Origin: Podospora anserina
Taxonomy: Eukaryota
Assembly (NCBI GenBank): GCA_017654855.1
Contig: CM030338.1
Coordinates: 2,232,001 to 2,296,000, forward strand
DNA: 64,000 nucleotides
Direction: 5' to 3'
Under the pieces are notes generated by a model. That model did not search any database and was not told where the DNA came from. It was given only the letters and a program-made list of their open reading frames with translations. A program made the position numbers and the translations under genes. Shown here one piece after another: positions 1 to 64,000 of the stretch. How positions within the stretch are numbered: position 1 is the stretch's first letter; every line of letters begins with the position of its first letter.

Positions 1-1679
1 GAAAGGGTGGGAGAGGCTTGCATCATTGGCGAAATTTTTTGCTTTCTCTTGAGCTTCGAGAAGCCGGTTTTTTTTTTCGGAGGGGGGCGGCATTGATGGG
101 CATGGCATTTCATCATTCAGCAAGAGAAGAGCAGGATTTCATAACTGCATTGGGGAAGGTGTTCCGGTAATAAAGTTTAGTGGGGTGGGATCAACCACTT
201 TTACATCACTTGCATACATCATTGTTCATACACTACAGCTGCTGTACACACGCCAGTGGGGAGGGGAGGGGAGGGGAATAATTCTTGGATTTCTTGGAGG
301 GGGAGATAAAGCAGGCGCACTGTTTGGGAGTTTTGTGAGGGGTTGGGAGGGAAGAGGCGTGGTGATGGTGTGTTGCATTGGATTGAACAACACATCAAGG
401 TAGAGGAAGAGAATTTTGGATGGCATGCATGCATCGCGACCTAAACGGACTTGTTACAAGAACTGGGCAGCAGCGGATATTTTTGTAGTGTGTAAGAATA
501 GTGAAGAAATATTTTCAACAACACCTTTTTTTTTTTTTTTTTTTTTTTGGCTCGTGATGTGACTGTGGTGGGAAGGGGATTGTTCCTCTGAGACTTTTTT
601 AAAGTGGTCAATTGGTGAGGGCGGACAATCCGTGCCCTTGGACTTGGGACTTGTGTTACACGATCTGGAGTATGTCCTAGATGGTGTGGATGGTGTCTGG
701 GTTGTGTCACCGGGGCACATGGGAGGAATCTGGGGTACATGAGATGGACCCTGGGTTTTGGACTTTGGGGATATATTAATGTTTGAGGGGGTGGATGTTC
801 GGTTTGGTATTGTATGGGTAAGGTGAGGATGGCGTGAGTGTCCGGGAAAGGGGAGGGAGTTAGTTGTGTTTGTGGTACGTAAGGGGATGATGTGATTCTT
901 GGAGGGGATGAGGGAAGGGGGGGGGGGGTGTCTCGTGGCTATGGCAACAGCATCATAGACGAGATCTAGAGCTCATTTGACAGAATCGGTACAGAACTGC
1001 TACTATGAGTCTATAGCCTTTCGTACGATGTAAACTATTAGATCTATGTTCATGAAGCTGATGCTTACAATAGCCTCCTTTCAAAGCTTCCTCAGGTTAA
1101 GAAATTATGTTGTATAAGTTATTTCTAGGACCTCAAGTACCACATGAATATCTGCAAAACACCATATTGCTGTCGCACTCTAGTGTGGCTCCCCTTTTAT
1201 ACAGCTAAAGGTTGTTCCTTCCTGTCCAAAGTTAGCTCTTTCCTCTTCAGACACCCACCTGCCCACCCAAGTATCAAGAGAAGTCACAACCAGGTCGGTG
1301 CCTTCCTCCACATCCAGCACCCAGTTTAAAGGGTTACTTTCTCAAGGAAGGAAGACCTGTCTCAGATTCGCTCTTGCCTTTTTGAGATCGGGTTACTGGC
1401 GCGATCTTAAGCACAAACTTGTTATTTTCTCCCCCAAATCTTGTCTTTCGGTCTTTATCAACAAACCAAAGACTCTTCAGCTAAGTCGAATAAATCACAA
1501 CTTTTTTTCTTCAACTGCGTCTCATCTTTGTTCAGGTGGCTCAACACAAGGGCTTTACCATTGAAGGAGGGGAGACTGGGCCATACCTACATACTGTGGA
1601 CAAACGGGTTGCGCTTTCAAAAGGCGAACTTGTGTTGCTTTAGAAGCAATCAAGCCCTCCAACCTCGGCAACAGCAACA

Positions 1680-1701
1680 GCAGCACCACCAACGCCACAT
1701 A

Positions 1702-1732
<31 letters not shown>

Positions 1733-1765
1733 CAACAACAGAAACAACAGCACCACCACCATCAC
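1680..1765. repeat. CAG/CAA/CAC trinucleotide low-complexity tract
   Basis: (GCA)n(ACA)n(CAC)n runs. Confidence 0.85.
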
Positions 1766-3231
1766 ATCGATATCAACGCACAATCCAACTATGCCAACCT
1801 CTCAGAGCCCGCCGCTCAGGTCCAATCAACCGTTGTATTCACGTTCCGCCCTGCTTCGACAGCTCATACCAGTTCAGGACGACGGATGAAAGAATACCAA
1901 CCTAGGTAGTGATATGGCCGTGAGCCAACGGTGGATAATAGCGTTCGCTCACGACGACGACATGTGGGATTTTGGAGAGGGTGCAGGAGATGCTTGATGC
2001 GGGGAGGGAGCAATCGCTGTGAGTTTGAGGGAGAAGGGGCAGGGATGATATCGTGGTCGATATCTTGTAAGCGCGGTTTAGGAGGGGGATTGACAGGATT
2101 TGCGGGATACACACCATGGTGGGCCACAGGGTGTTACTGGGCTTCCACTTCTTTTCCATCACACGAGATAGTCTCTCTCACACACGCTTGCTCAGACTAC
2201 TTGGACCGCACGCTTCCTATCTATTACGTCGCGTTGCCTGCCAACACCAAGAGGAGACGGGGCTGTGTGGGAAGTGTCAGCCAGAGACAGTGGTGATGGA
2301 CCTGCCGGTCAGATGGTGTTGCAGCGCGAAAGCTGTGGTCAGGTTGGCCAGGGAGCCAACAACCCGTTCAGAGTTGGCAGAGGCGGTGCCGAGTTCAATA
2401 TCCGATCGACTGATACACACACGCGTCAGCGCTGGTTTCGACAGCTCGAAGCAGTCCAAATATGACGAGGGGGGAGCAGAGGAGGAGGAGGTGAAGGAGG
2501 AGAGGGGGAGGAGAAGGGGAGGAGAGAAGGAGAAGAGGAGGAGGCATGGAAGAGGAGCAAGAGAAAAATCCTGTACACAAATAAATGTATGGGGTTCAAA
2601 AAGGATACAAGAGATACTTGATATAGCAATAAAGATTGAGGGTGACAATATGAGCCAGGTGCAGGAGATGCTTGAGAGATGGGGGAGCGGGAGGGGGGTT
2701 ATCGAGAGGAGGCAGAGTTGCCAGGGAGGGTCAACCAGAGGTAGCAGTACTGAATTTGGCAGTAGGATGGATTTCAGTGCCAATACCCTTATCAGACTGG
2801 CCAGGGTTGCAAGAGCGGGAAATACGGAGAATGGGCAAGCTTTTAAGAGTGGATAAAGCAGTTTAATCCTCTCAGGATAAACAAGTCGGGTTAGAAGACA
2901 GCTTCGAGGTATTAAGACATAGTTAAAGGGGATATAAAGACAATCACTAGGCTTTAACGGGTGGTTAATACCTCTTGAAAGATGGTCTGTGGGCTTCAAG
3001 AGATAACCCAAAAAGTGTCAAAAGATAATCAAAATGTGTCAAAGAAAGTGGATAGACGTTCCATGATAGTCAATGGACACCGACAGAAACCTGGCATGTC
3101 TATCCTTTATCGCCACACGCATGAAATGATTATCAAACACACACGAACTTCCTTCTGCATAACACCCATATGAACAACAGAACCAGGTATGTACATTTTC
3201 CATCAACTCCCTCTCCCGCAACAAACCTACA

Positions 3232-6200
3232 CTACACACCAGTCCACTTCCCAAACCTCTCCCACCTCCTCCACAACTCCTTAAGCACCACCCTCCCCCC
3301 ACCATCCATCCCCTCACTCATAATCTTCAACCCCTCCTGGCTCGTAATCCTAATGATAGCATACATCCCCTCCTTCTCCAGCACTTCCTTAATCGCGTGC
3401 GGCGGAGCAACATACTCCAGCTGGCACTTGATGTACTGCATCAACACCAAATACATGTACTGCCCCGCATACCTCTTCGCCCTGTCCTTTTCCGATTCGA
3501 GGACAGTGTGATTTGTCTGCGCGGTGGTAGCTGCAGTGGGCTCGCAGATAAGCGTGAGGAGTCGGGAGAATCGCTGGGCGTTCTTCTCCCACTGTGGGGA
3601 GGAGTCGCACTTGGAGAGGAGTAACCGGAGGAGGTCCTGAAAGGGGGAGAGGACGATGTGGAAGTGGCCCTCGAGGCGGTGGCGGTGACGTTTTATCACT
3701 ACTTCTAGGAGGGAGCACAAAGGGAGGTAGAGTTGGGGTTGGGAAGCGAGGAGGGTCTGGAAAGAGGAGGAGTTGGCGAGGAGGGAGACGCGGGAGAGGG
3801 TGAGGTCGATGTTGAACTGTTTCATTGTTGATTGGTCGAGAAGAAACAAAATTGTTTTGGTTGTTTGGATTATGTGCGGGAGGGTGGTGAGGGCGGGGAG
3901 GGATTTGGTGAGGATGGCGTGGGCTTGGGGGAGGTCGAATTCGGAGGAGGAAGAGGATGGTTTAGAACCCTTGAGGTGGTGGATTAATTGGTCGATGATG
4001 AGGAGACGACCAAGGAGTTCGTTTCGGCTGGGGGGGTTGGTGAGGAGGAGGTCTTTGAGGTATTGGAGTTTGATGGGTTCGTCGGCGTGGCGGACTACGG
4101 CGTCGACGTATTTGCGGAGAACTGGGACTTCGATGGCGGACTTGATGACCTCGCCAGTCTCGGAAATCTCCATGTCGAGCTCGATTTGGAATGGGGACTC
4201 GAGGGATTCGAGGAAGTGGTCTGCCAAGAACATGCGGATGGACCAACCAGCTTGGATGCCTTCGTCAACCAGCTTGTCGCTAGTCTTGACGAGTGGCTTC
4301 ACGGCAGAGGCGACCGCTTGCTTGACAGAATCGCGTCCCATACTGTCAAGAGCAGACAACGCGAACAGAAGAGCCAGTAGTTTCTTTCCACGCCATTTGC
4401 CGGCTGTCGCAACGGATGAAGCCATCTGGAATAGGTCATCTCCAAGGCCGCTGAAGTCCAGACCAGCCTTCTCCAGCCTTGGGGCAGTCTTGGACTCTTG
4501 GACAGTCGCGAGAAAGGCGCGCAGAAGAACGAGACGCACGACAGTATCGCCATCAGCTGCCTTCTCCTGAAGCACCGCCTTGGCATCAGAGAGGTATGTC
4601 TTCTCCCTCGAATCAAGGTTTCCGCTTGCCATTTGTCGGATAGTCAACACAGCCAGGTCGTACAGCAAAGAGAAGAGGCGCTGAGCTTCGGCATCATCAC
4701 CCGTCGTTGAAACAAGAACTGCCCCAACAGTTTCCAAATGGCTGAAGCTCATCCCCTCATAGAAGGTTGGCTCGTTCATTAGCTTGACCATCAAGGAGAG
4801 CACTGGCTCCCAGTAGTCTACCCCAAGTGGTCCCGCCTTGTTCGAGGTTCGTGGAACGTGGCTGGTCAACGTCTTCATCGTGGCTTCCCGCTGGCTGCGG
4901 CTAAGGGTTTCCATAGGCGCATTGAGCAGGAACAGAACAGCATCCTTGGTTGATGGTTGAAACGTCCCGGCCTCAGACTCTTTAATCACTTTGATGACGG
5001 TGTCGATCAGAGTATCTGTTGACGTTAGAATGTGTCATTAACAACAAGACTGAGCCAGCTTACCAGTGAGCTTCTGGTTTCCAGTATCGCATTCCTTCAA
5101 CAGAACTTTGCCAACTGTGGCGGCATGACGCAAACCAGCCGAGTCATCCCCAGGTGTGGGTTTGACAAGCGACAGAATGATACCTGGTACTTTGCCCGTC
5201 TTGTCAACGACCATGCTGTGAACAGTTAGCAAAGTAGCCAGAAATGAAGGTCATAGATCCACACCTGACAAGACGAGGCTCCTCCTCGAGAATCCAAGAG
5301 ATATATCGTCTCCTTGACTCGGAGCTCGCATCCTCCTCAAGTTTCCCAAGGAAGGAGCAGACCAATTTAGACGTTTCCTCCTCATCGGCACCTTCAAGAT
5401 AGTTTGACAGCCAAGCAGCGACACAGCACTCGAACGCAGCAAAGGTATCCTCCCCATCCACCCCCGACTTCTTCAAAGTCTTCTTTAGGTGCGAGCCGAC
5501 CCGTGACCAAACCCGACCGGCCTCCTCCAGCGTGCCCTCAGCGAGAGTCCGGGCAGCATCACTCCAACGGCAAGCAGAGATGAGAGGGGCATCCTTCTTG
5601 GAGACTTTCTGAGCCATGATAGCATCAAAAATCTTCATGTTTGCCGCATCAATAAATTCCTCGCGAGCAACACCCCTAGAAAGAGCCTCAAGAAGGAAAA
5701 CCCTTGCCGCGCTTGCCTCTTGCTCCGACAGCCATGCTACCAACTCCGCAAGCTGATTGGCATTGAGAGAAGATTGCACCAAAGACGCGACTGTACCCGC
5801 TAGCTCTTCTTGTGCCCACAGGGGGTCCAATTTCCCTTCGGATTTGGGAGAATCGAGGTAATGAAGCCAGGTCTTGACAAACGAAGACAAGTCGCGGGCT
5901 TGGGCATATCCTTCGGCAAGGAGGGCAATGAACTCGACAGCCACCTCCCGGTCTTCATCAGTCAAGGAATCTGAACCTTTCGTCTTTTCCAGAATCTGGT
6001 CCAGAAGCTCCTTTCCGTCCTCCGAGAGCAGAAACGCATCGGGGTTGAGTTTTACGATGGACAAAAGTATATCCCAATCATCCTTACGCTCGCCAAGGGC
6101 AAATTCCTTGCACACCTGCCGGAGGCTCTCCGCGGAAAGAGCTTCGTCTCGGTATGTTGCCACCTCCAAAACCCTCCGCATCGCTGACTTGCCCTCGCTT

Positions 6201-7462
6201 TCTACCTGACCCTTGAGGTGGGGGATGGTTTTTGAAGTCGTGAACATGGTATCGAACACCGCCTGGACCCATGTTTCATAGTCCTTGATGGAGGTGTTAC
6301 CACCAAACTCACGCGGAGACTGGCCAACCAAGTCAAAAATGACTGGGAAAGTCAAAGAGGATGAGGATGGACGACGCATAAAGCGTGGGGGTGGTCCAGC
6401 AGAACAGGCCTCAACAGCTCTCTGGAGAACTGACCGGTCATTCCTGTTGAGGAAAGCCGCCCTGGCAGGAAGCATCAGATTACGGGACAAAAACCGACGA
6501 AGATCCTTTGCCCAGCGTTCCTCGGTAGGACTTTGGATTTTACGGGAACCTAGGTATGTCGCATCCGTCAACATCCCCAGAAGAAGGGTTGCTGAAGAAG
6601 TCAAACGCGCCGCAACCTCTAAAGCATCGCCTGGGCCTTGTAGGTGCAAGGCCCAGATAGAACTGAGGGTAGACAGCCATGAAGACACCTCTCTGTACGA
6701 GGCATCATCCAAGCAGGTATGAGCCGCAATGCACAAGTCCAGTATTGGCCCGAGAATCTCAGCCGCATCGGTCGCTGACAATGAAAACAATGACTTGACG
6801 TGCTCAGCGCCCATCCGGTGTGTTGGTGGTCCATCGTTCAGCTTGGTCTCGCATCGAGCCAGCAGTATCCTGAGCGCCTCAAGAAGGGCCTTCGCAGCCA
6901 GTAAGCACCCCGATGTTGTCCGTTGCGCCACTATGTCGAACACAAGCGTCTCTATCCGTTTTCTTTTCCTGGAGGGTGATGGGCTTCCTGGGCCTGGGGC
7001 GTCGGTCATTTCTACATCTTCGATCTCGTCCAGCCTAAATCCTGCATCAACCGCGATGTCTCGTAGCTCGCTCAAGGTCTGTTGTAATATGCCGATGAAC
7101 TTCCAGTCCGCCAGCGATTTTGCTAGGGAGAAGAGAGGGGTGCGCTGAAAGACGGCACCCAAGACGTCCCATGTTCGAGAGTATCGTCGCACTCTTTCGG
7201 CATTCTCAGTCTTCCCGACCATTTGCTTTAGGAGTGATCGCGAGAGCATTTCCTCGGCGGCGTGAAAGTTTCCTCCATGATGCTCTGATAGTATATCCCA
7301 GATGTTTTCGAGTCTTTCTGGTAGTGTTTCGATGTTGGTGTCCTTGTTGAATGCCTGAACAGCCCTGATCAGGGCTGCTTCACCTGTCTTTGCGATTGTT
7401 ACTCGGGGCTGCGCCTTGGAACATTGCGAATTGTAAAAACCTACCATGGCCTGACCCTTCAT
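3232..7462 (-). CDS. URB2: Nucleolar pre-rRNA processing protein Urb2/Npa2 (~1360-1380 aa); exons 7462-5265, 5215-5064, 5015-3232, plus a probable in-frame intron 7444-7388
   Basis: ORFs of 752, 64 and 585 aa join in frame through introns 5264-5216 (GTGTGG..GCTAAC..CAG) and 5063-5016 (GTAAGC..CTAAC..CAG). The C-terminus (HRHRLEGHFHIVL...AKRYAGQYMYLVL...GMYAII...LWRRWERFGKWTG) is typical of the fungal Urb2 C-terminal domain. Confidence 0.85.
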
Positions 7463-8126
7463 TGTTGATTATCAAAAGTAAAAAAGAACCCTATAATTTC
7501 ATCTTTTGTCGCAAAATGCTCCCCAGTTTCTTTTTCGCCATCGAGCTCTCTCCAGCAAAAGCTCCCTCCGAAATGCGACCAGGCCCCACGTCGCGCAGAT
7601 GCAGCTACTCTCCAAACTTTCTGCCAAAAAAATCCCAAAATTCTGCCGTCCATTCCACTCACCACCAAACCACCGTCCCACCCAAAGCTCCCTCACCGCC
7701 TTCGGGAGACAACGGGGACAGGGAGCCATTAACGCGAACCGCATCGAGAGCCCAGTTCTTGGCAACGACGTCCTTGTTACCCGGCGGGTGTGTGCCAAAA
7801 ACAAAATAGCTTCAATCAACTCAGCCGACACACACCACTGACGTACTTGCCGAACGACAGCATATCCCACCAAAAGTTGAGGTATTGATTTACCTGTACT
7901 CCTCCCCACCTCCACTCGTTATAGTCAGTCCTCTGTATACTTACTCCATTGTAAGAATTACCAGTCAATCGCTTCCAAGGTACGATATACCAAGCTCCCC
8001 CAAGCTCCTCCTCACATGCTTGCATTGAGAATTCACAATCCCCGCAACCACCACCACCACCACCAACCCCTCAATAACTAACCACCGCACCAACCTACCT
8101 CCAGCACTCACTCCCACACAATCACA

Positions 8127-8498
8127 ATGGCCGACACCGCCCCCGCGACGACGACATCCCCCACCTCCCGCGCTGTCTCCCGCCCCGTCAGCGAAGCCCT
8201 CCTCAACGAGAAGGTCCGACCCCCCCCCCCGTCCCCAACATACCTATACACCAATCAACAGTACCAGTAGTTACTAACAATGTGTGTGTGTGTGTGTGTT
8301 CAGTGGGACCGCTGCTTCTCCAACCTCATCATCAAGTCCTCCCTCGGCCTCGGCTTCGGCGTAGTCTTCTCAGTCCTCCTCTTCAAGCGCAGGGCGTGGC
8401 CCGCCTTCGTCGGCGTCGGCTTCGGTGCCGGCAGGGCGTACGAGGAGTGCAATTCCAGCTTGAAGCAGGCTGCCAAGGAGATCAGGAAGCAAGCCTAG
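8127..8498 (+). CDS. MIC10: MICOS complex subunit Mic10 (93 aa); exons 8127-8213, 8304-8498
   Basis: The spliced product MADTAP...SEALLNEK|WDRCFSNLIIKSSLGLGFGVVFSVLLFKRRAWPAFVGVGFGAGRAYEEC has two glycine-motif TM segments and the KRR loop. Intron 8214-8303 has a TACTAAC branch point. Confidence 0.93.
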
Positions 8499-8970
8499 AT
8501 CACCAAATCAAATTCACGCAAAAAATAAAACCACAAAAACAATCGATACGGAGGGGTAGATAAGACAGACGAGGCAAGAGAGAGGAATGGCGCTGGAAGA
8601 GAAGGAGATTCCGAGTTAGCGATGGGTGGTTTGGGGAAACAAGTGTACAAAAATTCTCTGGTGTGTGTCAAAAATCACCTTACTTAGACGAGTAGGAAGA
8701 AGGGAGAGGGGAATGAGAAGATGACGGTTGAACTTATTTTCTCGACATTTATATATGGTGGTGTTTGTCATGTGCTTGGGGGATCTCTTTGACAGGAGAT
8801 ATGACATCGGGGCTAAGCAAAGCTGATACATATTCTAGGTGCGCGTAATCTATAGATAGGTTGAACCACTACCACCTATTTGCTCTCACGATACACATAT
8901 CAACCATGTTAAGTTACCCATTCTTTCAGTTTCCAAAGAAAATCAAAGCCCTCACGAGCTTCTCTCAGTC

Positions 8971-9798
8971 TCACACAGCATACTCAGCCCCCGTCACAGC
9001 CAAACTCCTCCTCCTCCCGCCACCACCACCACCACCAACCCCCATCCTCGGCCTAAATCCACCAGTATTACAAGGCGAAGCAAACCCCCGAGAGTAAGCA
9101 TAACTCGACCTCCTACCACCCCGATCCATCACCCAACTAATCGACCTCCTCACCACAGTCTCCAGCTTCGGCTTCGGCTTGGGCCCAACCATACTACAAG
9201 CCTCCGTATCCCAACCCCAGTCTTGATCCCTCCAACCGTCAAACCCATGCTGTTGTTGACCAGCAAGACCACTCCCAGCGGCGGCATCCAGCCCAACCTC
9301 CTCATCCCTCGCCGTCCTCCTCTCCTGCTGCTCCCTCCTCGCCGCGGTGGCACCCACCATTACCGCCCTCCCATGCGCCGAGACCTTCCTTCCCAGCTCC
9401 ATCAACTCGTATTGCACCGCCTCTGCAAGATCCTCGCTTGCCTTTCTGACGCGGTTGAGCAGCGACGTTTTCTCGTTCCCGTCTGCGGGTAACGAGGTAG
9501 AAGAAGACAGCAAGGGTTCGTGAGGGAGTGGGCCGCCGCCGAAGGCCGTGTTGAATAGACATGGTGAGGAGGTGCGGCCATGGACGTCGGGTTGGTGGCT
9601 GCTGCGGTGGTGACGGCGTTTGTTGGTTGAGGTGGATACTTGGCGGCGGAGGGCGAGGGCGAGGATGAGGAGGAGGAGGAGGACGAGGGAGAGGATGAAG
9701 AGGGCGAGGAGAATGATTTCGAGGCGGGTGGCGGAGGGGGTGGTGGTGGTGGTGGTTATTTGGGGTTTGGGCTTGGAGGTTGTGAAGAGGGTTTCCAT
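8971..9798 (-). CDS. Hypothetical single-pass membrane protein (275 aa)
   Basis: ATG in AAAATGG context at 9798. A strong hydrophobic helix (IILLALFILSLVLLLLLILALAL) is followed by basic residues and a low-complexity tail. No recognisable domain. Confidence 0.55.
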   Translation of the reverse strand: METLFTTSKPKPQITTTTTTPSATRLEIILLALFILSLVLLLLLILALALRRQVSTSTNKRRHHRSSHQPDVHGRTSSPCLFNTAFGGGPLPHEPLLSSSTSLPADGNEKTSLLNRVRKASEDLAEAVQYELMELGRKVSAHGRAVMVGATAARREQQERRTARDEEVGLDAAAGSGLAGQQQHGFDGWRDQDWGWDTEACSMVGPKPKPKLETVVRRSISWVMDRGGRRSSYAYSRGFASPCNTGGFRPRMGVGGGGGGGRRRSLAVTGAEYAV

Positions 9799-10268
9799 TT
9801 TGGGGTTGTGGGGGTAGCGGGAGAGGGAGTTGGGGCCGAGGCGGGAGTAGAGGGGGTGGTGAGAGTCGAGGTGGGGCGTTATGGTTAGGTTGAGGGGGTG
9901 GTGTTGTCGTTTGATACCGTGTGGAGGCCGGGAGGGCTTCCGGTGGGTGACCAAGCGGGTTATTGTTGAGGGCAGGACGGCATACATTAGGACTGGGTTA
10001 GAGGAGAGGTGTGTTTTGGTTGTTGAGATGAGTCCAGAGGTAGCGGTCGAAATGCATCAAGGATGTCTGAAGAGTGGTGAGGTCTAGAAGATGGTTATTA
10101 CTTAGGTATTGAAGAGGTAGAGGATGGGCATCATGAACAACGTGTTGGACTTATCAATAACAACAACTTAGCGACATGGCACCGGAAAGCAGCTCGAGGA
10201 AGCAGGAAGGGCGTGTTGCAACATCGACAAATGACAGTCGAAAGTGCAAAATCATGTGCCAGACAGAT

Positions 10269-10300
10269 GATGGCAAGCGCGGCAGATGGCAAGCGCGGCA
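10269..10300. repeat. 16-bp perfect tandem duplication (GATGGCAAGCGCGGCA x2)
   Basis: Direct reading; upstream of the single-TM orphan gene. Confidence 0.85.
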
Positions 10301-10613
10301 GGCAGCAGGAAGGTGTCATGACATGTCCAAACAGATTTCAAACAAATGTTGAGCTTTTACTGTCTTTTCTGTAGTGCGAGGCGGCCACCGGCCAACTCGA
10401 AAAAAGCCCACTTCAGCCCGGTTCAGTCATCAAACTCTTTATCCTGAAATTTGACCAGACCAACAGACCAACTTGCCAAAGACATATAGATATATATCCC
10501 AGATTCCTTTGTGTTTCCAATGCAGTCATTCACATCGTATCCCATATACTTTCATTCCAACAATACACACAAGCCCCCCCAAGGCAACAAACGACATCTC
10601 CAACTTTTTGGCC

Positions 10614-11435
10614 CTACATAACCGTACAACAGGCCTTGATACAGCCGAAGATGCCATCGTCCTCCGGCTCTTCAGGGCGTTGTGGACGCTGGGGCCGTTC
10701 TGGCCGGGGCCGATGCGGTCTCTTCTGGGGACGGCTGTGCGACTGGTGCCCATCTGGCTGTGGGGGCAGAGGGGGAGGAGCCTCGACACGGTTGCCACCA
10801 AGATCAACATAGATACGCCCCTCGTTTTCCTCTGTGGCATAGTCGAGACCGAGTTCTCGGCAGAGCTGCTCAACACGCGGCTTAATCTTTCGGACCCCCC
10901 CAGTTGAGTGATTGCCCTTCCCGACAATGACGTGCAAGTGGGACTGACCGCGAGCCTGAGCATCACGGATTCTGGCTTCGAGGATATCCTCTGCCTCTTC
11001 AACAAACAGACCATGCAAGTCGATGGTATCCTCAGCTATCCGGCCCATGGCGTTGTTCTCCCGGAAGATGAATTCAGCAGCCTGTTTGTTATATTCGGCC
11101 TGCTTCGCTTGATGGCGTTTGCCCTCGTTCGACAAAGCCTTTGCCTCGGCGCCATCCCCACGCTCATATGCTTCATGAGCCTGCCGTCGTCAATGTAGTT
11201 AGTGAGATTCTACCGCGAGATAGGAGGACAACCCGTACCCGATCAAAGCATGACTTCTTCTTCTCTGCCTCTGCCCGAGCCAGATCTCTCAAACGATCAT
11301 ACTCTTCCTCCAACTCTACACTGGTCCTGTGGTTGAACGCTGTTTATACACATTAGACCCGAGTACACCGCCATTGTTTACGAAGGGCATACCATGGCCT
11401 CCGAGACGCTCTAGCGGAATAGCGGACGACGCCAT
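10614..11435 (-). CDS. DUF1771 + Smr (small MutS-related) domain protein with C-terminal CaaX (236 aa); exons 11435-11393, 11339-11239, 11180-10614
   Basis: Smr motifs IDLHGLFVEEA and VIVGKGNHS...NEGRI. DUF1771-type segment AHEAYERGDGAEAKALSNEGK...AAEFIFRENN. Introns 11392-11340 (GTATGC..CTAAT..CAG) and 11238-11181 (GTACGG..CTAAC..CAG) give one continuous frame. Ends in ...ACCTVM*. Confidence 0.88.
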
Positions 11436-14400
11436 GTCGTCGTTTTATGCCACTATTCAGGTTATAGTAGCAAGGCTGGCTCGCGAGGCTGCCAGGGTTG
11501 TCGAAACTGGAGTCTTTTACAGAGGATTGTTCTTGTGGAACATCAACAACCGAAGTGATCACCAACTGAAGTGCTGGGGACCCTAGTCTCTATCAGGCAT
11601 TGAGCGGTGTGGCGCGTAAGAGTGCCAAGAACGAGGCCGGCCCGCTGTGAGAGGCGCTGAACGGAGATCGTACAGGCTCAGATGATGGCGGGGAGCCACA
11701 CATCGCGTGAGAGCTGCAGGTTCATCCCATATCGACCGCCTTCCCTTCAGCTTGAGCATAGCGCGTCGGTCATGGGCAAAGAGTCTTCAAGGCCCTTACA
11801 ACACTGTTTCTGAAAGTCAATGAAACGAGAAACCCAACACTCGCAACCGTCACTTCCCTTGTTCTTGAGTTGATATCTGACAAGAATAACCTGGAAGATC
11901 GAGCCCCTATTTCCCACGCCTCTTCCTTGTTTGCCACGCCGCAGCCTTCATCCCATCACGAAAAGGACCGCTTTGACGAGTTTCTTCCCGAGGTCTCCAC
12001 GAACGTCAGCTTCTAGAAGATTGCTTCTTTGATCTTAGCGTCTGATACTGCCAGCGCCAACCGGAAGGGGGATGCTGGGGTCTTGGGACGCGAAATTAAT
12101 TTAAAGCTGGCTCGGCAGCTGGGCGGCTCAACCTTTCATGCATCTAAACGGAATATCAATGGGCGCCTCGCATGCTGGCCCTGTGGAAAGCTTCGAAAGG
12201 CGTTCGCCAACCAGCACGAAAAGAAATAACTTGAACCATGGTGCACAACGCAGATTCCGGGTAACTGGTAACAGCGGTTTTTTTTTTTTTTTTTGGGGTT
12301 TTTTTTTGCAGCAGCAGCGGCGCAGGCGGTCACGCCGGCGGCCAGGCTCTTGTCAGCTGAAGTTACATTTCGCAATTGCGGGAGGCGGCGGGGATCTTTC
12401 GTGCAGCAGAAGCAAGTTGGTTGACGATGGAACCCTCCATGACATCCTCGCATTTCTCCATCGTGGAGGTCGAATCAGCGTGCTGTTCCTCACATCTGCC
12501 CAGGCACCAAAGGAGTGGAGCAGCAGCTTTTCTCTCTCAGGGGATTGGCTCTGTTGTTTTTTTCACGATCCACAGACACGCGGTTGGCGGGCTCCAATCT
12601 AGGTAGTCGATTGTAGTAGTTCCACCCAGCGCAGGTCTGAGGGCTTCCTAGACCTGCTGGATCTTTTAATTACAGACAATTTCCAGCGATCGGGAATTTG
12701 ATAGCAACCATACCTAGCCAACTTTTCGATTTTCGTCCCAGGAAAGATGTAGAATAGGGGCCTTGTTTGTTGTGTCCATCACGGCATTCATGCATGGCAA
12801 CGTCGATAGGCAGAGGACACTGCGGCTTTCTCTATCGGATCATGAGAGAGCGGACACCTGCAGCAAGAGGGTTGTCGATCACATAAGCGGGGTGCCAGGG
12901 GGTTGCCAACTTCTTGCGGCAACGAAAGATACCGCAAGGATTATCGTACAATGGATATGTGCATATCCAGGCCACTACTATCGGCCTCGATCCGTCGCAT
13001 TGTGTTTTGCCCTTTCGTCATAGGGGTTTAGGTTGTTGCCATACAAGGTGCTACGAGATACAACATGGCGGCAGAGCAACCGGAACACATCTCGTCAATG
13101 GGCTTGGGATGGCGCTGCGAACGGCCGCAGATGTGGCTGTTGTACCTATTCAACGCTGTTGGCCACAGACGATTGACGGACGATTGCCTGTCGCATAGTT
13201 GAGTGTTCGGCTAATTATGGCAACGTTTCAAAAGACTGCATTGACTGAGGTACAGTTTTGTAGTATATTGGGAAGGTGTTTTGGTGTGCACGGATGATGA
13301 CGATGTTGTAGAGGAGGGCACGCAACGTTCCAGAAGGGAGAGGAGGTTGGGACAACCATATATATATATATATATATGTATCGTGGTATCTCATTTGGAC
13401 CTTCACAGCCGGGAGGGAACAGTGCCATGGGGGCGGGTTTGTTGTGGAAGCATGAAAGAAGGTTTTGTTTTTGATATTGGTATTACCACCCACCTGGGCA
13501 ACTACTCGACCCTTGTTTTGGTGTTGCAAAAGCGGTGAAGAGCGCGCGCTTCCTAACCTTACTTGCATAAACCTCACGAGCAGCAGCAGGCCGCGATTCA
13601 GTATTCACGCAAGCAAATGAATTGGACATGACGCCGGCGGTACTCCCTGGCGGCCGGGCGAAGTGGTCTACCGTCTTTATAAAAATGACGGGCAGTCCGT
13701 GGTCACGGACGGGCCCGGTGGTTTTTTTGTCGTATGGTTTTTGGAGATTTGTATCCACTGTTCTCCATTGTGACCTGGGATTGGGGGTGGATGTGGAAGA
13801 TTAACAGATGCAGGTTGCAGGTATCGAGGCATTGGGGATGATGCGACGATGATGGGCAGGCAGGCACTCCGGAGTTTTTTTGTTCATTCCTGCGGTTTGA
13901 GAGACAACTTTGACAACGGAAAATGCGGAAGAGGGATGGATGATGGGCTTTGATGTAAGGGGAGCTGTTTGTTTGGCTGGCGATCTGCTAATAAGCTCAG
14001 AGACGGAGATGTCTCAGACATTGGCGATCAACGTTTTCTGCCGTGTTTGGCTTTGTTGATGTTGATATTTTTTTAAATTCATTTTTATTTTTTGCCAGCT
14101 CAGAGGTTATGGTAAACCAGACCTGACAACAATGGATGGTGGCCTTGTAACAGTACGGGGGCAAAACACCCAGCTCGATGATGGTCGATCTGGAACTGGA
14201 AGCCAGGCGATTGGGGGCTTGGAGGGGGTGTTTCAAGACCGCTCAAAGGAGGGGTCAATAGGGCGGCAGAAGGGAAAGGCGAACTGGTGGTGGAGATGCG
14301 GGAAACAAAGGAGATGGTGGTGGGGTTGGGGCTGTCACGGTAATATATCAGTTTCGCCATCGATGGGGCCGATTTCTTTTCTTTTTTGTCTCGGTCTGAG

Positions 14401-15253
14401 AAAGACCTTCCAACAAACTGTCACGGGGTTGTCGTGATGATGCTACTGTAGGTGTATGCTAGCCCCGGTAGATAGATAAAAATCCCATCATCTGCGAGTT
14501 GTTTCGGCTAATGGCGCCGTCTCTCACTAGCGGGCGCCACTCCACTGCCCAGTGCCTTGTGCTACCAGGGGTTGCTCTTTCGGGAAGCCCAAAAGACCAT
14601 TTTGATCGAAGGAGGTCTCGGTCAAATGCGCGCCTCCAGGCGATCTCTTGAGCGGGCAGCCTCAGAGCAGGCTGGGATGCGAAGCCGAGAAGCGAGAAAA
14701 GACATCGATGAGGCAGTGGAAGGCGTAGAACAACAGGTAGCACCATCAGTAATTCAGTATCATCAGGGTTGCCGGCTTCAGACTGGACAGGGGGTCAGGG
14801 GGCCGGCTCCTCAGGGGGGGATCTTTATTTTTTCTGGCTGCTTGCTTGCCAAAGGGAACAATGTCCGGGCTCTGGCCAGTTAGGGATCTTGGGGGGCCCC
14901 ATAATTCCTGCAAGCTCCGAAGAAAAAATTCGCTGCCATTGGCTGGGCTACTGGTCCCCCCCGAATTGCAGCGTGCATGGCTCCGTGTTTCCTTCACATT
15001 AACAGAACCAACCCTCCCACTCTCCTCCTCTTCCTTTGACCTCCGGCTCACACCCTCCCGCGATCCTGATTCCTGAGTTGAGCAGCACACAGCAAGGCCA
15101 ACCCGCCCTTTCTGTCTGACTGCCGAACCCGACCCCCGACTCGAACAACCATCGCGGCGTGTTGTTTTCCATCAGCCTTTTCCCTTTCCTTCATTACAAC
15201 CAAAGTCCTAATAGCCGTTCGATTGACGGTTTGCCGGTTGTCCGGAAACAATA

Positions 15254-15659
15254 GTGAGTGAAGCCTCCCACACACACCCACACACACCGCACCCCCAAAC
15301 CCCCCAAACGGCTTTTCCCCAGGACAGCCAGCAAGCAAGCCTTTCTTCTGCCACACACCAAGGGTTCTCGTGGCGCTCCATCAAAGCGACTCTGTCCCGA
15401 CGTCGAATTGAATTGCGAATCGTGTAAACATCGAAGGGTTATCCATCACTGTCGCTGTCGAGAGGGAGAGAGGCGGGCTTTGTCATCGCGGGAAGGTGGC
15501 AGAGGACAAGAGGGAGTTGACGGCGACGAAAATCGGCCGATCGGCCCTGCCCAGCCCAGAGAGGTCGCAATCCCAGGCCAAACGCGCGACCGTAAAATCA
15601 TCATCTCAACTCTCGACGACTGGATAGACTAACGCGTGGTGTTTTCTTCCCATCAGCAG
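15254..15659 (+). other. Probable 5'-UTR intron of gna-1 with tandem (NAGNAG) acceptor
   Basis: Donor GTGAGT at 15254, branch GACTAAC at 15627-15633, a pyrimidine tract and CAGCAG ending 15656/15659, about 80 nt before the ATG at 15740. Confidence 0.6.
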
Positions 15660-15739
15660 ACCGTTTCGTTCGAATTAATATCCCCCGATTGAAAACATAC
15701 CTTTTTTTGATCAGATTTGTCATCGACATCTAAGCCAAG

Positions 15740-17054
15740 ATGGGTTGCGGAATGAGCACAGAGGAGAAGGAGGGCAAGGCCCGGAACGAGGAGATTGAGA
15801 ACCAGTTGAAGAGGGATCGGATGCAGCAGCGCAACGAGATCAAAATGTTGCTTCTGGGTGAGTTTTTATCGTCTCCGCGGCGGGTCCTTATGTGGCCCAT
15901 TGTTCGCTGAGTCGTCGTCCCATCGGCCAATGGCGCGAGGGACGCCGGCGAGGTGCCCTGTTATCAGTACCCCCCGGGGGCTAACCATCAATCGCAGGTG
16001 CTGGTGAATCCGGAAAGTCAACTATTTTGAAGCAGATGAAGCTGATCCATGAGGGCGGCTACTCGCGCGACGAGCGCGAGTCCTTCAAGGAGATCATCTT
16101 CAGCAACACTGTCCAGTCGATGCGCGTCATTCTCGAGGCGATGGAGTCATTGGAGTTGCCATTGGCCGATGCCCGCATGGAGTACCACGTCCAGACCATC
16201 TTCATGCAACCAGCTCAGATTGAGGGAGATGTCCTCCCCCCAGAGGTTGGCAATGCCATTGAGGCTTTGTGGAGAGATGCCGGTGTCCAGAGCTGCTTCA
16301 AGCGCTCAAGAGAGTATCAGCTCAACGACTCTGCCAGATAGTAGGTTTCTTTGTGCTTGCAAATGTGCTGTGCAATCATTGTTAACCCATTCACTCCAGC
16401 TACTTTGACAACATCGCTCGTATCGCCGCCCCCGACTACATGCCCAACGACCAAGATGTCCTTCGGTCCCGTGTCAAGACTACTGGTATCACGGAGACGA
16501 CTTTCATTATTGGTGAGCTCACGTATAGGATGTTCGATGTCGGCGGTCAAAGATCAGAACGTAAGAAGTGGATTCACTGCTTCGAGAACGTCACGACCAT
16601 CCTGTTCCTCGTCGCTATCTCCGAGTACGATCAGCTCCTGTTTGAGGATGAGACGGTCAACCGCATGCAAGAAGCTCTCACGCTCTTCGACTCCATCTGC
16701 AACTCCAGGTGGTTCATCAAGACCTCGATCATTCTCTTCCTCAACAAGATCGACAGGTTTAAGGAGAAGCTCCCTGTCAGCCCAATGAAGAACTACTTCC
16801 CCGACTACGAGGGTGGTGATGACTACGGCCAGGCTTGCGACTACATCCTCAACCGTTTCGTGTCCCTGAACCAGCACGAGAGCAAGCAGATCTACACACA
16901 TTTTACTTGCGCCACGGACACAACGCAAATCCGCTTCGTGATGGCTGCTGTGAATGGTAAGCTTGTTCATTTTTCACGTCCGGGTGCCAACTAGGTGCTA
17001 ACTGTCACAGATATCATCATCCAGGAGAACCTCCGCCTCTGCGGTCTCATCTGA
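15740..17054 (+). CDS. gna-1: Heterotrimeric G protein alpha subunit, group I / G-alpha-i (gna-1/fadA/MAGB orthologue), 353 aa; exons 15740-15857, 15998-16340, 16400-16956, 17011-17054
   Basis: MGCGMS myristoylation start; [10 protein letters not shown]-loop; [23 protein letters not shown]-terminal LRLCGLI. Three canonical introns give exactly 354 codons. Confidence 0.98.
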
Positions 17055-19527
17055 TAGCAGATCAGATGACGACTGGACTCGTCGGACGCAACACCATGCT
17101 GTCCGCCAGAGATCAGTCACACTTCATGGCACTCGGCCGAACATCGAATATACCCCACCGACCCTGATGTGAAACGGCGCGTACCATGAAGCTTATTCGC
17201 CCCCCACAACTGGTCCTACCCTCCTACCTCCCAGCATCCTCCAATCCTCATCGCTCTTGACCTTGTCACTTCATCAGGTCTCCCCTTTATTTGTTAGCCA
17301 CTGGAGAAAAGTCGGGGATGGCGATCCCCGATGTATGAATCGTATTGCGTGTATCTCCAACACAACGAAAGAGAGGTTTAGGGAGAGAGCAGCAGACGTT
17401 TTTTATGGTCGAAAAAGAAACCGGAATCTGGTTTTGGGGGAGGAACAGGGGAAGGGATACATATGTTGTTTAATCATGATGTCGTTTTTATTTTCCTTTT
17501 TTACTTTTCATCTCATTTTATCCTGTCTGCGCTGGTTCTCTCTATTTCTCTCTCTTTCTCTCTCACTCTCTACCTCTCACTCTGAAAAGAAAAATCACTC
17601 TCTGACTTGTCTGTCTGTTGTTGAACTCTATATGATTTTTTGTTCTACAAAGTCAAATGGAAAAACACAACGGTCCATGTCAACACACACTCTCTCCCTT
17701 CAAACTGCCCCCCTCCATTCCAATCGAAATGCTGGACGACCGTTACGACTATACTACTTCTATGCAATGGATGAGTGTGGGGGATGGATGAGGGATGGAT
17801 GATGGGATGGCTTGGTTGGGGTGGGGGTTGGGTGATGAGTGGGAGACGGACAGAGAGAGAGGGGGAGGGGAGGGGAGGGGATTGAGAAGCAGAGAGGAGG
17901 ATGAGGGTTGGAGGAGGGGAGGGGAGGGGAGATGATATACCACCGTGCTAACTGCGCATTTTCCTCTTTTTTCTGTTGTTTCTTTTTTCTACTGTTTATT
18001 GTTTCTCTCTCTCTCTCACACACACACACACTTTCTCTGTTACTCTGCCCGTTTTCTGTTTCTTTTGAACAGAAGAGGAGAGAGATTTTCTTTTTCGGGT
18101 TGTTAAATATTTGGAGCAATGGGTGGGTGGGGTGTTTTGTTGTTAGGGGGGGAAGGTATTTAGGTAGTTTTCTCGAGAGATGTGTGTAGTTGTTGTTGTT
18201 GTTGTTGTTGTTATTGTGTATGTGTAGTTTTGGGGGAGGAGGGGAGGGGGTGGAGGGCCGGTGAATTGAATGGGTGTTTTTCTGAATACCGTATCTGCTT
18301 GTTGAGTTGGTGACTGAACATATCCGTATGACTGAACAAAGTTTGAGATGAGTGATAAAGCAAACGTTTGACGGAAGGAGTTGTTGGTTGTCATGAGCAA
18401 GACATGACACTGCCAGTGACACGCGGTCTAGTAGCAAACTGCTGATGACTAGGTATAGACGAGAAGCGCTGTCTAGATGATTCCAGCAGGATCCTAGCTA
18501 GTATTATTGCCGGCAACACCGAAACAGAGGCTGCGTGACAGTGTTGATCTCAACACTCGTTTTTTGTACTGGCGACACATGGTAGGTATATTGACTCCTT
18601 GCACAGCCATTGCAGACATTTACGTCATTCTTCCTTCACAATGGTGATTATTTTCAATTTGGAGTTGTATGGTGTTTTTCGCAGTGGGAAAACGGGACGT
18701 GGGATAAGGTGTGATTCCTCGGTACTTACAGTAGATGATGGGGGATGAAACACGGGGGTGGGAATACCATACCACATCACACCACACCACACCACACCAT
18801 ACCACCTTCAGTTTTGGGGGGTCAAAAAGGCATGGAAAGGTGAGGCAGTAGCGAGTGTTTCGATTTGTGGATCTGGTCATAAAGGGGTGATATAAACAGG
18901 GAGGATGTACATCATGGGACTTTTACATTCCTGTAACGGGGTGCTGGAGGCGGTGAAAGATTATATGTGAGTGATATGTTCTAAGGGTGTTGTTTAGTAG
19001 TGGCACAGCTAAGCCAGCCTTGTGCATATTGGGGATTATGCCATCGGGCTTTGGCTACCTACAAAGTAGGTTTTGGTACCGAACAGTGACTTTCAGCAGT
19101 GGGTAAAAGCGGCTGGAGATCTGGCTTTAGTCACTTTACTAGATTTGTTTCCAGTTCTCAGACTGCATTTTCTTCTCAACGAATAGGATGGATTGTTACT
19201 CGCGACGATCCCCCCGAGGCGCTGAATGGAACCTATAGACAGAGCATCATCATTGGAGGACAGAAAGCGGCTCAGCACCACCATCCAGTGATCCCACAGT
19301 TACAGTTAGATTGACCCAGGACCTACATGACCCCAAATACCGGACCTGCAGGAGACATCTGCTAAGCAACCGCCGCTGACATGTTTCACTGTAACGTGGC
19401 AATTGACGGTGAACGTAAAAATAGTCGGTTGATCATTCACACAAGCAATATGTTGACAGAACAAACTTGCTTTCATTGCTCCTTGTCAAATTAGAAACAC
19501 CCCTATCACTCACTCTCCTCTCCTGCC

Positions 19528-19564
19528 CCCGGTTCCAGTCTGGCCGGTTCCAGTCTGGCCGGTT
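19528..19564. repeat. 15-bp tandem repeat (CCGGTTCCAGTCTGG) x about 2.4
   Basis: Direct reading; intergenic. Confidence 0.85.
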
Positions 19565-20560
19565 ACAGCACAAGAGACAGAGAACAAGCAGTAGCAACAT
19601 ACAAAAAGCCTCCCACAAATCCCGTCAACAGTTTGGTTGTCTGCCCATCTCCAGTGACGTCAATCTGTGTCCCCTTTTCCGCTCTTTTGTTGACCGAGTG
19701 ATATGCGCTCAAAAGTTGTAAAATCGTGCCACCAACCCTGCGATATATGTGCAATCACCTCCTCTCTGGAAATACCCCACCACTTCCTGCCCGTACCATA
19801 TCATGCATCTCCTAGCCATACCAGAGTAACACGATACATCCCCAGAGCAAATAGAGCAATATCATTTTTATCCAGCCTCAAACTCAACCTTACACAACAG
19901 GACAGGGGTGGGTGGGAAAACAGACAGAAACTCAAGGGCTATAAGTATGTTGGGGTTACAAAAGTTGTGAAAACATGAAATTAAAAAAGAAAACAGCGCA
20001 CGTGTCAGTGGTTCTGTGTAATCTGTGTATTACAAAGTCCATAAAAAACCCTCGCCTGGCTCGAAAAGAAAAAAAGCGAGCAGGCGGGTGGGAAAAGGGG
20101 CAAAGAGGGAGATAAAAGACCTTTTATATTGTGACGAAGTCAGGTGATCGTCTTCCTCCTTGCGGTGATTTCAGTGAAAGGGAAAAAAAGAGGGGGTATC
20201 GATTTGCATCCATTCCGAAAGAAAAAGAAATAAAGAAACTCCGGAGTGCTCTGGCCTCCTCGAGCTCTTGTCCTTCGAGGAGGAGGAACGAAAAAAGAAA
20301 CCTCCTCTTGCCTGGCCGAATAGACCAGCACGGTCTTGTGTCTTGTGATGGTGATATCCAGTACCGAGAAAGTGTTGCGAGGGGGGGGGGGGGGGGGGGC
20401 TAAAAGTGTGGGTTGATACTGTGACTTCCATACTCCGAATTTCTGGCGGTGTGGCGGTTATCAGTGGTATAGATATGGTGAAACCCCCCCTCAAGTGATG
20501 ATTTGGTTGCAAGCCGCTTGTGGCTTGCGGTGTAAAGCGTAGACAGGACGGCCGTTATTT

Positions 20561-21436
20561 CTAGGCACTGCCGTCATCGCCCATGCCATGTTGGCCAGCA
20601 CCAATTTGATTCCCCGCTCCTCCTGGCTGGCTTTGACTTGCGGTGGCCTCTTCGTACTCAGCATATTGAAGAGCCAACTGCTTGGCCGTGATCTCGAGCT
20701 GCCAATACAAACGTGTCGCACGATCAGCCGACCTCACTTCGTTCATGGCTTTGCTCACGAGCTGTTGGAGTATTGGGTTGTTGTTAATAGACGGAACGCC
20801 TCCTCCGCCAAAATTCATAGCTTGCATGGCATTGGAGTGAGCGGGTGGCAATAGAGAATGGGCCGGGGTGTAGCGGTAGTTGGGATCCGCAGGTAAAGCC
20901 GCACTTGTCGGCGGCATGATGCCCGCATGCTGGGCCATGGGTTGCTGAGTGCGAGTTTCTGTCTTTTGTCAGTATGAAATTCAACGGCAATCACGATGAA
21001 AGGGGCATACCGTGGAAACTGCATCTAGCGCCGCTGGCATTGAACCAACAGTTGGCACAGCTGCCACACATTTGGCCATCTACCACTACACACACGCTCC
21101 ACGGGCCGTGGCCTTTGTGGCAGTTTTTGCACGGTTGTGGAGCAAGAGTGCCCGAAATATGAGCAAAAAGCGCTTCCACATTACTCCGCCGATTCAAGTT
21201 GAGCTGTTGTTCTGGTCGACGTTGAGTCGCAAGACGTCTACCGGGCTCACGGGCCAACCGTTTCGCCAGGGCGCTCTCGACACTAAGGTTCTGGTAGCCA
21301 GACTCGCGGGCAAGTTCCTCTGTGATCCCCACGATTTGAGGCTCCATCGGCTGGTGAGAAGGTTGCATCTGCTGGGGAGGACCCATCTGGGCTTGGGGCT
21401 GCTGCTGATGCTGATGCTGGTGTTGTTGCTGCTGGT

Positions 21437-21492
<56 letters not shown>

Positions 21493-22079
21493 TGCTGTTG
21501 GTGTTGTTGCTGAGCATGCGCGAGCCCTTGCTGCAAATCTTGCATGTGATCATGAACACTCTGGCCCACGACTCCTCCTCCCACAACATTGGCACCGCCG
21601 TTAGCCAGCATGCTGGCGGTTGATAGATCAACGTGTTGTTGAAGGCCGGAGGCTCCGACTGAATGATCATCCTCCTCCATGTCGGCATCGGGTTCCGCCT
21701 CGCCGTGAGCATCCACATTGCCAAGTTCCGATTCCATAGCGGCGGCGGCGTAGTCTTCGACGCCCATGGGAACCCCAACTCCAACTCCGACGTCCACGCC
21801 TACGTTGTCGAACACGGAATGGTCGGGCTCGGGCTTGAGCTCGTCGAGGGCGTGCTGGGCAGCGTGGGCAGCAGCCACGTAGGGCGCAGCGTGCACTCCG
21901 TACTGGGCCTGAGCCTGAGCCTGAGCCTGCTGATGGGCCTGGTGAATCTGATGGGCGGCGTGGACGTCGAGTGAGCCCGGAACAACACCACGGGTGGGGC
22001 GACCGCGTGCCGTTGGCGGCTGCGGCTTCGTCACCTTGTTCGGTCGGCCGCGCTGCGGGCGGGGGACGGTCGATGTCAT
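20561..22079 (-). CDS. Putative nuclear protein with AT-hook-like motifs, polyQ tract and Cys-rich DUF3716-like domain (488 aa); exons 22079-21011, 20958-20561
   Basis: RGRP motifs (PQRGRPNK, TARGRPTR); 38-residue Q/H tract; CKNC..GPW..C..GSCANCWFN...RCSF. Intron 21010-20959 (GTATGC..CTGAC..CAG) joins the 362 and 125 aa ORFs in frame. Confidence 0.8.
21399..21512 (-). repeat. CAG/CAA trinucleotide repeat encoding a polyQ/H tract (21 uninterrupted Q)
   Basis: (CTG/TTG)n run on the + strand inside the DUF3716-like CDS. Confidence 0.95.
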
Positions 22080-23118
22080 GCTCCTGTCCAGATAGGACTC
22101 TAAAAATGCCCCGAAGCTCTAGGCGGCGTGTGGTCGCAGAGCTGGTTCGGGGAAGGATTGGTGATGTCGAGCAGCTGTCGTCAGCTGTAAAGCGCGCGTT
22201 TGGGATGTCGACGTTGGAAAGGAGAGCGGGCTGAGAGCTGAGGGCTGAATGCGAGGCCTGCAGAGCGTCTGCCAGCTGCGGAGTTGTTTTGCAAGACGAT
22301 TGCCCAATCAGAGTTTTTTTTTTTTTTTTTAACTCTCTTGCTCCGTTTCTGGCCCGTGCGTTGATTTGATAGCTGAGGTAGGTATCTGTATTCAATCTTC
22401 ACACATTCCATTCCAGTCCGCAACTTGGACCAGCTGCTCTCATCTTATATTCATGCCTGTCAAGCTCTGTTTGGGTGCCCGTGTCTGTCATAGCACTGAT
22501 TGCTGGTTATTCATTGAAGCCAACTGAAGTTGCTCCAGGCTGGGCTGAGGAATGTTCAAGCGTTTGCCCAACACTGCTCTCTCGGTGACTAATATCTGCT
22601 CATCAGATCAGAAACCGGCAGGTTGTATCGGTATCGGGTGTCAGCGACGCCAAGTTCGGTAGATGGCTTTGGAAGGAGACTGCCGCCCTCTGAGCCTCCA
22701 ATCAAGTTCTGTATCCATGGCTACAAATTGCCTTATTCAGCAGCTTCCAACAAGCCACTGGTCCTGTCGATCGGCACGACATGCGGCGGCCAAGAGGGTC
22801 CTCGGTGACGAGATAGGGCTTAGTGCCGTCTATTCCAGTGATATACGCCTTTCAGAGCACAATAGCGACCGGTACTGCTCGCGTCCTTCGGCTGCGTCCC
22901 CCGAATCCCGAGCAGTCTAGATCACTCAGATGCTTCTAAAGACGGCAAGATGCACCTTCCCTGTGCCAGGTGGGGTATGGAAGACTATGTGATATCCGAG
23001 TCTTCTGTACGATTAGGGGGGCCCCCTAAACACCATGACCTCTAGACACCGCTCTGTTGTTCTCGTCTCTCCCATCGCAACTGTTCGTCTCTAGGAAGAC
23101 AGGGAGACTTCCCAAGCC

Positions 23119-24336
23119 ATGCCTGTCACCATCTATCCATCAAGCCACCCCCCAGAACCTGCCCGTCTCCACCAGACTTACACACGAGTCACCTCTCCAG
23201 AGCAGCTGCTGTCATCCATCACCAGCCATGAAACAAACACAACCTCCAGATCCTCCCCTCCTCGAACGCGACCCATAATCCAGTCTTCCTTCTCAGAATC
23301 CCCATCCACTTCACCTACCATTCTCTACGCCGCCAAAAACGGCCTAGTCTACAGCTTGATAGAAGCCTACTCCAACCACCACAACCTCCTCCTCCGGCCC
23401 GACGACATCTGGCTCGCCATCCTCTCCCAGCTATCAGTCTACATCAACGCCAACGCCACCCTCCTCCAGCACCTGTTCATCCCCTCCTCCAGGAAACAGT
23501 CCTCCCCAGCCCAGAAACAAGACCTCTACATCCCAGTCGACCTATCCCCCACCCTCAACCACGGCTCCCTAGCCCAGCAAATGGCCTCCACCCTGCTCCC
23601 CTCCTCCCTGACAAACCCGGACATAGCCCACAAGTTTTTTCTTCCCTCCTTCACCACCACAACAGAAACAGACGAAATCGCCGCCTCGATCCTGCTGATG
23701 GGCTCCATGCAAAAATACTTTGTCTACAGCTGGGGAACCAGGTGCGGTATACCCTCAATAACCCTCCTTGGCGACCAGACCGACTGGGAGAAGATCCTCC
23801 ACCGCTGTGAAGAGTTTCTCGCCTCGGGAAGATTTGGTCAGGGGGCGAGAGACTGGTGGAGAGGTGGGTTGGGTTATGTCCTTTCCAACTTTGTGAGGTC
23901 GCTTCGAGACCCGGGTGGGAAAGAGACGAAGACGTTTTGGCAGAGGGTGTTGGATCGGCATGAGCCGAATGGGTCGGGCAAGACGACGTTTACGGGGTGG
24001 GTGGTCAATGGGTTTTGCTGGTGGGATGAGGAGGGGAGGCATGATCTGGGGAGGGTGCGAGGCGGGATGACTAGAGGAGAAATGCCGATGGGGTTTGGGA
24101 GGTGTCCGGTTAGCTTGTGGGATAATGGGGTCGAGGTCAAGACGGAGATGATAGCGGGGATGGTGGGGGTGAGAGTGGGCAGGATGGGGGATGTGCTGAG
24201 GAGGGTAGAGGAGGATGAGTGGCCTGGTGGGAGGCCTGAAGAAGGTGGAAGGATGCAGCCGAGAGCAGTCGGGGGGGTGACAGAAAAGATTGATACCCTT
24301 AGGCCGGAGGTGGGCTGGTTCATGTATTCGGTTTGA
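23119..24336 (+). CDS. DUF4419-like protein (405 aa, intronless)
   Basis: Family-type motifs NGLV...AYSNHHNLLLRPDDIWLAILSQ, FTTTT..D, MGSMQKYF.Y...CGIPSITLLG...DW and TGWV, ending RPEVGWFMY. Confidence 0.8.
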   Translation: MPVTIYPSSHPPEPARLHQTYTRVTSPEQLLSSITSHETNTTSRSSPPRTRPIIQSSFSESPSTSPTILYAAKNGLVYSLIEAYSNHHNLLLRPDDIWLAILSQLSVYINANATLLQHLFIPSSRKQSSPAQKQDLYIPVDLSPTLNHGSLAQQMASTLLPSSLTNPDIAHKFFLPSFTTTTETDEIAASILLMGSMQKYFVYSWGTRCGIPSITLLGDQTDWEKILHRCEEFLASGRFGQGARDWWRGGLGYVLSNFVRSLRDPGGKETKTFWQRVLDRHEPNGSGKTTFTGWVVNGFCWWDEEGRHDLGRVRGGMTRGEMPMGFGRCPVSLWDNGVEVKTEMIAGMVGVRVGRMGDVLRRVEEDEWPGGRPEEGGRMQPRAVGGVTEKIDTLRPEVGWFMYSV

Positions 24337-24547
24337 ACCCTTTCAAACAACTGGTAAAAACCCTTCTGGAAAGGGGCGCTGGAACAAAATGGGACAACGA
24401 CAAAAGGCAGACTGATACCACTTGCACATCATGGCGTAATGACAACCACATATTATTCCATACTTTCATTATATTACAGTCTTTGCTGCCCATCCATACA
24501 TACTCCAACCTTTGATGTCCTGTTTCCCGCATTAACCCCCCTCCCCT

Positions 24548-25703
24548 TCAAGCAGCCGCCTTCTTGACATGCGGATGCCCATTCACCCTCGCCCACCCCG
24601 CCACCTGCGCATTCATAATCCTAATCACAAAAAAGTAAATCACCGGCACCACCCACCCCACCACCGTATCCCAAACCCAATTATTCCTCTCGCTCCCCCC
24701 CAAAATCCCACACCTCATCAAATCCCCCAATGTACTAACCGTGACATTATACTGGCCCTTCTCCAACCCCTTCACCGCCCGCTCCGCCACCGTCTCCGGG
24801 CTCTCCGCCGGCTCCTCCTTCTCCAACTCGAGCGTGATCTGCGGCTTGGTCTTGTTCTCCCTCTCCAGCCCAGGAGAAGTAATCGTCCCCGGGTAAACAA
24901 CATGAATCTTGACCGGATGATCAGGATACATCCTCAACTCCATATTCAACGTGTCCGCCAACCCCCTCAACGCCCACTTGCTCGGCGTATAAGGCCCATA
25001 CCCCACAATCGCAAACAACGCCAGCATCGACGCGGTGAAAACGATGTGCTTCGGCTCCGGCTTCTGGCCGATAACCCCTGTATCCTTGGGTTTATTCTCC
25101 GGAGCGAGCCACTCCTTCAAGATGGCTCTGCTCATCTCGGCCGAACCAAAGAAGTTGACATCCATGTTTCTCCGGGTGGCCGCGATGCTGTCGTTGGCGG
25201 GGTCGGCCCAGAGCATGGGGCTTGACAGGCCGGCTATGCACCAGACGATATCGGGGGCCGCACCGGCGTTCCAGGCGATGGCTTGGGCGATGACCGACTC
25301 GGCGTAGTTGGGTTCCGAGACGTCGGCGGAGATGTAGGTGAAGCGTTGCTTGGAGGGGGACCTGGCAGCGGCGGTGACTTTGACAAGGGCTTCTTCTAGG
25401 CGGCCTACGTTGCGCGAGACGAGGATGAGGGAGGCGCCTTTTTTGGCGAGGAGGATGGCGGCTGCTAGGCCCATTCCTTCTGAGGCGCCGGTTATGAGGA
25501 TTGTCTATGAGGGGGAGTTAGTGAGTGAAGGGTGGGATAAGGAGGGGGAAAGGGGGAGGAAATACCTTGCCCTCGACGGGGAAGTGGTTGGTGTTGGTGA
25601 AGAGGCCCATTTTTTTGATGAGGAAGAAGGCGAAGAAGGCAAAGGTGGCGGCTGGGCCGGCGATGTGAGGGGGGACGCCGAGGCGTTGTTCGATGATGTC
25701 CAT
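24548..25703 (-). CDS. TSC10: 3-ketodihydrosphingosine reductase (SDR family, 364 aa); exons 25703-25566, 25504-24548
   Basis: N-terminal TM, NHFPVEGK|TILITGASEGMG Rossmann motif, catalytic YTPSK(WALRGL), PGTITSPG...ENKTKP and a C-terminal hydrophobic segment. Intron 25565-25505 (GTATTT..CTAAC..TAG). Confidence 0.9.
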
Positions 25704-26529
25704 TTGAAGGGTGAATGAGATGGGGAGAAGGTGAGATTTAAATGAAATGCGAGGTGTGATGAGAGGTTGATCTGAAGGGTGGGATTGCAGATGATGACTT
25801 CGGAATTGAGGTCCGTGGGCTCGGACTCGTCGTCTTCTCGAAGGAGAGATGACTTATGATAGCTCACTAAGTTAAGAGTATGAGACCGAGATGTTGCTTA
25901 CACCGTTGAGAAACACGTCGTTGTTCAGGGGCGCGGATCGGATTGACTTTTATGGTTCTGCAGTCTGGCACCGTGTTCCCACAGGCCCTCTGTGGGGTTG
26001 CAGCTGTCCAAGAACTCCTTCCTGCAAGCCCATTTTCCAGGCTTACCTCAGTAGGAAGGTACAAAGAGGATGGATGGTAAATGATAGGGAGAGGGCATGA
26101 TGACAGAATGGAACTGGATTGAATCTTCTTAACAGATAAACTAGTTCTATCCGGCCTGTGTCTAACGGTTTTGATATCACTCAAAAAGCATGAACCCAGT
26201 GCCGTGGTGAAGCCTCACAGTGAGATCAAGCTCACAGGTGGAGAGCTCTCATGGTGAGGGTACCGCTGAACAAGCAGCTGAAAGTGGATCTCGAAACCAG
26301 TGGAGCTCCCGGGGCTGCTGCGGGAAAGGTGGGGCGAACCCAGCCTGCAGGTTCGCTCGGTCGGTGAAGCAGCGAGAGCCAGCAGAAAAAATTCTGCCGC
26401 TTTTGAACCTTCCAAAAGTTCAACACCCAGCCAAAAGGCAGAGCACCCCACATTTGTTGGTAGCAGGCGATTTACAATTGCGCCTGGATTTTGCCAGCAA
26501 TCACCTTTTCTTCGCACAGATCAGTCACA

Positions 26530-28508
26530 ATGGCCAAGAAAAGAAGAGTCTCCCGCAAGGCGGAACCGGCCGGCCCCCGCGATGTCGACGCCAAAGACGC
26601 CAGTTTGACCATCAAGACGTACCGAGATGTCGCCGACTCTGGGGATGAGTACTGGGCTGAGAAGGACCAGATCATGCTGGACAGCGAGGACGAACAACCG
26701 CGCTCGAAGCGCCTCAAGAAGGAGGACGACTTTTTAGAGGTTTCCGACGAGGAGGTTTTCCAGCAAGACGATTCCGACGAGAGCGAAGACGAAGCGCCAG
26801 CCAAGAAGGGCAAGGGCAAGAAGGTCATTGAGCAATATTCCGAAGACGAGGAGCAGCAGGAGGGGGAAGAGGAGGGTGATGAGGGTTGGTGGGGAAATAG
26901 CAAGAAGGAATACTATGATGCCGATCAGATCGAGACCGAGGCCGATGCTCTGGTAGGTTCACGGCGCTTTACGGCTGGGCGCGAGTGCAGGGACTGACAT
27001 GTTTGTGTAGGCAGAGGAAGCAGAGGCAAAGCGTCTCCAGGCCAAGAAATTGGCCAAGATGACTGAGGAGGATTTTGCTTTCGACGAGGACGAATGGATG
27101 GCGCCAAAAGAGGAGGCTGGCGAGGACGAGGTTGTGACGGAGGTTTTGAAAGAGGTGGAAGTAAGAGAGGACATGACACCCGAGGAAAGATACAAGCTGC
27201 TCCAGTCTCGATATCCCGAGTTCGAATACCTGGTGGACGAGTTCGCAGAACTGCAGCCCGTTCTTTCGGAATTACAAAAGGACGCCGTTGGAAAGCCTGC
27301 CAAGTCACTAGCGGTTGTCAAGTCTTGGATTCTGGGGTGCTACGTCGCCTCGCTGGCTAGTTATTTTGCTCTTCTCACATCACCAACAAGGGACGGGAAC
27401 GGTGCTGCGGCAACGCTCAGCCCATCAGAACTCAGAGACCACGAAGTTATGGGGACTTTGATGGAGTGCAGAGAGGCCTGGCTCAAGGTGAAACAGTTCA
27501 GACCAGCCAAGCCTGCCGCCTCAGAAACGGGCATGCTTTCGCCACCAGAAGAGGAGGACGAGGAGATGCTCGACATCGACGAGCCGGCCAAGAAGAGGAA
27601 GTCGAAGCTCTCCAAGGCCGAGATCAGGGCCAAGGAGAAGAAGGAGGCCGACAAGGCGAGGAAAGCCAAGGCGGTCGAGAAGTCTTTGGCTGACCTGTCC
27701 GCTCTTCTCGAGAGCGGCAAGAAGGCCGCCAAGGAGGATGCTGCTCGCGCTGTGCCAACAAACAGTGCGGATATGAACGAAGACTATTCCGACTTTGGCG
27801 AGGAGGATGCTTTGGACGAACATACTGCTGCCGACAAGGCCAAGCGCAAGAAGAGCTTGAGGTTCTATACTTCGCAAATCGTACAAAAGGCCAACAAGCG
27901 TGCTGGGGCTGGTCGCGACGCCGGTGGTGATATGGATATTCCTTATCGTGAGCGTTTGGTAAGTCTTTACGTCTGCATATCCTACTTTTCAGTTGGCGGA
28001 ACTAACATTATCACAGAGGGATCGCCAAGCACGCCTGAACGCTGAGGCTGAACGCCGCGGCAAGAAGGACAGCAAATTCGGCGCCGGCGCTGAGCTGGGC
28101 GGTGACGACAGCGAAGGTGATGAGACCACAGCCAAGCAGGTCCGCGACGACGAGGACGAGTACTACGACATGGTGGCTCAGAAGACACAGCAGAAGAAGG
28201 CCGACAAGGCGGCGCGCTTCGAGGCGCTGGCACAGGCGAAGAAGGACGAGCGCATTGTGGAACAGCAGGAGCTCGGCCCAGACGGCAAGCGCCAGATCAC
28301 CTACCAGATCCAGAAGAACAAGGGCTTGACGCCGCACAGGAAGAAGGAGGTGCGCAACCCGCGTGTGAAGAAGAGGATGAAGTACGAGGAGAAGAAGAAG
28401 AAGCTCAAGAGCGTGCGGGCTGTGTACAAGGGCGGCGAGGGCAAGGGTGGCTACCAGGGAGAGTTGTCTGGTATCAAGACGAATCTCGTCAAGAGTACCA
28501 AGTTGTAG
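26530..28508 (+). CDS. SAS10: SSU processome component Sas10/Utp3 (620 aa); exons 26530-26952, 27011-27958, 28017-28508
   Basis: Acidic N-terminus with WGNSKKEYYDAD and KKSLRFYTSQI..GGDMDIPYRER. Sas10 C-terminal domain KRQITYQIQKNKGLTPHRKKEVRNPRVKKRMKYE...GYQGELSGIKTNLVKS. Two canonical introns. Confidence 0.95.
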
Positions 28509-28686
28509 ATGCATTAATGGCGAATATATGGGCGTTTTGTATCCCAAGGTGGTGTGTTTTCCATGGATTGTTTCTGCGTGAGAGCCCAAAATCAAGATGC
28601 TTTTGGGATTCTACATGTGATGAAGATGCGAAAGGCAACATAAGTTGAAACGCAGACACCTTATTCCATCCAGTAGGAGATCACAA

Positions 28687-28758
28687 GGTTGTATAGTGTA
28701 GCGGTTAGCACCCCAGATTCTGATTCTGGTAACCCCGGTTCGATTCCGGGTACGACCT
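28687..28758 (+). tRNA. tRNA-Gln (anticodon CTG), intronless, 72 nt
   Basis: Acceptor GGTTGTA/TACGACC; anticodon arm CCAGA-TTCTGAT-TCTGG; T arm CCCGG-TTCGATT-CCGGG; T-run terminator just downstream. Confidence 0.96.
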
Positions 28759-29708
28759 CATTCTTTTGCTTTTTAGCACCTCATTCCATGAGAATTATTG
28801 CTGATAATTTTCTCCATCCATCAGTCACCGTCTATGATTTTCCGCATTTCTTTTTGCTCAGTATCCTCCGTCGTCCTCCGCTGCCTCATGGTGTTAGTGT
28901 ATTCTTGCTCCCCATATAGATGTCGTGAGATAAGAATGATGTCTTTAGCCCAAAACCTGGAGCAAATGTCAGTTTCACCGCTTTGGGTTCTTAAAGTATC
29001 CAATCAAGTACCATAATAATCCAGGATTCTCGAATCCTTCTCCGATGATCGTCCTCACCTTTGTTCAACCGTTGGTGTTAAGATAAAGCTCGGCAAGTAT
29101 GACGTCATATCGAAAGTTCCTTCACCAACGTCATCCCAACGGTCTTCGAAATACATATCAGCTCCGGACGGCTTAACACTGTACCTTTCGACTGCTAGCC
29201 CTGAGGAGAATAGGTACAATCTCGAGCATCTGGTTCAACGAGCGTTGAACAGAGAGTCCAGATTCATCTTCTTGATGTCCTGTGGAATGCGATGATGGCA
29301 AATGCAGGCTCGGCGATGATCAGGTCTTGGCTGGATCTCCCAATGGCACCAGAGTTCCTTCTCGGTTGCGCCATTGAAAGATCGGAAGAGCATGCCGTTC
29401 AGGTGTCTGATAAGGTAAAGGAACTGGGCGTGGGACGGACTAGCAAACCAGTAAGCGTGACTGGCTCCTGGCAACCGCCTACGTCACGTCCCTTCCCGAC
29501 TTGAGGATGCATGTCGGTGCGATGAGGTAGTGCTTTCCATGGGTTTCACCAGCTCATTCATAGCAGCATATAAACTGTTGGCTTTCTTGCTTGGCAGCTC
29601 TTTTGTTCTATTCCACAAACTGAACCGAGAGAGAGTCGTGAACCATACCGTCACCACCACCAACAAACTACAGCACCTCACTCTAGCAAGAATATTTCCA
29701 CGGCCAGC

Positions 29709-30883
29709 ATGGAGACCATTAACACTATCAAAGACGCCGCTACCAAGGCTATTTGGGGCGATCCCGAAGCCCACAAGGAGCCAGTCTCTGGACGCATGGG
29801 CAACACCGCTGCTGGCGAGCCATACGATGCCGGCAACATTGAATCAACCTCTACTGCTCTCAAGACCACCAACCCCAACCCAGAAGTCGAACCTATCAAC
29901 ACTCCTCTGAAGACAGAGAACACGGACGAGGTTGTCACCAACGCCGAGTTCAACAAGAACGCCAACCCCTCAGCTACTAGTGTTGAGCTTCCCCCGGCCA
30001 CGCCCTCCGAGAAGCCCAGCGCCACGACCACCGCCGTCACAACCAAGGACGATGCCGATTCCAGCAAACCAGACACCAACCCCGCCGCAGCCCAGCCGTC
30101 ATCCAATATCCCGGGCGACTCGACCCACGCTCAGAACGACACTCGTGCTCCCACTAACCCACTTGCGGTTCACCACTCCGTCGGCGAGACCGGCAAGCCT
30201 GATGCCAAGAAGAATGTTGACGACAGCGGCGATGGAGTCGACAAGTCTGACAACCCCGTCAAGATCGATGGTCCTGGCCCACGACCCTTGGAGGTGTTAG
30301 CCAAGGAACATGGTGGTGATGCCGGTGCTAAGGCTAGAGATGAGAGGAAGGGACAGAGGTCAAGCAGTGTCGACACCCAAGAGGACCACGAGGATGGGAC
30401 GGGGGAGCTGTATGTTCGTAGCAGTGGGCTGAAGGCTGATGGCGGTGACTTTGATGCTGCCGCGCCGGGTGCTGGGAAGGAGGCTGATCGTATGTATTCA
30501 CAACACCAACCCTTTGTTTGATGTATGCTGACATGATACCAGGTCTTATGGAGGAAGAGAAGCGCCACCCCCACCACCGTGAGACAACCACGGACAAGCA
30601 CAGTGATAAGAAGCACCACATCTCTCTGCCCCACCATAAGAAGAAGGACAGCGGGTATGAGCATGGTGTTGAGGATGGCAAGGCCAAGGAGAGTGTTGCG
30701 GAGGACCACATTGGGAATGGGTCTGCTACCACGGCCCATGACAAGCATGTTCCTGAGGAGGAGGTTACGCACAATTGGGACTTGAAGTCGACGAAGCCGG
30801 CGGATTTGGAGCACAAGGAGAAGACGAGCTTGAAGGAGAAGATTAAGCAGAAGTTGCACCGGGGGTCTGTTGGGTCTAACTAA
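29709..30883 (+). CDS. Conserved fungal hydrophilic hypothetical protein (373 aa); exons 29709-30489, 30543-30883
   Basis: Motifs seen in a Pezizomycotina family (AATKAIWG..EPVSG..G...GEPYDAGN; GTGELYVRSSGLKADGGDFDA..PGAGKEADRL; C-terminal KTSLKEKIKQKLH). Intron 30490-30542 (GTATGT..GCTGAC..CAG). Confidence 0.8.
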
Positions 30884-31070
30884 GGTGGTGAGGAATGAAG
30901 GAATGATGCTGCCATGGGATAAGGTTAATGACTTGCGGGCTATGAAGCTATGAGTATCTTTGTCTTTGTTTTTTTTTTTCTCTTTCTGTATCAATATCCC
31001 CAGCTATCTGTCTTGAGTCTTGACCAAATAAAAGAGCATTTCCTTCAAATAACCTCCATCGAAGCAAGAG

Positions 31071-31198
31071 GGCCAGATGGCCGAGCGGTCTAAGGCGCCA
31101 CGTTAAGGTGAAAATCTTGATATCAACTCCACATTCGCTAGGATGTGAGAAGTTCCGTGGTCTCGTAAGGGGCGTGAGTTCGAATCTCACTCTGGTCA
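31071..31198 (+). tRNA. tRNA-Leu (anticodon AAG) with 46-nt intron (31109-31154)
   Basis: Acceptor GGCCAGA/TCTGGTC; D arm GCCGAGCGGTCTAAGGC; anticodon stem CCACG/CGTGG with TTAAGG then the intron; long variable arm; T arm GTGAG-TTCGAAT-CTCAC. The mature length of 82 nt fits a class II tRNA. Confidence 0.95.
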
Positions 31199-31477
31199 AT
31201 GAGTTGTCTTTTGCATTTCTTTGCCATGGGTTTATTTATTTTTGGGAGTTGCAGGTGAGATTTTCGAAGGTGTAGATTTTTACTAGTTTTGGTGTAGAAG
31301 TCTTGGAGGTGGTGGTGTGCAAATTTGCAGGTATCATGTGTAGTATTCAGGGGTATTAACTATCAACGCAACCACAGAGTCGCAGCCGGTGTACCAAAAG
31401 AAAACTATATGCCAGGTCATTATCCAAATCCGTCGTTATTCATCATCTTCGTTTATTTCGTCCCGAGAGATGGGCAA

Positions 31478-32995
31478 TCATAAGTCGGTTTGGTCTTTCA
31501 AATATCCATGCTCTTCCCATACTTGAAAGATTTTGTCTCTTATTGCTTCGTGGCCGGCTGATCTCTGTTTCACATGAGTACTCAAGTCAGCACTCGACAT
31601 GAAAGAAATAAATCATCCATGTCTTGAAAGTGTAAGTAGGGAGGTATGGAGACTGTTACTCACAGGATGAAAAGTCTTGCCGTAATACGTCGGCGTCAAC
31701 CTCATTGAATCCCCCGGTTTTGTTGTTGTTGTTGTTGTTGTCGTCGTCCACCCCTTCCAAACCCCCTCCCCCTTTTCTACCCCACGCCTATAATGCACCC
31801 TCAACCTCAACCCCGGATCTTCCCTCTTCGCCTTGGCCATCAAGCAAACAGCCTTCTCCCCCCAATCCCCCCTTTCCGCCGCCTCTTCCCAGCAGCGCTC
31901 CGGGTCGAGGTAGTAGTATCCCACCCCTTCTTCGTTTTCTTCCCGCAAAGAAGTATAAACCCTCCCCTCCCCGTCAACATCCCCACCCCCCGGCAAAAAA
32001 AACCACGTCTCCCTCCTCTCATAATCCGGCTCTTTTGCCACCCCAGGCTCGCAAAACCGATGCCCATCAAACAGGCTGTCATGATCGACAAAAACGACTT
32101 TTTTTCTCTTCCCGCTACCAGAAAAAGAGGCATTCACCTCCTCTATCATCCCCCTTATCAAATCATTGGCTTTGAGCACCAAATCGTTCATCTTCCCTCT
32201 TATGTCCCTCGTCAATTTCGCCGCCGCGGCCGTGTGGGAAACATCCCAGATCCCAAACGAAACATCATCACACGCAGTGGTGTTCTCGTTGAAGAACCTC
32301 GCGTAGCCAGTGACGGTGATGAAGAAAGACGGGTGCCTCTCCCAGGGGATCTTATTCAATATCTCCAGCAGGAGGAGCCTGATACGCAACCGGAGTTTTT
32401 GATCGTTGAGGAGGATGGAGGAGACCGTTTTTAGGGCGGAGTCGCACGAGGAAGGGGAAAAGGGGCCGTAGAAGCGGAAGATGCATGCGTTGAGGAGGGA
32501 GAAGAAGTCGAGGTCGTTGCCGGATATGGACAGGGTTGCAAAGGTTGGGGAGGTGAGGTTGAAGGCGTCGATTTGGGAGGTGGAGGGGGAGGGGGGGAGG
32601 GAGGAGAGGATGTCGTTTGTTGTTGCGCCTGTGCAGGAGAGCCATTGGTGTTGATGGGAGGTGGTATGGTTTAGGGAGGAGGCGAGGAGGTGGGGATAGG
32701 CTCCGAGGCCTTGACGGCAGGGGGGGGAGGGGGAGGGGAGGTCGGGGCGGGTGCCGATGCCGGCTGAGTAGCTGTCGCCGAGGGAGATGAAGCCTGGGAT
32801 GGGGGGGGGGTTCTGGTTGTTGTTGTTGTTGTTGTTGGAGGTGGTGGTGGTGGTGGTGGTGGAGAGGACATGTTGGTGGTGGTGGTTGTCGGGGGGTTTG
32901 AACGGTTCGGAGAGGGTAAGGGCGGATGTGAGAGTTGGGAGGAGGAGGAGGAGGAGGAGGAGGAGGAGGAGGATAGGGGTTGTGGTTGTGAGCAT
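31478..32995 (-). CDS. Secreted SGNH/GDSL hydrolase (esterase/lipase; 472 aa); exons 32995-31664, 31564-31478
   Basis: Poly-Leu signal peptide; block I GDSYSAG, CTGATT, block III ISGNDLDF, FDGHRFCE and block V KTFHP|RSAGHEAI, completed via intron 31663-31565 (GTGAGT..GCTGAC..CAG). Confidence 0.88.
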
Positions 32996-34726
32996 CGTTG
33001 CAGTGTGGTGGTGTTGCAACAGATCTGAACAGTCAGTTTGATATGCAATAGGAGCATATAAATCTCGCTTCCTTGGAGAAAAGGAAGCAGCCTTTCGTTC
33101 CTTATCACACAAGATACCTAGGTGGTCTACAAGTCCGCCCTCGCACTTTGCTATCCAGCCTGACCTTCTCATTGTCACAAGAACACAAGGCAGCAGCTCT
33201 CAACCACGTGAATCAAAGACTCACCGAGCTTAAAGCTTGCTGCGCGGCTCAGTCAGTAAGGCTATGAGTACCTTTCTTTCATCAACGTGCCTGCCCTATT
33301 GGTTACCAGCTGCTCGAGCTTCCAGCCCCTCCTAACCCAACCCCAACCCCTACCCCAACAACGGTAAGCTTTGGACAAAGGGTAGGAAAGTCATCTGAAT
33401 GGGCTAGGTATCTCTCCTATTGGCGATCAGTATATATCATGGATCCATCGCATCACAATAAGGAATTTGACGTTGAAGTGTTTTCTGTTCTTTGCCAAGG
33501 AGGCGGGTTGCAGAAAGATCTTATCTAATCACTTGCACGCCCCAGAGCTACCTCCTACATAAACCAACCACCAAGACAAGTCCAATCACTAATTCTTCAA
33601 TCAACCATCAAGCAGTTCTAGAACCCTCAACCCCCCTTCTCCGATCAAGATTTGCTCACCCAACTCCTCATCATCCCCTATAAACAAAGATGCCGTCCCT
33701 CCCGAATTGGCCACCAATCCATCAAGATCACCGTTGACCACCAACACCACCACCCAATCCTGCATCCCCAACTTGGCATACCTCACTCTTCCCCCCATCC
33801 CTTCCGCGGGACGTTCTAGCGCAAACGCAAGTCAATTTATCCTACCGTCTTCTCACCGTCAGCGTCACATCAGCTAAAAACTCGGGATATTTATCCGCGG
33901 TAATACGCAAAGTTACATACATCGAAAGCGACTTGCATGGAAGAAAAGATCCCAGCACGGTGGATTTGGTAGTAGTTACTATTTCTGTCTCGGTGTTTCT
34001 ATCCACGTGGTCCTTGTATAATTTTAATATAGCCAACGGCGAACAACAATAGAACGGGAGGGGTAGCTAGGTAAGAGGTGGTGGTCATCGGTACCTACCT
34101 ACCTACCCAGACGTGGGCCGTCGAGTTTTTCAGATTGAGATGAAGATGGGAACTAGAATTTTATGAGCCTGAGAAGGGTTGTTCTATCCAACCCCAGAAA
34201 GGAAACATCATCGTCACCGGGGAGAGTTACGTGAATGTAAACCGCAGTTGTTGTAAATGCTCTTTTTATTCTCCATGTCACCATCACCACGGAAGAAAAA
34301 TCCATATCAAAAACACACATGTTTATATGCAAAATCTCGCACTCATGTTTATTCTTTTTAAATTGAGTAGCTTTGTTAATTCTTTCCTTTCACCCATTGT
34401 CATCTACCATCATACATATCCATCCACCATTCACCATTCACCATCCACCCTTCCCCAACTCTTTCCATGCTAACCCCCCACATCCATATCCGTCATGATA
34501 TTCGTCAAATTTGTCTGTGTGCGTCTGTATCTCTCAAGTAAAAAAAGTATCCCCACCCAAAAGTCATACTCAGCCGTGATTATACACACGATTAATTCCC
34601 CAAAAAAACAACAACACCAAGAAACTCTTTCCCGTAGACACCAAGCTTTAAAAACCCCCCAAAGAAGAAAAAACGCACAAAAAAGTATCAAGCACGGCTC
34701 TCCCAAGAATCAATTATTACATCCCC

Positions 34727-37566
34727 TTACAACGCCGGCGGCGTCAAAAACGGACTCAACATCAAATCATCCGCACTCGGCCTCTTGTTATGATCAATCT
34801 CAAACGTCTGCCCCAAAAACTGCCTCGCCTCCTCGCTCGCATGCTCCGGGATCGTCGGCGTGGCCTTCGCCCCCCCAATCTTGAAAATGGCCTGCAGCTG
34901 CGTGCAATCCGGGAACGGATGCGTCCCCGTAAACATTTCAACAACAAGACACCCAAGCGACCAGATATCCGCCTTGCGGGTGTAAGACGTTTGCTTGACC
35001 ACTTCTGGTGCCATCCAGAACACTGACCCCTGCAGCGAAGGCCGGTGTTTATTATTGTTGGCCCCGTTGAGAATGTTTGTTGCTTCCAGCTTCTTCGAGA
35101 TGCCAAAATCCGAGATTTTGATGGTGCCCTTGTTGTCGACGAGGATGTTGGCGCCCTTGATGTCGCGGTGGATGATGTCCATGTTGTGGAGGTAGGAAAG
35201 GCCGTTGAGGATTTGCTTGACGAAGCTGCGGACCAAGGGCTCGGGGAGGGCGCCGTACGAGTTAAGCATGGTTTGGACTGAGCCGCCGGGGACGTATTCG
35301 AGGAAAATGTTGAGGTATTCGGCTGATGATCCGCAGCCGAGGTATTGCACAATGTTGGGGTGCCGGAGGTCGCGGAGGAGACTGATTTCACGCTTGAGCG
35401 CCTCGATCATGCTCTTCTTTCGGGCGTCGCTCTGGCTGTTGGCGCCGGGCGATGGGGTCTCGACTTGCTTTACGGCGAGAAGCTCGCCAGTGACGGCGTG
35501 GAGGGCGAGGTAGACGCAACCAAAAGACCCCTGACCAATGAGCGCACCCTTCATCCACTTGCTGTCATCCCAGGAGTCGCCAGCGAGGAAGCTCTGAAGC
35601 TCTTCATCGGCATCCTCTCCGTCGTCGGTGAGGGCCTGGTTGACTTCTTGGAGAGAACCGCCAGATCCGACGGTGCTGTCGCCGTCAAAGTAGCTGTGTC
35701 GGACCACGTTTCCATCTGGGTCGGTGATGCTGACGGCAGCAGTACCGGCATCTGAGCTGCTATCCGCAAAAGACACATAAGACTTGCGGTTCGGTTCGAT
35801 AGGTGATGACTCCTCCTGTAGAGTGTCGAGAACGGAGGAGGCGACCGAGTCCCGGTACCCATGGTTGAGGCGGCCCAGCTGGTTTCCAGGACGGACCCTG
35901 GCGACTTGGTTGGAAGCAGTGAGCCAACTGTCGGCAATGGTAGGAATAGGAGGTGCGTCCTGAATGCTGGACGCAAAGCTCAGGGTGCTGGCAACACTGA
36001 GGCGGTGGTTCACCCTGCTAAGGCGCTGCGACCTACGCATGGACATGCGGGCTGTCCTGTCGATAGCCTCTCTGGAGTGGTCAGGGAAATAGCTGGTAAG
36101 ATCCGACGCGATCAACTCGCTGGGCGGTCTTAGCCCGCCGAACTGTCGAAGAACCTTGCGGCTGCGGGGCATTCGTGGTGTCTCAGCGGGTGCCGGACGC
36201 TCCAAGTCTCTGGCGGTGTTGTACACATTTCTTTCTCGGTCTTGATGGTCCTGATAAGACACAGGTGAAAGGGGCGGCTGCTGAATAGTTTCCCACGATT
36301 CACCCAAGACCTTTTGTGCCTTTAGTTGACTTCGCTTGTCCATAGTCTCCATGGAGCGATTGTGGTTTTGTTGCGCCTCCTCCATGGCAATCGCAGCTGC
36401 TCTTTCTAATTCGGCGAATCCTGGCTCCCCGGCAGGAACACGTCGTAGGATGAGGCGATTTCGTTCTGGTCGGGTGTGGTCTTTGATCACCCTCCAGAGT
36501 TCAGTATCACCAAGGCGACGGCACTTATGTGGGTCGTCACCACCGACCAAGACCCAGAAGCAGTAGTTTCTCTCATGATCCTCCCGTAAAGCGAACTTGC
36601 GCAATGTGACGCGCATGACTTCCTCGCAGGTGTTGCAGTCGGCGATCTTAACAACCTTGGTGACACCACCTGTCGAGATAACCCGGATCACATCCTGTCC
36701 AGGGGGCAAAGCGGCCATTAGTGATGAGCCATCCGACTGAGTTCTGGTGTGGCTTGCCATCAGACGGCCTGTGTGTGGTGGCTCGGGCGGAGACATGGGG
36801 AAGATGGCCGTCGCAGGAGTTGGTTGACTGTATGCTGTGTGAGGTGGTTGAGGATATCTCTGCTGCTGTTGGCGGGCGCTTCTGAAGCCACCGGAAGACT
36901 GAGGAGAGGTAGGCCTTGAGGGGTTTTGGTTGTCAACACCGGGAACAGCAGCTGGGAAATCGAATTGGCGCGAATACCTCTTATTGCTCGCTGGCATCCC
37001 GCGACCACTGGCCCCAGTATTTGGTTGGTGCCGTGGTGATTGTGAGGAGGGCGCATATTGGACATCAAGCCCCGCAAAGGAATCCTACTCGACCTGTTAG
37101 CCCAACAGTCGTCCCTTGGCCATACATACTGTTTGTCACCTACCCTGTTGCGCCTCTTTTGGTTGGCGTATGTCTTGGTCCGCAACTTCTTGATGCTCAG
37201 GAACAAGCGCACACGATCGCCCACCTTGTCAATGCCCATCTCCTTCAGCACCTCCTTATCCATCTCCAACAAGTTGTCTCCATTGATGTGATTCCTGCGA
37301 AAGATCTTTTCGTATTCGCCACACTTGACGCTCCGCAGGTACTCGCAAACCCTATCTTCATCCCAATTCTTGACCGAGTCCGGACCGTCGACGTCAGAAA
37401 ACTCCGACTCGGTCGGGCTTTGGTAATTTTGGGTGGCCATCTGAACGGCGGGCGCGCGTCTCGAGGAGGGGTAGGCAGAGGCGGTCTGGGGCGTGTTCAC
37501 CATCATGGCCGACGGCTGCGAGCCCAGCGAAGCCGGAAATGTCGACTTGGAAGCCAACATTGCCAT
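34727..37566 (-). CDS. STE11: MAP kinase kinase kinase Ste11/NRC-1/SteC type (926 aa; SAM, Ras-association and kinase domains); exons 37566-37144, 37084-34727
   Basis: SAM domain (WDEDRVCEYL...INGDNLLEM..LKEMGIDKVGDRVRL); RA-like region; RPPSELI motif; kinase WMKGALIGQGSFG, HRDIKGANIL, DFG, SLQGSVFWMAPE. Intron 37143-37085 (GTAGGT..GCTAAC..TAG). Confidence 0.96.
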
Positions 37567-40500
37567 CGCAACGGCGGAGCCTTGGTTTTCTCTTTGGTCA
37601 GACCGACGACGGCATGAATTCAGTCTTGGGGTTTTCCTAGCGGCGCAGGGGTGTGCCGGGGGATGGTTGACAGGATGAGGTGGCCTAGAGTCTGGAGTCT
37701 GGAATCACCGGGAGGCAGTGCGATGCCGATGGAGAACCAACAGTTGAGCCAGTCCGGCGTGCTGCAGAAGGGGCTGCAGGGTGATGAATAACGAGAGGGA
37801 GAGCAGAGAGCAGTGCAGGAATCCCGACGGGTGCCGGAGCAGTTGTTGAATGCGTTGTGTGACGACCGTCCCTCTTTTGGGCCCAAATCCGAGAAAAGTT
37901 CCAACTCTATTTTTTCCTTTCTCCGGGATGAGCTAGAGAATAGGCACGTGTGTACGGCTTTGCAGAAAGACGACCGAAAAAAAGAAAAAAAAGAACCGAA
38001 GAGACAGGCAGGACCGGCGCCGTCGATGAGGTCGGGTAAGGTGTAGGTGTACCGAATAGGTAGTTGTCGACGACAGTACTATCCAGTATTCAGAGGGGTA
38101 TCTGGCAGGCGGGTGGAGGGTGCCTGTGGTTTTTGTTCAGAGAGCTGGGGTGGTGCCTCCAGGTGGGGCAGGGGATGCGAGCGATGGGCAAATGGTCCCG
38201 ATTCAGGCTGATGGGTTGGCTCGGAGGGTGGGGTGCAGCGCGTTGCGAGGGCGGATTGGACAGGCCGTAAAGCACTTTCAAGAGGCTCACCAATCGCTTA
38301 GGGGACCCCCCTTGACATGAAACGAAGCTCGAGCCAAGCAAGGCGCTTCTCGGGAACATATCACTGCATTCCTGCCCATGCTGCCCCCAAAGACATTGTT
38401 ATCAAAGAACACGGCAATCTTTATTGTTCACTCGTTACAGCCCCCGTGGGCCTCTTTGAAGCTACTCGGAGCAAGCGTCACAAGAGGCAACACCTAGCTA
38501 CCGCTCTTTTGTTTCTTCCCTGTGCCTCTCTACTAACGATGCTGTGTCACCGTTTGGCTCCCCACCACCAGCTGACTGCGCATGACGGCGGCGTCGATAC
38601 CCCGAGCTCGGCTGCCATAACGAGGAGCCGAGAAAGTGGTTCCATTCTACGATGATGTCCTTCCGAGTGTCTATCTCTGCATATCAAACCAGATATATTC
38701 GGAAGCGAGCTGTTTTGCTTGCTTGTTTCCTATTTGAGCAGGCCAAATAAAAACACCTTCCTGACATAGATAGTTTTCTTCATATTCACCAGTTCACCAG
38801 TTCACCATGACCCCTGCCGATGATGAGGGACTTTGTGGCGGGCCGTGATGCCAACCCAACAATGTTGAGAAGAATAGCATCCCGGAAATGCATTCCGTAG
38901 TAGGACAAACAACAGTCTCGTAGGATGGAAACATGTGAGCGGGACACAGGCGTGGCCAATCATGGCGGGGTGAAGTCTTTGCCAGCGGGACGGAATTCGA
39001 CGATGAAACGGGAGCTGTTTCATCAACCACCACGCTCCACCAAGTCGGCAAGTCGTGCCTGTTAGCTTCTCAACCCCGCACTACGCCTGTCAGCTAGCAC
39101 TTGTCGCCGTTCGCCTTAACAGCGACTACCGGGGGACAATGAAGTCATCGTCCGAAGAGCGGTCAATGGCACCGGGTTTGCTTGATAAAGTTGAAGCAGT
39201 TCAACGAGATTACCATCATGCAGCCTTGCGAGGAAGACCCTAATCACCACCCCATCACCACGCCAGGCTGTCGGAAGCACAAGGTATGCCCAAGGTCTGT
39301 CGTTGCTCGTTCGATCTCAAAGCCATCATTCGCTCTGTTCTGTTGATTACCGTTGCTGCCCCCTTTTTTTGCCCCCCGTGGGAACCGAATGATAGGAGCT
39401 GGCTGGGCTGGGCCACAATCCCCCCTAACGGAGGGGTGATGGTCAGACCAAGAGGCCAGGCGGCTACAACCATATGCCTTCTGGGGAATCCTGGAGTAGG
39501 TGATGGCCGAGACGGTGTTGCGGAAGCACAGGCACAGCACAAAAAAAAGATCACCAGGGCATGGCATGGTTTTGGGGCCATTGGTAAGATTGCTGGGGGG
39601 TTGACTGCATTTAAACTGAAACGGGGGAGCACGCTGATCGCAAAGTGTTGTTGTCAGGGGAAAGATTCGGCTTTGTCATCCGTCGTTGGAGGTTCTGGAA
39701 TCCAGACCTTTCCTTCCATCTTGGCACCGGCGCAAGCCACAAGCGAAAAGCTCACGTCACGGTCTGAACAGTGGCCCCGCTTTCACCCGTCAGCCCCGAA
39801 TTCACAAGGAAAATTCCCGGCATATCCTCCCCCCGCCCCACCACCACCACCAACACCACTCACCAGCTGAACATAACGACTGGATGAGGTGATGAAGATA
39901 TGTATGCCGGCATATGCTTCTTATCGTGTTCTGTTCCCGCCCCCCTCCCCCACCTCCTTTTCGGCTATAGGCACGTCTGATTCGACATGTACTCGGAATA
40001 ACCTATCTATACCACTGCTTCTCCGCCTCGTCGTCCACGTTGTCGAGTTTTTATAGCCAAGCTGGCGCCAGTGCAAGACTAACAACCCAACCAGCCCCTC
40101 TTTATGCAATGACCGGGCCAGCACAGGTGCCCGGCCACCCGACAGTGACGGGAGTCCAGACTGCTGTTTTGTTTGTTGGAAGCGGATATCCAATCTGCAC
40201 CTCATCTCGATTCGTAGGCGCAATGTCCACCCCATTTCGACGGCCAGCACTGATCGCCGGGGGGTTCATCCGGTCCCTCGACTGCCCGCTGGGAGCAGAA
40301 CACAACAGCTGAGCTCTGACAGCACCGATTGGCAGGAGCCCCCTGTCGGGAGACCATGTCCCGGTCGCCTGCCATTCGCCAGACTGTTCCCAAAACCGGT
40401 ATGATAACATCATCCTACATCGAGACAGCAAATGCCTGGCAATTCACCACGTCTCCGCCCTGATTTCCTGCGCTGGGATCGATGGAAATCGAAAGAGGGG

Positions 40501-40623
40501 TGGGAACAAGCTCCTGAATGCCCAGATGGAGGCTTCGAGCCCATTGGACCATTGGACCGTGCTTCGCTGGAAAATGGCACTTTGCTTTTGCTTTCTTGCA
40601 TCTCACTTTTTCTCCCATGTCTT

Positions 40624-40666
<43 letters not shown>
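40624..40666. repeat. (TCTG)n microsatellite, about 10-11 units
   Basis: Direct reading. Confidence 0.95.
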
Positions 40667-41426
40667 TGTCTTGTCTGCCGTCCTACCTATGAAGTCCTAC
40701 CCGGCCTGAATCGAAGTTCTTTTGATAGCTCTTTCATGTGCTCTCGGACCAACCTCGTCCACCTTTGCCGTATCATTTTCAACAGGCCGTTCCACGTACG
40801 TCCACGTCCCTGTATCAAATCATCTGATCTACGCCGGCTGTGACGTCGCCGGAGCTTGTCTTGGGATCACATTCGGCTCTCGGCCCTAAGAGTTGGATAT
40901 CACCTTGGGTTTGCTGTTTACGGCCCTCAGGACCTGCCGAAATTTCACGGCCGTTAGGTGGAGGCTTCGACTGCTCCGCGTTCTGGGACGGGGGCTCCGC
41001 CAAACATGTTGAGAGGCTCAACCGTATCTCACCTCGCTACCTCCGATACCCATCCTGCCAACCTCCGCTTCTCTTTTCTGTGAACCGGCCTGGCCATCGA
41101 TCCTGGCTCTTCTTTTCGACCCAATTCGATACCCGAAACACGTCTCGCACCGAATACCCTCCCAATACCAAAATCAAGGGTCCAACATTCTGTCTCGCTT
41201 CTCGCAGCCCCCCGTCTAGCTTGTTCTCGCCTGTTCGCATATCTTTCGCCGGCCTGCTCCTGTTTCAACGTTCAAAGATTGCCCCCAGACCAAGAACAAC
41301 AAGTGACTAACCCTACAATTCTAATTGCAGGCCCTTGTCAAGGTTTTCATTGGGAAAAACCCGCACGCAGGCACTGCTTTGTAGGAAACCCAACTTCCAC
41401 CATCGACTTTGGATTCAGAGTTCAAC

Positions 41427-44400
41427 ATGTCGAGACCACCATCCAAACATTTACAAACCCAGAAAAGGACGAGATCGGGCGTTTCTCTCACCATGACGGA
41501 GCCGGATGGATCTGAAGCAGCCTACAGCCCCACGACCCCGAGTTCCCCGACGAGTTCTCATGGCGAACATCGAAGAAGTTTTTCTCTCAACTCGATCAAA
41601 GGACGGCCATGGCGCTCCATGAGCAACAGCAACAGAGACCGAGATTCTACACCAGACTCGGCGTTTAGGGGCCATGTTAGGAAATTATCCAAATCACGAC
41701 CATATTCGGCATCTCCAGTCGATGGCTTCAGTCGACGTAGCTCAGGCATTTCCGAGGATCACGTCCAAAGTCTTCACAGCCGGTTGTCGTTCACCACAAC
41801 AGATCCCCCGAGTCTCACCCCAAGTTCGTCATCATGTTCCTTCGACTGGAAAACTCAAAGAGTAGAGGGGGGATGTGCGCTGGAACCGGATACAAGTCTG
41901 TTGAAGACCAAGACTCCATACCTGGTGGTCACAACGGACTATCTTCTCAAGATGAAAAGCCGTGCCGACGCAGTGGCATTATTTCCATCATTGGCCATTG
42001 AAGGCGAGAAAGCGCACCATGGCTCCCCCCCGGAGCCTGCTCTCGCCATCCCTATATCGACTGTTGTGGCAGCCTTCTACTCGGAAAGCATCAAGCCGTC
42101 GTTTGGAATCGAAGTATGGTGGAAGGGTTTTGGCGGCCAGTCGTTTTACCGGTCCGAGTTCTTTTTCAGCTTACCGCGGGAGCAACAGAAGATGCTCGAG
42201 AGCATCACGCGAGTAATAGGGACAAAAGAGCAGGACGAGTCTGGGTCTTTGAACAAGTGTGATGATATCAAGCCACTCATGCAAAAGATCCAGATGATGG
42301 AGGAGCCAGTATTCGCAAACAAGGAGTTGGAGATCTTCCCGGTGATCCCACGAGGACATACGAGAAAGGAGTACATGCCAAAGATGGAGGATGCGTCCAA
42401 GAAGTCTCAGGAGGGCTCGGCGTACTATCTGGTCATTGGCACATATCTCTGCTACCTCGCCGAAGTTCAGAGAGGGAAGGCTGGCTCAAGCTACAAGCAC
42501 AGGACGTTCGGCCTGGTCACACTGAACTCGGTGGTTGGGGATTGGTCCTTCCACGAGGAGAGGTTTAATATCTCGTTCCGGTAAGATTGATGGGCAACCA
42601 GATTCTCTGCCTGGTTGTGGCTGACAAGTACCCCTAGTGATCCCTTCAAGACGCCAGTGACACTCGAACTTGCCAGCCGCTACTATCGACAGATCATTCG
42701 CATCCTTGGTACTGCTGACCGCTTTATCAAGCCCAACTGGCCCCAACTTTGGCAGAACCTGGAAATCTTCTCGGTTTCTGGGCTTCGGAACCCTCAGTAC
42801 TTGGTCTCTCGGGAAGACTACGGCGCCATCAAGCGCACACTTGACGCTCACATTGCCGGGTATCGTTGTGCGCCTGTCGAGTGGGAGATCAACTGGAAGA
42901 CTCGGCATGCACCCGAGTTTCGACTGCTCCCGCCAAAGCATGCGGGACTGTACACAGGCCTTCAACTTTTGGCTGTTCTCAGGGCGCTCAGGTATAATGA
43001 CTATTTCAACTCGCTGTCTTTCAAGGATGTGGACTTGTCGATGCTGCACGGCGCGGATGACAATCTGGGCGGGGGCATCAACGTTGCCTACCTGAGCCGG
43101 ACTTGTAAGTTCTCAAAGTGTGTTTCTCTGTTCAGGCAGTCAGCTGACAACACTACAGGCATCAAACTCACCAATGATGAAGTGCAGCTGCTGAAGACCT
43201 GCCCGGTGTTGCACCAGGAGTTCCATGCTCTGGCTTATTGCTCTGAGACGATTCGGCAAATCGATTTCACCAACTGCAGCTATGAGCTGAACAGGGGAAA
43301 GACAGCCGACAGCCACTACCCGACCCTCCAGTTCCTTACGCCTATCCTCCATCTCCTCAAGACCGGCATCTCAAAGTGCAACCGTTTGATCTTGGCCCAC
43401 AATCACCTTTCTGAACATGACATCAGCAACCTCGCCGAGACTATGGAAACGGGTGCCATCAGAGCCCTGGACATCTCGGCTTGTGGCTTGGACGATATGG
43501 GTGTGAGGAGGATCGTCATTGACCCTCTGATGGAGCGCCCTCTTCCTCTCGAGTCATTGACGGTGGCGGGCAACTATGGTCGATTGCCCGCGTATATTTT
43601 GCCTGACCTCTTGCAGCAACTTCCTGAAATTAGAGAGCTCAACCTCTGTGGCAGCATTTTGGGAGACAGTTCGGATGTGGGCCCGCTATTGCCCTTTGAG
43701 CTGCTCGAAAGCCTCCAGTGGCTTGAGTCGATCGATATCACGGGGTGGCTGATCAACGATGAGACCTTGATGGACCTAGAGCGCTTCCTGATGGCGAGAA
43801 GCTGGAAACTGGATCACAGGCAATTTTCAGCCTTCCGCCGGCTTGTCCTCAAGCAATGCGGTATTACGGGATTCAAAGCTGCGGCATTGTTTGAAGCCGT
43901 TGGGAAGGATCATGGCCTGCATATCGGCCTGAGCAACAATCCGATCGAGAACGGCATTGGAGAGTTGGCTGCTGTCATTCGGGAGAACAAGGGACCTGCT
44001 GGTCTGGATATGGAAATGGTTGAGTTCCAGGACGAGGATAACTACCTCGCTCTGATCCACGCCTTGACCGAGACCAAGTACCTCACCGTCCTGAACATGG
44101 CCGGTACAGCACCTGCTCCTTCTCCTACCGGCGTTTGCAGTTCCGAGATGGTCAGCGCGCTGCATGACTTGTTTGCGCGCAACACTTCCATCCGGTGTCT
44201 TGATCTCTCGGGCTTTTCCGGCAGGCTTGATGATGGCCAACTGACCAAGGGATTCGGCCGCAGCTTGAGCGGTCTTGAGCATAACAAGGCGATGACCCAC
44301 CTGCGGATTCGGAACCAGAACCTCCACGACGACGCAGGCACGCTGGGCCAGTCCTTGAAGAGGAACAATACACTGATGGTCCTCGACTGCCAAGACAACA

Positions 44401-45539
44401 ACCTCAATCTGAACAGTTTTGGATTCTTGGTCGACAGCATGAAGATTAACAGGACGATCATCGACTTCCCCTTCACCCCCAAGGAGCGCGCCGACATTTG
44501 GAAGAATGTCCTCAAGGGCCTTCGTCCAGGGCCACGCCCACCTCAGGCCAAAACTGGTCTCCACTTGGGCAAAGATAAAAAGCACAAGGATAAGAAGGAC
44601 GACAAGGACAAGCAGCCTGCGCTTCAGCCCGACGTACAGGAAACTGCTTTGTGGACCATCTTGGAGAAGCAGTTCAGGCAGCTGGACGAACACATCGAGC
44701 GCAACCGCGAGCTTCTCGAGGCATCATCCGGCCAGGTCTTTGATTTCGAGTCCCCAGCCTCCACCCCTATCGACGCCGGACAGGCGGGCGGTGGTTTCAA
44801 TGCTGGTCCTGCTGGTGCAAGCGAGTGGCCTACCCTTCTTGATCTCGAGTTCGACATGGGCACCATCGACCTGAACGACAGCACCACCCCTCCACCTGCG
44901 GTTGCCGGCCCTGTAGGCGAGGCAGTTGCTCATGACGGGACAATCCTTTTGCAGTCCAGCCCTGACCCGAAATCCACACCCGCGGCCGAGGCCCCCAAGA
45001 AGGAGAAACACAGGCCACCCCCTCTCATCCGTCGGAAGACTGTCCGTTCCTCTGCCCTGGACAAGGAGTCCCGGGATGAGCCCCCACCGACACCTTCCTA
45101 CTCCTTGATCGGCCACGTCGGAGTAGGCAGCACAATGTTGAACGCTGCACCCGACTATCCCCCTCCCCCCCCTCCTCCACCCCCCGCCATGCTCGCGGCC
45201 TTTGCCGGGGTCGAGTCACCAACTGATACCCTCGACCCAGTCTCGGAGGTTGAGACGCCAGGGCCGGATGAGTTGCTGCCTACAATGGCTGAGCTTCACT
45301 TTAAGAACTATAACAACATTAGCGTGGCCAACAACATCAATATCACCACCGCTACCACCAAAACCAACACCACTATCACCACGACAACCATCACGCACAG
45401 CAGCAGCACTAGCACGAACAATAGCACTAGGGGTCATAGGTCTACCCCGTCAAATCAGAGTATGGACGAGGAGGAGAAGTTGAGGGAGATGTTGAGTCAG
45501 TATAGGGGAGGATTTATGTTGGGGGGGTTTACTGACTGA
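41427..45539 (+). CDS. Large RNI-like leucine-rich-repeat protein, CARMIL-like, with Pro-rich tail (~1333 aa); exons 41427-42580, 42638-43104, 43159-45539
   Basis: The 391 and 974 aa ORFs join via intron 42581-42637, with an in-frame intron at 43105-43158. Repeated LxxLxLxxN/CxL units; ALRYNDYFNSLSFKD segment; PPPPPPPP tail. Confidence 0.8.
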
Positions 45540-46017
45540 TTTTTTTTTTTTGGGGGGGTTGTTTTAATTTGTTTTGGTGGGGGAAGCGGAGGTTGTTTTG
45601 ATATAATATGAGGACAAGCAAAGGGCACATAACATAGTATATAGAGGGGTATAAATGGCAACATAACAACACGCATATATATTTGGAATTTGGAAGGGTT
45701 GGAGGTTTAGGACAAGGAAGTTTTGAATCATTCAGTGTTCTTTTTTTTTCTTTATCATCATTTGGCATGGCAGAGCAGAGCATGGGAGTGGATTTCATCT
45801 TGGGGGGAATGGTTGTTGTAAGATATAAGGGGATGATGGAGAGGTTGATACCCTATAGAGGATAGTCAATATTGAGTTTATTTCCAAACATGTAATGTTT
45901 GTCTATCTCGGTCGTCTTGTGTCTTTTGTTATATTGAGAGCTTGTGTTGTTATGGTACTCTTCACAGAGCAGGTGCTCCTTCCTCTAATAGCCAGTCATG
46001 CCTTCTTTGAGCATTGT

Positions 46018-46090
46018 GCCTTCCTCACCTGGTCGCTCTTGCCTTCCTCACCTGGTCGCCCTTGCCTTCCTCACCTGGTCGCTCTTGCCT
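46018..46090. repeat. 23-bp tandem repeat, about 3.2 copies (GCCTTCCTCACCTGGTCGCTCTT)
   Basis: Three head-to-tail units with a single T/C difference and no spacers. Confidence 0.92.
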
Positions 46091-46141
46091 CACAATTCGC
46101 TCCTGGGGTTATGACTTAAAATTTCGCAGCAGATAATCACC

Positions 46142-46282
46142 AGAGGTTTGGCGCGGCGGTGTGAGGATAGGCTATACAACCTGGTGATGTCCTGCTCCCA
46201 AATTCTGGTAAGGAGGAATGCGGTAACTGGCTGGAGGCAACTTCCACAGGTTCGTTTCCAGACAGGAGTGCTGAACTCTTTT
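46142..46282 (+). ncRNA. Putative Pol III-transcribed small ncRNA, copy 1 (~140 nt)
   Basis: AT-rich TTAAAATTT about 25 nt upstream; A-box-like TGGCGCGGCGG at 46149; B-box-like GGTTCGTTTCC at 46249; TTTT at 46279. 5' AGAGGTTTGGCGC pairs with 3' GTGCTGAACTCT. Paralogous to copy 2. Confidence 0.55.
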
Positions 46283-46451
46283 GAGTCTTTCCCCATTACA
46301 CACACAATCAGTCCTGCCTCTTCATTGAAAGTCGTTCTTTCCTCCCCATGGCAAACAGCCAAAGCCTTCACTCCCACCCCACCACCGCTCCCTTCACCAC
46401 ACAGCCCGCTCCCGGATTTATAATTTTAAATTTTGCACTCGACAATTCACC

Positions 46452-46595
46452 GGAGGTTTGGTGCAGTGGTATTTACGAGGGACGCCTGAGTATTACTACT
46501 ATTGACCGATCCTTCCGGGGGATATTAAGTGGTACCACCTACTTCCAGCCAACTGACGGGTTCGAGTCGAGGTTGGGACACTGAAACTCTTTTTT
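46452..46595 (+). ncRNA. Putative Pol III-transcribed small ncRNA, copy 2 (~140 nt)
   Basis: TTATAATTTTAAA 22-34 nt upstream; A-box TGGTGCAGTGG at 46459; B-box GGTTCGAGTC at 46559; T6 terminator at 46590 followed by further T-runs. 5' GGAGGTTTGGTG pairs with 3' CACTGAAACTCT. Confidence 0.65.
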
Positions 46596-47005
46596 ATTTT
46601 TAATTTTTATTTTTTTATTCCCCCCCTTCTTTGTGTTGACTTCCACTCATTTCCTTTAGACCATTTCATTGCAACTAGCAGCTTGACTTGTTTAATATTA
46701 TTACTTGCCACCATCAAGTAGCTCTTCTTGTATTAACCTTTGCCTGTGATGTGTCCTTTGGGTGTTGGTATCATGCCTTCATTTCGACCTTGGCTCTGAC
46801 CCAATTCTAAATTGATGTCCAACACCAACGAGCCAAAGCATCATCATCCATCCGCTACACCCGTAGTTTTGATGATCCTTTCTTTCCCCCCTTTGACAAT
46901 ACCGTCCTCTCATTCTTCCCTCAACCACGGCTTTTATTCCACTTCTCCTTTGCCTTTCACAACCCCAAATCCCATATTCCTCCCCCATCTCCCTTTCCCG
47001 AACCC

Positions 47006-47584
47006 TCACATCAACCCCCTAACAAACTGATCCAGCCCCAACTCAAAAAGCTCATTCCTCACCCCCTCACCCCCCTTGTGTTCCACCGGACTGAGCGGGT
47101 TCTTCACCACATACTCCACCCACAGGTTGATATATATCTGATGCAGCACATTCCGCATGCTCAGCGTCGCCACGTCAGTCAGCATGACGAACCGCAGATT
47201 GGAGGCTGTCTCGTAGTAGTGGAGCTTGTACTGCGCGGTTCGGTAACTGATGAAGGCGTCGTCGGAGCCGCCGAGTTTGCGGACCATGTTTCGGAGGGAG
47301 AAGACGGTGCCAAAGATTAGTTTGGCGTTGTCGGAGGATTGTTTTTGGGTGAGGATGCTGGAGGTGGGTTGTTGTGGTGGTTGTTGTGGTGGTTGTTGGG
47401 GGTGGGAGTGGGTAGGGGGGAGGATGTCGGTGGAGGAGGCGGCGGGGGGGGGGAGCCAGGATTTGGAGTAGATGCATTCCGCTGGGGAGAGGTTGTTAGC
47501 AATATATAAGGGGCAGGGAGGGAGGGGGGGGGGAAGGGGGAACGCACTGTGCCGGTCGAATATGTAGAAGGAGTAGACGACCAT
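47006..47584 (-). CDS. BET5: TRAPP complex subunit Bet5/TRAPPC1 (sybindin family, 170 aa); exons 47584-47548, 47481-47006
   Basis: MVVYSFYIFDRH|TECIY...AKLIFGTVFSLRNMVRKL...YRTAQYKLHYYETASNLRFVMLTD...LWVEYVVKNPL. Intron 47547-47482 (GTGCGT..GCTAAC..CAG). Confidence 0.93.
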   Translation of the reverse strand: MVVYSFYIFDRHSAFPLPPPLPPCPLYIANNLSPAECIYSKSWLPPPAASSTDILPPTHSHPQQPPQQPPQQPTSSILTQKQSSDNAKLIFGTVFSLRNMVRKLGGSDDAFISYRTAQYKLHYYETASNLRFVMLTDVATLSMRNVLHQIYINLWVEYVVKNPLSPVEHKGGEGVRNELFELGLDQFVRGLM

Positions 47585-48568
47585 TTTCGGGTTTGGGCCG
47601 GCCGGGCCGCGCGCCGGGTTGAGTGGGAGGATGGGGGAGAGAAGAGAGATGGGGGCGCGCGACGGCGGTGATGGGAGGGTTGGGTGGTGAGGGTGATTAC
47701 TGGGTTTGTAGATCGATTTGGCTGGTATGGACAAGTTGATGCTCGGTAGTTTCCATTGATGTCCCGAAGTGTCGGGCTTCGGTGACCCGCCTGCGGTTGA
47801 CCTCCTTACCACGACGGGGGTCCACACCGGGACCGGGGGTTATTTGCAGGCGTCTTGGCGGTGGCACACAGACCAGGGCACGATCCATCCAACGAACCAG
47901 TCCAGCGGCTCCCGTTTTGGTAAGCTGATCGTCCTTCTCTTTTGGTTACTTCGAAGTCAATTCTCCATCGGTTTGATCATCATGTCGACAAGATACAGAA
48001 AGCTCGAGGAGCCGAAATGACGCACAAAAACACAAACAATAGGATTGGCCTGTTCCCGAGATGCACAGGACGGACCCAATGACGCAGTGAGGCTCCTGGA
48101 CGGGATGTCGGTTGCAGGAAAGAGCGGGGTGGTGGGGGTGAGAGAGGGGCACTTGTCAATTTAGGGGGCCCCTCCCCCTTCAGCTCTGCCCTATGAGGCC
48201 GAGCCAGAGCCCCGTCTCGTCAAGTTGTTGTTTGAGTTGGGCTACACCCTTTGTTGCCAAAGTTCAGTGCTACCCTCCGTTGTCGCCCAAGAATTCTTGT
48301 TGTGCAAAGACGGCCTTGCATAGGTGGATGAACGAAGAGAAGAGACCTAACCTCCATTCAGCAAAAGCAGCACTTTGCTTGGTTGGTTGGTGGCTGGACT
48401 GGACTATCGTCAGAGCATCACCCCAAGGACAAAACACCTTTTCTATCTCTCAAACTCTCGGCCGGCCAAAGCGGCGCCCTTCTTCCCGGCCACTCCCATT
48501 TTTCTTGATTTTCCCCCTTGTCATTATCGATCTGCAGCAGCCATATTAGAAGAGAGACATCCCTAAAA

Positions 48569-50802
48569 ATGGCCGACCAAGAGACCTTCCCACCTCCCCA
48601 GCGAGCAGCAACTTACACGCTGCCACTGCGACCTCGAATGGACGGCAGCGACGCGAGAGAATTCAGCTTGGGGCCAATGGCCGGCACCCCAGACGCACAA
48701 CACGACCCGGCCGCAGTGCCCCGGGGCTTAGCCTCGCCAGACATATCCGTGGAATTCGCTGGCGATCACCACCTCGACAGCAGCTCTGATAAGCCAGAGC
48801 TGTTACATCCTCGCTCTGCGCCCCCTCACGTGCAGCACTTCCAGAGCCCTCTGAGACACCACAAACGGACACCTTCGGTTCATCGTGAGATCAAAGAGAC
48901 GCTCAACGCTCATTCAGAGTACACAAGTGACGATTCTGACGGCCGCTCTCACTTTCGCGTCAACCAGTATGTCATTAAGGAGGAGATTGGGCGCGGGTCG
49001 TATGGGGCCGTCCACCTTGCTACTGATCAGTTTGGGAAAGAATATGTAGCTACCCCTCAACCCCTGTTTTCTCACCTCCTATATTCTAATACCTTCTCCG
49101 CAGGCCGTGAAAGCCTTCTCCAAAGCCCGTCTCCGCAAACGCATACAATCCAACATCCTCCGCCATGGTCCGAGATCACTCGGCCGCTTCCCCTCCCGGG
49201 CTCCCTTTGGCGCCCCTGATCTCCCCATTGCCCGGTTGACAGACCAGCGAGCAAAGGAAGCGCAGGACCCCCTCTTTCTTATTCGTGAAGAGATCGCTGT
49301 CATGAAAAAGCTCAACCACCCCAACCTAGTCCAGCTCATTGAGGTGCTCGACGACCCCGAAGAAGACACCCTGTACATGGTGCTGGAGATGTGCAAGAAG
49401 GGTGTTGTCATGAAAGTTGGTTTGGGCGAGTCAGCCGCGCCGATTGATGAAGAGAAGTGTAGGCATTGGTTCAGGGACTTGATCCTGGGTGTTGAATACT
49501 GTGAGTTTATCGCCACAGTCCCCCAATATGAAGGTCAAGTTGACATGTGAAAAGTGCATTCTCAGGGTGTAGTCCACAGGGATATCAAACCCGACAACTT
49601 GCTCCTCAACGAAGACGACGTTCTCAAAATTGTCGACTTTGGCGTCTCGGAGATGTTTGAGCAGTCCACCGACATGAAGACAGCCAAGAGCGCCGGGTCA
49701 CCGGCTTTCTTACCTCCTGAGCTCTGTGTTGCCAAACATGGTGATGTGTCCGGCAAGGCAGCTGATATCTGGTCTATGGGCGTATCACTGTACTGTCTCC
49801 GCTACGGCAAGATCCCGTTTGAAAAGTTTGGAGTATTAGATATGTACGAAGCTATCCGGACAGAAGCCCCCTTCATTCCCGAGGGCGAGAACCCTTTATT
49901 TGTCGACCTGATGGGGAGGTTAATGGAGAAGGACCCAGAGAAAAGAATCACAATGGAGGAACTTCGGGTATGTCTGCCCCCTTTTTTCTTTTTTTTTCTT
50001 TTTTTCTTGTTTTTTTGTAAAAAAAAATTTCCCCTCAAAGCTAACAAAATAGAACCACCCCTGGGTCACCAAAAACAACTCCGACCCCCTCCTCCCCACA
50101 GATGAAAATTGCACCGACCCCGTCGACCCCCCTAACCCGTTGGAAGTAAACCACGCTTTCACCCGGCGAATGTCACATCTCATCTGTGTGATGAAGGCGA
50201 TTCGCAAATTCAAGTCGTTGCTCTCTACGAATCCCAAGCCGCCAGGGTCACCATACCATCACTCCCCTCGCCCATCTGACACGGCTGATTTTGCCGCTTC
50301 TATTTTACGTGAGAGGCAGCAGTTTCTTCAGTCTCCACCTCCACACCTCATCCCACCCTCAACACCACCCCAACCTTTGCTGCTGGGTATCGGCACTGGC
50401 GGATTGGATACGTTTAGCAGCAGTCATGATGATGCGGGACTGGGAGGGGACCTGGGGATCGTGGCGGACAGCCCGACGGCGGCGGATTTCAACATTTATG
50501 ATAGGGCTTTTGATAAGGAGGTGGAGAGGATTAAGGGGATGAAGAGTAGGGATGGGGACGGAGGGACGACGATTTATCATACGAGGTTTAATGACCCCGA
50601 AGAGAAAAAGGAGGGGCTTTGGGGGTTGTTTAATAAGACTGCTCAGCAGCAGAAGAGGAAGGATGAGGGCATTAGTGGGTTTGCGGAGTTGGTCAGGGTT
50701 GCTGTCGCTAGGGAGAAGGAGAAGGAGAAGGAAAGCAAGAAGGGGGCTGGTGGGGAGGAGGAGAAGCCAGCGGGAGAAGGGGACCAAGGCAAGACGGAGT
50801 GA
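48569..50802 (+). CDS. cmkC: Ca2+/calmodulin-dependent protein kinase kinase (678 aa); exons 48569-49045, 49104-49500, 49555-49967, 50053-50802
   Basis: VNQYVIKEEIGRGSYGAVHL; AVKAFSKARLRKR plus the Arg/Pro-rich insert typical of CaMKKs; EIAVMKKLNHPNLV; HRDIKPDNLL; DFGVS; AGSPAFLPPE; CaM-binding-like VMKAIRKFKSLL. Three introns keep frame (intron 2 uses an AAG acceptor). The gene symbol is less certain than the family. Confidence 0.88.
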
Positions 50803-53800
50803 TGTACAGTCAAAGTTTGAAAGGGGTAGGTGGGAAAGTTTTGCCATTGGGTATTTTACAACAGCGAAAACAGCGGCTCAGGATAATTCACATGGAAGAG
50901 AAGTGGAAAAAGAAGGGGATATTGAAGTTTCAAGCGAGGGGTTAAGATGAGGACAAGCGGCGAAGTAGTAGCATTAATACCACAACAAAGGGGTGGGGAA
51001 GGGTGAACGGGGTTAGTATAACCAAGCGAGTGTGTTTCTTTTTTATTGTTTGACTTTTTGGGGCAGGATTGTCTTTGTTATGAGTCAGGTTGGATCTCTG
51101 ACGGTTGCTATATCTCTTTCTGTCATTGGTGGAAAGCGAATGATGCACACATTAAAGGCGGCTGCCGGTGGTGTTTTTGATACCTCGATAGTTTGACAAG
51201 TTTGGCTTTGGAATACCTTGTTTTTTCTTCATTTTTACTTCTTCAGTCTTTGAACTTCTTCTTAGAGATACTATAAGAATGTATGCCTCGGCTGCTTCGT
51301 GGTTTGCACACCCTGGGAGACGGAGTAATGACGCAACCAGACTCAACCGGAGCTCACACGTAGTAAGCCTGCCACACCGGAACTTCCGACAGAGAGACCT
51401 TCAGTTGGCCGTTTTATCGTCGTCACAAATACCATACGAGCACTTCACCAGTTGGGGTTCCCAATCAGCACAGCCCAGCCACTCCCACAGCCTCGACTCT
51501 GACCATAAAAAGCCGCGCTCACATGCAAAGTCCTGAGTGCCATACCTTTAATCAAGCCTGCCTCTGACTGACCGAGTGAGTGAGTGAGTGAGGTAAGCAC
51601 AACCATCAACCACAGCCCCATCACGTCAACACTCCAAACCAAACTGCCAGCCTCATATGACACTTACAAGTAGTCTTATCCCGTGTCCTATACCGCTCCG
51701 CTCTGACGATACCCGTGTCCGTTCACGGAAGAACAGGAGCCAAATCCAGAAAAGCACAACATTTCGTATGTATCCAAACAAAAAGTCCCGAATAACACAA
51801 CAGCGCTTTCCACCGCAAAAGGCCAAGCTCAACAAGGTTCCCCCCAACATCCTGGGCGTTTCTTGTTTCTTGCCGCCACGGGCCTTGGCAAAAGCTTGTC
51901 TCGATCGGAATACCCACACTTGAAAGCACCCCCCTGCCACTCAACCCTTTATGAATGCGCGGTGGAAAGTTTCACTTCCACGGAAAAAAACACCGGATGT
52001 CAAAGCAGATTTCCGCGGTGAAAATGCCAAGGAGAATATACATATGTACGGATGCTGTACATATACATCTTGCCGGTCCTTGTGTGCTGTGCAGTGGTTG
52101 CAACAAGCCAGGCCCGGTCGCATGCAAGCACGTATGTACATACAGTCCTTTCTTGCGGTGTGTGCGCGGAAAAGGGGGAATGAATGGCAGGCCGGCCCCC
52201 GGATGTGTGTGTGTGTGTGTGTGTCTTTTCAGCGAGTTATCTCAACCACGTGTATGTAGCAAGTAAATACGTACGTCCATCCGGATGTCGCGGTGAGAAA
52301 ACCACTCTCTCCCCGTTCCTTGGAAACACTTGCCATCAAATGTGTGATGAGTATTGGCTCCAATGGGACCCAACAGTAACCACGCCAGAACCCAAAAGGT
52401 TTCGATTCGAGTAAGTTCACATGTCAAGACATGGCCCCGTTGAAAGCGCACACCGCAGAATACTCCGTGGTGATAACGCCTGCCACTTTTTAGCTGCGTC
52501 TGTTAGTTCAACCCTCCAACCAAACCCCTCCTTCCTCAAAGTCCCCAAAGGGAGAGCAGAACCTCCCACCACGCAACGCATTAGCTGGTTGGTGACTTGA
52601 CCAGAAAGCCAGACCCAAAGTAAACTAGTTGGATAGCCGCTCTCACCTTCTTCTCGACCCAAACGCTGCTGCTGCTGTGAAACTCCTCATGGTCATCCGA
52701 CGGGCCGGTGGGTTGTTCGACACCATCGTCCCCCACAAGCTTCATGCCAAGAACCGGGTCATGGGGTTCTCAAAAGAGTTGTTGTGTCCCAAAGCACCGG
52801 GTAAAAGAGGGGGGAGAGGGAAAAAAAAACACAAGGAGATCTAATCTACAAGAGGCTCGAAACATTCCCATGTTTGCACGGGATGGGAGAAAAGGGCAAA
52901 GAGCAGGAGGACCTTCGGCTCCTCCAATGCAGGCCAAGAAAAGACCGATATCAGGTCCCTTAACCGCAACCGCCCATCGGATGCTGATGCTCCCTTTGAT
53001 GATGGACAGAGCGGAAGAGCTCCGAGTGGAGGGGGTTGTGCCACCACACAACCCAAAACGATGTTCAAGTGATGGGTGGTATTGGAAAGGGGGGGGAGAA
53101 GAGGGTGAGGAGGAAGATGGCGATTCTCGTGACTGGGCCAATTGGCCAATTGGTCGCTGAGGCCGGGTTGCTGACAATTGCTGAAGCATGATGATGAGAG
53201 AATGCGACGAAAAAGCAGACTTGAAAGAGGAGGGAAGGGAAGGGGGAAAATGCCTCATAGACAACAGGTTTCATGCTCGAACAGGGAGAAATGGTTGATC
53301 AATGCTGCGTAGAGGTCGCAGGGCCCTGTCCGCACAACGTGGTGGACTATCGTATGTGGCCATGGGCTGAAGCAGTGGTCAGTCAACGGCACACTTGCGT
53401 CAGGGCCTGGTCGCCGGCCACGTTTTGATGCTGGAAAGGATCCTGAGGGTGGGATGGGAGATGGGAGTGAGAGGTAACTGGAAGATGTGACCAATTTCCA
53501 GCCAATTTGGGGTGGAAGTTCCGGGACAAGAGTTGCTCTCGCTTCGGCGGGCACCTCCTCCCCGTCCGGCCGTGTGTGCCCCCGCACCTGCCCCAGAACA
53601 AAGAGCCGGGAGGCCGCCCACGGCGCCAACGAGGCCGGCACCGGGGGGGGCACATGGGGTTTTTGATGGGGCTGGTGGAAACAAAGATGCGTTGCCAAGG
53701 CCGGCGAATCTGTGCGGATGTCCCTCTAGGGGATCATCGGGTGGATACAGGAGAACGTTGCTCTGCCAAGACTGCGCCTAGGGCGTGTAAGTGCGGGTTA

Positions 53801-55080
53801 TTGGGTTGGCTTTTTGCAACTTTGACTGATGGGCCTGTTGATAATTGATCGGTCATGGGATGCAGAGTTGTATGAAAAGAACACAACAGAAGCTTTTCGT
53901 TGTGTGTTTGAAGTGGAGAGACATCCCACATTTCGTGGTTTTCATCGTGGCTGCCCTCGCCCATCATCTCGCCGGCCCAAAGCAGTTACGAAATCGCAAC
54001 AGCTGCAGGTGCCTTGCATGAATAGGGATGGATCCAGTGGAGGTTGTTTTTTAGAATTTCACTGAGAGAGCAAGAACAAACCTTGAATTCAGCGAGATCC
54101 AAACGAAATAGCGAATGAGAGGACAGGCAAATCTAACCATGGGGGTCTAGAATTTGCCTTTTGACAGCACGGCCGAGGCTGGGGAGCACAGCATATATCA
54201 AAAAGGGAGGGCGTCACAAGCGGCTGCACACAGGGAAGTTTCTTTCGGGTTTTTAAAATATTGGGTATCTTTTGTGCCGAAAAAGGATGGCGGAGAAGAA
54301 GGTCTGGAGCAAGCTGGGGCACGGCCGGGCAGGCTCACGGCTGAAGAAATGACCCAGGTGTTTGGCTCCCGTGGCTGCTTTCAGACAAAGAAGGGACAGA
54401 AGTTTGAGCCTCCATTCGGATATCGTAGGGCTTATTACATAACGTGGAATTCACGAGAAGAAGTTGTGGTTTTTTTTGGGGGGTTAGGTTTCCCGCCACC
54501 TTAGAGTCACTTCCTTGTTTCTCACAGGTACTGCGCACAAGTACCTCCATACATGCACGATAGGTTGTGGTACGTACCACTCTACCCCATCCCACGAGGG
54601 TGTCTCGTCCGTCCCTTATTCACGTCCCCCTGGTAATTTGTTGCCATACGGTACAAGAGTACATGTTTGGCTGCTGGGAGGAGAAGGCTGTCCTAAAGCG
54701 GACCTGTTCCCTTTTCCCCTTTCACTGGACTGATCAGATTCACCGCCCGTACGCGGTGACGAGAGAGGGGTTGCAGCTTGCCGTGCAGAAAGAAGATTGC
54801 AGCTTGCTGACGTCTCGGAACTATAAGGCTGCGAGCTTCGATCAGCAAGCAGGCCGTGTTGGTTTGGCCCTTCCATCTCCTTCTCACCAACGGCCGGTCG
54901 TTGCCTGTCCTCAGGCCTGCGTCTCGCGCCCATAGATCTTCTACCTCGGTCATCCAAGGAAGAGACTGGCGAAGAGTGAGAGGGCCAGCCAGCCAGTCCG
55001 GTCTGTCAAAGACTCCTCCATACCCCCATCAGCCGACGGCATTTTTGCCCCCGCTCTGTCTAACCCGGCGAGCTCTTTTT

Positions 55081-55140
55081 ACCTGAACCTTTACCTTTAC
55101 CTTTACCTTTACCTTTACCTTTACCGTTACCTACCTTTAC
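55081..55140 (+). repeat. (ACCTTT)n hexanucleotide tandem repeat upstream of the HAL4/SAT4 kinase
   Basis: About 6 perfect ACCTTT units with degenerate flanking units. Confidence 0.9.
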
Positions 55141-55816
55141 TTCAAGCCCCAAACCGGAGGGGAAAGCAACGGCACGAACCAGTCACGACACAAATTTTAC
55201 CCTCGCCCTCAACCCTCTTACATAACCAATAACAAACCGAAACTGGCTCTTTGTGTCACTTCTTCAAGCTCTCCTCAGCCATTACTTGACCGATTCACCA
55301 TGTCCGATTCAATCCTCCTGACCAAGAAGTCATCGTCCGGCACCCTGCTCCTCGGCCACTACTAATATCTTGGAAGAGCCACCCTATCATATCAAAAGCC
55401 CCAGGAGCAATTCCCATTTCAGCGATTCACTCGCCTCCCGAGCTCCACTTTTGCAGCACTCCACATCAGCGACTTCTTGATTTTCCGCTCGCGCTGCTTC
55501 TTCCCCCTACCTCTTACTCCCACAGACTTTTCCCCGTCTGTCCCCGACAGAACTCAGCAGCGACAACAACAAGAAACCTTGGCAGTTTTGGTCGTTATAA
55601 CAGGATAGCCCCGGGCTCTGCCCACCAAGACCACAAGGCGCGTTCGCCGCCACTACCATCACTGCTGCTGCCCTGCCTTTGCTCTTGCATAAGCGCAGTG
55701 ACTGAAACCACCCGACTCGCTTACCTCTTTGCCCGCTCCAGCACTGCGGCACCCGCCATCAATATTCTCCTACAGCACCGTCCAAGAAGCCCAGCGCTCT
55801 TCTCGCATACCTAAAC

Positions 55817-57365
55817 ATGTCAACCGCCGCCGATGCCAAGCCTCCCTCCACGAGGTCCTCCCAGGCCCCGTCAATTAAGTCGGTCGATATCCCGCCCAGG
55901 TCTCCCAACCTGAACGGTTTGACCGAGCAGCCCGCAAAGCCCGTGGAGAAGGCGTCTGTAAAAGACCGTCTGACGCGCATGTTCTCGACCAGAGACGCTG
56001 CCTCTCGCGCCGCATCCACCGACGGCAAGCCCACTCCCAGCACCGGCACCCCTGGCAACACTTCCCCGCCGCCCTCGAGGCCCTCGGCCCCAGAACGTAA
56101 GGGTTCGATTGCGTCAGACAAGTCGCCTGCCCCGACCACTGCGACAGCGAGCAAGTCCAAATTGGCAAACGGCAAGGATGGCCACTTGCAGCGCTTCATG
56201 CTTCTCCCAGATCCTCCCGGAGGACACGAGCACCACCTCAAGTCGTCGCGTCGCCAGGAGAGGTTAACCGACATGATCAAGGGGCTGCTCGGCCGGAAGT
56301 CTGAACCGCAGCATGCGGCGCCCGAGAATGACCTTTCGCTCGTCTCCAACTGGGTCGACAATCTGAAGCGGGAAAAGGAAGGAGGCTCTTCGGCTTCGGA
56401 CAAGAAGGCGGCGAACGGAGCCGGTGGCTTGGTGGAGAAGTACGGCAAGTGCCAGGAGGTGGTGGGCCGCGGCGCTTTCGGCATCGTGAGAATTTCCCAC
56501 AAGAAGATGGAGAATGGTGTCGGCGAGAAGCTGTTCGCCGTCAAGGAGTTCCGCAGGCGTCCAGAGGAGACCGAAAAGAAGTATAGCAAACGTCTTACGG
56601 CCGAGTTCTGCATCTCTTCGTCTCTCCGCCATCCCAACGTCATCCACACGCTGGACCTGGTTAAGGACTCAAAGGGCGACTATTGCGAGGTGATGGAGTT
56701 CTGCGCCGGTGGTGATCTTTACACCCTTGTCCTGGCGGCAGGCAAGCTCGAGGTTCAGGAGGCGGACTGCTTCTTCAAGCAGATGATGCGTGGCGTGGAA
56801 TACATGCACGAGATGGGAGTTGCCCATCGCGATCTGAAGCCAGAAAACTTGCTTCTCACCACCAACGGCGGGCTCAAAATTACGGATTTCGGAAACGGAG
56901 AGTGTTTCCGCATGGCCTGGGAGAACGATGCGCACATGGTGTCGGGCTTGTGCGGCTCGGCCCCTTACATTGCTCCAGAGGAGTACATCGACAGGGAATT
57001 TGATGCCCGCGCTGTGGACGTCTGGGCTTGCGGTGTCATTTACATGGCTATGCGGACTGGTCGTCACCTCTGGCGTGTGGCCAAGAAGGACGAGGATGAA
57101 TTCTATGATCGGTACCTTGAAGGACGGAGGGATGAAGCGGGCTATGGCCCGATAGAGTCGTTGCACAGGGTAAGTGCGATTGTGAACCATTGGACTCTTT
57201 TGACTCGCATTAACCCACCATACCCCCATTTAGGCCCGCTGCAGGAATGTGATTTACTCCATCCTCGACCCAAATCCGTCTAGAAGAATCACAGCCTCGC
57301 AAGTCCTCAAATCTGAGTGGGGCCGTGAGATAAAACTGTGCAAGGCTGGTGAAGAAGGTCTTTAA
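55817..57365 (+). CDS. SAT4: HAL-family (Npr1/Hal5) Ser/Thr kinase, Hal4/Sat4 type (494 aa); exons 55817-57169, 57234-57365
   Basis: KYGKCQEVVGRGAFGIVRI; AVKEFRR; KRLTAEFCISSSLRHPNVI; HRDLKPENLL; DFGNGECF; GLCGSAPYIAPEE. Intron 57170-57233 gives the C-terminus ARCRNVIYSILDP...CKAGEEGL*. Confidence 0.92.
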
Positions 57366-57578
57366 CACGAGCTCCGTCAGGCTGGATCGAAATTGGAATG
57401 ATGTTGTTGTTTATGTATAAAATAGCATTATCCGAGGGAGAACCACGTCTGGCGGGGCAAACAAAACGAAACAAAAAAACAAAAACACCAACAAAAAAAA
57501 ACACAGACCTTTTTTTTCTTCTTTTCTTCACTTGTTGTTTTTTCGACAGAGGATTCATATCAAATACCTATTAGTTCT

Positions 57579-57677
57579 TTCTTCTTCTTCTTCTTCTTCT
57601 TCTTCTTCTTCTTCTTCTTCTTCTTCTTCTTCTTCTTCTTCTTCTTCTTCTTCTTTTTCTACTACTACTACTACTAC
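57579..57677. repeat. Compound microsatellite: (TTC)~25 followed by (CTA)~6, downstream of the HAL4 kinase stop codon
   Basis: Direct reading. Confidence 0.95.
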
Positions 57678-59586
57678 CACAGCGCGCGCCTCTCATGACA
57701 TATCATGAGGCACCTTTCATTCTATTTCACGAAGCGAAATGACGACGACACTCTCACATGGCAAAGCACACACCCCACACACACACACACACACACAAGC
57801 AAGCAAGGTCAAGATTCTCACAAGCAAAGCATTGGAGTTCGGGCGAATGATATAACTTCTTTTACATCATTTTTTTTTAGCAAACTATCGATTTCTCTTG
57901 CAGCCCTTACTATACTAATACTTTTCGTTTCGTTAGGGAGGCTGGTTCTTTTTCTTTTCTTTCTTTCGTTTGTTCAGAACAGAGGGAATTGGGTTGGCCA
58001 GATCTGATTTTTTTTTCTTGTCTGCGCGTTTTCTCTCTTGCGGGCCAAAAGTGGGGTAAGGGAAGGGGAGGGAAGAAGAGGTTTGCAGAGGGGGGTTTGA
58101 ACTACACTATTTTTTTTATAGAGTAGTTAGAGGGGAGTAGGAGCACAAGGGGCAGGTGAATACTATTTTTTCTTTTTCTCTTTTACAACTTTTGGGGAGA
58201 GAAGCTAGGTGGTGATGGATGTGAAAAGCTGGGACATGACAGGCAAGCCGAGGATGGATGATGACTACTTGAAGATGTTGATAATTTCAGCTGGTGGGGG
58301 ATGGATGAGAAAGAAGGGTTTGAACGGCGAAAAGACCAACACGCGAGGGGAGGAAGATTGCATTTTTCACGACAGACTACCACCATTTTATATTACAGTT
58401 TTCAAGCGCGGCGTAGGGCTTGTTTGGGGTTTATTATATATATATATATATATACCTTTTTCGTTCGTTGATAGGCAGGTAGGCAGGCGGGCAGGCGGGC
58501 GGGCGGTTGTTTATGCTTTTCTGGAGAGGTTGGCAAAGCGTTCGTTTTATCTGGGAAGGAACATATTTAAGTATAGTAATGTATACATGATACAATACAC
58601 AGTCACGTTTGATGTACTCTTCTCATCATACTCACCAACACAGCTCGCTCTTGAAGAGTACAGACGCCCACACAGACCAGGGGAGGTTCTGCATGAATAC
58701 ACCCACAACCCAACCCACAACAGCCCAACTATTACTGAGGCAACTAACCAACCCACTCACTTCTGCAAGAGAAAGCAAAAGAACCTGAGCCAAGACGAAA
58801 ACGAAAACTGCCGTCCCTGCCGCAGTTGGTTGAATTTCGGGATGTGGGAGGGAGAAGAATGACCCTATGGAATGTCTTGGCTGACGTTTTTGTGGGATCG
58901 TGATAATTGGGGGGGGAGGGAGAGGGAGGGAGAGGGATATCGGATCGGATGTCGGCATCTTTTTTTTTCAAGGCCGCGTGGATCAAGGCCCAGGGTCTCG
59001 TCTCCTCCTTTGCTTTGGGTTGGACACTTAATCTCGCATGGGGCATCGCGTGGGTTGGGTTTGAATGGGGGTTTTGTGAAGAGATAAGTGTCCGTGGTTT
59101 GGTTCCTTGTGAGGGGGTTCAAAAGGGGGCGGGTGATGGTCAGGTACGGGCGGTTCATGGTGCGATCTCCATCAATAGCGGCGGGTGGGTGGATGAAAGA
59201 ATGGAAGGAGACAAGAGTCTTCTAGAAGGGCTTTTTTTCATTCAGGGGTAAGAGTGAGGGGAGATGGGAAAGGGTTCCTCTCTCTTTAGTACGGGGCTTG
59301 CTGTTGTCTTCATTCTTGATGGGGCACGGTGCCTCAACACCATGTTTCTCTGGCAAGATGCTGGATAGCCAACAGTGTAGCTTTAACGGGCTGAGCTACA
59401 TGGTCCATTTCCAAATGATGAAATGCGGGATATCCCGTAGATCTCATGATATCATCTCGATCGTTACGCCCCCTCCCCGCGGGATTGGAGTTTCTCGTAT
59501 GCGATCACTTGGAATGCAACAGCTGCTGTGCTCATGAACGATTATGTGTCACGAAAGAAAATGCATGAATGAAGGCCCACAACAAA

Positions 59587-59590
<4 letters not shown>

Positions 59591-59640
<50 letters not shown>

Positions 59641-59660
59641 CTTTCTTTCTTTCTTTCTTT
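59591..59660. repeat. (CT)~23 followed by (CTTT)n microsatellite
   Basis: Direct reading. Confidence 0.95.
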
Positions 59661-60388
59661 TATCCCCCTTTTGACAGCCGTGGAATATCTATCTCACTAG
59701 TCAGTCATGTTTGACTGAAGGATAGATGTCGTAAAGAAGTCCAGAGCGAGATTGAAATCTCTTTTGCATCATCAAATCCACAACCCTCCTAATTTCTCAC
59801 CACCGTGTGGACCATCTTGACGTCTCACAAACTAGAACCCCTTTCTCTGCCGCCACCCGCCCGCCTGGCACCCGGTACACCCCTTCCCCCCAATCTATCT
59901 TTACTATTTATACCATTTCCGTCGTAACCAAAAGACGTCACTCACTCGCACAAACCTTTCTTGGGGGAGTCGTACAAGCTCGTGTATTTAATGTAGACAG
60001 CCGACCCGATTTCACATCCGTTTTTTGTCCTTCCGTAATACTACGTGGAACATCATCTCTCGGTACCTACTCAAGCGCGTCCACCCTCCCTTCATCGTCG
60101 TGTATCAGTATAGCATCTCTTCAACATACACTTCCCGCTGAACCATGGACCAACTCTCCATGCTCCTGCGCTGAAGAAGATGAGAAGAAACACTTGCTTG
60201 CATATTTCAAGGATAAGATTATACCACAAGCAAAATACACAAAAGCGTCTAGAAAGACAGCAACAGCAGACAAGCACAGCCGGTAAATATTTCACTTCTA
60301 TTAGATACTTTACTAGATGAATAGTCGACAGAATTCCACGAGGCAGCAGGTAGGTAGTATTAACTGTACATATATATCTCCTCCGTGT

Positions 60389-60430
60389 ACACACACACAC
60401 ACACACACACACAGACAGACAGACAGACAT
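60389..60430. repeat. (CA)n(CAGA)n compound microsatellite
   Basis: Direct reading. Confidence 0.9.
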
Positions 60431-61161
60431 ACATCCCCTTAAAACCCATAGGTTCTTTCATACCATCATTATTAAGCCCCCCCCTTATACCCCCGAACCT
60501 CAACCTCCTCACTGGGAGAACAGAGCCATTGTCCAATGCCCTCCCCATGCCTTTCGACAGACAAGTAAATATAATCAAACTCAACAAATCCCTTCTTGAC
60601 AAGTACAGTGCGCGTTCAAGTAAAGACCACTGGCAAAGCACAAAAGCAAAAACCGACAACTGCCCAAAATATCAACAAAAAGTATTCCATTTTCAAACCG
60701 CACATCGAAATCGTTCTTCGCACAACAAAAGTAAACAGAAAGAACCTCAACATTCAGTTGTCTGCGTGCATAGTAGAGAAACCACCCCAATAGGTAAATA
60801 AATAAACCAGAATAACCCCCCCTTCCCTCAAAAAAATACGCCAGCCAGCAGCACCCCCCCCGAAATATCCCATCCCATTTCATACCAATCCATTCCATCC
60901 CTCCAACCATCCCAGTTGTTTTATTTCCTCTTCCTCCTCCTCCTCCTCTTCCACCACCCCCCTTTCTCCTCCACATAATCAAACAAATTTCCCCTTCCAT
61001 CCCCTCGAAAATAAACCCCAAAAACCCCAAGCTCCAAACCCCCAAAACCAGCCCCGCCAGCCCAGATATATCAAAATCCAAAAATATCGAATCGTAAGAG
61101 GTAGTAGTGTAGTAGTAAAAATAATCACATCACAACAAAATAAATCCCCCCCACCAGAGCC

Positions 61162-62697
61162 TCATGAGTGAAACAGATCCCAAGCTCTCTCACACAGCTT
61201 CAAAAACTCTTCCCTCTTCGCCCTCTGCGTGTCAGGCGAGTCCCTCCCCTCCTCAAACGGCCCCGTCCTCCTGCTCGACCCCGGCGCGTGCGGCGCAGGT
61301 CTGCTCCCGTTCCCCCCCAGCGGCGGGCTGCCGTCCTCGTACTCGGCCCGGCTTCTCTTGACGGGCGGCGCGTGGCTCGGGACGACATTGTTGCTGCTGA
61401 TGCTCCGGCTCGCGTCAGCATACTGCGGTATCCCGTCATATCTCGAGTCTCGCGAGTGTTGTTGCTGCTGTTGCTGCCGCTGCGGGTACGGGTGCGGGGA
61501 CGGTGGTGTTGGGGGTTGCTGCTGGTTGCCTGCGTAGTGTACTAACTTGGGTAAAAGTTCCGGTCTGCCGCCTGCCAGTTCCACCTGGGCTTCCTCGGCC
61601 GACTTGTACTCCCTCGGCCGGCCTGGGGTGGACGCTTGCTGCTGCTGAGGTGGCGGGTGGTGCGGCGACGCAAGAGGGGCGCGGTTCTGGTTGGCAAAGA
61701 GCGCGTGGCCGCTGGATTCTGGGTGTCCGGAAAGGTTCTGTCCAAAAACGTCGGCGATGGGCGGGAGGCGATTGTTTGTTTGCTGGGCTGGGACGTGGTG
61801 AATGTGCGAGTTCCTGGCCAGGTTCGAGGGCTGGTTGGTGATGTGTCGCGTTAGCGGGTGCGGGTTGTGTCTCCCTGTGAAGGTCTGGCCCAGTGGCGCG
61901 GATTGGATCACGCGCTCGTTCGCAAACTGCTCGTGCGACGGCGCAACGATGCTCAGACCTGGCGGAGGCCCACGCTTGCGGGCAAAACCAGGTGTCTTTG
62001 CGGTAAATTGGCCTCCGTCCTTGTCGGCGGGACCGTCGCCCTTGGCCGACTGCTGCTGTAACCTCTGCTCGATAATCTGCCTCTGGTGTTCCCTGACGCT
62101 CATGCTGCGCTGCAGCTGCTCCTTCATGACTGGGTCCTGGGTTACGAAGCCGGGTGACAGGCAGGCCAGACCAACTTCCTGGATGCCCAGGCCGTCTCTG
62201 GCAGTCAGGGGCCGTCCTGTGGCGGGTGAGACAATGTTTGTCGTGTTCTTGGAGAGATCGAGCTTCCTCGGCCGGTGACGGGCTGTGGGCAAATCGGGCG
62301 ATCCAGGCTCCTTCTTGACGATGATTTTGGGGCCTTCTCTGCTTCGAGATCTGTGCGTGGTGCGACGGGACGGATTAGTAACGTTGCCCCAAATGAAACA
62401 ACAGACCCAGGGCTGATGGGCGCAGCGCAGCAGCTGGAAAGGGGGTTTGGAGAGCAAAACTTACGCGCTGGGTGGAGAGGACTTGTGAGCGGTGGGAGCG
62501 GCACCTACACCCTTTGGGCTGCCGCTACCAGTGCGTGCTGGCGCTGGCGCTGGCGCGTTCGGGTTTGCGGACATGGGTGGAGGAGGAGGAATCGACTGTG
62601 TTGGCCTCTGGGCGCTGGGAGATGTGGTGATGTCGTTGCCAAAAGAAGGCCTGTCGTGAGGAGCCGGTGAAGGGGCCATTGCGACTGCGGTGCTCAT
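61162..62697 (-). CDS. Pro/Gln-rich disordered protein with candidate MAPK docking motifs, Dig1-like (473 aa); exons 62697-62465, 62350-61162
   Basis: Intron 62464-62351 (GTAAGT..CTAAT..CAG) joins the 102 and 431 aa ORFs in frame. Motifs RHRPRKLDL, VGLACLSPG, RKRGPPPGLSI and IQSAPL; C-terminal helix KREEFLKLCERAWDLFHS. Confidence 0.8.
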
Positions 62698-64000
62698 GAT
62701 GAGTTGTGTAGCGGTGGCGCGTTGCAGGCAATTCGAGGACTTGGAAGCGGGTTTGGAAAAACCGATCACTCAGATTTCCCCGAAAATTGGGGGGCAGGAC
62801 CTAACGGGGGTGTGAGAGGGCGATCCGAATCGAGAGTGTGTGTGGATGGATGAATGGGTTGAAGCGAGGAAGTGCGGCGGGAAAGAGGCGTCGAGTCTGG
62901 TAGTCGAGTCGAGTCGAGACCACGAATTGGATACTCGGTACTCTGTCTCCTTTTTCTTGGATTAATTGTGTGTCGGCCAGAAGAAAACCGGGCGCTTCTT
63001 TCTCCCTCTCCGACTGCGTTGCGCTGTGCTTGTGCTGTGCTGTGCAATGTGTGCTGTGCTGTGCTGGTAGGTGCTGTGCGTCGGCGTGTTGCTGCAACCA
63101 AATGCTGCAGTTGCTGCACCTTCCTTTTTTTGGCAATGCACGTCGTAAAAGGGAAAGACGACACCACCACCCAAGACTTTTTGACGGGCGCTTGCGCTGG
63201 ATTGGACCTTTGCTGGGATTCGTTGGATTGCTTCGGCCCGGACGTAGATAGTCGTTCCTGTTCTTCTCTAATTCCAATTCCAATTCCAACTATTCCACCT
63301 GCTTAATCTCTTCCTTCGTCCCGTCTTCCTTGTTCCTTTGGGGGAGTCGGCCGATATATAGATGACCAACAAGACTAAATTATTGCGCCGCAGAGAAGCG
63401 GGCACGGGGGATTCGGTGGTGCTGTGTTGGATGACGGAGTGACCGGGGATGGTTTGGATGGTATTACACCTACACGCCACAACTGAGGAGGCCAAGAGTG
63501 CGGTAGCAAGAGTATGAAAAACAAGAAAAAAAACAGAAAAAAGACTCGAGCAAAACAAAGTGCGATCGAGGGTTATTTTGTTCCGGAGACGAGAAGAGAG
63601 AGAGAGAGAGAGAGAGGAGAGGGAATGTGTGTGAAATAATAATAAGGGGGAGGGGTACTGTTTCTAGTTTCTGGCGCGGGGGAAGGGGGGAGGGATGATG
63701 ATGGGATGGAAAAAGGATGAGGGGCTGTCTGTGAGACGGCGGCGGGATTCTTTTTAGGGGAACACAACTCGCATGGCCGGAGCTACACTACGCAGGTAAA
63801 AGGGCCAGTTCTGCCAGTCGTATAAGCGTGAACCGGGGGGCCTCTGGTATTAAAGGAGACGACGCAGACACGGTGATGCAAGTTGTGTGTGAGGTCTGTG
63901 GCTACTCCCTTGGTCACAGGTGGTCAGCCAGAGCGAGCTCTGATGGACGATGACCGTCAGTGGCTCTAGTGTTTGAGATTCGACGTCGTGGAGCACCAAG

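What the first reader, a model, noticed from the sequence alone, without database searches (positions are those of the whole stretch)
46110..46600. Tandem pair of non-tRNA RNA polymerase III units with a conserved panhandle: candidate undescribed small ncRNA family
Seen in sequence: two units 310 bp apart, between the convergent LRR and BET5 genes. Their 5' regions align (ttaaaatttcgcagcagataa-tcaccAGAGGTTTGGCGCGGCGGT vs tttaaattttgcactcgacaattcaccGGAGGTTTGGTGCAGTGGT). In both, the A-box begins 7 nt into the unit and the B-box (GGTTCGTTTCC / GGTTCGAGTC) begins exactly 100 nt after it. Both end in CTGA(A)ACTC plus a T-run 30-31 nt after the B-box start, although the interiors are barely alignable. 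The 5' and 3' ends form an 11-12 bp stem, where a C-G pair in copy 1 is T-A in copy 2 and a G-U is G-C (compensatory change). Each also has an internal arm (AGGATA/TGTCCT; GAGGGA/TCCTTC) and a hairpin around the B-box. Established: A-box, B-box, upstream AT-rich element and oligo-T define type 2 Pol III genes. This panhandle layout recalls vault RNAs and adenoviral VA RNAs, and Neurospora milRNA precursors are Pol III products. I see no U6, 5S, SRP, RNase P/MRP or canonical box C (RTGATGA) signature, and no T-arm or acceptor pairing as in tRNA. Inference: a duplicated, structurally constrained ~140-nt RNA (milRNA precursor, tRNA-derived regulatory RNA or young SINE).
Basis: partly seen in the sequence, partly recalled or inferred. 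Interest (0 to 1): 0.85.

Follow-up and report, generated by a model that had tools for sequence, protein, structure and literature searches.

The report
Twin tRNA-like Pol III units, unproven
Two neighbouring ~140-base stretches in a fungal intergenic region carry all the sequence signals of tRNA-type RNA polymerase III genes without being tRNAs, but nothing yet shows that they make a structured or conserved RNA.

Summary
The sequence observation holds. Units U1 (46142-46282) and U2 (46452-46595) lie 310 bp apart on the + strand. Both have a TATA-like element at about -34 to -18, an A box at +8, GGTTCG exactly 100 nt later, CTGAA 16 nt after that, and a T-run 30 or 31 nt after the B-box start. 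They are not tRNAs and match no Rfam family.

The "structurally constrained RNA with a conserved panhandle" reading is not supported:
- Folding z-scores are -0.87 and -1.25.
- The end-to-end duplex is matched by 6.5% (U1) and 14% (U2) of genomic 16-mers.
- In U2 the panhandle pairs have probability of at most 0.05.

The pair sits in an old ~310-bp tandem duplication. The spacer, promoter and ends still align, but the ~85-nt interiors are unrelated. U1's interior holds an inverted 25-nt copy (22/25) of the 5' flank and start of the tRNA-Gln gene 17.5 kb away, which suggests DNA patchwork.

No relative turned up in one metagenome pattern scan, or in 80 fungal BET5 loci from a second scan. No whole genome was available, and no RNA evidence bears on the units. 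BET5's mRNA overlaps U2 antisense.

Best reading: orphan tRNA-gene-derived Pol III units, probably lineage-specific, with unproven function. Interest is modest.

The parts
45990..46600 (+). Old tandem duplication of about 310 bp that carries both units. The spacer, promoter and unit ends align. The unit interiors do not.
   Evidence: Global alignment. Segment tests against 1000 shuffles: far-upstream spacer z 3.9 (1 of 1000), near upstream z 10.5 (0 of 1000), 5' end z 6.1 (1 of 1000), 3' end z 4.8 (2 of 1000), downstream of the terminator none (838 of 1000).
46142..46282 (+). Unit U1, a putative ~138-141-nt Pol III transcript body.
   Evidence: CM R1 gives 152.5 bits, but this is a training sequence.
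46452..46595 (+). Unit U2, a putative ~139-144-nt Pol III transcript body.
   Evidence: CM R1 gives 156.8 bits, but this is a training sequence.
46109..46124 (+). AT-rich TATA-like element of U1, at -33 to -18.
   Evidence: Read. It lies in the best-conserved block between the copies (z 10.5).
46417..46434 (+). AT-rich TATA-like element of U2, at -35 to -18.
46149..46159 (+). A-box-like motif of U1 (TGGCGCGGCGG).
   Evidence: Regex scan. The A-box consensus used for comparison is recalled, not taken from a call.
46459..46469 (+). A-box-like motif of U2 (TGGTGCAGTGG).
46249..46259 (+). B-box-like motif of U1 (GGTTCGTTTCC). It has T where tRNA genes have the conserved A after GGTTCG.
46559..46569 (+). 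B-box-like motif of U2 (GGTTCGAGTCG).
46279..46282 (+). T4 run ending U1. The window's two real tRNA genes also have T4 as their first T-run.
46590..46595 (+). T6 run ending U2. It opens a T/A-rich tract that runs to 46619.
46172..46196 (-). Inverted 25-nt fragment inside U1. It is 22/25 identical to the tRNA-Gln(CUG) gene's 5' flank (-15 to -1) plus its first 10 nt (window 28672-28696).
   Evidence: Local score 35, reached by 0 of 2000 shuffles and 0 of 1822 genomic 138-mers. First seen with blastn-short, E 0.026.
46480..47008 (-). Presumed 3' UTR of the BET5-like gene (stop codon at 47006-47008). It overlaps the 3' part of U2 in antisense.
   Evidence: Contigs of 4 'RNA?' runs from 3 studies run from 46480, 46503, 46515 or 46517 rightwards (two unbroken to 47300, two in pieces, with gaps at 46586-46628 and 46942-47075) (table 8). 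Strand and exact end are inferred, because contigs show neither.

Best explanation
The two units are orphan Pol III-type transcription units derived from tRNA genes. They sit in an old ~310-bp tandem duplication between two convergent protein genes. Each copy keeps an upstream TATA-like element, an A box at +8, a B box at +108 and a T-run. TFIIIC, TFIIIB and Pol III can therefore plausibly assemble and make a ~140-nt RNA that ends in U's. That step is inferred from sequence and has not been shown.

The copies share only the promoter-bearing ends and the flanks. The ~85-nt bodies are unrelated, and U1's body includes an inverted scrap of a tRNA-Gln gene flank. The body therefore looks like replaced or patchwork DNA, not a conserved structured domain. 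Any function would lie in transcription or factor binding, or in the short complementary ends, not in a conserved fold. I read them as lineage-specific, weakly constrained or unconstrained Pol III units, not as a demonstrated new structured ncRNA family.
For: - All four Pol III signals are present in both copies at identical spacing.
- A generic scan for A box + GGTTCG + T4 finds 3 sites in the 64-kb window (tRNA-Gln and the two units). It finds 0 in 366,962 bases of 80 other fungal loci.
- T4 is also the first T-run behind the window's two true tRNA genes.
- The units are not tRNAs and match no Rfam family.
- Homology between the copies covers the spacer, promoter and ends but not the interior.
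- U1's interior holds an inverted tRNA-Gln flank fragment, reached by 0 of 2000 shuffles.
- Structure statistics are weak.
Against: - No transcript, Pol III occupancy or TFIIIC occupancy has been shown.
- U1's B box departs from the tRNA norm at one conserved position.
- Both interiors have exactly the same length (88 nt between the 5' block and GGTTCG). That is unexpected for unconstrained or replaced DNA and hints at a length or shape constraint.
- Identity peaks at -45 to +19 (48/63, against about 63% in the far spacer). That fits mild selection on the promoter and 5' end, and so some function.
- The 5' and 3' ends outside the boxes are conserved and mutually complementary in both copies.
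Confidence: 0.5

Rival explanations
1. A genuine, undescribed family of structured ~140-nt Pol III RNAs. The ends are conserved and form a panhandle, and the centre is variable, as in vault RNAs, Y RNAs or the rodent tRNA-derived 4.5SI and BC1 RNAs. The RNA would act through a protein bound to the paired ends, with the variable centre giving specificity.
For: - There is no Rfam or tRNA hit.
- The ends are conserved and the centre is variable and of identical length.
- A 12-bp (U1) or 11-bp (U2) end-to-end stem can be drawn, with one double change and one G-U to G-C change.
- In U1 the stem pairs have probability 0.95-1.0.
- Promoter-region identity is higher than spacer identity.
Against: - Only two sequences exist, and no relative was found.
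- Panhandle duplex energies are within reach of 6.5% and 13.9% of genomic 16-mers.
- U2's ensemble prefers another fold.
- Folding z-scores are -0.87 and -1.25.
- The double change is two transitions, and one pair is lost.
- U1's centre contains a scrap of tRNA-Gln flank.
- Vault particles are described as missing in fungi (PMC3762200, passages).
Confidence: 0.2
2. Inert debris. A tRNA-derived pseudogene was duplicated in tandem and later scrambled by repair events. It is neither transcribed nor bound, and its Pol III motifs survive only because the duplication has not yet decayed fully.
For: - The 3' block identity (25/38) equals the far-spacer identity, so no selection need be invoked there.
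- The interiors are unrelated, and U1 carries an inverted tRNA-Gln flank scrap, typical of filler DNA.
- There is no structure signal.
- The presumed BET5 mRNA runs through U2's T-run and B box. A stably bound TFIIIC might be expected to hinder that (inference).
Against: - Both copies retain every one of the four signals at identical spacing, despite roughly one-third divergence in the spacer.
- Identity is highest over the TATA-like element and the A box.
- The interiors have equal length.
Confidence: 0.25
3. Two copies of a young tRNA-derived SINE or another dispersed repeat.
For: - The 5' end is tRNA-like with A and B boxes.
- Fungal tRNA-related SINEs exist (PMC5063351; search listing and abstract only).
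Against: - Homology continues about 150 nt upstream of the units, and the copies are in tandem register.
- There is no A-rich or LINE-like tail, since the units end directly in a T-run.
- No flanking direct repeats are seen.
- No other copy exists in the 64-kb window.
- The interiors are unrelated.
Confidence: 0.04

Closest known systems
Vault RNAs (Rfam Vault family)
   Same: Both are Pol III type 2 genes with internal A and B boxes and conserved 5' and 3' ends that can pair. Both have a variable centre and occur as clustered paralogues. The vault RNA properties are recalled, not taken from a call.
   Different: There is no match to any Rfam model, Vault included, even at E up to 10. The panhandle is not statistically supported. 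Vault particles are reported missing in fungi (PMC3762200, passages). The presence of a major vault protein in this genome could not be tested.
Lineage-specific small RNA genes with A/B boxes and a TATA-like box (rodent 4.5SI, tRNA-derived; 4.5SH, 7SL-derived)
   Same: Both have A and B boxes plus a TATA-like box at about -31 to -24 (PMC10137851; abstract in the search listing only). Both are short Pol III RNAs restricted to one lineage.
   Different: There is no sequence relation, and expression is unproven here. The A-B spacing is 100 nt, and the bodies of the two copies are unrelated.
tRNA genes and tRNA pseudogenes
   Same: The A-box and B-box motifs, the T4 terminator and the upstream AT-rich element match those of the window's own tRNA-Gln and tRNA-Leu genes. 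U1 contains a fragment of a tRNA-Gln gene start.
   Different: There is no cloverleaf. The Rfam tRNA model and ARAGORN, with and without introns, do not call the units. The 5' end pairs with the last bases before the T-run, not with an acceptor strand in tRNA register (read).
Neurospora crassa Pol III-transcribed milRNA loci
   Same: Both are intergenic Pol III products in a filamentous ascomycete. U2's 5' 65 nt can form an 18-bp interrupted hairpin.
   Different: milR-1 is described as having no A or B box and using TATA-like elements. milR-4 is cut from a tRNA-Ala precursor (PMC3547838, passages). Here there are no small-RNA data and no shared hairpin between U1 and U2.

Membership tests
tRNA (RF00005) | Cloverleaf scored by a covariance model or tRNA finder | tested here: not met
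   Rfam finds 2 tRNAs elsewhere in the window and none at the units. There is no tRNA match at E up to 10 in 46000-46700. ARAGORN makes no call by default or with introns at ps95, 90 and 85, which give 2, 10 and 52 calls in the window and none at the units. Only at ps80, among 158 calls, do two mis-registered calls overlap the units.
Type 2 Pol III gene (sequence definition) | Internal A box and B box, oligo-T terminator and, in many fungi, an upstream TATA-like element | tested here: met
   Both units pass the same regex scan as tRNA-Gln. There are 0 passes in 366,962 bases of other fungal loci. The motif consensus is recalled.
Type 2 Pol III gene (functional definition) | Pol III/TFIIIC occupancy and a transcript with the predicted ends | not testable with these tools
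   No listed run is on record as RNA. Contigs cannot show starts or ends.
Vault RNA | Match to the family model | tested here: not met
   No Vault hit at E up to 10.
Vault RNA | Host encodes the major vault protein and the RNA associates with vaults | not testable with these tools
   No whole genome is held. The literature says vaults are missing in fungi (PMC3762200, passages).
Y RNA, SRP RNA, RNase P/MRP RNA, U6, 5S rRNA, snoRNAs | Match to the Rfam models | tested here: not met
   The only snoRNA-type match is sR14 at 11.4 bits against a gathering score of 38, and it lies outside the units.
tRNA-derived SINE | Dispersed copies, target-site duplications, and an A-rich or LINE-derived tail | tested here: inconclusive
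   The tail and target-site duplications are not seen, and upstream homology argues against a SINE. Genome-wide copy number is not testable.
Structured ncRNA family (generic) | Conserved secondary structure with covariation, and folding beyond shuffles | tested here: not met
   z-scores are -0.87 and -1.25. The alifold consensus keeps only a 4-bp terminal helix and small hairpins. Only 2 sequences are available.

The most novel reading that the evidence does not exclude
A lineage-specific pair of Pol III 'cassette' RNAs in a filamentous ascomycete. A constant promoter-bearing frame (paired ends, fixed 88-nt cargo length) would carry interchangeable antisense cargo. U1's cargo is complementary to the 5' leader and first 10 nt of pre-tRNA-Gln(CUG). 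U2 is wholly complementary to the 3' end of the BET5 mRNA. The units would then act as Pol III-driven antisense regulators, or as TFIIIC/TFIIIB roadblocks that shape 3'-end formation of the convergent genes.
Probability: 0.12. Interest if true: 0.65.

Novelty: new member of a known kind. Interest (0 to 1): 0.3.

Why it matters
Filamentous ascomycetes have few documented Pol III products beyond tRNAs, 5S rRNA, U6, SRP RNA, RNase P RNA and some milRNAs. A verified non-tRNA type 2 gene pair would add a new lineage-specific small RNA. It would also give a handle on how tRNA genes are recycled into new RNAs. If the units are only relics, they are an ordinary by-product of tRNA gene turnover. Their main practical value would then be as a caution for annotation and as possible TFIIIC sites between convergent genes.

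Tried and rejected
- **Whole genome.** None is held, so copy number and an MVP/Ro60 search were not possible.
- **Sequencing runs.** No RNA holder is listed. 15 runs of organism A hold all sampled words, and 5 'RNA?' runs hold part of them.
- **Reads laid on 45300-47300 from 4 'RNA?' contig runs.** U1 is touched only by one 151-nt, depth-2.1 contig (46081-46231) that starts 61 nt upstream of the unit. The first 28-65 nt of U2 are uncovered. These blanks say nothing about expression.
- **Metagenome pattern scan** (5' 16-mer + GGTTCG + CTGAA): 0 matches.
- **BET5-anchored loci.** 80 were kept of 238 relatives.
  - The 5' motif with up to 3 substitutions gave 3 hits, none followed by a B box.
  - blastn found no similarity to the intergenic region; best E 0.45.
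  - The LRR-like neighbour was not found; best E 5.4.
  - The generic Pol III scan gave 0.
  - ARAGORN on 19 of the 80 loci found 0 tRNAs.
  - The 3' motif gave 0.
  - CM R1 gave only a 13-bit, E 0.92 noise hit.
  - These loci have 51-92% BET5 identity and no visible synteny. Their silence is therefore weak evidence.
- **Whole records behind the loci** are not held.
- **Earlier findings of this scan:** nothing for this genome, sequence or relatives. One unrelated algal note turned up.
- **Inversion of the interior** is rejected; 379 of 1000 shuffles do as well.
- **Readings tried by eye and dropped:**
  - C/D snoRNA: CUGA sits near the 3' end but there is no box C.
  - tRNA with a long or spliceosomal-type intron: no acceptor or anticodon stem is left after removal.
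  - MITE with terminal inverted repeats: homology extends beyond the ends.
  - SRP Alu domain.
- **Literature.** Five searches gave no paper describing such units in filamentous fungi. Supplements were not consulted.

Full report
**What is there**

On the + strand, between a long ORF that ends at 45539 and a BET5-like gene on the - strand, lie two units 310 bp apart. The BET5-like gene has its stop codon at 47006-47008 and matches Pfam Sybindin at E 1.9e-20. The units are U1 (46142-46282) and U2 (46452-46595).

They share these features:
- The 18-mer GAGGTTTGGYGCRGYGGT. The window holds 2 exact sites, 0.25 matches are expected, and 0 of 100 shuffles reach the 3 matches seen at up to 3 mismatches.
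- An A-box-like motif that starts at +8.
- GGTTCG exactly 100 nt after the A-box start.
- CTGAA 16 nt after GGTTCG.
- A T-run 30 nt (U1, T4) or 31 nt (U2, T6) after the B-box start.
- An AT-rich TATA-like element, at -33 to -18 in U1 and -35 to -18 in U2.

T4 is also the first T-run behind the window's two real tRNA genes.

A generic scan for A box + GGTTCG + T4 picks only tRNA-Gln and these two units in the 64 kb. It picks nothing in 366,962 bases of 80 other fungal loci. The Pol III type 2 layout is therefore real and not a chance pattern.

The 'LRR' label of the left neighbour is not confirmed by Pfam. There is only a faint PH_2nd_LRR hint at E 0.11.

**What it is not**

- ARAGORN calls one tRNA by default (Gln). 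With introns allowed it adds tRNA-Leu(AAG) with a 34-nt intron. It calls neither unit at the 95, 90 or 85% thresholds. At 80%, among 158 mostly spurious calls, two mis-registered calls overlap the units.
- Rfam at gathering score finds only the two tRNAs.
- At E up to 10 the 701-base region gives 4 matches of 11-17 bits to unrelated families. No tRNA, Vault, Y, SRP, RNase P/MRP, U6 or 5S match appears.
- In tRNA register there is no acceptor, anticodon or T stem (read).

**Structure**

- U1 has 4 + 8 bp with a bulged G.
- U2 has 4 + 7 bp with a G/A mismatch.
- One C-G becomes U-A, one G-U becomes G-C, and one C-G becomes C-A.

The stem is weak as evidence.
- Whole-unit z-scores are -0.87 (43 of 200 shuffles fold as well) and -1.25 (25 of 200).
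- The 16 x 16-nt end duplex is -13.1 kcal/mol in U1. It is reached by 32 of 2000 shuffles and by 6.5% of 1730 genomic 16-mers.
- The same duplex is -10.5 kcal/mol in U2, reached by 174 of 2000 shuffles and by 13.9% of genomic 16-mers.
- In U1 the eight inner stem pairs have probability 0.95-1.0. In U2 they have at most 0.05, because the 5' end prefers an internal partner. The forced panhandle costs +2.3 kcal/mol.
- The two-sequence consensus fold keeps only a 4-bp terminal helix.
- The 'compensatory' change is two transitions, in a pair of copies whose aligned ends differ mostly by transitions.

With two sequences this is not evidence of a constrained structure.

**How the copies relate**

The whole ~310-bp period is an old tandem duplication. 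Each segment below was tested against 1000 shuffles.

| Segment | Result | Shuffles reaching it |
|---|---|---|
| Far-upstream spacer | z 3.9 | 1 of 1000 |
| -45 to -1 | z 10.5, 33/45 identical | 0 of 1000 |
| 5' 18 nt | z 6.1, 15/18 identical | 1 of 1000 |
| 3' 38 nt | z 4.8, 25/38 identical | 2 of 1000 |
| ~85-nt interior, forward | no similarity | 692 of 1000 |
| ~85-nt interior, reverse complement | no similarity | 379 of 1000 |

Ungapped, a 75-nt core of the interior (46166-46240) matches at 16/75.

So the 3' block is no better conserved than the spacer. The promoter and 5' end are somewhat better conserved. The striking feature is that the interiors are unrelated yet of equal length.

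U1's interior carries, on the - strand (46172-46196), a 25-nt stretch that is 22/25 identical to the 15 nt upstream plus the first 10 nt of the tRNA-Gln gene at 28687. The local score is 35, reached by 0 of 2000 shuffles and 0 of 1822 genomic 138-mers. The match runs well into the gene's flank. I therefore read it as DNA-level patchwork (filler or templated insertion) and not as selected antisense. That reading is an inference.

**Surroundings and RNA data**

No listed run is on record as RNA. I laid four runs guessed to be RNA, from three studies. Their contigs start at 46480, 46503, 46515 and 46517 and extend rightwards towards and into BET5 (two unbroken to 47300; two in pieces). This is a weak hint that the BET5 mRNA has a ~490-525-nt 3' UTR ending inside U2, antisense to its 3' 75-110 nt. 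Contigs show neither strand nor true ends.

The T/A-rich tract after U2 (46590-46619) would read as an A-rich signal on the BET5 strand.

**Relatives**

- No whole genome is held.
- A metagenome pattern scan found nothing.
- Eighty BET5-anchored fungal loci contain no unit-like motif, no similarity to the intergenic region, no LRR-like neighbour and no covariance-model hit.
- These loci are distant (51-92% BET5 identity) and show no synteny, so conservation in sister species remains untested.

**Comparison with known kinds**

The layout works like the tRNA-derived or tRNA-promoter-bearing small Pol III RNAs. Vault RNAs are one example (conserved box-bearing ends, variable centre, clustered paralogues; recalled). 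Rodent 4.5SI and 4.5SH are another, with A and B boxes plus a TATA-like box at -31 to -24 (PMC10137851, abstract in the search listing).

Membership in any of these families fails or cannot be tested.
- There is no model hit.
- Vaults are reported missing in fungi (PMC3762200, passages).
- N. crassa milR-1 lacks A and B boxes, and milR-4 comes from a tRNA-Ala precursor (PMC3547838, passages).
- A SINE is unlikely, because of the upstream homology, the missing tail and the unrelated interiors.

**Verdict**

The 'conserved panhandle, structurally constrained RNA family' reading is not supported by the tests possible here.

| Reading | Confidence |
|---|---|
| Orphan tRNA-gene-derived Pol III-type units in a tandem duplication, probably able to recruit the Pol III machinery, with a non-conserved patchwork body | 0.5 |
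| True new structured RNA family | 0.2 |
| Inert debris | 0.25 |
| SINE | 0.04 |

Interest is modest (0.3) until expression and conservation are tested.

Noticed in passing
window 46172-46196 (-) and 28672-28696 (+): A 25-nt stretch (22/25 identical) is shared, in inverted orientation, between U1's interior and the tRNA-Gln(CUG) gene's 5' flank plus first 10 nt, 17.5 kb away. It is far beyond chance: 0 of 2000 shuffles reach it. The three Pol III starts (tRNA-Gln, U1, U2) also share a TCAC-containing motif (ATCAC in tRNA-Gln and U1, TTCAC in U2) just upstream of +1.
   Followed up: partly
window 31071-31198 (+): A tRNA-Leu(AAG) gene with a 34-nt intron. Rfam finds it (42.8 bits) and so does ARAGORN with introns allowed, but default ARAGORN misses it.
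   Followed up: yes
window 46017-46090: A 23-bp minisatellite (3.2 copies, 96% matches) lies directly upstream of U1's promoter. The matching spacer before U2 has only a single degenerate copy.
   Followed up: partly
window 46480-47008 (-): Contigs of four presumed RNA runs suggest a long (~0.5 kb) BET5 3' UTR that ends inside U2, between its A and B boxes. If U2 is transcribed, the two RNAs would be complementary over about 75-110 nt.
   Followed up: partly
window 45540-45560: Long homopolymer runs (T12, then G-rich) sit right after the stop codon of the upstream ORF. The RNA contigs of all four runs break there (last covered 45443-45517, cover resumes 45558-45631). This looks like an assembly effect and not an intron.
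   Followed up: partly
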